Notes under the pieces: generated by a model | Databases searched by the model: none | What the model was told of the DNA's origin: nothing | The model's input: the letters and a program-made list of their open reading frames with translations, nothing else | IMG/VR virus record: IMGVR_UViG_2724679073_000003 | From: a virus | Taxonomy: Duplodnaviria; Heunggongvirae; Uroviricota; Caudoviricetes | Strand: one strand, 5' to 3' | Length of the DNA stretch: 64,000 nt | Shown: piece by piece, positions 1 to 64,000 of the stretch | How positions within the stretch are numbered: the stretch's first letter is position 1 | How the letters are laid out: each line of letters opens with the position of its first letter | Translations under genes and position numbers: made by a program

Positions 1-600
1 GCTGTTGGTGTCGCTACTGAGCTGAACTATCCCTTTTTGTGTCGTGGTTGCATCCTGGGCTGTATACTTCCCGTTAGCCAAATCATATGCAGCCTTGACA
101 GCTTTCGGTGTGGCGGCCAGCACTTCAGACGTGCTGTTAGTGGCACTACTGAGCTGAGTGATGCCTTTCGCTGTCAATGAAGCTGTTGGCACACCAGTGA
201 TCTGATTCCAGGGATGTGTATGACTGGATGGTGCCTTTCCGGCTGCTAGATCGTATGCAGCTTTAACCGCTTTTGGAGTTGCAGCTAATGTTTCAGAAGT
301 GCTGTTGGTGTCGCTACTGAGCTGAACTATCCCTTTTTGTGTCGTGGTTGCATCCTGGGCTGTATACTTCCCGTTAGCCAGGTCATATGCAGCCTTGACA
401 GCTTTCGGTGTGGCGGCCNNNNNNNNNNNNNNNNNNNNNNNNNNNNNNNNNNNNNNNNNNNNNNNNNNNNNNNNNNNNNNNNNNNNNNNNNNNNNNNNNN
501 NNNNNNNNNNNGTATACTTCCCGTTAGCCAGGTCATATGCAGCCTTGACAGCTTTCGGTGTGGCGGCCAGCACTTCAGACGTGCTGTTAGTGGCACTACT
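1..600. repeat. About 300-bp tandem repeat inside the tail-fibre gene
   Basis: 1-118 is essentially identical to 301-418; 512-600 repeats 62-150; N run 419-511 lies inside the array. Confidence 0.8.
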
Positions 601-1272
601 GAGCTGAACTAATCCCTTTTGCGTTGTGCTTGCATCCTGCGCCGTATACTTGCTTTTCGCCAGATCGTAGGCTTTTTTAACTGCCAGCGAACTCGCAGCA
701 ACATCACTTCTGGTACTGGTTACAGAGTCTGAAATATCAATGCCGATCGTGCGGTTGATACGCTCGGATGTATCAATCATCTCTTGAGTAATGGTAGATA
801 CGCCAGCAGGGATATTCACCGTACAAACCAGCAGTTCCCCATCACCTAACTGATATGAATCGGTATAGGTTCTGGCAACAAATTCAGCTGCATGAATATG
901 TGACGCGGTATTCACCTGATAGGTATCTTCTCCAAGAAGGTATCTTCCCTTCAGCACAATTGCATATTTCTTGCCTGCGTTAAGTGCAAGAGAGATATCC
1001 TTACGATGCTGAATAGTTACCTGGTAGAATTCACCAATATCCACTGACGCCGCGCCAGCGGTTTTATCTCCATCCACTGAGGTGATTAACAGGTTCATCC
1101 CACCGCCAGGCTTAGGCAAGAAACCAGCATAAAATCCCGGGTCAACAATTCCCCTGAATTTTCGGTTTAGAGCGGCTGACAGATATGGTTCGTGGTATTG
1201 CACATCAGCCACCAGAGCCAACGACTCGGGTGATGGGTAAGTAACCGATGTAACAACTGTAACGTCATTCAT
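1..1272 (-). CDS. Tail fibre protein, N-terminal part (P1 S-like); ORF runs off the window start, interrupted by N run 419-511
   Basis: Manual translation from ATG (rc) at 1270-1272 gives MNDVTVVTSVTYPSPESLALVADVQYHEPYLS... with repeated ...SSATNSTSE(V/T)LAATPKAVKAAYDLA... tail-fibre motifs; absent from ORF track because it lacks a stop in-window. Confidence 0.7.
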   Translation of the reverse strand, partial: MNDVTVVTSVTYPSPESLALVADVQYHEPYLSAALNRKFRGIVDPGFYAGFLPKPGGGMNLLITSVDGDKTAGAASVDIGEFYQVTIQHRKDISLALNAGKKYAIVLKGRYLLGEDTYQVNTASHIHAAEFVARTYTDSYQLGDGELLVCTVNIPAGVSTITQEMIDTSERINRTIGIDISDSVTSTRSDVAASSLAVKKAYDLAKSKYTAQDASTTQKGLVQLSSATNSTSEVLAATPKAVKAAYDLANGKYXXXXXXXXXXXXXXXXXXXXXXXXXXXXXXXXAATPKAVKAAYDLANGKYTAQDATTTQKGIVQLSSDTNSTSETLAATPKAVKAAYDLAAGKAPSSHTHPWNQITGVPTASLTAKGITQLSSATNSTSEVLAATPKAVKAAYDLANGKYTAQDATTTQKGIVQLSSDTNS

Positions 1273-1283
1273 CAAGCATATCC

Positions 1284-1718
1284 TTATGCTGTAGTCGAGT
1301 TTATGGCCATAACTGCGGTATATGTTTTGCCCACATACAGCGAGTCTTCCTGGACACAAATAATGGCGATTGGCTTATTCTCGTTATCCAGAACAACCAG
1401 AGTGTTGAATGGGTAGTTTTTCCCTTCCTGCAACTGACTTTGATCAAGGTCCATTCGGACAGTAATTATCCCGCCTGAGTAGGTTGGGACGAGGTTGATG
1501 GTGCAAAATTGACTGGTCAGTTCTGCCAGATCGAAAGCCTTAGGCAGTTCTCCAATCTCATAAGTGCCATCTCCTTTCTTAGTAACCAGTGAACTGGTAC
1601 CAAAAACGGCCTTGCTGATTAAAAATCGAGAGCCTTTGTTAATGGACGATTCAGCGCGCCGCTGATAGTAATAGTCCAACAACTGACTCTTATAGAGGTT
1701 TGTTGAGACGTCAGACAT
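1284..1718 (-). CDS. Tail-fibre-associated protein (P1 R-like position)
   Basis: 144-aa ORF immediately upstream of and co-oriented with the tail-fibre gene. Confidence 0.5.
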   Translation of the reverse strand: MSDVSTNLYKSQLLDYYYQRRAESSINKGSRFLISKAVFGTSSLVTKKGDGTYEIGELPKAFDLAELTSQFCTINLVPTYSGGIITVRMDLDQSQLQEGKNYPFNTLVVLDNENKPIAIICVQEDSLYVGKTYTAVMAINSTTA

Positions 1719-1796
1719 GATTTTCCCTAATCAATGTTGTGAAGCCTCATTGTAAGATAAGTAACTTGTCACCCCGCCCTGCGGACGGGGTGATTG

Positions 1797-2636
1797 TCAC
1801 GCATCGCTATCCAACAGCAAATCATCTGCGCGGGTGCGATCAAACGTAGGCGTTGCTTTCACAATAGTGCCGCCCGGCGTTGCAGTGATCGGGGCGTTAA
1901 TCGACGTAACTTCAGTAAGCGAAGTTGTATCCGAAGTTTCAAACCAGCAGAATGCTTTTTCGGTATCAGAAATCTCATTCAAAGTGATCATGTCGGCCTG
2001 TTCATTTACAACAACCGACAAATAGAGCGTAAGCCCATCAAACACTATATGCAGTGGCAGTAGAGGCTTTACGAACTGATTAAACTTTCTGAGAATTTCT
2101 TCTGTAATTGCGGACTGATCTATCGATCCAGTAATACCCATTGTCCGGGCCAGGTCGTTTATGGGAATACTGATCATTCCTCTGGAAGTCAGAAACATCT
2201 CGCCGAATGTGCCGCCGGTGGTTTCCAGTGTGCTTTCTGGAATCAGGACCGTGCCATAGGGATGTCGTTCAAAGTCCACCGGAGCATATATGGGATCCCA
2301 TAAAACCGATATACCGTTAAATTCGCGATAAATTGTCTGGTTTATAGGGCGTTCAGTACCCTTAAAATGGATCTCATCAAACCGCTGTTGTAACAACATC
2401 GGAACGGAAGATGAATTCGACGTTCTGATAGTAAAAAACTGGCCAAGTTCATTTGTCCTAGTCTCCAGATCCTCCTTGCTCATGGAGAAAATAGACTTCC
2501 GGTTGGTAATTCGCTCCAACCATGGGTCAACAAAGGTGTCCATCATTGACTGAACCAAATCAGCCAATGATTTATAAAGCAATGACTTTTGCTTAGCTGA
2601 TGTAAGCCGGTTATTAAACCAGGAACGTTGCATCAC
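1797..2636 (-). CDS. Putative baseplate/tail structural protein
   Basis: 279-aa ORF in the tail operon; stop overlaps next start. Confidence 0.5.
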   Translation of the reverse strand: MMQRSWFNNRLTSAKQKSLLYKSLADLVQSMMDTFVDPWLERITNRKSIFSMSKEDLETRTNELGQFFTIRTSNSSSVPMLLQQRFDEIHFKGTERPINQTIYREFNGISVLWDPIYAPVDFERHPYGTVLIPESTLETTGGTFGEMFLTSRGMISIPINDLARTMGITGSIDQSAITEEILRKFNQFVKPLLPLHIVFDGLTLYLSVVVNEQADMITLNEISDTEKAFCWFETSDTTSLTEVTSINAPITATPGGTIVKATPTFDRTRADDLLLDSDA

Positions 2637-4066
2637 TCCTCCTCATACGAAATATTGAAGGTGGAGTTTTCTGTATCCAGATAAACGAAATCGTAAAAGC
2701 CGTTGGACTCATTCCACTCGACAAACTCCAGATAAAAGTCGCGGAAATAGCCCAGCGTTTCGATAAACGCCCAAACGTCTTTTTTCTTAATCAGGATGTA
2801 CTTTCCGACGCGGTTCGGATCAAAGAAAGTTGAGTCGCGCCCAAATTTTTTTTCCAGTGCCGACTTCAGCTCATCGGTCACATTCTCAATGGTCAGGCTT
2901 GCCGATATCCGTCCGGTGATGGTTATCTTAAATGGTAGTTTTCTGACCTCTTTATAAGAGAATTTCTTGTTCAGTTCATTCGGTACCTTCTTAAAGGCAG
3001 CCAGGATCATTTCTTCAAGCTCTGACTGACTTTTATTCGGATGCCATCCTGAAATAAATATCTTATTGATATTCTGAACATTATAAGCACCATCTAATTT
3101 TTCTTGCTGACCCTCGCCCCATGCCTTTACCCAGGACAGTCCCGGGATGTTACGCACCAGAAAATACGTATAGTCCCCGCCCCATACGACCTGATCATCA
3201 TAGGCGAGGTAATATTGTGCACGGTTACGTGTGATCTCCGTTGTTTCGGCATCGGTACCTGTGGTTATAGGTGTCGTTGTCTTAACTGAAATCAAATTAG
3301 CTAAATTAGCCGCAGAATCGACAGGCGTCAGGTTTTGGCCAGCAACCAGGGTTATATCGCCGTTGGTGCACCATACCTTAAGCGTAATTGTCGAGCCTTC
3401 TGGCGGTATTTGCCCAATTAGCCCATCGCCGAATCGAACCCCCAACTGCTCGGATGGTTTATAAAACTCAACGTAGACCTGGCTTTTACTACCGGCTAAC
3501 CGGAACATAGTGCTGGAAGACCACTGCGTGGTCTTACCATCGGTCGTCACGAATACTTCCAGCTTATAGCAGACAGCAGTGAGAGCCTTTGATAACACGA
3601 CTTCCAGAAATTCTTTGGCTGCCGTAACGGTATATGTCACCTCCTGGATTTCCAACTGTGCCACTTCTACCGTACCGGTGCCGTCAACCAACCTGCATAC
3701 ATCCATAGTCATGTAAGGATACTGGTCGTCAGATATTAAAGGCATGTTTTTGGGGATTACCGCTGGGGCATCTTCACTTGTGGCGGTGATCTCAATCATC
3801 CCCGATGACGGTGTTGGCTTGGTACCAACGTAACTATTCGTTTCTGCCGCTGCCAGGATAGAGGAACGCCGCGTCGCGGTCGATATAAAGCCTTCAGCCA
3901 GCGCCGCATCGGCATACTGAAAGCACCTGTAGACAATCTGGGTAATAAACAATGTCAGCATCGAGACAAATTGAGAGCCGACAAACTTCGACCAGAATGA
4001 ATCTTTCTCGACAAGCTCTTCAAACTCTGCACGAATACTGTCTTTAGTCGGTGTTGTTTTACTCAT
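2633..4066 (-). CDS. Putative baseplate protein
   Basis: 477-aa ORF, translationally coupled to neighbours in the tail operon. Confidence 0.5.
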   Translation of the reverse strand: MSKTTPTKDSIRAEFEELVEKDSFWSKFVGSQFVSMLTLFITQIVYRCFQYADAALAEGFISTATRRSSILAAAETNSYVGTKPTPSSGMIEITATSEDAPAVIPKNMPLISDDQYPYMTMDVCRLVDGTGTVEVAQLEIQEVTYTVTAAKEFLEVVLSKALTAVCYKLEVFVTTDGKTTQWSSSTMFRLAGSKSQVYVEFYKPSEQLGVRFGDGLIGQIPPEGSTITLKVWCTNGDITLVAGQNLTPVDSAANLANLISVKTTTPITTGTDAETTEITRNRAQYYLAYDDQVVWGGDYTYFLVRNIPGLSWVKAWGEGQQEKLDGAYNVQNINKIFISGWHPNKSQSELEEMILAAFKKVPNELNKKFSYKEVRKLPFKITITGRISASLTIENVTDELKSALEKKFGRDSTFFDPNRVGKYILIKKKDVWAFIETLGYFRDFYLEFVEWNESNGFYDFVYLDTENSTFNISYEEE

Positions 4067-4422
4067 AGCACCACGTCCTGTGTGATAGTTATGTCCCTGA
4101 TACGAATGGATATTTTCAACTTATCAAAAGCATCTCCCTCGGCTACTGACAAGCCAGAAATCGGTATGTCAGGTAAATCTACCGTCAGTTTTTGCAACAG
4201 CATTGCCTCAACCGCAATTTGAACATGCGACAAGTTGGTCGGTTCGTGTTTAAACTGCGGTAAAACATTGCCCCATGACGGATCTCCGTATACCTCACCC
4301 TGATAAGTGTTTAGCCACTCATATAAACGAGCGCCCCAGGCCTCCTCCTGGGACTCATACGTTTTTACGCCGGATAACTCCAGCGTCAGCAAAGGATCAA
4401 TTTCGTTATTGTTGGCCATCAA
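4063..4422 (-). CDS. Hypothetical tail/baseplate protein
   Basis: 119-aa ORF with 4-nt overlaps to flanking genes. Confidence 0.5.
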   Translation of the reverse strand: MMANNNEIDPLLTLELSGVKTYESQEEAWGARLYEWLNTYQGEVYGDPSWGNVLPQFKHEPTNLSHVQIAVEAMLLQKLTVDLPDIPISGLSVAEGDAFDKLKISIRIRDITITQDVVL

Positions 4423-7400
4423 TCAACTCTCGCGTAGTCATTCATCAACGGATCATCAATTGACAGTGGCACCGTGCGCATAACGCCCGGTTGAGGCGTG
4501 CTGACCTTTACGACAGTTCCCTGGTCTTTCGCCGAGTCTTTAGTGTGCTCTTCAATCCTGGCAAGCAATGAGGTCATCTGCGCAAACAGCCGCTTCGTTT
4601 CACCATCAAGTGAAACGGTATTATCAGCCAACTGCATTGTCGGCTTGGCACCGGAGCCGCCAAGGTCACTAATAACCTGTCCGTCTATCTGCATACGACC
4701 GGTTGGTTGCTGCAAATCGTTGGCGGCAGTCGTCACCTGGAACGTGGAGGCTGGTTGAGGAGAATTATTTGAGCGCATTCCCCGGGCATTAATGAGTTTG
4801 TCATACAGTCCATCAATCCCCATTTGTGCACCGAGCTGGTCAAAGTAACTTGAGTTGCTGGCCACCGGACGCGCCTCTTCAACTGGCATCGGAGTATCAA
4901 CATACACATTGCCAGCTGCTGTTGCGGTCCCATTTCCTCGTGCACGTTCTTCGAGGGTTCCCTGGACGACTTCTCGACGCATCCCCCGACCATTCATGAA
5001 TTTGTTGACCAGATCGTTAACGCCAACAGCATTACCGATTTTGTCTACCAGACCGCCCTTCTCAAACGGGCTATCACCAGGGGTAAACGCCAGGCCAGTA
5101 GACTGATCGATAACGGCGTTATCAGGCAGTGGTCCCCTCACTCCATATTGCGCCCCCCCCTGTGCTCCTGCCCCTGGTGTATAGATTTCACCACCTAAAT
5201 AGCGCGCACGATGAGTATTGACCTTGATCGCGTACTCACGGTTTTCTTTCGATAAGTCACCTGTGCCTTTTTTCCACCTATTAATAGTGCCAAACCCAGC
5301 GTTATATGCAGTGATGGCCTCGTTTAAGTCTCCATTGGCTTGCTTCAGATACTTGCTCATGAGAAGAGCCGCAGCTTCTGCCGATTTCACAGGATCAAAT
5401 GCATCCGGTTCCGATATCCCTGTCTCTTTACGAGCAATACTCGTGAACTGGAACATCCCGAGTGCGCCACCACTTAACTTTCCATCTGGTGATCTTGTAA
5501 GCGGAGACTTTGCGTTAGGATCCCCTCCTGATTCAGTTGCAGCAATCGCGTAAAGAGTGCCTTCAGGAAGACCATATTTATTCTCTAGTTCAGCAAAATA
5601 CGGAGCTAACTTATCGAGATTTGCCTTACCTTCAGCGCCAAGGCTTCCGACTTTTACATCTAAGTTGCCATTATTGTAGGTATCAGCAGCTTTCTGAATG
5701 TCATTCCCAGTGCCGGTGGTATTACGCGACGATGATGACGAGCTATTTTGACCAATAGCTTTATCAATTTTCTGCAACGCGCTATTGCCCGTTTCTACGG
5801 CATTTGCATTGATAATCTGATTAGCAGTTTCTTTAACTGTTTTATTGCTATCTTTCGCCGTGTCCAGTGCCGCATTTATCACGCGGGTAACAATATTAGT
5901 CTGTTTGGCATCGGATTCAGTTTTAGAATCAGATGTCTCCTGGTGGCTATTAACCGGAGCTTTTAACTCTGGAGTGATTTCTTTCGCATTAGCCTCGCCG
6001 ATCGGATTGGGTATTTTTGATACAATCATTGCCGCAGGGGTATTTTTAACGGCATCAACCGCTGCATCTAATGCTTTACCGGGGAAATTTTTAACCCCAT
6101 CCCAAATATTACCAGCCGCCTCTTTAATATGTTTCCCTGGGTTCTTAATGAAATCAATTGCACTATCAATTGCATCACTGAAAACCTGTTTCAGGTTATC
6201 GACAGTAAAGAAGTCTTTTATGGCATCCAGCTTTTCAAGCAACTTATTAGATGTATCGCTAAACCATGCTGAAACAGCATCACCAATCTTTGCTGTGTAA
6301 TCATCGAACTTGGTAGAAATGGTGTCGCCAAGGTTAGAAATATATGTTTCTAAGTTGGTAACCCCGCTATCAATGGCCTGGGCAATACTTTCCGTCGAAA
6401 ATGATTGCAACATATTGCCGATATCCTCAAATCCAAGTGATTTGAGAACATCACCAATAGCACTGCTAATACCAGATACCAGTCCCCCCAAATCAAGAAC
6501 ATTGGCTAACGTATAAGCGGCTTTTTGCTGGAATGATGGATCTTGTCCTGATTTAAGCCCAAACGCTCGACGTTGCGCTTCTGTATCATTCCAACCGGTT
6601 ACCGCATCATAAATACCTCCAGCCACTGTGCCGACTAGGGGAATTGCGCGTAACGCCCCTTTACCAACTGCCTTTAATCCAAGTTTACCTGCTGCCCGGG
6701 CAGCCAAATCTCCGCCTTCATGAGCGAGAGTCTTCTTGCCACCACCGCGTAGCATTCCTACAAGTTTCTTTGCCCCCAGAGCGCCAAAAGCGAGTGCTCC
6801 AGCTTTTTTCAGCATGCCACGCCCCATTAACAACGACGCGACGCCACCGGCCCCCTTCCCTAACAGGCTAAATAGTTTGGACAGCAAGCCGCCCTTCTTT
6901 TTACCGGTGTTTTTGGCTATCTGATCAAGGGCGCGGAGAATCTTGTCATTGCCCTCTTTAATTTCGCTGGTCTGCTCCTGAAGTTCCTGAACCGTCCGTT
7001 TTTGGGTGTTAACCTGAACGACATCGGCACTATTTTGCGATTTACGCCTAAAAAAACCTTTTCTACGGCTGTTATCGTCATTGCCACGAATCACATCGGC
7101 AATAGACTTTCTGGCACCATTAAGCGATCCACCAACTTCTTTTGATATCCCGCCAAGCTCCTTCCCTGCTGCCCACAATGGACCAGCAACGGCATAACCT
7201 AACGCATCGACGGCACGAGTCTCTGAAGGGTTACCTATGCCTTCAGCTACTTTTGACAGTTTTTTTAATAAACCTGATTCAGCATTTAGACGCTCATCAT
7301 CCTCTTTGCGCCTGGCCTTTTCAGCACGTTCAGCACGGGCATCTTCCGCTGCGGCCTTACTCCCTGACTTTCCAATAAAACGACCACGCGCATCGCGTTG

Positions 7401-8050
7401 GTTTTGGCTTTTTTGCGCGCCGCCTTTTTGATCGAACATTTCGCGAGCGTGTTCGGCTGCTTCGGTCCGTTGTGCCTTTATATCCTCTGGTATAGCCTTC
7501 CTGCGTCTTTTTTTACCCTTTGGTGTAGTTGATTTGGCCTGCTGTTCCTGTTGAGCAATGCCCTCCTGAACTACACGAGAAACGTCCCCTAAATTAAGCC
7601 GTTTCATTGCGTCAACAATAGGGTCTACTGATGGCGCATTGGCCACAAAGTCTGGCCGGGAATTTTCGATTGTTCGATTTAATGCCGACACACTGCTGCG
7701 AGATACTGGGTCNNNNNNNNNNNNNNNNNNNNNNNNNNNNNNNNNNNNNNNNNNNNNNNNNNNNNNNNNNNNNNNNNNNNNNNNNNNNNNNNNNNNNNNN
7801 NNNNNNNNNNNNNNNNNNNNNNNNNNNNNNNNNNNNNNNNNNNNNNNNTGGTCACAAAGTCAGGACGTGAATTTTCGATTGTGCGATTTAATGCCGACAC
7901 ACTGCGAGAGACAGGATCAACTGTAGCAACTCGCCCCCCTTTCAAATCTTCAACGGCTTCCCGAATACCTGCAAGCTCTTCCAGCTCTTTTGCGCTGGCG
8001 GTTTCAACCGTCCTTATCACATCGTCAATGTTGGCGTTTTTTCTTTCCAT
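4419..8050 (-). CDS. sit: Sit-like structural injection transglycosylase / tape-measure-like protein (interrupted by N run 7713-7848)
   Basis: More than 1,100 aa; Gly/Ala/Lys-rich central region; lytic transglycosylase motif (ESGGDPNA...GMFQF...AYNAG); N-terminal fragment 7849-8050 and body 4419-7712 flank the N run. Confidence 0.75.
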
Positions 8051-8131
8051 GATCTTATCGCCTACCGCTTCGGTTTAAGTTTTTCTTCCAGTTTCTCCAA
8101 CAGGAAAAACGCATAGGATTCAGTAAGCCTT

Positions 8132-9013
8132 TCAGCGTCCTGAATCGGTATACCCCCATACAAAACCAGGTTGGACACTAAGGTCTGATAGCTTTTCAAT
8201 CCCCACCTGTGGAATGAAGTCGGTAGCCCGAAAGGGCACCCACAGACGGGTATACGCACCCTCTGTGGACTCCTTTGTATCCTGGTTTGGGCATTTGTGC
8301 GGCGGGAGACGAAGACGCATTTCGCCTTTATCGATGTAGCACGGTAAACCATGTTCGAGCTTTTCATGAGCCAGCCGGATGTGTGCCGCCAGCTTCATAA
8401 ATTCAGTATCAATGGCCATCCGTTTGATCGTTTCATAACGACGCTCAGCCTGCTCTTCACGAGTACCGCTAACATCGTTATAAAGTTCACACTGATAAGC
8501 GAATTCCCAAAAACGCAAATCAACGATCGCTTCTTTGAATTCCGCGTCGTCTTCAGGTGGCAATGCTGTTCGGCGCATCTCCAGCATTTCCATTGCCCAA
8601 CCATCAAGCGGCACGATACGCCATTGATAAGGCACGCCCTCTACAGACACCTCAATATCGTCAATGAACGGTTCCACTTCCAGGACCTGGATATCTTCAG
8701 CCAGAGCATTCATATCGCAATCGTAATAATGCTCTTTACCGCAATGTTTACAGGTGTAGGTGAATGTCTCGACCGGTGTTTCACGGGAGCCGGTAAATAT
8801 CCACCATAACGCGGTAATCCGGTCCTGCGCCGTCCATGTCAGGGGATCATGTTTCGCGGGTTCAGCCAGCAAGGCTTTTAAATACGCCGTTGTCTGTTGT
8901 TCTTGTTCCTCCGGTGTTATCGAGTTGAAACGCATCGCATCAGCAATATTTGGCTGACGGAACTGGATCAATTCAGTTGGCCGCGATGGTAGCGGGAAAA
9001 GAGGTAAAAGCAT
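8132..9013 (-). CDS. Hypothetical virion-associated protein (possible frameshift near 3' end)
   Basis: 293-aa ORF with CxxC motifs; an overlapping alternate-frame ORF 8062-8367 ends in protein-like sequence. Confidence 0.45.
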   Translation of the reverse strand: MLLPLFPLPSRPTELIQFRQPNIADAMRFNSITPEEQEQQTTAYLKALLAEPAKHDPLTWTAQDRITALWWIFTGSRETPVETFTYTCKHCGKEHYYDCDMNALAEDIQVLEVEPFIDDIEVSVEGVPYQWRIVPLDGWAMEMLEMRRTALPPEDDAEFKEAIVDLRFWEFAYQCELYNDVSGTREEQAERRYETIKRMAIDTEFMKLAAHIRLAHEKLEHGLPCYIDKGEMRLRLPPHKCPNQDTKESTEGAYTRLWVPFRATDFIPQVGIEKLSDLSVQPGFVWGYTDSGR

Positions 9014-9027
9014 CCTTGCTCCTTAAT

Positions 9028-9639
9028 TCAAAGAGAAAAGCTAAAGCCCAAAAGGGAAGCCAAAGAACTTGAGGATTGGTTAAACGTGCTGTGCAATGCG
9101 AAGGTCATTGGGAATGACTTAAATTCAGTAACCTGATCTCGCGCATAGGTGACATCGCCGGTAGTGACCGGGAATACCGTCATCTCATTTTCCAGTTTGG
9201 TTAAACCGGAGGACAGCAACCGATAAATACGCACATTGAGCAAATATTTAGACGGTATATTCCCGGTACCGTCTGGATTAATCACCCGACTTTTTACCGT
9301 CTTAAACCAGTCCAAAACGAGGCCATCAACGGTATCCCTGACCATCATTGTTATCTGCCCAGGCGAACGCTCCGTTGGCTGAAGGATATTCCCTCCACCG
9401 ATTTTAATCGTTTCATATTCGATGCTGTAATCGTGGTAGGTAATATCTTTGGCAAAGAAGTCTGCTCCCTCCAGTCCATCAACTTCGACAGAGAACTGCC
9501 ATCCTTGCGCGAACAGCATTTTGTTCATGATGATTGACGTCAGCTTACCAACTTCCCGCTCACCAACGCCGGAGCCAAATAATGTCGTCGTTAATGCCGA
9601 AGATACATAAGACTTTACTGAAGCAACATTAAGCCCCAT
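9028..9639 (-). CDS. Putative tail structural protein (tail-tube position in P1-like order)
   Basis: 203-aa ORF in the structural operon. Confidence 0.45.
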   Translation of the reverse strand: MGLNVASVKSYVSSALTTTLFGSGVGEREVGKLTSIIMNKMLFAQGWQFSVEVDGLEGADFFAKDITYHDYSIEYETIKIGGGNILQPTERSPGQITMMVRDTVDGLVLDWFKTVKSRVINPDGTGNIPSKYLLNVRIYRLLSSGLTKLENEMTVFPVTTGDVTYARDQVTEFKSFPMTFALHSTFNQSSSSLASLLGFSFSL

Positions 9640-9649
9640 ATCAGCTCCC

Positions 9650-10240
<591 letters not shown>

Positions 10241-10274
10241 TTAACCGATTCTACGAGTAGTCATTTGTGACAGG

Positions 10275-10751
10275 TCATTTTGCGCGCTTTAGGCAGCCAT
10301 CTTCAGGTGCCGCGTTGAAAAGCTCTGCGGCCTTACGTAGCGTAAATGTTGCGATTTTTTTTCCGTCTACGTATGCATCGAATGTTTTAACTTCCATATC
10401 AGGGGTATCTGACCAAAAACCATACCAGTAACTATCACCCACAGAGGAACCGATAGAACTGATAGGATATTCATCATCACCAACTTTCAGCGTTATTTGT
10501 TCTTTTTTAGCATCAAATGACTCACCGCCAGGTTCTGTTTTCATGAGAGTGAGTAGTCGTGTTCCTACTTGATTGGGATCCGTATTATTAAATCCAACAT
10601 CGCACTCAAATGTAAGCGTATAATTATCTTTGCTGGAAACAGCATAAGAACGAACACCATGAGTCTCGCCGGTTGACCATTTGCTTACATTTGCCATTGA
10701 TGAAAACGGAGTAAGCAAAGCAAGAATTAGAAAATATAGTTTAATGCGCAT
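10275..10751 (-). CDS. Secreted protein (sim-operon-like)
   Basis: N-terminal signal peptide MRIKLYFLILALLTPFSSMA; AAGGAG RBS upstream. Confidence 0.55.
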   Translation of the reverse strand: MRIKLYFLILALLTPFSSMANVSKWSTGETHGVRSYAVSSKDNYTLTFECDVGFNNTDPNQVGTRLLTLMKTEPGGESFDAKKEQITLKVGDDEYPISSIGSSVGDSYWYGFWSDTPDMEVKTFDAYVDGKKIATFTLRKAAELFNAAPEDGCLKRAK

Positions 10752-10802
10752 TAATTTATCTCCTTTGGATATTAATATTTTAATTAGTTAACCACCATAT
10801 AT

Positions 10803-11450
10803 TCACCATTCATAGGGTAAATTAAGCGCTTTTAAACCTTGCTGGAAAGTATTAAGAGAGCCATTTTTTTGTTGTTCCATTTTTTCGCGTGCAGCTTTCT
10901 CATACTGCTCCATCCGTTGGTTATACTCTTGCAATTCCTCCGGGGAGAGGTTTCCCATTGGGGAGTTTGTACCCGGCCCCCTGGCCCGTTCTTCAAGCGT
11001 ACCCTGAACGTTTTGATGGCGCATTCCCGGGGCGTTTCTGATTGAATCAATGCCATTTCTTCCAACGTCTTCTTTATTAACAGCATTGTTCGCCACCAGT
11101 ACGCCCCAGCTAGGGATAGCAAAATCAGGAGCGGTTTCGCATGCCTTTACCATATAATCGAAAGAGCTTCGATTAATCTCGTTTGCGTCGGGATTTAATA
11201 GGCGAGAATATTGGTATTTAGCATTTGCGTTGGTTGAGACTTTATACAGTTCCTGCTGCACCATCGCTTCAGAAAGTTTAAGGCGCTTCATATCTGACAG
11301 TAACTTCTTGCGCATGGATTCGTCTTCACTGACAGCAAATCCGTAAACGTGCCCAAGGTATTTCGTATAATCGGTACAAATCTCCTTTACGCTTGATGCT
11401 GCATTAACAGTCCCAGCCATAAATAATAACGGTAGTAATAGTTTTCTCAT
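10803..11450 (-). CDS. Sim-like secreted protein (candidate superinfection exclusion)
   Basis: Signal peptide MRKLLLPLLFMAGTVNA; C-terminal motif GMRHQNVQGTLEERARGPGT also present in Sit; start chosen at ATG with AGGTGAGG RBS. Confidence 0.5.
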   Translation of the reverse strand: MRKLLLPLLFMAGTVNAASSVKEICTDYTKYLGHVYGFAVSEDESMRKKLLSDMKRLKLSEAMVQQELYKVSTNANAKYQYSRLLNPDANEINRSSFDYMVKACETAPDFAIPSWGVLVANNAVNKEDVGRNGIDSIRNAPGMRHQNVQGTLEERARGPGTNSPMGNLSPEELQEYNQRMEQYEKAAREKMEQQKNGSLNTFQQGLKALNLPYEW

Positions 11451-11546
11451 TATAACCTCACCTGCCTTATAACTCATTTAGGGTACATATTTTCGCCTTT
11501 AAAAAAAAGAGGTTATTAGATCCAATTGTGCATTTATTAAACAAAC

Positions 11547-11563
11547 AATGCTCTAATAAATTT
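11547..11563 (+). promoter_or_regulatory. C1-operator-like site (Op51-like) upstream of immI
   Basis: AATGCTCTAATAAATTT vs recalled C1 operator consensus ATTGCTCTAATAAATTT. Confidence 0.6.
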
Positions 11564-11744
11564 GTATTTTTAAGTCACGAATGCTATCTTTTCGCATCAT
11601 ATTGACCTTTTAATCGTTCAGGCTTATAGTTCCGCCGTCGTAGCAAATTCTGCGACCAGGTTTGACAGCCTGAATGATTGTGCGGACAACCGCAGATTTC
11701 CGATATTGCGGTATTTTTGTGTCCGTTAAACCGCGTTACGCCCA

Positions 11745-11860
11745 AATTATGGTGGGGCGTGATGGGGAGGCTTCGGCCTGCTGGTTTCACAATCGCCAGT
11801 CTGTCAACCCTGTCACGTCCTGCCACCTGTTTGACAGCGGGTAGCAGGTTGTTAAACCTG
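11745..11860 (+). ncRNA. Candidate c4-like antisense RNA region
   Basis: Structured non-coding stretch with nested inverted repeats and a GGCTTCGGCC hairpin between the operator and icd; boundaries approximate. Confidence 0.3.
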
Positions 11861-11877
11861 ATTGTGAGGCCGTAACT

Positions 11878-12099
11878 ATGGTTAATGCCAATCCTTGCGC
11901 ACGCCAAGAATTCATCTGGCGTTTCTATTCCTGTAAAAAACACCACTATCACTTCGTTATCGCAGCAACTGAAGACGAAGCACGCTCTCAATTGCCTGAT
12001 GGCCCCTGCATTTTTACTGCCCGTTTTTCAACTAACTCGCGCAATTCACTTAGTTACTGGAACCTCCCCTTCTCTGCCGACGTTCAGGGGGGTTTATGA
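11878..12099 (+). CDS. icd: Icd-like small protein, overlaps ant start (ATGA)
   Basis: 73 aa; stop overlaps ant ATG as in P1 immI. Confidence 0.6.
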   Translation: MVNANPCARQEFIWRFYSCKKHHYHFVIAATEDEARSQLPDGPCIFTARFSTNSRNSLSYWNLPFSADVQGGL

Positions 12100-13505
12100 A
12101 AAAACCTCTCGTCACCCGTAATGAAATAGCCGAAGCGATCGCCCTGCATACAACCTGTATGCCGACACGGGAGATCCCCGGCGCAATTGCCAACTATTTC
12201 ATGATAACCAGGCGTTTTTATACCCGAACAGATAAGGCTGTGATCAACAAGCTACTGATAGCCGAGATCAGGGATTATTTGATTGAACAAGGACGTCTAC
12301 GTTACGCAACAGTGGCAGCAGAAATGAGAAAGGAGGCACATAGAATGACCAGTAATAATTTGAATGTTAAAAAACCAGCATCTGTTGCTTCAGCTACGCC
12401 ATCACCAGCTGTGAATGTTATCTCCAACACTGGAGATACAATCGACAGCCAGACGCTGTTAAAGATGGTCAATGAAGCGCGTAAGTTATGTGGGGAACCA
12501 GAGGTTCGGAACAACAAATTCATCGAAAAAATACTCGACGAATTAGAAGGTGAGGACGGTTACACAAAAAGTGCAACCGTGCCGCCAGGTGGCGGTACGC
12601 CTATGGTTGTCATAACCATGACCTACAAACAAGCCCTGCGAGTTGCCGCGCGCGAGTCAAAAGCGGTCCGCCGTTCGCTACATACCATGATTCAGGCATT
12701 GGAACCTATAAATGTTGAAAATCATCCTGATGAAATTCCCGTTCTGGAATGGCAGGGAGTACGCGTCGTGACAACCGAGACTCTTGCTAGAGGGTATGGC
12801 ACTACACCTACTCGTATTCAGCAGAACTACAATCGCAATGAAGAACGATTTGTAGAGGGTAAACACTTCTTTAAAATCAAAGGAGATGAGATAAAAAGTT
12901 TGCGACTATCTTTTAGCGAGTTGCAAATTTCCCCCAAGACCAGATCCTTAATACTCTGGACCGAACGCGGAGCGGCACGCATGTCTAAGATCGTAGACAC
13001 AGAGCAAGCGTGGGCATTCTTTGAAAAACTGGAAGACAGCTACTTCCGGCAAAAAGAACAGCAACCGGTCGCAATCCCCCAGACGCTTCCCGAAGCTCTG
13101 CGCCTGGCTGCCGAGCTGGCTGAACAAAAGCAGCTACTGGAACAGAAAACCCACCAGCTAAATCAACAGCTGGTGGCCGCAGCCCCTAAAGTCGATTTTG
13201 CCGACCGGGTATCAGCGGCTAATGGAATCCTGATCGGGAACTTTGCAAAGGTCGTTGGACTTAAGCAAAACGCCCTTTTCTCATGGTTGCGCCAGAACGG
13301 CATTCTCATGGCTTTTGGTGCGCGCAAAAACGTACCGCGCCAGCAGTACATTAACGCCGGGTATTTCACGGTGAAAGAAGTGGTGCTGGATGATGAAAAT
13401 GGCTACCAGATACGGCTGACGCCCCAATTAACGGGTAAAGGCCAGCAGTGGTTAACTCGCAAGCTACTTGATGCTGGTTTGTTAAAACCAGTAGCAATAG
13501 GTTAA
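12096..13505 (+). CDS. ant: Antirepressor Ant (ORF6N/Bro-N-like central domain plus KilAC C-terminal domain)
   Basis: 469 aa; PVLEWQGVRVVTTETLARGYG and C-terminal KilAC-type sequence. Confidence 0.8.
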   Translation: MKKPLVTRNEIAEAIALHTTCMPTREIPGAIANYFMITRRFYTRTDKAVINKLLIAEIRDYLIEQGRLRYATVAAEMRKEAHRMTSNNLNVKKPASVASATPSPAVNVISNTGDTIDSQTLLKMVNEARKLCGEPEVRNNKFIEKILDELEGEDGYTKSATVPPGGGTPMVVITMTYKQALRVAARESKAVRRSLHTMIQALEPINVENHPDEIPVLEWQGVRVVTTETLARGYGTTPTRIQQNYNRNEERFVEGKHFFKIKGDEIKSLRLSFSELQISPKTRSLILWTERGAARMSKIVDTEQAWAFFEKLEDSYFRQKEQQPVAIPQTLPEALRLAAELAEQKQLLEQKTHQLNQQLVAAAPKVDFADRVSAANGILIGNFAKVVGLKQNALFSWLRQNGILMAFGARKNVPRQQYINAGYFTVKEVVLDDENGYQIRLTPQLTGKGQQWLTRKLLDAGLLKPVAIG

Positions 13506-13509
13506 CAAA

Positions 13510-13545
13510 AGAAAAAAACCTGCCAGCAAACTGGCAGGTTTCTGA
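13510..13545 (+). terminator. Putative terminator after ant
   Basis: Hairpin CCTGCCAG-CAAA-CTGGCAGG followed by TTTC. Confidence 0.45.
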
Positions 13546-13582
13546 GCAGATCGTCCAACCCGATCTGGATCGAGTCAGAAAA

Positions 13583-13600
13583 ATTTGCTCTAATAAATTT
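13583..13600 (+). promoter_or_regulatory. C1-operator-like site (Op53-like) upstream of kilA
   Basis: ATTTGCTCTAATAAATTT. Confidence 0.65.
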
Positions 13601-13669
13601 CGTTTTCTAAGTGCAAAGAATCACCATTTCGAGCTGGTGATTGAAGGTTGATGCAAATTTGGAGAAAAA

Positions 13670-14470
13670 ATGCAACAAACATTCAATGCGGATATGAATA
13701 TATCAAACCTTCATCAAAATGTCGATCCTTCAACCACTCTGCCCGTTATTTGTGGTGTTGAAATTACGACCGACCGCGCTGGCCGTTACAACCTTAATGC
13801 TCTACACAGAGCGAGCGGACTCGGTGCCCATAAAGCGCCAGCTCAATGGCTAAGAACGCTGTCAGCAAAACAGCTCATCGAAGAGCTTGAAAAAGAAACT
13901 ATGCAGAATTGCATAGTTTCGTTCGAAGGCCGTGGCGGCGGCACTTTTGCCCATGAATTGCTCGCTGTGGAGTACGCAGGCTGGATTTCTCCCGCGTTTC
14001 GGCTGAAGGTAAACCAGACATTTATCGACTATCGAGCCGGAAGATTACAACCTGCTATTCCGCAGAGTCTCCCTGAAGCTCTCCGTTTGGCTGCCGACCT
14101 GGCAGAGCAAAAGCAACGGCTGGAGCAAAAAATGCTTATGGATGCACCTAAAGTCGAATTCGCCGAACGCGTTGCTACCGCCAGCGGGGTTCTAATCGGC
14201 AACTATGCCAAAGTGCTCGGCCTGGGCCAAAACTATCTCTTCACCTGGTTGCGTGATAACGGAATTCTGATCGCAACCGGTGAACGCAGGAACGTCCCCA
14301 AACAAGAATACATATCCCGTGGGTATTTCACCCTTAAAGAAACCGTGATCGATACAAGCAATGGAAGCAGGATTTCTTTCACGACTCGTATAACCGGCAA
14401 AGGTCAGCAGTGGCTGATGAAGCGATTGCTTGATGCTGGTGTGCTGGTACCTGTCGCGGCAACGCGCTAA
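13670..14470 (+). CDS. kilA: KilA-like protein (KilA-N plus KilAC domains)
   Basis: 266 aa; C-terminal about 130 aa roughly 60% identical to the Ant C-terminus. Confidence 0.7.
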   Translation: MQQTFNADMNISNLHQNVDPSTTLPVICGVEITTDRAGRYNLNALHRASGLGAHKAPAQWLRTLSAKQLIEELEKETMQNCIVSFEGRGGGTFAHELLAVEYAGWISPAFRLKVNQTFIDYRAGRLQPAIPQSLPEALRLAADLAEQKQRLEQKMLMDAPKVEFAERVATASGVLIGNYAKVLGLGQNYLFTWLRDNGILIATGERRNVPKQEYISRGYFTLKETVIDTSNGSRISFTTRITGKGQQWLMKRLLDAGVLVPVAATR

Positions 14471-14499
14471 CAGACGTAGTAAGAACCACCAGCATTGTA

Positions 14500-15345
14500 A
14501 TGCTGGCTAAAGTCACTTTCCTGAGCTGTATAACGATGAGCGATTTTACTTTTTCTGGCTATGAATTGGCCTGCTTTGTAACACACTCCGGTCTATCCCG
14601 TAGCGCCGGGCATATCCTGTCGCAATGTGCAAATCTAGCGGCAACAACCAGTGAATACTTCATTCACAAGCCTCACCGCCTGATCGCGGCAGAAACTGGT
14701 TATAGCCAATCAACCGTCGTTCGTGCATTCCGTGAAGCTGTAAACAAAGGAATTCTGTCTGTAGAGATTGTTATCGGCGATCACCGTGAACGTCGCGCTA
14801 ACCTGTACCGGTTTACGCCATCCTTTTTGGCCTTCGCACAACAAGCCAAAAATGCGCTGATTGAAAGCAAATTAAAGATCTCTTCAGCGGCAACCAAGGT
14901 TAAAGCTGTTCTCGCTAAGACATTGGCTTTATTTAATTTTTTATCCACACCCCCATGTCAAAATGATACCCCCTCCCCCTGTCAGGATGACGTGGCAATA
15001 AAGAATAAGAAGTCACAAGTTAAAAAAACAAAAAGATCAGTTTCCGGCGGTGCCGGAACGAGCAGACTCAAAAAATTGACTTCATGGATCGCTGAGGCAA
15101 AAGCAAAGGCTGACAATCTGCGGTTATCCAAAAAACGCGCTCAAAAACATGAGTTCAAGCAGAAAGTAGAGGCGGCAGCGCGGAAATATGCTTACCTGAA
15201 GGACAAGCGTTCTCCTGATATTGGCGGGATATCAAACCTCGATAATCTGCCGCATTGCATGACGGTAAACGAAGCTCTTAATGCGGTTTTAGCCAAAAAT
15301 AAAGATAACGAACAATGGGGTATACCGGCAGGATTCAGAGGGTGA
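14500..15345 (+). CDS. repL: RepL-like lytic replication protein
   Basis: 281-aa ORF directly downstream of kilA as in P1. Confidence 0.55.
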   Translation: MLAKVTFLSCITMSDFTFSGYELACFVTHSGLSRSAGHILSQCANLAATTSEYFIHKPHRLIAAETGYSQSTVVRAFREAVNKGILSVEIVIGDHRERRANLYRFTPSFLAFAQQAKNALIESKLKISSAATKVKAVLAKTLALFNFLSTPPCQNDTPSPCQDDVAIKNKKSQVKKTKRSVSGGAGTSRLKKLTSWIAEAKAKADNLRLSKKRAQKHEFKQKVEAAARKYAYLKDKRSPDIGGISNLDNLPHCMTVNEALNAVLAKNKDNEQWGIPAGFRG

Positions 15346-15641
15346 TAGATTGCTCTAATCTGGAGTCACCTGGCGTTTTCAGTTTGAGGTCGGAGATGCA
15401 ATCTGATTTTTTACAGTTAGCGATCGCTTTTGCAGGATATGTTTGTATTGGCTTCTGTGTATACATGATCAGCCGAAAAATGCTTGTCGATATCGACCGC
15501 AAAGAACGAGCAGAGGAGATCTTAGTATGGATTTTCTTTGGCGCGGTCTGGCCATTAGGGATCATGTTTGCTGCAACATTTCTTCTGATGTGGATATTCA
15601 CCCTTCCAGGTGATTTCTATAGAAAAAAAGCCAGACATTGA
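15315..15641 (+). CDS. Small membrane protein (start uncertain; alternative ATG at 15396)
   Basis: Two predicted TM helices. Confidence 0.4.
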   Translation: MGYTGRIQRVIDCSNLESPGVFSLRSEMQSDFLQLAIAFAGYVCIGFCVYMISRKMLVDIDRKERAEEILVWIFFGAVWPLGIMFAATFLLMWIFTLPGDFYRKKARH

Positions 15642-15823
15642 TACAATCGTTGCGGGTGCTTGAGGCTATCTGCTTCAGGCATTACCCGAAAAGCAGATAG
15701 AAGAAAGCCCCAGATAACATTACGCGTCCTGCAAGACGCTTAACATTAATCTGAGGCCATATCTATGCTTAGCATACGTAGATTAACCCTCTCCCCTTTT
15801 AAGGAGCAAGGAATTTTTTACTG

Positions 15824-16420
15824 CTATGCCGCATTTCCAATTATGGATTCAGCGACCAGAACAACCCCATGCTTACTTCGATCTGGGTGTTCACTCCATA
15901 TCTCGGATTCAGGAATACTTACCCCGTCATAGCAAACACGTTCGCCGTCAAACGGGTAATACTGAGCGGCATCGGTGTCAAGGATAAACACTTTTAGCTC
16001 GGAAGAGCGACGGGCGATGTGTTGCCAAAGAGCTTTTCCACCTTCGTATTGCTCATTATCACTGAGCAAAACAACACCAGCTTTTGAGGCTACGGTTTCG
16101 TAAACAAAAGTAGCTAAACCGACATCCCGGACGGTTCCATCAACCACGATACCTTCAATCTGGGCAACATCGCTATCCTCCCAGAACTTCCTTACCAGTA
16201 CGCCTTCAAGCAGCGGGCGACGTTGAAGTTCAAGAGTAGCGACAACCTTATGGCGCATATCACCATCGATAATAGAAGGCGCAGCCTCTATTACAGCTGC
16301 AAATGGGGTTTTGGAATCCCATATAACCTGGTAAAGAACACCTTGGATGGTAACTCCGTCCAGGATCGAAAATCGACGAGCGACAGTACCCGGGGAGTAC
16401 GACATTGGAATCACAGCCAT
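15824..16420 (-). CDS. Hypothetical protein
   Basis: About 198 aa from ATG with GGGGG RBS; weak C1-operator-like site upstream at 16472-16488. Confidence 0.5.
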   Translation of the reverse strand: MAVIPMSYSPGTVARRFSILDGVTIQGVLYQVIWDSKTPFAAVIEAAPSIIDGDMRHKVVATLELQRRPLLEGVLVRKFWEDSDVAQIEGIVVDGTVRDVGLATFVYETVASKAGVVLLSDNEQYEGGKALWQHIARRSSELKVFILDTDAAQYYPFDGERVCYDGVSIPESEIWSEHPDRSKHGVVLVAESIIGNAA

Positions 16421-16548
16421 TTTAGAGTCCCCCTTTAACAGTACAGGCACAAACAGCTACCTCAATAATTGTAGTTTATTAGAACATTAATAATCTAACA
16501 TAAAACTCCAGACAATGTTATCGATGCATGTTTATATAAAATAGTTAT

Positions 16549-16573
16549 AAAAAAAGCTCCCGAAGGAGCTTTA
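16549..16573 (-). terminator. Terminator at end of minus-strand virion operon
   Basis: Hairpin AGCTCC-CGAA-GGAGCT with T-tract on the minus strand. Confidence 0.6.
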
Positions 16574-16591
16574 AAATACAAGGGATGACTC

Positions 16592-17101
16592 TTAATCCCA
16601 CTCAATCCAGTTGTAGACGATACGAAGTGACGGGCGCACAGCGGCAGTCACATCTTCGGTACTAAAGTCGATTGCATCACTGTAGATTTTGCAGTCCAAC
16701 ATTTCAATTGTTGTAGCAGCTTTTGTCACAGCGTTAACCCCGGAAGATTTGGATTCAGGGGTCGCAGCCATCGTGATATCAACATAGTCCTTCGCCGCAA
16801 TGCGATCTTTAATGAACTGAAGAATATCGCCTTCGATAGTCTCCACGCACTGGACCTGGATTTCCCCGGAGTTACGGATTGGACCGTGCTGGTTGAACTT
16901 CACACCATTTGGGCCATAGTCCTCCACATCCTCGCGGGTCATTTCAGGGATTTGCGACGTGCGAACCAGTACGCTGATATCTTCATAGCCTGCAAAAGTG
17001 AGCTGGAATTCAGAAGATACCAGTCGTTCGCCTTTGGCCGCGTTGGCAGTATAGCGGCCCTTAATAAATTTACGGTTTCCCTTAGTGTTATTGTGCCCCA
17101 T
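16592..17101 (-). CDS. Virion structural protein (possibly tail tube)
   Basis: 169-aa ORF in the structural operon. Confidence 0.45.
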   Translation of the reverse strand: MGHNNTKGNRKFIKGRYTANAAKGERLVSSEFQLTFAGYEDISVLVRTSQIPEMTREDVEDYGPNGVKFNQHGPIRNSGEIQVQCVETIEGDILQFIKDRIAAKDYVDITMAATPESKSSGVNAVTKAATTIEMLDCKIYSDAIDFSTEDVTAAVRPSLRIVYNWIEWD

Positions 17102-17112
17102 ATAAAATCCTT

Positions 17113-17694
17113 TTACTGGAACGCCCGAACAATATCGGAGCTGTTATATATCGAAGAACCGGTCAACTGGAGGTTGACGGTGTTTTTCAGGAAATATCCA
17201 TTACTGTCCCTTGGCGCATCGAGATCAAAACTTAAGTCCTGGATGGCGACATCGGTGATGTTGATCCGGCGACCAATGTTTAGCGTCACGCGCTCCGGGA
17301 TTCGACCACCAACATTGGCCGCTTTTAGTTCCGGGCTAATCATGGCTGTCAACGCGGCGATAGCGCCTGAAACTTCAATGAATGGATTGTTCAAAGCAAT
17401 GAAAGTTACGGGCAGCGTGAACGTCGGCGGAGTCCCCCCTTCCCAAACCATTAAGCTATTCCAACGGGCAACAGACGTTGTTTCAGTACCTACTTGCACA
17501 AAACCACCCAGAGCACCAGAAACAGATCCCATGGACATACCGGTAAATGGCGCTTCCCAATTCTGGGCCATGTTCATTGCCGCTCCCTGGCTGATATATC
17601 CGGTAACCTGGTACTGAGAGTTCGTTAAAGTAACTTTCAGATATGGCGATACACCGTCAGCCTGGCTGTAAACCCCATAAGCTATAGGAGCCAT
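17113..17694 (-). CDS. Virion structural protein
   Basis: 193-aa ORF in the structural operon. Confidence 0.45.
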   Translation of the reverse strand: MAPIAYGVYSQADGVSPYLKVTLTNSQYQVTGYISQGAAMNMAQNWEAPFTGMSMGSVSGALGGFVQVGTETTSVARWNSLMVWEGGTPPTFTLPVTFIALNNPFIEVSGAIAALTAMISPELKAANVGGRIPERVTLNIGRRINITDVAIQDLSFDLDAPRDSNGYFLKNTVNLQLTGSSIYNSSDIVRAFQ

Positions 17695-17729
17695 TCAAGT
17701 TAAAGGCCGGAGTTCTCCGGCCCCCTCCT

Positions 17730-18545
17730 TTAGCCAAGGCGCTTACGGCGCAGTTTCATTGACTTTTTGCGGGCAAGTTTTGCCGCGCCGGTCTGGGCTT
17801 TTCGACGCGCTTTTTTCAGCGCCGATTTTTGAGCCGCAGTCAGACGTTTTTTACGCAGGCGTTTACGGATGAGTTTGATCTCACCGTTACGAACAACCTT
17901 CTTAAATGCTTCAGTCAGCATTTCATCAGAAGTGCCAGCAACAACAAACGCCGCTTCCAGTTCGTCACGGTCGTCGCTATCTAAACCAGCGATAGAGGCA
18001 CCAACATCAGCAGCAGCGTCGTCGTCTTCATCGTCAGCCAGTGCTTCGATCAGGTCATCATCTACACCGCATGCTGCGAGGAAGTCAGCAACATTTGCCC
18101 ATGCTTCGTTATAGGCATCGTCCTGTTCTTCTGTAACTTCGGAGTCGTCGTCATCAGAGATACCAGCGATAGCCTGAACGAAACCATCAAGGGAGTCGAA
18201 AGTCAGATCACCGCTATCAGCCCAGGAGAAAACGGCGTCGGCCGCATCACTCAACGCATTCTGCATAGCACTTCGATTTGCAGCTTCCAGAATCATCTGG
18301 TGCGCCTGTTCGACGGTCCATTCTTTACCGTCTTTCCCTTCCAGGATTTGCTCTGGAGCCGGGGCAGATGGAACGTTATCGTTAGTCTGTGCCGCCGGTT
18401 CCGGATTATTATTAATAACCGGATCTGTTGGCGGTTCGGCGCTTGCTCGGGCAGACTCCATCAGCTGCACAGGATCAGAGTTCAAAGCGAAACGGGACAG
18501 TCCATTCCCCAAAAATGCCCCGGATTGAAAAAAGTTTTTGCTCAT
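17730..18545 (-). CDS. Virion-associated protein with acidic centre and highly basic C-terminus
   Basis: 271 aa; DDDDSEVTEEQDD then KLIRKRLRKKRL...KLRRKRLG. Confidence 0.45.
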   Translation of the reverse strand: MSKNFFQSGAFLGNGLSRFALNSDPVQLMESARASAEPPTDPVINNNPEPAAQTNDNVPSAPAPEQILEGKDGKEWTVEQAHQMILEAANRSAMQNALSDAADAVFSWADSGDLTFDSLDGFVQAIAGISDDDDSEVTEEQDDAYNEAWANVADFLAACGVDDDLIEALADDEDDDAAADVGASIAGLDSDDRDELEAAFVVAGTSDEMLTEAFKKVVRNGEIKLIRKRLRKKRLTAAQKSALKKARRKAQTGAAKLARKKSMKLRRKRLG

Positions 18546-18554
18546 TGTATTCCC

Positions 18555-20144
18555 TTACTTAATAAGCAGCGGTACGCCCTGGATACGACGGGCTACGCCA
18601 GTCGGGCAGCAGGCCCAGACTACTTCCCATTTATCGAATTCCGCCTGCGTAACTTTCAGCACATACGGTTCTGTACCGTCAGCATCAGGATCACGAGGAG
18701 CCACCAGAGCGCCGGAGGCGACAAAGCGATCTAAAAGTTTGGTCATCCCTTTAGTCAGGCCAGCCGCAGTAATACCGTCCGGGCTATGCTTCATCTGTCG
18801 GGCTAACTGGACAAAGAAACGGCTGATTGCATTCATCAGGGATGGGACGTGCTGGAAGTGCAGATAGTTATCCTGCGTGCAGCAAGTTAAAGCATCGTCG
18901 ATGATCATCTGGCCAGAGGTGCCAACAGATACTTTATTGAGACGGCCCTTGACCATTGCTTCTTCGTCCGGGGTATCTTCCGGATACAGCGGTTGAATTG
19001 ACGCACGAGCAATGACGGCACGTTCTTCACCAGCCGGTGAGTAATGCCAACCGCCGACATCAGAGTTTTTCTTGACGCCACGAGCTTTCGCCGCATACGC
19101 CGCGCCAGACAGACCGAAGACCACACGGGATTGGGTCCATTTGTCTTTGCAGGAGAACGGGAAGTGATAGACAGCACAGCTTACATAATCGGTACCAAGT
19201 AAACCGGTATCTTCAACAGCAGAGAGCGCTTCCGTATACGTCAATGTCGGTTTGACATCAAAGAAGCCATCAATCAGGCGATCAGAACAGATATTACCTA
19301 ACGCGGTGATCGCCGCATTGTCATAGCAACCCAGGCCGAGAACAGCGGTGTACATGTACGGCGCATTATTCAGCACTTTAACCGCACGCAGGTACGCAGC
19401 GGTTGAGATTTTCGACTGATCGCCGTTGGTACCGCCAGTGAACGCCAACGATTTTTTGTTTGTTACTTTCGCTGTCGAAATCAGCTCTTCATTAACAACC
19501 GCGCGCAGATATTTAGAACGGGCTTCCAGAGCCGTAGGCAGATAACACAAGCGGCCCATGTCATCTTTCGCTTCTTCCGCCAAAGACACAGTGTGTGTCT
19601 CCAGGGTCGTTACCACGCCGAGCGAAGTCGTCTGGGTCAGTTTTAAGAGGAAGCGTTCATTACCCGCGCTGTCCGCTGTTGCCGTTTCGATGGTTAACTC
19701 ACGGGTAGGTGAAATACACGGATCACCATCATCAACGTAGATAGCAAAGGCTTCGCCACTATCAAGTTCAATTTCAGAACCGTATGGCAACGCACTGTAA
19801 GCCGGTTCGCCTGATTCATCGAACATAATAATCGGGAACTTCGCATCATCCGGAACAGCGCGAACAACATAACCAGACGTTTGCTGAATAGCTTCGTATA
19901 CATGGCGAATTGGTTCGAACTGTGAGCCGGAAGACGGCTTCAGCGGTTCGCCGAGAACATCTTCGTAATTGGACTCAGTAACCGCAAGAACAGTAAACGG
20001 CTTGCCACGCGCAAATACGCCAATACCAGCCCATAAGCTGCTATTTAATGCAACACCGGTAGATAACGTCGCATCGGCATTGATCGGGCTAACCGCGACG
20101 CCGGATGCATTACCTAATGACTGTTGAATTGAATATTGAGACAT
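18555..20144 (-). CDS. Putative tail sheath protein
   Basis: 529-aa ORF immediately downstream of the large capsid-like gene in a myovirus-type operon. Confidence 0.5.
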   Translation of the reverse strand: MSQYSIQQSLGNASGVAVSPINADATLSTGVALNSSLWAGIGVFARGKPFTVLAVTESNYEDVLGEPLKPSSGSQFEPIRHVYEAIQQTSGYVVRAVPDDAKFPIIMFDESGEPAYSALPYGSEIELDSGEAFAIYVDDGDPCISPTRELTIETATADSAGNERFLLKLTQTTSLGVVTTLETHTVSLAEEAKDDMGRLCYLPTALEARSKYLRAVVNEELISTAKVTNKKSLAFTGGTNGDQSKISTAAYLRAVKVLNNAPYMYTAVLGLGCYDNAAITALGNICSDRLIDGFFDVKPTLTYTEALSAVEDTGLLGTDYVSCAVYHFPFSCKDKWTQSRVVFGLSGAAYAAKARGVKKNSDVGGWHYSPAGEERAVIARASIQPLYPEDTPDEEAMVKGRLNKVSVGTSGQMIIDDALTCCTQDNYLHFQHVPSLMNAISRFFVQLARQMKHSPDGITAAGLTKGMTKLLDRFVASGALVAPRDPDADGTEPYVLKVTQAEFDKWEVVWACCPTGVARRIQGVPLLIK

Positions 20145-20204
20145 AACTTTCCCTGTTATGCGCCCCGCACGGGGGCGCTATGTTAAACGGAGAACTTCCC
20201 CTGA

Positions 20205-43399: not shown

Positions 43400-44003
43400 G
43401 ACTGTTTTTTGTGTCGGTAGCGGTCCGTCACTCACTCGTGAGGACTGTGCTGCTATAGAAAAAACTGGCTGTTCAATCATCGCGGTTAACAATTCCTGGC
43501 AGATGTTCGATGACATTTATGCCTTATACGCCGGTGATTTGTCATGGTGGAAGCAATACGGATCCACCATACCGGGAGGGAAATTCCGCAAAGTGACAGC
43601 CAACCTGGCGGCGGCGAAATCATTTTCGTTGGAGTACAGGCGATATTGTGGACCGGCGGAAGGGGTAAATAGCGGCGCGCAGGCTATCAGTCTGGCTGCT
43701 GAATCAGGGGCTGAAGTAGTTGTATTAGTCGGCTATGACTGTTCTCTGCAAAACGGCCTTCATTGGCATGGCGCGCACCCTCAAGCCCTACGGAATCCAA
43801 CGCAGGTGTCTATTTCAAAATGGCAACAGCAGTTCCTGGATACCCGCAAAAAACACGCAGATTTACATATTTTGAATGCAAGTAGGAGCAGTGCAATTCA
43901 ATGTTTCCCAAGAATAAATTTAGAGGCAGTGATCGCGTTATTATCGTCGGCAGTGGCCCAAGCGCCGCAAACTTTGTTGCGCCGCGCGGAGTGCCGATTA
44001 TAG
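43374..44003 (+). CDS. DUF115/MptE-like Rossmann protein (paralogue 1)
   Basis: VFCVGSGPSL...IIAVNN...SGAQAISLAAESGAEVVVLVGYD. Confidence 0.5.
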   Translation: MNIPPRATRTVFCVGSGPSLTREDCAAIEKTGCSIIAVNNSWQMFDDIYALYAGDLSWWKQYGSTIPGGKFRKVTANLAAAKSFSLEYRRYCGPAEGVNSGAQAISLAAESGAEVVVLVGYDCSLQNGLHWHGAHPQALRNPTQVSISKWQQQFLDTRKKHADLHILNASRSSAIQCFPRINLEAVIALLSSAVAQAPQTLLRRAECRL

Positions 44004-44527
44004 CGGTCAATGGGGCCATCGACTGGCTGAACCGCGCTTCTTATTTTTTCACACTTGATCCATCGCCAGACAATATGCGGCGCGTTGGTCGTGGCCGCCG
44101 TCGCCGTGGTGTTTGTTATTGCATGGCACTACCCGATGTTAAAGAACGTGAAGTCAGAGACGGCGTTCTGTGCTTCCGTCGTGTGGCTGAACGTGGCATG
44201 GAGCCAAAAAATATGAATTCTCCCGAGTGGTGGGCGTGGCGCTGGTCCGCACATTTCGGACTTTGCGAAGATGAGAATGAAATTGCCAGCGGCAATAGTG
44301 CATATGGCGCTCTGAACCTGGCTTTCCATATCGGATTCAAACATGTCGCCCTGGTGGGCGTTGACGCTACACAAGAACCACGCGTTCACTCCGGCGGCAC
44401 GCCAAAAAATCTAAGTCACCTGCCTTTGTTATTCCAGTCTGCGCGTGAACAGATTGACGTTGTTTCATGCGGGAAAATGGGAGGTATTCCGCAGATGACT
44501 CTTAAAGAATGGCTGAAGAATACATGA
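43901..44527 (+). CDS. DUF115/MptE-like Rossmann protein (paralogue 2)
   Basis: [10 protein letters not shown]...IIAVNG...[23 protein letters not shown]; about 100-nt overlap with paralogue 1. Confidence 0.5.
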
Positions 44528-45201
44528 TGGCACCCACAATTTATCACCGTATCGACGGTACCAAATACAGGAATGTCTGGGTTGTTGGTGATCTGCATGG
44601 TTGCTACACCAGACTGATGTCCGAACTCCATCGTGTGGATTTTGACCCGGCGCAGGATTTACTGATATCGGTCGGCGACCTTATCGATCGCGGTACTGAA
44701 AATGTCGAATGTCTGGAACTATTGCAGATGCCCTGGTTCAGGGCAGTGATGGGGAACCATGAGCGGCTGATGATTGATGCGTTAAGTCCAGATGGCAACG
44801 TGAATAACTGGCTAATGAATGGCGGACAATGGTTCTTCATGCTGGACACTGATCAGGAAATATTAGCCTGGGCGCTGGTGGAGCTGGTAAAGCGTCTGCC
44901 CTATATCATTGAGTTGAACACCGGGCAAGAAACTATCGTTATAGCCCATGCCGACTATCCGGATAATGAATACCAATTCGGTAAGGAGGTGCCGCTTTTC
45001 AACGTTGTCTGGGCGCGCGAGCGTATCAGTGATTCGATGGATGATATTGGTGGCGAAATTTCGGGCGCAGATCGTTTTATCTTTGGTCACACTCCGGTGA
45101 AAAGCCCGAAGACATTCTGGAATCAGCAGTATATCGACACTGGTGCCGTATTTTGCGGAAACCTGACATTGATGAAAGTGAAAGGTGATGGTGCAGCATG
45201 A
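44524..45201 (+). CDS. ppp: Ser/Thr protein phosphatase (lambda PPase-like metallophosphatase)
   Basis: [15 protein letters not shown] and GNHE motifs. Confidence 0.85.
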
Positions 45202-45899
45202 AGATTGCTTTAGTTTTTCGCTCTGGTGGTGACTATAACGCTTCCGATGTGCAGTGGCTGGTTAATCAACTGCCAAAAGGCTATGAAATTATTTGCCTGA
45301 CAGACCTGAAGCGTTTACATGTACCTGGCGTCAAAGTTGTCCCATTGATCAACCAGTGGCAAAAGTGCCGTGGCTGGTGGGCGAAAATCGAGTTGTTCCG
45401 ACCGGATATAACAGATGATCTGTTCTATCTGGATTTGGACACAGTTATTGCCGGTGATATACGCCCAATCCTTGAGAATCCACCAACCAGCTTCACCATG
45501 CTTAGGGATTTTTACCATCCACAATATCGTGGTAGCGGTGCCCTGTGGATACCAAATAGTGTAAAAGCGCATATCTGGAGTTCATTCTGGCAAGATCCGG
45601 AAGGTTGGATTTCTCGTTGTGTCACTACTGAGTGCTGGGGTGATCAGGGGTTCTTACGGAAGGTTATGGGCGATGATACACCAGCATTTCAGGATCTGTA
45701 TCCAGGATGGTTTGTAAGTTACAAGGCCGATGTTGTGGAACCTGGTTCAAAATATGCGAGCGCGCGTTACTCCAGGGGGAATGGGGCATTACCAAAGGAC
45801 TGCCGAATAATCTTTTTCCACGGCAAACCGCGACCTCGCGAAGTGTCAGAGGATTGGCTTCCCCTTATTAGCTCGTTTTTTGAGCGAGAATCAGAATAA
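45198..45899 (+). CDS. Putative GT-A type glycosyltransferase (DxD motif)
   Basis: 233 aa; [13 protein letters not shown] resembles the GT8-type DxD motif; start overlaps ppp stop. Confidence 0.45.
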
Positions 45900-45900
45900 T

Positions 45901-45968
45901 ATTGCTCTAATAATTCCATATTTTTAAAACGTGATGTACACTCATCACGTTTTTTATTAGAGCAATCT
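45901..45968. promoter_or_regulatory. Inverted pair of C1-operator-like sites flanking a hairpin
   Basis: ATTGCTCTAATAATTCC (plus) and rc GATTGCTCTAATAAAAA around ACGTGATG-TACACTC-ATCACGT. Confidence 0.5.
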
Positions 45969-45980
45969 ACAAGGTGCACT

Positions 45981-46199
45981 ATGTGGCCATTCCGACGGAA
46001 ATATCACTACTGGCTGATCGCCTTTGTTACGCCGACCGGCGGTATCAGGCATGTCATCACCAGGTATCGCAACAAGAGACTCACCTTAGCCAGAATTTTA
46101 CAGGCTGCCATAGGTGAGGGACTGGATACAAATTGCGTAGTCCTTCCTCCTTCATACTTAGGAAAAATGACCGAAGCACAAGCTAATACGGAACTTTGA
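45981..46199 (+). CDS. Small hypothetical ORF (72 aa)
   Basis: AAGGTG RBS; lies between the operator pair and the next gene. Confidence 0.3.
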   Translation: MWPFRRKYHYWLIAFVTPTGGIRHVITRYRNKRLTLARILQAAIGEGLDTNCVVLPPSYLGKMTEAQANTEL

Positions 46200-46200
46200 A

Positions 46201-47463
46201 ATGAGCACTTCAGCACAAAACCAATCAATCGAAAATGTATCTATCCCTGATGTCCTGAATGCCGGTATCCCGGCCATTATCCAGAACATCCGGGCCGCGC
46301 AACGCCGCGTTAGTTGTGATGACCTCACAGCACGTTTTTTTGATAATGCGGTTCAGTCAGCGGAGATGCTTCACGCACAGCTTATTGATGTTTATAACGC
46401 AGAAGCTGATAGCCATAACTCCCTGGTAGATGCAGCTGAAAATATGCAGTTGGATCTCGGTCTGAAGGGTAAAGAAATTGAAGAGCTTCAGCTGCAAATT
46501 GAACATTTGAAACGCCAGCAACAGGACGCGATCGACGATGCGACGCATGACGCCAACCAGCGTGCTGATAATGCCGAACGTATAAGCATTGAGCTGGAAA
46601 CAAAACTCAATGAAATGACCGCGATGGTTGAACTGCGGAACTCACAGATTTCAACGCTAAAATCTCAATATAAAGAGATCATGAAACTTGATCCTTTTAA
46701 CCTTGAGAAACGCTATAACAAAGCTAAAAGCGAGCGACAGGAACTGCGTAAGCAGGTCGCCGACCTTAACCAACAGCTCAAAAAAACTATTAAAGATGCA
46801 AGCGAAGCGCGCGTGGCATTTGCTAATAAAAAAGCAGAGGTTACCGCGCTGGTTAATGAGAATGCCAAATTTGCGACGCTCAAGAAGGAAATGTATGGCA
46901 TTACTGAGCGCCGTTTCCCTGCAAGCAAACTTCATCCGACGTTAGGGCAAATCTCCTTCTTCCCGCGCCTCCTGGCTTATGGGATCTCATCGCCTAAAGA
47001 GTTCAATAACGAGCGTCCTTATATCGTTTCTAAGCTGGACTTTGCTTATCAGTTCTGCTGCGACATGGGCTATGCCATTGATATCCGGATCAACGAATGG
47101 TTGATGCCAAACTTCCAGCCGTTGGCCATTTTCCGCGAGTTCCAGCCGGAAGGTTGGGTAGAGTTCTTCCATGAATTGATCTGTAAAGAGATGGAAAGCC
47201 GCCGCCCGGAACTGGTCCGTCGAGTTGAGTGGGCGCAAGAGGTTATGTTGGCAGAGGCAGAGCTGCCGTTCGAACCGGAATTTATTGATGATCTGGCAGC
47301 TAAAGGGCTGCATACCCTGTTTGATGTGGTTACCCGCCGTCATGAGCAGTTGGTTGTCGAATTGGGTTTAGAGGAAACAGCGGCAAGAAGACTTCTCGAT
47401 GTTTGCTATGCACGTAGCGATGCATGGGAAAAAGAGAACGGCGGCACTATTTACGTTCGCTGA
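46201..47463 (+). CDS. Coiled-coil protein
   Basis: 420 aa, long heptad-rich centre. Confidence 0.5.
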   Translation: MSTSAQNQSIENVSIPDVLNAGIPAIIQNIRAAQRRVSCDDLTARFFDNAVQSAEMLHAQLIDVYNAEADSHNSLVDAAENMQLDLGLKGKEIEELQLQIEHLKRQQQDAIDDATHDANQRADNAERISIELETKLNEMTAMVELRNSQISTLKSQYKEIMKLDPFNLEKRYNKAKSERQELRKQVADLNQQLKKTIKDASEARVAFANKKAEVTALVNENAKFATLKKEMYGITERRFPASKLHPTLGQISFFPRLLAYGISSPKEFNNERPYIVSKLDFAYQFCCDMGYAIDIRINEWLMPNFQPLAIFREFQPEGWVEFFHELICKEMESRRPELVRRVEWAQEVMLAEAELPFEPEFIDDLAAKGLHTLFDVVTRRHEQLVVELGLEETAARRLLDVCYARSDAWEKENGGTIYVR

Positions 47464-47485
47464 CAGTTACAGTGTCACTTTTAAT

Positions 47486-47517
47486 GCTGGTGGAGTGCGC
47501 CCACCAGCATTTTTTTC
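47486..47517 (+). terminator. Rho-independent terminator
   Basis: GCTGGTGG-AGTGCG-CCCACCAGC then TTTTTTT. Confidence 0.75.
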
Positions 47518-47535
47518 GTCCAATGAGGAGGGCAT

Positions 47536-48042
47536 TTGAGTATTTTCAATAAACACGCACACCAGGAACGTCCGTATATCGTCATAGTTGATATTGATGG
47601 AACAATATCAGAGGCAACTGAAGACAGACTGCATTTGCTTCCGCCACCAGGTAAAGGTGCATTAACAAAGGACTGGAACGAGTTTAATCTCGCCTGTGAC
47701 ACTGATACTCCCATAACTCCAGTTATTGATATTGTGCGCCAGTTATTTAACGTTTACACGGTCTGGTTTGTAACCGGGCGCTGTGAGATCGCAAGGGATA
47801 AAACACGAGCCTGGCTGCGGAAGTACGTAACAAACGGGGCTGAGCCTTTGCTATCTATGCGTCCTGCCACCGATGACAGAAATGACGGCCCAGCAAAGAT
47901 TGATCTCCTTAAGAAAATTGGTCTAAGTAAAATCGCGTTCGCGCTGGAAGATAAGATTGAAGTGGCGCGTGTTTTCAGGAGGCACGGCGTGCTTACGTTA
48001 ATGGTCAGGGAGTATGAAAACGCGCTTCTCCATCAACAATAA
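47536..48042 (+). CDS. HAD-superfamily phosphatase-like protein
   Basis: 168 aa; IVIVDIDGTISEA (DxDGT motif I). Confidence 0.65.
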   Translation: MSIFNKHAHQERPYIVIVDIDGTISEATEDRLHLLPPPGKGALTKDWNEFNLACDTDTPITPVIDIVRQLFNVYTVWFVTGRCEIARDKTRAWLRKYVTNGAEPLLSMRPATDDRNDGPAKIDLLKKIGLSKIAFALEDKIEVARVFRRHGVLTLMVREYENALLHQQ

Positions 48043-48059
48043 TTGCTCTAATAAATATT
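48042..48059 (+). promoter_or_regulatory. C1-operator-like site overlapping the preceding stop codon
   Basis: ATTGCTCTAATAAATATT. Confidence 0.65.
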
Positions 48060-48139
48060 GATTTTTAAAACAGAGAAAGTGAAAATAAAAACATGCCGCA
48101 AGGCGCGGCATGTATCCAATCAATCACAGGAGCTGAAAA

Positions 48140-48226
48140 TATGAACACGGCATTCAAAATCATTATGGCCGCGATCTATTTCTGGCTGTTCTCTATCACT
48201 TTTGGCGGCATCGTCGCACATGGGTA
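48140..48226 (+). CDS. Small hydrophobic peptide (28 aa)
   Basis: AGGAG RBS then MNTAFKIIMAAIYFWLFSITFGGIVAHG. Confidence 0.35.
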
Positions 48227-48236
48227 AGGGGGATGC

Positions 48237-48818
48237 ATGAAAGGCGAAGTGAAAGAGCGCGGCATGATTTTTAACGATGAGATGGTCCGGGCAATTCTTG
48301 GCGGGAATAAAACACAGACTCGCAGGATTGTTGAAGAAAAATTCTATGGACGGGCAGTGGCCGCAGAGTTGCTTGCCAAGCATTGTCCATATGGTCAACC
48401 TGGCGATCGTATTTGGGTTCGCGAAACCTACCGGGTACATGGCAAAGCGACGGACGTCGCAACGCTGGTTTATCGCGCAAGCGTGCGTAACTCCTGGACA
48501 GAACAAACGCACCGGGTTCCGGTCGAGGTTTGTAATAAACCAGTATCAGAAAAGTGGACGCCATCAATTCACATGCCGCGCTGGGCATCGCGCATTCTTC
48601 TGGAAATTACCAACGTGCGCGTTGAGCGGTTGAACGATATCAGCGAATGCGATGCAAGGGCTGAGGGCGCACCAACAGAATCGACCCTCATTGGCGATAA
48701 GCATTACCCAGGTTTCCGTAGCCTATGGAAATCAATTTATGGCGAAGATAGTTGGAACGCTAATCCCTGGGTGTGGGTAATCGAGTTTGAGCGTATTCAG
48801 GGGGCAACCAGTGAGTAA
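48237..48818 (+). CDS. ASCH-like domain protein
   Basis: GGGGG RBS; FNDEMVRAILGGNKTQTRR...GDRIWVRETY. Confidence 0.45.
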   Translation: MKGEVKERGMIFNDEMVRAILGGNKTQTRRIVEEKFYGRAVAAELLAKHCPYGQPGDRIWVRETYRVHGKATDVATLVYRASVRNSWTEQTHRVPVEVCNKPVSEKWTPSIHMPRWASRILLEITNVRVERLNDISECDARAEGAPTESTLIGDKHYPGFRSLWKSIYGEDSWNANPWVWVIEFERIQGATSE

Positions 48819-49455
48819 CCGTTTTTACATGATGTGCTTGCGTGAAACTGTGGGTAATAACGCCTCATTCCATTGCCATAACGGCAATGGTTACAGTTCT
48901 GATATCGATCGCGCTCATATTTACACGCTGGAAGAAGCCCAAAAAGCCTGGAATTGTGGGCGAGATATCGATCAGCCTGTTTGTGCCGATAGTGTGGATG
49001 CAATGGCTGTGTGGCACGTTGATTGCCAGTACATCCCTACAGAAAGCCTGATTGAGTCAGATTGCACTGAGTATGTGGCCTACAAAAAAGGTAGCTGGAA
49101 CGGCAACGATGTTTACTGGCTTCAACACGGTGGATTGCCAACAGATGACTTCAGTAAAGCGACCATCTTTAGCGTCGTCAACAAAAACGAACCAGGAATA
49201 GTTTGGTTGCCATTTTCCATTGCTGATGCAGCAAAGCGCCGGACGTTCAATATCAATAACTTTAACCGCAGAACAATGGTTCAGGGCGCAGGGTTGGTCA
49301 TGCCTGACTGGTTGAAAGAGCAGAACAGAAGAAAGAAGTCGCGAAGCGGGAAGGTGCGTTGGAATTGTCCGCATTGCGGAAAAATAACCTGGCAGTACAG
49401 CCCATATGATTTTGAAGGCTGTAGTGATTACAACTGTGAAGGATGGCGAGAATGA
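48811..49455 (+). CDS. Hypothetical protein with C-terminal zinc ribbon
   Basis: GTG start overlapping upstream stop; CPHCG...CSDYNCEGW. Confidence 0.45.
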   Translation: MSNRFYMMCLRETVGNNASFHCHNGNGYSSDIDRAHIYTLEEAQKAWNCGRDIDQPVCADSVDAMAVWHVDCQYIPTESLIESDCTEYVAYKKGSWNGNDVYWLQHGGLPTDDFSKATIFSVVNKNEPGIVWLPFSIADAAKRRTFNINNFNRRTMVQGAGLVMPDWLKEQNRRKKSRSGKVRWNCPHCGKITWQYSPYDFEGCSDYNCEGWRE

Positions 49456-50318
49456 CAATTGACTATCAGGTACTGCGTGAGGCGGCAGAAAAGGCAACAC
49501 CAGACGAATGGGTCGCATTTATTTCGACGGATACTGGTACTTATGCGGTGCACACGCCCGGTGATGAACGATGTGAAGACGTTATCAAATGGACCGGCTT
49601 TGATGGACAGAAAAATGCAGAGAACAACGCTCGTTATGTTGCCGCGTTCAACCCAAAGGTTGCACTGGAGCTGCTTGGTGAAATTAAGCGCCTGGAGGAC
49701 ACAAATATTGATGCTATGTGTCGAATTGCAGAGCTAGAGACTAATCTCGCGGCGCTGGCAGCGGAGAATGCGGCGCTGAAGGCCGGGGCTATGTATTTCT
49801 CATATGGCTCTGAATTTAGTTTCGAGTGTCACAAAACTGCTGAGGAGGCTATCGCTGCTGCTGAGGCTGCAATTGACGACTATAGAGGCGATGCTTGCGA
49901 TGGATGGAGCGAAGAGGTCGAAAGCATTTGCTGGGGGGTAATTATTCAGCAGGCAACCAAGGTCGGTGAACGCAAGAAGAGGAAATGCGACAGAGTATCA
50001 CCATGGATTGAAAGAGTTTGTGATTATGAGCTTCGACCTAATGTCGAAACCCCAGCCACCGATGCTTTCCTGTCTGAAATTCGTGCGGAAGCACGCAACG
50101 AGGGGATTAACTATACCGCCAGCCGTCTTGCTGCTGCGTTCAATCACGGATTTATCAATAAGTCTTTGCGTGAAGTTTTCGACGTTACACGCATGATTTT
50201 GTCAGCGAAAGAAGAGTTGGCTAATGAAGCGCATCCGATTGATGGCCTGTCTGGTGAATATGCGGAGAAATCCCTTGAAGAATGGGCGGAACAAATTCGC
50301 AAAGGAAGCAGCCAGTGA
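49443..50318 (+). CDS. Ead/Ea22-like protein (paralogue 1)
   Basis: 291 aa; coiled coil IAELE...AALKAG and PATDAFLSEIRAEA block shared with 50602-51336. Confidence 0.55.
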   Translation: MARMTIDYQVLREAAEKATPDEWVAFISTDTGTYAVHTPGDERCEDVIKWTGFDGQKNAENNARYVAAFNPKVALELLGEIKRLEDTNIDAMCRIAELETNLAALAAENAALKAGAMYFSYGSEFSFECHKTAEEAIAAAEAAIDDYRGDACDGWSEEVESICWGVIIQQATKVGERKKRKCDRVSPWIERVCDYELRPNVETPATDAFLSEIRAEARNEGINYTASRLAAAFNHGFINKSLREVFDVTRMILSAKEELANEAHPIDGLSGEYAEKSLEEWAEQIRKGSSQ

Positions 50319-50605
50319 ATATCGACACGACAATAACGATCGATACGCTCCTAAATACCGGTCTGGCACTTCTCGGTTGGCTTTACATCATGTCCCGCAC
50401 ATGGCGATGGCTGGGTTCCATTTTCCTAAAACAGTGGAAAAAACGGCGCAAACAGGAACTACGCCAGAAGGCATTAGAAGCGTTCTATGACGCATTTGAG
50501 CTTAGCCGCATTGAACCAGGTACAACAGCCAGGATAGCGACAAAAGGCGACCTGATGATAGTGATGTTCCGACAGGAGAGAGCAGAGAAAGGGGAATCAG
50601 CATGA
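50315..50605 (+). CDS. Small membrane protein
   Basis: GTG start with AGGAAG RBS; TM helix LLNTGLALLGWLYIM. Confidence 0.4.
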   Translation: MNIDTTITIDTLLNTGLALLGWLYIMSRTWRWLGSIFLKQWKKRRKQELRQKALEAFYDAFELSRIEPGTTARIATKGDLMIVMFRQERAEKGESA

Positions 50606-51336
50606 AATTTTCCAAATTTTCTGAGTTGGTGAATCGTATTTTGTCCAACAACCACAGCCATCGTCGCGATATGGATGTAACAATCGTTGTTCATTCGCCT
50701 GGCAGCATTGGTTCAACACCTTCAGTTGAGGTTCAGTCAATTCACGCTGGTTTTGATTGGGATTCCGGGAAAGTGCTTATTTTCCCATCACAGCCACTGA
50801 CCACGCTAACACCAGAACAGATTACTGATATCACTGATAGTGTGCGCAAAGGTCAGTCTTGGCACGCATATCAGGAATACAAGAAGCATCAAGAGCAGTT
50901 GGAAAAATTGTCGATTGAACTGGATGCCGCAAAACAGCGCATTGCAGAGCTGGAGGGTAATCGCACGGCGCTGGCAGTCGAGAATGAGCTGGCTCGTAAG
51001 GCAGTTCAGGCATTCTGCGATGTTGTTGGCGACAACACCGAGGTTATCGCTGAGGTGGTTGGGCGAGATGGCGTTCTGGTTATTTTGGAGGCCATGAAGG
51101 CAACAGGAAATATGCCAGCCACCGATGCTTTCCTGGCTGAAGTGCGGGCGCAGGGCGTGGATGCTGCTATAGAAGCTGCAAAAAATCTGGTGGCCCAAGA
51201 ATATGAGTATAAGGATTTCAAAGCGGCGCAGAGTGATTGCTGTATGCACCCTGGTTCAGACCTGGTAGGGAAGGTTGAAATGACTGAGTGGTTAGTTGAC
51301 TTTGCTGCCCAGCTTCGCAAAGGAGGCAACCAGTGA
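50602..51336 (+). CDS. Ead/Ea22-like protein (paralogue 2)
   Basis: 244 aa; IAELEGNRTALAVENELA and PATDAFLAEVRAQG. Confidence 0.55.
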   Translation: MKFSKFSELVNRILSNNHSHRRDMDVTIVVHSPGSIGSTPSVEVQSIHAGFDWDSGKVLIFPSQPLTTLTPEQITDITDSVRKGQSWHAYQEYKKHQEQLEKLSIELDAAKQRIAELEGNRTALAVENELARKAVQAFCDVVGDNTEVIAEVVGRDGVLVILEAMKATGNMPATDAFLAEVRAQGVDAAIEAAKNLVAQEYEYKDFKAAQSDCCMHPGSDLVGKVEMTEWLVDFAAQLRKGGNQ

Positions 51337-51977
51337 GCAAGATTGATTATCAAAAGCTTCGTGAAATCGCTGAAAAAACAAAAATTGCTGGTGAAGCACC
51401 TGTAATGCCCTTCGATCAGCGAATTAATGCGCTTAACGATTTTATGAAGCACTTTTCGCCAGATATCGCGCTGGCACTGCTGGATGAACTGGAAAGAAAC
51501 CAGCAATACATCAAATCACGCGACCAGGAGAACGAGGAAATTGCGCTAACGGTAGGGAAGCTGCGTGTTGAGCTGGAAGGCAAAGACAGCAAAATAGCCA
51601 ATCTTACCGCCGAACGCGATGCTCTTCGTGAAGGTGAGATGGGCGACGCTAGGCATAGCAACACACGGGCCGCAGCTGATATCTACTTCCAACTGGTCGA
51701 GGAGTGCGAAATTCCTGCTGGCGGATCTCTGGTCGAGTACGTTGACGATATGCGCGAGAAGCTGGAAGCCGCAGAGAAGCGCATTGCAGAGTTAGAAAGT
51801 GGTTCTCAGGCACAAAAGTTAGTTGAAGCAATCATTGTTGCGATAGAAAACGAACAGGAAAGGCTTTTTGATGAAGATTACCTAATGGATTCGAAAGAAT
51901 GCATTGACGTAATTCGTGAAGAAGTAAAGCGATGGAATGATTCCCGTGCCGCTGGCATTCGCATCAAAGGAGAGTGA
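51333..51977 (+). CDS. Ead/Ea22-like protein (paralogue 3)
   Basis: 214 aa; MSKIDYQKLREIAEK resembles MTIDYQVLREAAEK of paralogue 1; coiled coil IAELESG. Confidence 0.5.
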   Translation: MSKIDYQKLREIAEKTKIAGEAPVMPFDQRINALNDFMKHFSPDIALALLDELERNQQYIKSRDQENEEIALTVGKLRVELEGKDSKIANLTAERDALREGEMGDARHSNTRAAADIYFQLVEECEIPAGGSLVEYVDDMREKLEAAEKRIAELESGSQAQKLVEAIIVAIENEQERLFDEDYLMDSKECIDVIREEVKRWNDSRAAGIRIKGE

Positions 51978-51978
51978 T

Positions 51979-52242
51979 ATGGCAACTTTAACAAAAAAAG
52001 AACGGGCATGGTTGAACGAATTACAGGACGTTCTTGATCGCTGCCCATCACCGAAAAAAATTGGTTTTTACACCATTGGCGATAAAAGCATTTACCTGTA
52101 TGACCTGCGCCGCATGGATGAAATCATGGAGGCTCTTGATAATCGTTCGTCGATGGATTGGTGTGTTGCTGTCCATGATATGAATGCCGGATTTGATGAA
52201 AAGATTTTATTCCCTTCATCAGTTGAAAGCACAGCAGGATAA
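51979..52242 (+). CDS. Hypothetical protein
   Basis: 87 aa from ATG with AAAGGAGAG RBS. Confidence 0.4.
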   Translation: MATLTKKERAWLNELQDVLDRCPSPKKIGFYTIGDKSIYLYDLRRMDEIMEALDNRSSMDWCVAVHDMNAGFDEKILFPSSVESTAG

Positions 52243-52278
52243 GGACTAACACATGACAACATGGGAAAGGAAAGTGAT

Positions 52279-52794
52279 ATGGCGTTAACACACCACGAAC
52301 TCTGTCAGATTGCGTACAAGTTCCTTAAGCGCAACGGGTTCAAGGTTTGCTTTCATGACCGCTTTGTTGCTGTAACCAGTACCGGAGAACAGCCAGATGC
52401 TATGGGATTCAGAAATTCAGCATCATGCCTGATAGAGGCGAAGTGTTCTCGTGCTGACTTGTTGGCAGATAGAAAAAAGCGTTTCCGTAAAAATCCCTCA
52501 CTTGGCATGGGCGACTGGCGATTCTTTATTAGTGAGCCGGAAATTATTTCAGTTGAGGATTTACCTCCCGGCTGGGGATTACTTCACGTTGTTAACGGAA
52601 GAGTACGGAAAGTACATGGATGGCCCAGGGGTAATTGCTGTTGGGGTAATCCTGACGATAAGCCATTTACTGGGAATAAGCAGGTTGAATGCGATTACAT
52701 GTTATCTGCATTAAGGCGCATGGAGCTAAGAGGACACCTTAATGAAATATATGACGGTGTAATTGTTAATAAGAAAGAAGGAAACGCGGCATGA
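52279..52794 (+). CDS. Putative PD-(D/E)xK nuclease-fold protein
   Basis: 171 aa; PDAMGF ... CLIEAK motif spacing; AAGGAAAG RBS. Confidence 0.4.
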   Translation: MALTHHELCQIAYKFLKRNGFKVCFHDRFVAVTSTGEQPDAMGFRNSASCLIEAKCSRADLLADRKKRFRKNPSLGMGDWRFFISEPEIISVEDLPPGWGLLHVVNGRVRKVHGWPRGNCCWGNPDDKPFTGNKQVECDYMLSALRRMELRGHLNEIYDGVIVNKKEGNAA

Positions 52795-53594
52795 TCACTA
52801 TTACCAATAAGAAACAGTATCCCAGCGAGCAATATCTTAATGAGCTGATCACCAACATAGAGTTTGCTGCAAGGGCACCAGTTGAAGTCGTGAGAGCAAT
52901 GGCAGCAGAGCTACAGAAGCGGCGCGAAGCTGATAGCGCAGAACCAGTTGCTTATATTTTCAAACATCCGGCCGGGAAATTATTCTGGGCTTTAACGGAT
53001 GAAAGCAATAAAGATCAATCGGACGTTATTCCTGTTTATGCCGCCCCTCCAGTGCCAGTAGTACCTGCTGCATTACCTGAGAACGACGATGAGGACGGGC
53101 ATGACATTGATTATCTTGAGCCATCTGAAGTTTACTCGCTTGGGCGAATAGCTGGCTGGAACGCCTGCCGTGCTGCCATGCTTCATGGTGCCGAACCTGT
53201 AAGCCAAACTTACAAGTTGCCTCCCCTGTCATCCAGAGAAGTAAACGACGCGGCATGGAAATTACACAACATGCTGACTGAACACGGCCCTCTAAATGGG
53301 TGTCAGTTCAACAATTTGAAAGAGTGCTTCTATGAGGCATTAAAGGTCGCAATGCGCAACTATCCGGTAACTCCGGATGGTTGGATAAGCTGTAGTGAGC
53401 GAATGCCGGATACCAAAACAGCCGTTCTTGTTGCCGTGGAGTTTGACAGGAAAGGTGACTGGCGAATGAAATGGGCGACTTACATCCCGGGGCATCCTGA
53501 CGCTAATGATGGGTGGATAATTCCTGGTGCGTCGTGGAAACCGTCACACTGGATGCGGCTACCAGAACCGCCGCAGGAGGTTAACCGTGGCTAA
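52791..53594 (+). CDS. DUF551-like C-terminal domain protein
   Basis: 267 aa; C-terminus ...WKPSHWMRLPEPP. Confidence 0.5.
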   Translation: MITITNKKQYPSEQYLNELITNIEFAARAPVEVVRAMAAELQKRREADSAEPVAYIFKHPAGKLFWALTDESNKDQSDVIPVYAAPPVPVVPAALPENDDEDGHDIDYLEPSEVYSLGRIAGWNACRAAMLHGAEPVSQTYKLPPLSSREVNDAAWKLHNMLTEHGPLNGCQFNNLKECFYEALKVAMRNYPVTPDGWISCSERMPDTKTAVLVAVEFDRKGDWRMKWATYIPGHPDANDGWIIPGASWKPSHWMRLPEPPQEVNRG

Positions 53595-53868
53595 CCTGCA
53601 ACTAGCCGTTAAAGGTGAATACTTCGATGCCATGATTCGTGGAGAGAAAACGGAAGAGTATCGCCTGTGTAATGACTACTGGAATAAGCGAATTATGTTC
53701 CGGGAGTATGACCGCCTGATTATCACAAAGGGATATCCGAAGCGCGACGATTCCAGTCGCAGAATAGACGTCCCGTATAACGGATATGAAATCAAGACAA
53801 TCACACATCCGCACTTCGGTGATAAACCGGTAAAGGTGTACGCGATAAAGGTGAATATCAATGGCTAA
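53587..53868 (+). CDS. DUF3850/ASCH-like small protein
   Basis: GTG start after AGGAGG; KGEYFDAMIRGEKTEEYR. Confidence 0.45.
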   Translation: MANLQLAVKGEYFDAMIRGEKTEEYRLCNDYWNKRIMFREYDRLIITKGYPKRDDSSRRIDVPYNGYEIKTITHPHFGDKPVKVYAIKVNING

Positions 53869-54277
53869 ATTTCAAAGAGCTATTATTTTTCTGGCTATGT
53901 TATCAGCCAGTCATTTATCCCACGCGTCAGTTATTGCCGCTGGAGCGGCGGCAACAGCAGCGACCACGGCGGCAGTAAATGCTTCTATCGCCAGCGAGCA
54001 AGCGCGGCGTGCTGCAACCAATGCTTCCGCAAACACCACCACGGTATCAGCCACACAATCAAAACCGAATATAGGCTTTGTTACTTGCGGAAAGAGGAAT
54101 AGCGAAATGGTTGGTTCTCTTGGTTGTGTAATGTGGCAAGAGGACGATAGGCCTGAAATCCCGTGGAACTCATGGCCTGGTTACATTCTTGGTAAGAAGA
54201 TACCCACCAGCTATGAAGTAAATGCTATTTCATTCGACCAATATAACGGTGTTGCAACGGTGTATTTTCTGTATTAA
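53861..54277 (+). CDS. Secreted protein
   Basis: Signal peptide MAKFQRAIIFLAMLSASHLSHA. Confidence 0.5.
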   Translation: MAKFQRAIIFLAMLSASHLSHASVIAAGAAATAATTAAVNASIASEQARRAATNASANTTTVSATQSKPNIGFVTCGKRNSEMVGSLGCVMWQEDDRPEIPWNSWPGYILGKKIPTSYEVNAISFDQYNGVATVYFLY

Positions 54278-54289
54278 CACGGAGTAATT

Positions 54290-54583
54290 ATGTGGCGTGG
54301 TAATAATCATGGCAAAAGCCAGATGATACTTACCGAATATACGTTAGACCACAAAACCAATAAATCACGCTCAGTATATTTGCTCCGGCACAATAGCCGC
54401 GTAAGGAATACCGTACTGGAGCAAAATCTGACCGTTGAAATGGATAATTTTGGGAACTTCAAGCCAACAATTGCGCTTGATGATTTCCCGCGTGGTTTAA
54501 GCGAAAGAGAAGCAATGCTGAAATTAGCAGAATGGCTACAAAGATTAAGCATTGCTATTGAAGATAACTGGTCTGAACCTTAA
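54290..54583 (+). CDS. Hypothetical protein
   Basis: 97-aa ORF. Confidence 0.4.
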   Translation: MWRGNNHGKSQMILTEYTLDHKTNKSRSVYLLRHNSRVRNTVLEQNLTVEMDNFGNFKPTIALDDFPRGLSEREAMLKLAEWLQRLSIAIEDNWSEP

Positions 54584-54589
54584 ATTTAT

Positions 54590-54964
54590 ATGATGACACT
54601 AAAACATTTTCTTGACCGCCCATTATGGGCGGCAGCCGCAGGCTATGACTTTAATTATATGGATTGCATGTCTTATACTGCCAATGCATACGACCATTCG
54701 TTCAGCCTGCTGTTTAATTCTTTAAGAATATTGCCGGAAACAGAAGTTGGAGAGCTTCATTTATGGCTATTGGGTTTTATCGCGGCTGTCGTTGGTATTG
54801 CTGTATGGCCTTTTATTTTCTGGCTGGTGGCTGTTGTAGTGTGGTTTAAGTGCAAGACATACCGGAAAAAGTATTTCTTAGGTGATGGAATGACTGATAT
54901 TGCCAAAATGAACATTGAAAAATGGACTAAGGAATGTGAAAAGAAATGGCGCAAAAAGAAATGA
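54590..54964 (+). CDS. Membrane protein
   Basis: 124 aa, two predicted TM helices. Confidence 0.45.
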   Translation: MMTLKHFLDRPLWAAAAGYDFNYMDCMSYTANAYDHSFSLLFNSLRILPETEVGELHLWLLGFIAAVVGIAVWPFIFWLVAVVVWFKCKTYRKKYFLGDGMTDIAKMNIEKWTKECEKKWRKKK

Positions 54965-55569
54965 CCAGAATCACTGAAGAGCGTATATCAGAGATTATTT
55001 CCCGTATCGAAATGTATGGTCACGGAGCTGGATATACGGCAGATGAAGTATTGGAAATAGCCCAGCAGATGCTGGCCTTGAGACAAAAAGAGCAACATGA
55101 AAGCAATACGTGTAGATTGAATTTTGAGCAGTGGCTGGAACAGCAACGCGGGAAAATCGATGTGGACTGTGGTTGTGTGTCCACTGAAACATTCATGCAC
55201 TGGCTGCGGGTAGCTTACGAGGCTGGCAACTATCCGGATATTCCGGATAGTTCGGCGCAAGCACCAGGGAAGGGGGGCTTCCCCGGAGAGCGGATCCGAA
55301 TTAAGCCGCATGTTTACCGTGAACTGGTTAACCGCCTCCACGATACAGCGATCAAGTGTGCTGGCACCCAGCAATTACGGGAAAGAATTAGCCGCGTTTT
55401 GGGCGAAGTTATTACACCAGATCGTCATAAACAAGCCGAGAAAAGCGGCCTGGAAAGGAGTCATCTTGAGGCGGCATTAAACATTAAACCGGGGCATACG
55501 CTAGGTGTCATTGATGCCATGTTGGTTCATGAAATGGCTAAGGCGTTATTGCCACTGGAGGCTGATTAA
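54946..55569 (+). CDS. Hypothetical protein
   Basis: 207-aa ORF followed by hairpin CCCCTC...GAGGGG. Confidence 0.45.
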   Translation: MAQKEMTRITEERISEIISRIEMYGHGAGYTADEVLEIAQQMLALRQKEQHESNTCRLNFEQWLEQQRGKIDVDCGCVSTETFMHWLRVAYEAGNYPDIPDSSAQAPGKGGFPGERIRIKPHVYRELVNRLHDTAIKCAGTQQLRERISRVLGEVITPDRHKQAEKSGLERSHLEAALNIKPGHTLGVIDAMLVHEMAKALLPLEAD

Positions 55570-55632
55570 ATTCCGGATAAAGCTGATATCTGATCACCAT
55601 GCTAAAATCCCCTCAATTCACAGAGGGGATTT

Positions 55633-55905
55633 TTGTATATGTTGCGTAGATTTTTAGGTAAAAGCGTTATTGTCGGTGCGATGTTGGCTATGTCTGGGTG
55701 TGCTATGGTGCAATACAATGACGGAGAAAAGGTTAGCATCCAGTCAGATGGTTGGTATGGTCTGGATAGCCTGCAAAAAACAGCGGATAAAGCCTGCCAG
55801 CAATACGGAAAGTCTAAAGCCGTATATCAGCATAGCGCGAACGCTAACCCTCATCTTGCGCCCGGTTCGGGTGTTCAGAATACCATCTGGAAATGTGAGC
55901 CTTAA
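55633..55905 (+). CDS. Small lipoprotein
   Basis: Lipobox AMLAMSGC. Confidence 0.5.
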
Positions 55906-55907
55906 AC

Positions 55908-56156
55908 ATGAGCGACTGGAATATTGCAGCCAAAAGTCAGGAAGAACGGGATAAGGTTAACGTAGATCTGGCTGCCAGCGGTGTGGCGTACAAAGAGCGA
56001 TTGAACATACCAGTCATAGCGGAACAGGTGGCCAGGGAACAACCTGAGCACTTGCGTGCATATTTCATGGAAAGACTACGTTATTACCGCGAGCAGAGCG
56101 TGAAACTACCAAAAGGAAGTGATCCGGTATATCAAAAGGCAGATCCACAAAAATAA
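55908..56156 (+). CDS. hot: Homologue of DNA polymerase III theta subunit (HolE-like)
   Basis: 82 aa; [36 protein letters not shown] parallels recalled HolE. Confidence 0.7.
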
Positions 56157-56231
56157 GCCTTTTCAATAAGCTATATCACCACCAGCTAAAAAATACATTC
56201 TGACTTGCATGAAATGCGCCCTTTAGCGATA

Positions 56232-56251
56232 TACTGTATATAAACACAGTA
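56232..56251 (+). promoter_or_regulatory. LexA box (SOS operator) upstream of humD
   Basis: TACTGTATATAAACACAGTA fits CTGT-N8-ACAG. Confidence 0.8.
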
Positions 56252-56267
56252 TTTAGGAGGGCGTATA

Positions 56268-56660
56268 ATGGGATTCCCATCACCAGCAGCCGATTTTGCT
56301 GAAAGCAGAATTTCGCTTGACGCACAATTCATCAAACGACCAACCGCAACATATTTCATGCGGGCCGCCTGCTCACATCTCCGTGAGGGGATTTTGCAAG
56401 GTGCAATGCTGGTGGTTGATTCATCTCTTCCACCACTGGATGGTTCTCTACTCATATGTGCCGTAGAGGGAGAATTTCGCGTAAAGCGATACCGCAAGCA
56501 TCCTCGCCCACACCTTGAGGATCTGGAAAGCGGAAGACGTGAGTCACTGCCAGATGATGATGACAGCAGCTATTCCGGGAGTCAGGCCATATTCGGGGTA
56601 ATCACATACATCATTAACGATGCCAGGAGTGGGGAATTTGATGATTGCCCGGTGATTTAA
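56268..56660 (+). CDS. humD: UmuD'-like protein (S24 peptidase domain)
   Basis: 130 aa; AGGAGG RBS; LexA-box controlled. Confidence 0.8.
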   Translation: MGFPSPAADFAESRISLDAQFIKRPTATYFMRAACSHLREGILQGAMLVVDSSLPPLDGSLLICAVEGEFRVKRYRKHPRPHLEDLESGRRESLPDDDDSSYSGSQAIFGVITYIINDARSGEFDDCPVI

Positions 56661-56732
56661 GCTGCAAAGAGCTGGTGCTTTATGCTTGTGAAGTTTATAC
56701 TTGTGTACACATAACGAGTACACGAGGTGTTT

Positions 56733-56954
56733 ATGCAATCCATTAACTTCCGTACCGCGCGCGGCAACCTTTCTGAAGTGCTCAACAATGTTGAAGCCGG
56801 GGAAGAGGTTGAAATCACCCGCAGAGGCCGTGAGCCAGCAGTAATTGTCAGCAAGGCTACTTTCGAAGCCTACAAAAAAGCGGCGCTGGATGCTGAATTT
56901 GCATCCCTGTTTGACACCCTGGACTCCACCAACAAGGAACTGGTTAACCGATAA
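56733..56954 (+). CDS. phd: Antitoxin Phd
   Basis: [39 protein letters not shown]... matches recalled P1 Phd. Confidence 0.9.
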
Positions 56955-57334
56955 TGAGGCATATATCACCGGAAGAACTTATTGCGCTTCATGATGCGAA
57001 TATAAGCCGCTACGGCGGCCTGCCTGGCATGTCAGATCCGGGCAGGGCAGAGGCCATTATCGGGAGAGTTCAGGCCAGAGTTGCCTACGAAGAGATCACC
57101 GACCTTTTCGAAGTCTCCGCCACCTACCTGGTGGCTACAGCGAGAGGGCATATATTCAATGATGCCAATAAGCGTACCGCGCTAAACAGCGCGCTGCTAT
57201 TTCTACGCCGTAACGGGGTGCAGGTATTTGATTCACCTGAACTGGCAGACCTTACTGTAGGCGCTGCGACTGGCGAGATATCTGTATCTTCTGTCGCCGA
57301 CACGTTACGTAGATTGTATGGTTCTGCGGAGTAG
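56954..57334 (+). CDS. doc: Toxin Doc (Fic-fold kinase)
   Basis: 126 aa, start overlaps phd stop; [10 protein letters not shown] motif. Confidence 0.9.
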
Positions 57335-57338
57335 ATTA

Positions 57339-57518
57339 ATGGCACGCAAATACAACAAATTGTCCCGTGAAGCGTTAAAGATGCTTCTTGATGGCGTGAG
57401 TCGCCGCGAGGTAAAGCAATACCTGGTTGGTAAGCAAATTGGAGCCAGGACTGCTATTGCTGTGTTATGCCGTCAGGAAATGGTTGTGCTTAAACAGAGA
57501 ATGCCGGGCAGCAGATAA
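57339..57518 (+). CDS. Small basic protein downstream of doc
   Basis: 59 aa from the internal ATG of track ORF 57318-57518. Confidence 0.35.
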   Translation: MARKYNKLSREALKMLLDGVSRREVKQYLVGKQIGARTAIAVLCRQEMVVLKQRMPGSR

Positions 57519-57545
57519 AGCCCAATCAGTGATGAAAGGTGTGAT

Positions 57546-58589
57546 GTGAAAGCCGTAATTACTCCCTTTGTACAAAAAGAGCTTGGCGTCGCCACATTCA
57601 AAGTGGATCAGGAAGTCAGAAAGCTGGTGGAGGCTGGCCGTAAATTTATTATGGAGCCGGTGCCGCGTGAGTTAATCGAGCACATGGACGACGGCCTCGT
57701 TGTTTCCGAGCAAACTATGGCAACAAATGAGGCGTTGCAGCCGTTTTTTAACAGCGATGAACTGTTTCGCCGTATTGGTGGAATTGACGCGCTGGTGGCG
57801 TGGTTGCGCAGGAAAGAGGGGCAATGCCAGGCCGCAGATCGTAGCTGGTGTGACAACCATATTGTCCACGCAGAACGAGACAATAGCGCGGTGTTGTTGT
57901 GCTGGCATCACGATAACCATTACCGGATGCGTGGTTTTAATGAGCTGAAAGAAACGCTGCATAATAATCGCGTTAACTGGATACTGGATGTCGCCCGTCA
58001 GGAAATGGGGCTTTCAGATGGCCATGATTTAAGTATTCAGGAACTGTGCTGGTGGGCTTTCATGCGCAACATGATGCACCTGATGCCGGAAGAAGTTTGC
58101 CGTATATCAATAAATAAGATGAAAGCCGCAACGCAGGATAGCGGACCTCTGAAAGAGGCGGATATTCGCCCGTATGACGATCGCGCTACAGCATATGTTC
58201 AGATGATGGAAGAACGCGCCGCGCCGATGCGTGCAAAAGTATGCCCTGTGGATGTTGACTCCGACCCTGGCATGGCGCATTTCAAAATACCAAAACTGCA
58301 ATCGCTAAAATTACCTGAGTACATGGACTTTGTTGCTTCCCGTCCATGCTGTGGGTGTGGAGCGGCGGGAGCTGGCGCTCACATTACGCCTTATATCGTT
58401 CGTCATAGTCGATTATGCGCGCATGACATTTACGCAATTCCTCTGTGCCAGTCATGCCAGCGTGATATTGAGCGTGACCGCGATAATTGGGAGAAGACGC
58501 ACGGTAGGCTGGCGATGCATCAACGATTGTTCTTTGATTACGCGCTTGGAGTCGGCGCTATCACAAGTCACTCGTCGAGCGTTAGATAA
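57546..58589 (+). CDS. Hypothetical Cys-rich protein
   Basis: 347 aa; C-terminal [14 protein letters not shown]...CQSCQRD. Confidence 0.5.
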
Positions 58590-58590
58590 A

Positions 58591-58607
58591 ATTGCTCTAA
58601 TGTATTG
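58591..58607 (+). promoter_or_regulatory. C1-operator-like site upstream of lpa
   Basis: ATTGCTCTAATGTATTG with a second degenerate half-site following. Confidence 0.5.
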
Positions 58608-58707
58608 CTATTTCTTTAATCGAGGGTATTATATTCCACGTTGATTAGTTGACATGGGCTAATCAGTAGGTGACAGGATGTTACTTAACTGGCAGGGACG
58701 CCACTTC

Positions 58708-59130
58708 ATGGAAATAAATCACTCACGAATAACATCGTACGAGATTGCGGATTACATGATCCGCACTAAATCTCTTCTATCAGCGAAAGAACTCGCAGCA
58801 ATTCTTGAAAAGGAATACCCGCATCTGGATGTCGATAAGCGCGATGTTTATCTGCGCTTAAAGGCTATCGCTGTGTCTAAGTATTCGTCTGTTTTGATTG
58901 ATGACAGTACACGCCCACGTAGATTTCAGATCCACTCTCTGAATCCTGAATTCTTTCGCCGTAGCCGCGCTCCGCGCCGGTTTGATGAAAAACTCCAGAA
59001 CGAACTCTATATGACGCAGGACGAAAAGGAACGCCGGGAGCACCAGCCTTGGGTAATGGCGCGTCAACTTTTCAATAAGGTGGCCCGTCAGCACCGTCAT
59101 TACGGTAATGCCACATCCGCACGTATCTGA
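58708..59130 (+). CDS. lpa: Late promoter activator Lpa-like protein (start uncertain; track ORF begins 58678)
   Basis: Position immediately upstream of pacA as in P1; basic C-terminus. Confidence 0.5.
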   Translation: MEINHSRITSYEIADYMIRTKSLLSAKELAAILEKEYPHLDVDKRDVYLRLKAIAVSKYSSVLIDDSTRPRRFQIHSLNPEFFRRSRAPRRFDEKLQNELYMTQDEKERREHQPWVMARQLFNKVARQHRHYGNATSARI

Positions 59131-59215
59131 TTGATTGCTTGCCCGTTCCGGGCCTTTTGACATGTGACTTTCGTTACCCTCGCGTCAAAAAGAGTTTTTA
59201 CGAAAGGAAGCATAA

Positions 59216-60409
59216 GTGACCTGGGACGATCACAAGAAGAATTTTGCTCGCCTGGCGCGAGATGGTGGTTACACCATCGCACAGTATGCCGCCGAGTTTA
59301 ATCTTAACCCTAATACCGCACGTCGTTATCTCCGTGCCTTCAAAGAAGACACCAGGACAGCGGACAGCCGCAAGCCAAATAAGCCAGTCAGGAAGCCACT
59401 AAAAAGCATGATCATTGATCACTCTAATGATCAACATGCAGGTGATCATATTGCAGCTGAAATAGCTGAAAAACAAAGAGTTAATGCTGTTGTCAGTGCC
59501 GCAGTCGAGAACGCTAAGCGCCAAAATAAGCGCATAAATGATCGTTCTGATGATCATGACGTGATCACCCGCGCCCACCGTACCTTACGTGATCGCCTGG
59601 AACGCGACACCCTGGATGATGATGGTGAACGCTTTGAATTCGAAGCTGGCGATTACCTGATAGATAACGTTGAAGCGCGGAAGGCCGCTCGCGCTATGTT
59701 GCGTCGGTCCGGGGCCGATGTTCTGGAAACCACTCTTCTGGAAAAGTCTCTTTCTCATCTCCTTATGCTGGAGAACGCCAGGGATACGTGTATTCGCCTG
59801 GTGCAGGAAATGCACGAGCAGCAAAAAGACGATGATGAAGGTACTCCGCCTGAATACCGTATCGCGAGCATGCTAAACAGCTGTTCCGCGCAGATAAGCA
59901 GCCTGATCAACACCATTTACAGCATCCGGAATAACTATCGAAAAGAAAGCCGGGAGGCGGAAAAGCACGCTTTGTCTATGGGGCAAGCTGGCATTGTTAA
60001 GCTGGCATACGAACGAAAGCGTGAAAATAACTGGTCAGTGCTGGAAGCAGCTGAATTCATCGAGGCGCATGGCGGGAAAGTGCCGCCCCTGATGCTGGAG
60101 CAAATCAAAGCCGATCTGCGTGCTCCGAAGACCAATACCGATGATGAGGAAAGGCAAACAGCCGTCGGTGGCCCTTCTCTTGAAGATCTGGACAAAGTTG
60201 CGCGAGAACGGGCCGCCAACCGCCGCGCCGATGCCGCATTGTGGATTGAGCAGCGTAGGGAAGAAATCGCCGATATCGTTGATACAGGCGGTTATGGAGA
60301 TGTTGATACTGAAGGTGTATCAAACGAACCATGGCTGGAACAAGACCTGGACGAAGACGAGGAGGAAGACGAAGAAGTTACCCGCAAGCTATACGGGGAT
60401 GATGATTAA
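59216..60409 (+). CDS. pacA: Terminase small subunit PacA
   Basis: 397 aa; contains the pac hexamer cluster; acidic C-terminus. Confidence 0.9.
59409..59567 (+). other. pac: pac packaging site (4 + 3 TGATCA/G hexamers, Dam GATC sites)
   Basis: TGATCA at 59409, 59417, 59428, 59442; TGATCG/TGATCA at 59539, 59550, 59562, separated by about 90 bp. Confidence 0.8.
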
Positions 60410-61893
60410 TGGCCAGAAGTTGCGTAACGGATCCACGTTGGCGCGAGCTGGTGGCGCTATATCGTTATGACTGGATTGCGGCCGCTGATGTTTTGTTCGG
60501 CAAAACACCTACCTGGCAGCAGGATCTGATTATTGAGTCTGTGCAGGAACAGGGTAGCAAGACATCTGTTTCGTCTGGCCACGGTACCGGGAAATCAGAC
60601 ATGACTTCTATCATGATCATGTTGTTCATAATCATGTATCCCGGTGCCCGAGCCATTATCGTTGCGAACAAAATTCAGCAGGTAATGACCGGTATATTCA
60701 AGTACATCAAGATAAACTGGGCTACTGCCACCAGCCGTTTTCCATGGCTTGCTGATTATTTTGTTCTGACAGAAACCGCTTTCTATGAGGTTACTGGTAA
60801 AGGTGTATGGACTGTAGTACCGAAGGGCTTTCGTCTGGGAAGTGAAGAAGCTCTCGCCGGTGAACACGCAGATCATCTTCTGTATATTATCGATGAAGCC
60901 TCCGGTGTCAGTGATAGAGCTTTCGGTATCATCACCGGTGCTCTTACCGGACAGGATAACCGCATCTTATTACTGTCACAGCCTACACGCCCAAGCGGCT
61001 ATTTCTACGATACTCACCATAAACTGGCCAAGCGTCCTGGTAACCCTGATGGCGTTTATACGGCGATCACGCTTAACAGTGAGGAATCACCGCTGGTAAC
61101 GCCAGCATTTATCAAAATGAAGCTGGCGGAGTACGGCGGGCGTGATAACCCTATGTACATGATTAAGGTACGCGGACTATTCCCTAAATCACAGGATGGC
61201 TTCCTTCTTGGACGTGATGAGGTTGAACGTGCGACGCGGCGGAAAGTCAAGATTGCCAAAGGATGGGGCTGGCTTGCATGTGTGGACGTTGCTGGTGGTA
61301 CGGGACGGGATAAGTCCGTTATCAATATCATGATGGTGTCCGGCCAGAGAAATAAACGCCGTGTAATCAACTATCGAATGCTGGAATACACAGACGTTAC
61401 AGAAACGCAGCTTGCCGCCAAAATTTTCGCAGAATGTAATCCTGAGCGATTCCCAAATATCACCATAGCGATAGACGGCGATGGGCTGGGTAAAGCAACG
61501 GCGGATCTGATGTACGAGTATTATGGTATTACCGTACAGCGTATACGCTGGGGTAAAAAGATGCATAGTCGTGAAGATAAGAGCCTGTACTTTGATAAAC
61601 GTGCTTATGCCAACGTTCAAGCCGCAGAGGCCGTAAAATCTGGTCGTATGAGACTGGATAAGGGTAATGAAACTATTGAGGAAGCGTCGAAAATCCCTGT
61701 AGGGATTAACTCCGCAGGTCAATGGAAGGTGATGAGTAAGGAGGATATGAAGAAAAAACTCAACCTGCACTCACCAGACCATTGGGATACATATTGTTTC
61801 GCTATGCTGGCGGATTATGTTCCCCAGGATGAAGTGCTTAGCGTCGAAGACGAAGCGCAGGTTGATGAAGCTCTGGCATGGCTTAATGAATGA
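60409..61893 (+). CDS. pacB: Terminase large subunit PacB
   Basis: 494 aa; start overlaps pacA stop; Walker-like region [10 protein letters not shown]. Confidence 0.85.
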
Positions 61894-61895
61894 AT

Positions 61896-61912
61896 ATTTG
61901 CTCTAATAAATT
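61896..61912 (+). promoter_or_regulatory. C1-operator-like site after pacB, upstream of second immI-like module
   Basis: ATTTGCTCTAATAAATT. Confidence 0.65.
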
Positions 61913-62094
61913 GTGTTTTTTAACTGCCGATGTTACATTGAACCTGACCTCTTGCGCCTTGAGGCATTTTCGGTTTATGCTTATCAGGCACCTCATTAAA
62001 ACGGGTGCCGGGATTGGCCTCCCGCTTAAGTCTAAGGCGATACAGACGCCGCTCGCGTCTTTTTTTGTATCGGCGTACACGCACACCTCTACAA

Positions 62095-62225
62095 TGGTGG
62101 GCTGTATGGGGCTACCTTCGGGTAGGCTGGTTACCTTGGACGCCAGTAAGGCCAACTCCGTACAGTCCACCGCCAGCAAGATTGGTCTCTTCTGCGGTGG
62201 TTACATACCAACGTCTAAGGAGGCT
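62095..62225 (+). ncRNA. Candidate c4-like structured RNA (second copy)
   Basis: Nested inverted repeats GGTGGGCTGTATGG / CCGTACAGTCCACC and GGCTACC-TTCG-GGTAGGC, analogous to 11745-11860. Confidence 0.3.
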
Positions 62226-62241
62226 GCCAATATGGCTACTA

Positions 62242-62453
62242 TCCCTACCCCAACTCATCCTGAATTTATCTGGCGCTTTTACTCCTGCCAAAAACGTCAC
62301 TATCACTTCGTTATTGCACCGACAGAAGATGAGGCTCGCTCTCAGCTTCCGGATGCTCCCTGCATTTTCTCCGCCCGTTTTTCCACTGATTTGCGCAATT
62401 CTCTCAGTTACTGGTGCCTCCCTGTAAACGCTTCTGCTCAGGAGGGACTATGA
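62242..62453 (+). CDS. Icd-like small protein (paralogue)
   Basis: 70 aa; EFIWRFYSCQKRHYHFVIAPTEDEARSQLPD about 75% identical to the 11878-12099 product; AAGGAGG RBS. Confidence 0.55.
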
Positions 62454-63562
62454 GAACGTCATTAGTCACCCGTGAAGAGATGATCGAGGCAATTGAACAG
62501 CATACCGCCTGTATCAGTACCAGGGATATACCAGGCGTTATTGCCAACTACTTCATGATCACCAAACAACTTTACCGGAGAAAGGACAAAAACGCGGTTC
62601 ACCGCATTCTGCTAACCGATATCCGTGAATACCTGCTCGAACAGGGTCATCTGAATTACGCAACCGTCGCAGCCGAAGCACGCAAGGAGGCACACAGAAT
62701 GAAAGCAACTAACGTTAAATCAGAAAAAATTTATGCACCTTCAGTTCAGGAATCGGAACTGGTGGTTGTTCAGAATCAGCCGGATGAAATTCCCGTTCTG
62801 GAGTGGCAGGGGGTGCGTGTAGTGACAACCGAGACTCTTGCTAGAGGGTATGGGACCGAAACTAATAACATCAAAGTTAACTATACGCGTAATGCTGATC
62901 GCTTTGAGGAAGGTAAACATTACTTTCTACTAACTGGTTCAAAATTAAAAGAATTGAAGGACAAGGTTACTCAAAGTAACTTAGTCGCACCGCGAGCAAA
63001 GCACCTCACTCTCTGGACGGAACGCGGCGCAGCCCGCCACGCTAAAATGCTCGAAACCGATCAGGCATGGGCATTCTTTGAAAAACTGGAAGACAGCTAC
63101 TTCCGGCAAAAAGAACAGCAACCGGTTGCAATCCCCCAGACGCTTCCAGAAGCTCTGCGCCTGGCTGCCGAACTGGCTGAACAAAAGCAGCTTCTGGAAC
63201 AGAAAGCCCACCAGCTAAATCAGCAGCTGGTGGCCGCCGCTCCTAAAGTCGATTTTGCCGACCGGGTATCAGTAGCTAAAGGGATCCTGATTGGGAATTT
63301 TGCAAAGGTTGTTGGACTTAAGCAAAACGCGCTGTTTGTCTGGTTACGGGAGAACGGCATCCTGATAGCGTCCGGTGGACGTAAAAATGTGCCGTTCCAG
63401 CAGTACATCAACGCGGGGTATTTCACGGTGAAAGAAGTGGTACTGGATGATGAAGATGGCTACCAGATACGGTTGACGCCTCAATTAACGGGTAAAGGCC
63501 AGCAGTGGTTGACGCGTAAACTGCTCGATGCTGGCTTGTTAAAACCGGTGGCGGCTGAATAA
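62450..63562 (+). CDS. Antirepressor paralogue (ORF6N/Bro-N plus KilAC)
   Basis: 370 aa; collinear with Ant at 12096-13505 but lacks an internal segment of about 100 aa; ATGA overlap with upstream ORF. Confidence 0.75.
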   Translation: MRTSLVTREEMIEAIEQHTACISTRDIPGVIANYFMITKQLYRRKDKNAVHRILLTDIREYLLEQGHLNYATVAAEARKEAHRMKATNVKSEKIYAPSVQESELVVVQNQPDEIPVLEWQGVRVVTTETLARGYGTETNNIKVNYTRNADRFEEGKHYFLLTGSKLKELKDKVTQSNLVAPRAKHLTLWTERGAARHAKMLETDQAWAFFEKLEDSYFRQKEQQPVAIPQTLPEALRLAAELAEQKQLLEQKAHQLNQQLVAAAPKVDFADRVSVAKGILIGNFAKVVGLKQNALFVWLRENGILIASGGRKNVPFQQYINAGYFTVKEVVLDDEDGYQIRLTPQLTGKGQQWLTRKLLDAGLLKPVAAE

Positions 63563-63565
63563 TGG

Positions 63566-63590
63566 AAGAATGCCCGGTTGATGCCGGGCA
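63566..63590. terminator. Hairpin between convergent ant paralogue and c1
   Basis: ATGCCCGG-TTGA-TGCCGGGCAT. Confidence 0.4.
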
Positions 63591-63594
63591 TAAT

Positions 63595-64000
63595 TTATTG
63601 CGCGCTTTCGGGGTTGTCGTTTACTGGCTGCCCCTTCTTGGTTTTACGGCTGCGCGTAACTGATGCGGCTGATTTGACCTTTTTCTCTTCGCGAGTGATG
63701 GCAATTTGTTTTTTTACATTTTCAATATCTGCCAGGCGATATATTTTTGCTTGCGGCCAGCGGTCGCAGATGATCGGTTCTATGGAGTCATAAAGGCTAA
63801 ATTTTGCTTTTTCGAATTCACCGTTGATGATAATTCCATCACGGAGAGTTTCATCGCAGATAAACACGCCACACAGCGGCACATGGTAACTAACTGATTT
63901 ACCGTTATTGTAGTTAGGACTACTGGAGATGTAGTGAACGCGCAGCATTGTTTCGCTAAAGCCGTGTACGCGCATACGGAATTTTTCATCCTCCGGGTAC
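63595..64000 (-). CDS. c1: C1 repressor, C-terminal part (gene continues past window end)
   Basis: Reading frame stays open to position 64000 (...YPEDEKFRMRVHGFSETML...); ends ...NDNPESAQ, matching recalled P1 C1 C-terminus. Confidence 0.7.
   Translation of the reverse strand, partial: YPEDEKFRMRVHGFSETMLRVHYISSSPNYNNGKSVSYHVPLCGVFICDETLRDGIIINGEFEKAKFSLYDSIEPIICDRWPQAKIYRLADIENVKKQIAITREEKKVKSAASVTRSRKTKKGQPVNDNPESAQ

Follow-up and report, generated by a model that had tools for sequence, protein, structure and literature searches.

A comparison of P1-like phage sequences indicates that simA, as known from bacteriophage P1, is a remnant of a longer gene, that the intact gene is common, and that its product (here SimA-FL) and the tape measure protein Sit have a selected linear module in common. 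We regard these descriptive findings as both secure and new. Neither the SimA–Sit similarity nor an intact simA is mentioned in the literature searched, the P1 genome paper (Lobocka et al., 2004) lying outside that search. The most economical reading of the sequences is that SimA-FL would interfere with incoming Sit via the shared module, either by competition or by direct binding.

P1 is among the classic model phages, and its phage-plasmid relatives are widespread and carry resistance genes. The module bears on the C-terminus of Sit after ejection, on what P1 needs from the envelope for DNA delivery and on exclusion at the sim locus. It is also a small, mutable target that could serve as bait peptide for a partner, as the object of a mutation set for exclusion and as a marker for sim-locus cassettes.

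The intact simA gene and its product

The window, i.e., the whole stretch of 64,000 nt analyzed here (IMG/VR virus record IMGVR_UViG_2724679073_000003), belongs by sequence match of this region to the P1-like phages (Punavirus). Its minus strand carries, in order, sit (4419–7691), pmgB, tub, pmgC (9650–10216), a gene for a secreted protein of 158 aa (10275–10751) and a gene of 215 aa (10803–11450, with the stop codon at 10803–10805), which is adjoined by the divergent c4/icd/ant immunity region. The best phage match to positions 9600–12100 is vB_EcoM-Ro157c2YLVW (97% identical). P1 covers just 58% of the same interval because its segment between pmgC and c4 differs from that of the window.

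The 215-aa gene, simA-FL, thus sits between pmgC and c4 and is transcribed away from c4, in synteny with P1 and Ro157c2YLVW. In the latter it is labeled as a hypothetical protein with the same start codon (ATG at 11450), which is preceded by a strong Shine-Dalgarno site, AGGTGAGG. The initial annotation had called the product Sim-like. The label fits the position of the gene at the sim locus (pmgC–c4) but not its sequence, as homology to SimC was not found and BLASTP gave nothing better than E = 29. The protein instead matches PHROG 3933 across residues 1–215 (phrog_3933, E = 6.5e-136), a family that carries no assigned function, and no match was obtained in NCBIfam or PADLOC searches. A Pfam match of the N-terminal domain to PTP-like phytases was rejected as spurious, since it scored 24.9 bits against a cutoff of 27 and the catalytic motif was not evident.

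SimA-FL is predicted to consist of a Sec signal peptide, a helical domain, a flexible linker and a C-terminal helix. The Sec-type signal peptide, MRKLLLPLLFMAGTVNA (11400–11450, minus strand as for all features of this gene), was judged by eye and has a predicted cleavage site between VNA and ASS; the N-terminus has low confidence in the AF2 model. The all-helical N-domain (aa 20–130; 11061–11393) is folded with a pLDDT above 90 in AF2 and contains two cysteines, C25 and C104, that are invariant in the family alignment. The C-terminal helix (aa 170–197; 10860–10943) was identified from AF2 and the alignment, and the tail is swapped or absent in other members of the family. Between the two lies a segment resembling Sit (aa 122–168; 10947–11087), recognized by BLASTP, hhalign and phrog_2533 and made up of a short helix, N-A-P-G-M-R, VQGTLEERARGPGT and MGNL.

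An alternative open reading frame of 96 aa lies in the +1 frame within simA-FL (10832–11122, minus strand) and matches the C-termini of the 205-aa database variants P0002, P0004, P0007, P0008, and P0017. These variants shift frame at differing points and are mostly singletons from read-archive assemblies; they may be assembly errors rather than real alleles.

The simA gene of P1 is a remnant

The first 48 aa of SimA-FL are 85% identical to P1 SimA, a protein of 52 aa annotated as a 'putative superimmunity accessory function' and encoded at the same position, divergent from c4. At the DNA level, P1 (NC_005856) positions 3453–3611 and window positions 11300–11626 are near-identical through the promoter region and about 40 codons. 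Beyond approximately codon 41 the P1 DNA diverges abruptly and the reading frame stops, and simB–simC stand in place of the remainder. P1 simA (gp043, 52 codons) is evidently the 5′ remnant of the 215-aa gene: P1 keeps a 5′ stump plus simB–simC, whereas the window keeps the 215-aa form. What remains in P1 is the signal peptide and about 30 residues, without the Sit-like module. The near-identity extends over the leader and promoter region upstream of simA-FL (11451–11626, minus strand), and the P1 annotation places the predicted PsimA in the matching region, divergent from c4/icd/ant.

The SimA family comprises 28 clusters at 90% identity in a large protein collection, and some plasmid records already name homologs 'simA domain protein'. 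Any match to simA-FL was found in 268 plasmid records and in 251 of 5426 complete E. coli genomes. The annotation of P1 simA can be corrected to a remnant of a gene that is full-length in 81 of those 251 genomes, i.e., intact in about one third of the matching P1-like E. coli replicons. Shortened alleles are also common. A frequent one of 163 aa (cluster P0003, 153 member sequences) keeps the motif whole.

This 163-aa allele is seen in the Salmonella plasmid pCVM28322-3 (NZ_CP051361, positions 1201–1692), where it is identical through the final codon of the motif (...RARGPG). Past the motif the DNA diverges fully, the protein ends in VAP and a stop codon, and genes for a secreted protein and an SH3-domain protein follow. 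A frameshift origin was ruled out for this plasmid, since the DNA past the motif is wholly different; recombination has broken the gene precisely where the motif ends.

The pmgC–c4 region is a hypervariable cargo region of P1-like phage-plasmids (PMC9603915). Cassette breakpoints can lie inside simA itself, near codon 41 in P1 and directly past the motif in pCVM28322-3. Most of the cargo genes seen at the sim locus start with signal-peptide-like N-termini. The Sit-like segment was absent from the other sim-locus cargo, namely SimB, SimC, a YfjT-like protein, an SH3-domain protein and a small membrane protein. As SimC and SimB lack the segment, mimicry of Sit cannot be a general mechanism of Sim proteins.

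The 158-aa gene next to simA-FL (10275–10751, minus strand) encodes a secreted protein of the YfjT family (PHROG 3429; PF27224 as assigned on homologs). A gene of this family follows simA-FL in eight of eight non-P1 replicon types, including the window, with 27–64% identity to the window copy, and the two proteins may act as a pair.

The most divergent SimA homolog, P0045 (176 aa, motif intact), is encoded on a metagenomic contig of 1218 nt. Its gene adjoins, in divergent orientation, a homolog (73% identity) of a 94-aa open reading frame of the window (28670–28954), which we take to be UpfC-like from the gene order of P1. As this location is not beside the immunity region, the gene may travel as a moron within P1-like genomes.

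A module shared by SimA-FL and Sit

Sit is regarded as the tape measure of P1 (PMC9024508) and is not resolved in the P1 virion structure (PMC9024508, PMC12810830). The window copy (4419–7691, minus strand) encodes a tape-measure/injection transglycosylase that is 96% identical to P1 Sit. Its SLT lytic transglycosylase domain (aa 698–817; 5241–5600, minus strand) was identified by Pfam (PF01464, E = 2.6e-26) and folds confidently in the AF2 model.

A short peptide common to the secreted protein and the C-terminal part of Sit had been reported in the initial annotation. Both copies were recovered: the motif core GMRHQNVQGTLEERARGPGT of SimA-FL (aa 142–161; 10968–11027, minus strand) and the motif core GMRREVVQGTLEERARGNGT of Sit (aa 903–922; 4926–4985, or 4926–4988 with the R that precedes it, minus strand), which have GMRxxxVQGTLEERARGxGT in common. 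The second GMR element claimed for Sit was likewise confirmed. This half-length repeat, QMGIDGLYDKLINARGMR (4773–4826, minus strand), represents the upstream half of the module only, i.e., an amphipathic helix followed by N-A-R-G-M-R (N-x-R-G-M-R).

The similarity extends somewhat beyond the core. Alignment of the two proteins by BLASTP gave 23 identical residues of 47 (E = 1e-8), hhalign of the SimA and Sit families aligned 31 columns with 95% probability (E = 2e-8), and SimA-FL cross-matched the Sit family phrog_2533 over 44 aa (profile positions 928–972, E = 7e-8). For Salmonella-type members the segments align without gaps over about 50 aa, from K-E-D-x-G-K-S to G-N-L-S-P. In a six-frame translation, the relaxed pattern GMR-x5-G-x-[LIM]-x2-RA is found once each in simA-FL and sit and nowhere else in the window, and the match recurs in every replicon type with both full motifs. 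By these comparisons the shared element is a homologous module of 31–47 residues, composed of a short amphipathic helix and N-x-[RP]-G-M-R-x-x-x-V-[QE]-G-x-L-x-x-R-A-x-G-x-G. A chance resemblance of two short peptides, to which only the shortness of the match would lend itself, has a practically negligible probability given E-values of 1e-8 to 7e-8 by three independent methods, the restriction of the relaxed pattern to two sites in the window and the recurrence across replicon types.

A longer similarity between SimA aa 67–168 and Sit aa 835–929 (35% by tblastn) was not accepted. Homology was confined by hhalign to the 31 columns, and the SimA part, unlike that of Sit, belongs to a helical domain folded with high confidence. 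SimA-FL evidently shares one module with Sit but is not a member of the Sit family (PHROG 2533), which is marked by a long helical ruler, an SLT domain and a conserved C-terminus (...DPLMNDYARVD); the match is confined to the 44 aa, and a Pfam search found no SLT domain in the 215 aa of SimA-FL.

In Sit the module covers aa 887–929 (4905–5033, minus strand), about 70 residues past the SLT domain in a region predicted to be disordered. We checked its conservation among P1-type Sit proteins from E. coli, Salmonella, Klebsiella, and one metagenome, and the full form was present in all seven distinct sequences, with the consensus N-x-[RP]-G-M-R-[HRQ]-[EQ]-x-V-Q-G-T-L-[AE]-[ED]-R-A-[YR]-G-x-G. A Sit of 1124 aa with about 46% identity over the C-terminal region retains GMRHQVATGSMADRAYG, and the 1367-aa Sit P0047 (32% identical) has two copies of a partial form (GMRHQV..G.L..R). 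Past the module the residues form a variable linker. In the Sit of E. coli plasmid NZ_CP033848, a unit of about 26 aa (TAIPAPKTPQQENALAISQAMADSAP) stands three times in tandem right after ...RARGRG and lengthens the protein, so a change in length is tolerated past the module.

An AF2 model of Sit aa 661–1090, built from a shallow alignment, gave pLDDT values below 50 for everything past the SLT domain and did not pack the module on that domain. The possibility that the module is an autoinhibitory segment docked on SLT is thus unsupported by this shallow-alignment model.

Conservation, selection and restriction of the module

Practically every member of the SimA family has N-x-x-G-M-R. The E. 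coli type also carries the distal half, V-[QE]-G-x-L-x-x-R-A-x-G, as do several types from Salmonella, Klebsiella, and metagenomes, and the motif is carried by at least nine clusters; in others the distal half is swapped for cysteine-containing C-terminal modules. The expectation that SimA orthologs conserve the motif consequently holds for many members but fails for about half of the divergent clusters, which lack the VQGTLEERARG half. In two replicons (L010 and L011) SimA lacks the distal half while Sit retains it, which implies that the full motif is not essential to the function of the SimA family.

The peptide has been kept while the DNA has diverged, as the initial annotation had noted: 16 of 20 aa are identical between the two cores compared with 39 of 60 nt, and the same codon is used at only four of the 16 conserved residues. 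Conserved module residues mostly use different codons across lineages, in SimA as well as in Sit orthologs, and synonymous sites are saturated between simA and sit and within each ortholog set. Selection on the peptide, rather than a recent DNA duplication, had been proposed on the basis of the window, and the saturated synonymous sites bear this out. These patterns point to purifying selection acting on the module in SimA and Sit alike and speak against a relic.

Among motif-bearing SimA proteins the module and the N-domain are conserved to about the same degree (means of 0.67 and 0.62), the module being higher in only 15 of the 28 pairs compared. In pairs with P0045, the most distant member, the module is much the better conserved, at 0.48–0.76 compared with 0.35–0.42 for the N-domain, and N-domain identity among the compared lineages is 35–68%. 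The module has a pLDDT of about 50 in both SimA-FL and Sit and is thus predicted to be flexible, and the AF2 model of SimA-FL, from a shallow alignment, docks it nowhere. It therefore has the traits of a short linear motif, with a location in a disordered region, conservation relative to its context (overall 0.67 versus 0.62, and up to 0.76 versus 0.36 for P0045) and recurrence in independent lineages.

Among 1.84 billion representative proteins, a profile built on the SimA and Sit copies of the module gave 11 matches: tape measures of the Sit type, members of the SimA family, fragments of either and a single evident repeat artifact. Mimicry of a host protein was rejected, as the module was found in no non-phage protein among those searched. 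Across five replicons, the identity of the SimA and Sit motifs was 16–18 of 30 within a replicon and 12–20 of 30 between replicons. This lack of excess similarity led us to reject gene conversion or co-evolution of simA and sit within one replicon, and it speaks, for these five replicons, against tight co-evolution of a decoy and its target.

Comparison with known exclusion systems

SimC (Sim), the processed periplasmic protein of P1 that excludes superinfecting phage, has the locus, orientation and signal peptide in common with SimA-FL, and both proteins are expected in the envelope. The sequences are unrelated, however (PHROG 14355 for SimC and 3933 for SimA-FL), and SimC has no Sit-like segment. 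Sim acts after adsorption and before DNA entry (cited in PMC8546580).

Exclusion directed at the tape measure is already known. T4 Imm brings about exclusion through binding to the tape measure, HK97 gp15 has been proposed to act similarly (bioRxiv 10.64898/2026.03.06.709160), and Ltp of Streptococcus phage TP-J34 is a further tape-measure-directed exclusion protein (PMC3952083). All three are encoded by the resident phage, and they are like SimA-FL in its proposed target (the ejected tape measure) and its proposed step of infection (after adsorption, before DNA entry). Unlike SimA-FL, these proteins are membrane proteins or lipoproteins, and none has been reported to carry a copy of a tape measure segment. 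No sequence relationship was found between SimA-FL and Imm, gp15 or Ltp, nor a match in PADLOC. An exclusion protein that bears a piece of the tape measure would be new.

Two further systems offer partial likenesses. The TolB-box peptides of colicins compete with Pal for TolB and are an example of short-linear-motif mimicry in envelope translocation. By analogy, the SimA module, which is short, conserved and located in a disordered region, would compete for a periplasmic site; the TolB box, however, mimics a host protein, whereas the SimA module appears homologous to the phage's own protein. T4 Spackle (Sp) is a small secreted periplasmic inhibitor of the tail lysozyme gp5. SimA-FL is likewise small, secreted and encoded by the resident phage, and it could neutralize a wall-degrading part of an incoming tail, but it has no detectable sequence or fold similarity to Spackle, and Sit has an SLT domain rather than a T4-type lysozyme. 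Spackle is mentioned in PMC11436027.

Possible roles of the shared module

The tape measure of myophages has its C-terminal part in the baseplate hub, and this part is the first to be released into the periplasm. When a P1-like phage infects, the corresponding part of Sit (SLT domain, module and C-terminus) would accordingly be expected to leave the tail tip first. In a lysogen expressing the gene, SimA-FL would already have been exported to the periplasm, where its module could compete with that of incoming Sit for the partner of the module, either a periplasmic or inner-membrane component or the Sit bundle itself. With penetration and DNA entry stalled, superinfecting relatives would be excluded by a decoy derived from the tape measure.

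Several observations favor this reading: the homology of the module, selection on it in SimA as well as Sit, its confinement to these proteins and its location in regions predicted to be flexible, together with the signal peptide, the variable sim locus beside the immunity region and the precedents for exclusion directed at tape measures. Others weaken it. The protein credited with the Sim phenotype is SimC, which is unrelated to SimA-FL and lacks the Sit-like segment, about half of the divergent SimA clusters are without the distal half, and truncated simA alleles are common. Across the five replicons compared, the SimA motif is no closer to the resident Sit than to others, the module is in no host protein and AF2, with shallow alignments, shows no docking. 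On balance we propose only tentatively, at somewhat below even confidence, that SimA-FL is a periplasmic decoy or competitor of incoming Sit that excludes superinfecting relatives.

The module may also serve Sit in the cytoplasm, during tail assembly, and a copy in the periplasm would then compete only for parts of incoming virions. It is more doubtful still that SimA-FL is the first exclusion protein to display a linear motif of a tape measure in the periplasm and that it thereby marks the site on Sit for an envelope partner. If this were true, the motif would mark where P1-type tape measures engage an envelope partner for DNA entry and would give a direct handle on that partner.

SimA-FL could alternatively be a direct inhibitor or poison subunit whose module binds incoming Sit itself, with no third-party partner. 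The module of Sit would then be an element for self-association or intramolecular contact, and SimA-FL would cap the Sit bundle or, by analogy with Spackle and gp5, set its helical N-domain on the SLT domain. Such an inhibitor would suit the multimeric nature of tape measures, the direct binding of T4 Imm to its tape measure and the position of the Sit module about 70 aa past the SLT domain. It would also suit the constancy of the N-domain, the part of SimA that varies least, next to variable C-terminal modules. In the AF2 model of Sit aa 661–1090, on the other hand, the module is unpacked against SLT and the post-SLT region has low confidence, and we regard direct inhibition as unlikely.

Antagonism may also be unnecessary, if both proteins simply need the same envelope component, such as a periplasmic chaperone or protease, or peptidoglycan. 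SimA-FL would in that case be a lysogenic-conversion or envelope factor, possibly acting with the adjacent YfjT-family protein. The helix with N-x-x-G-M-R is universal in SimA and occurs a second time in Sit, whereas either family can dispense with the distal half; a universal minimal unit with an optional addition fits a generic docking element. The constant pairing of simA-FL with a secreted YfjT-family gene and the lack of co-variation with the resident Sit point the same way. For a generic envelope-docking signal, however, it is odd that the module occurs in no other protein of the 1.84 billion searched, and the gene stands at the classical superimmunity locus. We consider a motif for shared handling improbable, to about the same degree as direct inhibition.

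A piece of sit might finally have been captured during cassette exchange at the sim locus and have persisted without function. The locus is indeed mosaic, with breaks inside the gene (near codon 41 in P1, and in pCVM28322-3 between ...RARGPG and the terminal VAP), and several SimA members have swapped the distal half of the motif. Yet the peptide has been kept across SimA lineages with 35–68% N-domain identity although synonymous sites are saturated, the motif is the best-conserved part of the most distant member, P0045, and the allele that ends right past the motif is frequent (P0003, 153 sequences) and has the motif intact. A functionless relic is therefore very improbable. Interference of SimA-FL with incoming Sit, whether by competition or by direct binding, stays the most economical reading of the sequences.

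Further observations on the window

The window contains two runs of N, at 419–511 and at 7713–7848. The second lies inside the 5′ part of sit, which is why the program-called open reading frame begins at GTG 7691 and has 1090 aa, compared with 1140 aa for P1 Sit; the real start of sit is upstream of this run. Both flanks of the run code for the same peptide (...PVSRSVSALNRTIENSRPDFV...), and it looks like either a tandem duplication of about 190 nt or an assembly or masking artifact. The antirepressor open reading frame next to icd (12096–13505, plus strand) has 469 aa, compared with about 345 aa in Ro157c2YLVW and 347 aa in P1, and the Ant protein of this element appears to be a different or longer form.

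Follow-up and report, generated by a model that had tools for sequence, protein, structure and literature searches.

The 1.7-kb insert that fills the gap between pacB and c1 in this P1-like phage-plasmid (positions 61894 to 63594 of the window, the whole 64,000-nt stretch of IMG/VR record IMGVR_UViG_2724679073_000003 that we analyzed) is, judged by its sequence, a full, self-contained second c4-icd-ant module of the immI type, and it probably works as a further lock of the immI kind, orthogonal to the first, on an antirepressor directed against C1. From 5′ to 3′, the insert comprises a C1-operator-like site, a leader of the IsrK type with its intrinsic terminator, a C4 gene, icd, ant, and a terminator-like hairpin. 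An earlier note, made from the letters of the sequence, had proposed such a module, and on ORF, Rfam, and family-profile evidence all of the elements that it listed were found where it had placed them. According to the note, no second cassette is known at this site in P1, and comparison of the intervals agrees, with only 24 to 25 bp between pacB and c1 in P1 and P7. The insert is bounded as follows:

60409..61893, pacB ORF
61894..62231, plus strand, noncoding leader of 338 nt
63562, ant stop, and 63595, minus strand, first position of the c1 stop codon: 3′ boundary of the insert, with a gap of 32 nt
63570..63591, strand not applicable, terminator-like hairpin in the gap between the ant and c1 stops, with a 9-bp GC-rich stem (ATGCCCGGTTGATGCCGGGCAT then AATTTATT)

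The 32-nt gap equals the distance from the c1 stop that had been given for the end of the module, and the stretch described as about 330 bp of structured noncoding sequence does fold better than 200 of 200 shuffles (61988 to 62240; z = −3.4). The RNA elements within it, together with the translation signal that they would control, are the following:

61988..62065, plus strand, IsrK-type leader RNA (Rfam RF01394, isrK; 60.8 bits versus a threshold of 50)
62014..62020, plus strand, predicted decoy site a1, TTGGCCT, complementary to a C4 loop
62030..62037, plus strand, predicted decoy site b1, GTCTAAGG, complementary to a C4 loop
62044..62067, plus strand, intrinsic-terminator-like hairpin AGACGCCGCTCGCGTCT (62044 to 62060) followed by TTTTTTT, predicted to end the short leader RNA
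62090..62177, plus strand, C4 antisense RNA gene (Rfam RF01695; 75.9 bits versus a threshold of 45; E = 4.7e-13; full-length model, 1 to 87)
62134..62142, plus strand, C4 loop b′, CCUUGGACG
62149..62155, plus strand, C4 loop a′, AGGCCAA
62182..62188, plus strand, target site a2, TTGGTCT, pairing with a′ AGGCCAA
62212..62220, plus strand, target site b2, CGTCTAAGG, pairing with b′ CCUUGGACG
62217..62223, plus strand, icd Shine-Dalgarno sequence AAGGAGG, overlapped by b2

In its minimum-free-energy fold, the C4 RNA forms a long outer stem around two hairpins that leaves both b′ and a′ unpaired, and its 3′ ACCGCCA is invariant in eight alleles. The C4 RNA of P1 is reportedly a substrate of RNase P, a result said to date from work by Hartmann and colleagues in 1995. 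We limited the search for complementarity to the C4 loops, a method that also recovers the annotated a2 and b2 sites of P1; duplex energies between the whole C4 and leader sequences were dropped because strongly negative values always result from long sequences, which leaves such energies uninformative. The two loops matched two pairs of sites, one in the leader (a1/b1) and one before icd (a2/b2), with the same relative placement that they have in P1. The window has exactly two occurrences of the paired target motif TTGGYCT-N(5-35)-GTCTAAGG, with 0.00 expected, which excludes chance. The fold of the short leader RNA places a1 in a hairpin loop, while in the minimum-free-energy fold of the read-through leader a1/b1 are paired in cis with a′/b′.

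Comparison across alleles indicates that loops and targets change together. All cells were paired for a2/b2 against a′/b′, with 9 of the 15 pairs compensatory, none of 500 shuffles as good, and slid controls reaching just 24 to 54%. Pairing of a1 with a′ and of b1 with b′ across eight alleles gave the same picture (pairing in 100% of cells, changes on both sides in 9 of 15 pairs, 0/500 shuffles as good). An exact reverse complement of a′ was present upstream (a1) in 78 of 78 C4 copies, each of which also had a match just downstream (a2) at no more than one mismatch. Five a/b code combinations were present among the 58 IMG/VR loci with a cassette between pacB and c1. The genome's immI cassette carries the unrelated codes TTGACAG and GATTGTG, and a loop-restricted comparison of both cassettes found no comparable complementarity between the C4 loops of one and the sites of the other; on these sequences the two C4 RNAs should therefore not cross-react. 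Codes also differed in all nine genomes that have two cassettes. The possibility of two immunity specificities, which the earlier note had raised, thus gains from antisense determinants that are wholly unlike those of immI and covary with their targets across alleles, and dual immunity is what these sequences would predict.

Downstream of b2 lie two coupled genes:

62232..62453, plus strand, icd-like gene, 73 aa (NCBIfam NF033153, phage_ICD_like; 49.8 bits versus a cut-off of 25)
62450..63562, plus strand, ant-like gene, 370 aa, its ATG overlapping the icd TGA as ATGA (62450 to 62453)
62699, plus strand, internal in-frame ant start at codon 84, with AAGGAGG in front at 62684 to 62690 and a predicted Ant2-like product of 287 aa

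The Icd-like protein also matched PHROG 1426 (E = 9e-45); no Pfam model matched it, although the NCBIfam model did. The Ant-like protein matched PHROG 63, "anti-repressor Ant" (E = 9e-134), and carries the Pfam domains ORF6N (residues 116 to 200) and ANT/KilAC (residues 258 to 359). Its internal Met and Shine-Dalgarno sequence stand at the position of P1 ant2, and this start, like the N-terminal module, is specific to the P1 family. Both proteins have diverged from their immI counterparts, as had been claimed. Icd is 79% identical over 63 aa; for Ant, identity is 79% in the C-terminal 270 aa and 52% in the N-terminal ~100 aa. The immI Ant, at 469 aa, indeed has an additional internal segment of ~100 aa. 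The C-terminal ~140 aa of the cassette Ant, ANT domain included, are near-identical to P1 Ant1. A 39-aa ORF annotated by PGAP as an "ash family protein" lies over C4 in RCS47-type alleles, at approximate coordinates on the RCS47 stretch; it had no NCBIfam match at the default threshold and is probably spurious.

Selection acts on both genes, although to different degrees. The icd gene was intact, at 73 aa, in all 58 pacB-c1 loci, with a dN/dS of ~0.03. Among the 53 loci that fully contained the ant ORF, its length was 370 to 372 aa in 46 and shortened in 7, and the median dN/dS was 0.23 with 43 distinct ant alleles, consistent with purifying selection. This imbalance (~0.03 versus ~0.3, and 58/58 intact versus seven truncated) might suggest that Icd is the selected function and ant secondary, so that C4 and icd together would form an RNA-controlled brake on growth or cell division, for plasmid stabilization or for arrest on infection; the annotation describes P1 Icd as a reversible inhibitor of cell division (P1/P7 records NC_005856 and AF503408). 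We regard this as quite improbable. The P1 annotation states that icd translation is required for ant expression, so strong conservation of icd and its ribosome-binding site is expected under the antirepressor reading too; the constraint on icd may stem in part from its overlap with the ant start, and purifying selection acts on ant as well, with a full-length gene in most loci.

An experimental precedent for the cassette, and one of the known systems closest to it, is the immI region of P1 and P7, annotated in NC_005856 and AF503408. It too consists of a C1 operator, promoter(s), a1/b1, a C4 RNA of the same Rfam family, a2/b2 over the icd ribosome-binding site, a 73-aa icd, and an ATGA-coupled ant whose internal ant2 start lies in frame at codon 84, and its Ant has a homologous N-terminal module and C-terminal ANT domain. 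However, immI lies beside sim/kilA/repL rather than between pacB and c1, its leader belongs to the c4-a1b1 class (RF03163) rather than to the IsrK type (RF01394), its Ant has the P1 central segment where the cassette Ant has ORF6N, and outside C4 and icd its leader DNA aligns poorly with that of the cassette. Because leader class, a/b codes, and the central domain of Ant all differ, the idea of a simple duplicate of immI was rejected. The motif RF03163 had no match in the second cassette, whereas it matched the immI cassette of the window (11624 to 11676), P1, P7, and Gifsy-1; the a1/b1 sites of the second cassette nonetheless appear functionally equivalent to c4-a1b1. The earlier note was thus right that the two leaders differ, although the second is no diverged copy of the P1 leader. 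Its sequence assigns it to the IsrK class, also represented in Gifsy-1, D6, and Stx phages, and it is preceded by a C1 operator and promoter region of the P1 type.

From 61989 to the icd start, the window leader is 79 to 80% identical to leaders of Stx-converting lambdoid phages (such as F039, TL-2011c, and P13374), which likewise combine isrK and C4; the annotation of LC710660 holds both RNA genes. The C4 segment of the window also resembles the Stx-phage type in that the same 21-nt stretch is missing from both. In Stx phages, the gene that follows the leader encodes a Rha-type regulator of 215 aa and icd is absent, whereas D6 has isrK, C4, icd, and an antirepressor as in the cassette; the codes of both differ from that of the window. 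The leader terminator is kept in all aligned alleles, Stx F039 and D6 included, and corresponds to the one that yields the short IsrK RNA of Gifsy-1 (PMC4825925). The isrK-orf45-anrP operon of that Salmonella prophage resembles the cassette in that a terminator-bearing IsrK-type leader is followed by a C4-family element and by an antirepressor gene with ATGA coupling, and its validated pairs of IsrK G28/G31 with orf45 C162/C159 (PMC4825925) are equivalent to the a1:a′ pairing of the cassette. It differs in having no icd, a translated "orf45" that overlaps the C4 element itself, no C1 operator, and an antirepressor, AnrP, that is unrelated in size and context. In the published model IsrK is an activator (PMC4825925), and Gifsy-1 is the only system in which the short RNA has been shown to bind Hfq and to act in trans to switch on translation of the operon behind it; the terms "phage P1" and "icd" are absent from the text of that paper. 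The small RNA 24B_1 of Stx phage Phi24B was considered as a relative and dropped, since it is located between lom and vb_24B_43, away from such leaders.

The operator-like site and the candidate promoters lie at the 5′ end of the insert:

61897..61913, plus strand, C1-operator-like site TTTGCTCTAATAAATTG, a 17-mer beginning 3 nt past the pacB stop
61911..61939, plus strand, candidate operator-overlapping promoter (TTGTGT, 17 nt, TGtTACATT), read from the sequence
61952..61981, plus strand, candidate proximal promoter (TTGCGC, 18 nt, TATGCT), with a predicted RNA start near 61988

The operator-like site reported just after the pacB stop matched the C1 operator consensus ATTGCTCTAATAAATTT at 15 of 17 positions, that is, with two mismatches; at this limit the window contains 11 such sites against 0.31 expected. 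It is kept as T/C-TTGCTCTAATAAATTG in all pacB-c1 alleles, ~195 to 216 nt 5′ of C4, whereas the leaders of Stx phages and D6 have no C1 operator (at least eight mismatches). In P1 immI, Op51/Oc4 holds the same position as the predicted operator of the cassette, and the −35 of promoter P2c4/P51a overlaps Op51 at a position analogous to that of the candidate promoter at 61911..61939, which is nearly invariant across pacB-c1 alleles. The −10 of the proximal candidate aligns with TATATT of the Stx F039 and D6 leaders, and Gifsy-1 has TATATT at an equal distance 5′ of the start of its isrK model (34316). A consensus promoter scan reported no promoter in the leader, and both candidates are poor matches to the sigma-70 consensus; the two were therefore placed by alignment with homologues that are mapped or stronger, from which we infer them.

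It is possible that the target of the cassette Ant differs from that of immI, because P1 Ant1 lacks the ORF6N central domain and identity to the immI Ant is no more than 52% in the N-terminal ~100 aa. On a further reading, the module would be expressed and regulated as proposed for the main one, but its Ant would be aimed at other elements and not at its own C1, as an inter-element weapon or cross-talk device acting on the C1 proteins of competing P1-like plasmids with divergent alleles or on the repressors of coresident D6-like or lambdoid prophages. The ORF6N domain and the N-terminus, which differ from P1 Ant1, would fit such a role, as would a leader that belongs to the class of the D6 and Gifsy-1 leaders and that from the RNA start is 79 to 80% identical to those before Rha/antirepressor genes of Stx phages. 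So would the identical a/b codes that D6 or D6-like plasmids share with P1-like alleles at the pacB-c1 site. We nevertheless consider this reading unlikely, given the near-identity of the C-terminal ~140 aa to P1 Ant1 and the restriction of the N-terminal module and Ant2 start to the P1 family. The C1 operator, grafted on in P1-family copies only, links the module to the C1 regulon, and 29 of the 30 matches to the exact code of the window were at the pacB-c1 site of P1-like elements.

Under the preferred reading, that of a second lock on an anti-C1 antirepressor, transcription would begin just 3′ of the C1 operator, and most transcripts would end at the intrinsic terminator, giving a short IsrK-type leader RNA with a1 and b1. 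The C4 RNA would lie within read-through transcripts and be processed out of them. Its a′ and b′ loops, whose complementarity to a2 and b2 is observed, would then pair with those sites on the same kind of transcript, where b2 covers the icd ribosome-binding site. Such pairing would block icd translation and hence Ant synthesis as well, through translational coupling of ant to icd; the ATGA overlap is observed here, and coupling and Rho polarity are taken from P1 alone. Once made, in a long form and an internal-start form, Ant would inactivate C1. As a decoy or activator, the leader RNA is likely to compete for C4 with a2/b2, by analogy with what has been shown for IsrK in Gifsy-1. Since the a/b code is unrelated to that of immI, the two C4 RNAs would act as independent locks. 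A lysogen could then silence incoming antirepressor operons of two code types, and the same element, as an infecting phage, would deliver two antirepressor operons, both of which the resident would have to match.

The cassette is common. It is present in at least 268 PLSDB plasmids, a number similar to that of plasmids with an empty site. About half of P1-like plasmids have it, and it also occurs in phage RCS47 (FO818745), JL22, vB_EcoM-673R5, and pTZ20_1P. One contig contains a tandem duplication of it. In RCS47, pTZ20_1P, and other P1-like plasmids, the site, the operator/promoter region, icd, and ant are the same as in the window, with 89 to 97% DNA identity over icd and ant in the best matches. 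The RCS47 leader, however, is just 77% identical to that of the window and has a different code (a′ GUCUCAA, b′ CCUUUGAC). The published or deposited annotation of RCS47-type insertions lists "ant" and hypothetical ORFs alone, with no RNA genes and no function. Our literature search for a function of the pacB-c1 cassette returned only a one-sentence mention of the ant insertion by Venturini et al. 2019 (PMC6906374), in which neither function nor RNA is described. Since RCS47 and these plasmids already carry the cassette, the novelty implied by the earlier note is weak as to its presence in reference genomes, although those genomes come with no described function. The cassette is a common, already deposited variant of a known system and involves no new kind of mechanism.

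An inert hitchhiking duplicate or recombination scar with no present function would also be compatible with a nonessential intergenic site, the tandem duplication, the shortened ant genes, and the disruption of one copy by an IS4-like element (NZ_CP027199). We give this very little credence, as it would have to accommodate perfect loop-target covariation across five codes, a conserved operator, ORFs that remain intact, at low dN/dS, although ant has 43 distinct alleles, and presence in about half of P1-like plasmids. A more speculative extension, which we offer tentatively and hold to be doubtful, is that the a/b loops work as a two-part, combinatorial "address code" that unrelated temperate elements (P1-like, D6-like, Stx lambdoid, and Gifsy-1) exchange with one another. 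C4 RNAs and IsrK-type decoy RNAs might then repress or derepress same-code antirepressor operons of other elements, the pacB-c1 cassette would be the slot of P1-like plasmids into a cross-family immunity network, and pairs of orthogonal cassettes might have been selected in a superinfection arms race.

Among the common carriers of resistance genes in Escherichia and Salmonella are the P1-like phage-plasmids, whose immunity circuits decide which of them coexist with, exclude, or induce one another. With about half of them carrying a second operon, and with at least five interchangeable codes, the textbook heteroimmunity of P1 and P7, in which each phage has one C4 code, understates natural immunity diversity. 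The cassette links the Salmonella IsrK system with the classical C4 mechanism of P1, and it may offer a testable predictor of cross-immunity that can be read from sequence.

The window represents a P1-like phage-plasmid (pacA/pacB, c1, an immI region with kilA, sok RNA, and tRNAs), together with 11 C1-operator-like sites. Between the end of pacB (61893) and the stop codon of the c1 ORF (minus strand, 63595-63597) lie 1701 bp (61894-63594), compared with 24 to 25 bp in P1 and P7, where the cassette is missing. The earlier note had read this interval as a second c4-icd-ant-like module, and its parts list held up: a C1-operator-like site directly after pacB, a structured noncoding leader of about 330 bp (338 nt), an Icd-like ORF of about 70 aa (73 aa), a 370-aa Ant coupled to it through ATGA, and an end 32 bp from the c1 stop, a gap that also contains a 9-bp GC-rich hairpin. 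The predicted fold of 61988-62240 was better than 200/200 shuffles (z = -3.4). Elsewhere in the window, two C1-operator-like sites overlap in opposite orientation (32312-32339), a sok antitoxin RNA (15654-15828; 94.7 bits) identifies an addiction module of the hok/sok type, and four tRNA genes occupy 32995-33238 and 34682-34754. The features of the leader are as follows.

61897-61913, C1-operator-like 17-mer, 15/17 match to the C1 operator consensus
Overlapping the operator, candidate promoter TTGTGT-17-TGtTACATT, from alignment
Start near 61988, candidate promoter TTGCGC-18-TATGCT, from alignment
61988-62065, IsrK RNA (Rfam, 60.8 bits, threshold 50)
62014-62020, a1, TTGGCCT, in the leader, complementary to a'
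62030-62037, b1, GTCTAAGG, in the leader, complementary to b'
62044-62067, intrinsic-terminator-like hairpin followed by seven T, at the end of the IsrK-type element
62090-62177, C4 antisense RNA (Rfam, full length, 75.9 bits, threshold 45)
62134-62142, b', CCUUGGACG, complementary to b1 and b2
62149-62155, a', AGGCCAA, complementary to a1 and a2
62182-62188, a2, TTGGTCT, before icd, complementary to a'
62212-62220, b2, CGTCTAAGG, before icd, complementary to b' and overlapping the Shine-Dalgarno sequence AAGGAGG (62217-62223)

The candidate promoters rest on alignment with P1, Stx phages, D6, and Gifsy-1; a consensus promoter scan detected neither. The C4 match scored higher than that of the immI cassette (11745-11830; 68.4 bits), and where the second cassette matches IsrK, the immI cassette matches the c4-a1b1 model. 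The predicted C4 fold is the family structure, a long outer stem around two hairpins, with the second-hairpin loop and the adjoining junction left unpaired as b' and a'. The combined a/b target motif occurs exactly twice in the 64 kb, at a1/b1 and a2/b2 (0.00 expected). Applied to P1, the same loop-complementarity procedure recovered the a1, b1, a2, and b2 sites annotated in NC_005856, which validates the site-finding method. In the minimum-free-energy fold of the read-through leader, a1/b1 pair in cis with a'/b', and in the fold of the short leader RNA, a1 lies inside a hairpin loop.

The immI cassette (11547-13505) carries the code a = TTGACAG and b = GATTGTG, a natural hybrid specificity that combines the a code of P1 (CUGUCAA/TTGACAG) with the b code of P7 (CACAAUC/GATTGTG), and all four of its target sites match its own C4. 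For the C4 of either cassette, no comparable complementarity was found at the homologous sites of the other, and the two codes differed in 9/9 two-cassette genomes of the IMG/VR sample in which both were captured. The suggestion in the earlier note that the cassettes could have different specificities is thus supported at the level of predicted pairing.

That sample comprised 79 loci fetched by Icd profile, 58 of them directly after pacB. The latter showed five a'/b' combinations, drawn from AAGGCCAA/AGUCUCAA/AGUUCCAA with CCUUGGAC/CCUUUGAC/CCUUUUGC. An exact reverse complement of a' was present upstream of 78/78 C4 copies, and downstream with at most one mismatch; b sites tracked b' likewise. 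When an eight-allele alignment was tested for covariation of a'/b' with a2/b2 and with a1/b1 separately, both tests gave standard pairs in 100% of cells, with 9/15 pairs changed on both sides; 0/500 shuffles did as well, and slid controls reached only 24 to 56%.

The icd product belongs to the Icd family (NCBIfam, 49.8 bits versus a cutoff of 25), and the ant product, whose ATG overlaps the icd stop, has ORF6N and ANT/KilAC domains and matches PHROG 63, anti-repressor Ant (E = 9e-134). An in-frame internal ATG at ant codon 84, preceded by a strong Shine-Dalgarno sequence, corresponds in position to P1 ant2. The earlier note had put protein identity to the immI paralogues at about 75%, with an extra internal segment of about 100 aa in the first Ant. 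Icd is 79% identical over 63 aa, and for Ant identity drops from 79% in the C-terminal 270 aa to 52% in the N-terminal ~100 aa. In a multiple alignment, the ~100 additional internal residues of the immI Ant (469 aa) are the central segment of P1/P7 Ant1; the ORF6N domain is present in both Ants of the window and absent from P1 Ant1. A heterologous target for this Ant, in place of C1, seems unlikely. icd was intact in 58/58 pacB-c1 loci with a dN/dS of ~0.03. A function centered on Icd itself is, in our view, somewhat less probable still than a heterologous Ant target. ant measured 370 to 372 aa in 46/53 loci containing the whole ORF, with a median dN/dS of 0.23 across 43 distinct alleles; that the cassette is an inert remnant appears very improbable. 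ant was shortened in the other 7/53 loci, with icd still intact, and in one plasmid (NZ_CP027199.1) the cassette is broken by an IS4-like ISVsa5 transposase. In one contig (L017, 2159-4965, and L102; IMGVR_UViG_2698536372_000019), the leader-icd-ant cassette is doubled in tandem after pacB, 1566 nt apart, with a first ant of only 340 aa; this could be a true duplication or an assembly artifact.

Phages RCS47, JL22, and vB_EcoM-673R5 carry the whole interval, as do at least 268 PLSDB plasmids. An uninterrupted junction of the P1 type is present in 314 plasmids, so empty and occupied sites are about equally frequent. The window leader type (≥98% identity) is present in ~100 plasmids; others are of the RCS47 type (~77% identity) or mosaics. 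The exact code of the window was found in 29 IMG/VR contigs and one GTDB species genome, adjoining the pacB 3' end in 29/30 matches. Downstream of its predicted RNA start, the leader is 79 to 80% identical to leaders before Rha/antirepressor genes of Stx-converting phages, one record of which (LC710660) already has annotations for isrK as well as C4. The Rfam isrK and C4 tandem also occurs in RCS47, D6, D6-like plasmids, some P1-like immI regions, Stx phage F039, and Gifsy-1. The operator (T/C-TTGCTCTAATAAATTG) and the next ~90 nt are nearly invariant in all pacB-c1 alleles and are absent from the Stx-phage and D6 leaders; in the cassette, a P1-specific control region is therefore joined to an exchangeable RNA module. 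An IsrK-type leader with code GUUCCAA/CCUUUUGC replaces the P1-type c4-a1b1 leader at immI in some P1-like plasmids (CP124510 and CP023732), and the two loci can thus exchange leader classes.

In Gifsy-1, the IsrK sRNA pairs with "orf45" and activates the downstream antirepressor operon (PMC4825925). On the minus strand of NC_010392 (34076-34330), Rfam places C4 (34214-34131) within "orf45," whose start lies in the 5' stem of the element, and the 5' half of isrK matches the c4-a1b1 model. Counting from the 5' end of IsrK (34316), a1 spans nt 26 to 32 and a' spans nt 158 to 164. The compensatory mutations G28/C162 and G31/C159 (PMC4825925) fall inside these segments, which makes the validated IsrK:orf45 pairs the a1:a' pairs of a C4 system; that paper contains neither "phage P1" nor "icd" as a term. 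Resembling "orf45," a 39-aa "ash family protein" ORF (PGAP) lies atop the C4 gene in L005 and AP026785 (both 2426-2545; Rfam C4 at 2422-2509) and in CP124510 (2412-2531) and is probably a false protein prediction at an RNA gene.

Systems of this kind are already known, from the antirepressor operon that C4 controls in P1/P7 and from Rfam families C4, c4-a1b1, and isrK, and many deposited records already include the pacB-c1 location. The RCS47 record annotates only "ant" there, and a single sentence in Venturini et al. 2019 (PMC6906374) notes the ant insertion. The earlier note had allowed for reference genomes carrying the cassette with a described function; they do carry it (RCS47, JL22, and at least 268 PLSDB plasmids), whereas literature searches on the pacB-c1 cassette returned no description of its RNA genes, codes, or function. 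In the papers searched, the combinatorial a/b alleles, the predicted orthogonality to immI within each genome, the joining of a P1-specific operator to an IsrK-type leader, and the proposed equivalence of IsrK:orf45 and a1:a' pairing appear undescribed.

The sequence itself shows the parts, the covarying complementarities, the overlap of icd and ant at ATGA, and the internal ATG; the other steps of the mechanism we propose follow P1/P7 immI as annotated in reference records and as reportedly described by Citron & Schuster in 1990 and Biere et al. in 1992. C4 would be released from the operon transcript by processing and would pair with a2/b2, blocking icd translation, and this block, through translational coupling and polarity, would prevent Ant synthesis; Ant, once made, would inactivate C1. 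Competition for C4 is the most likely role of the short leader RNA. D6 shares its code (GUCUCAA/CCUUUUGC) with the pacB-c1 allele of AP026785, and the D6-like CP088384 shares GUUCCAA/CCUUUGAC with another pacB-c1 allele (L044). Because unrelated elements have identical a/b codes, cross-repression between element families is conceivable. The second cassette itself is probably an additional lock of the immI type, orthogonal to the first, on an anti-C1 antirepressor.
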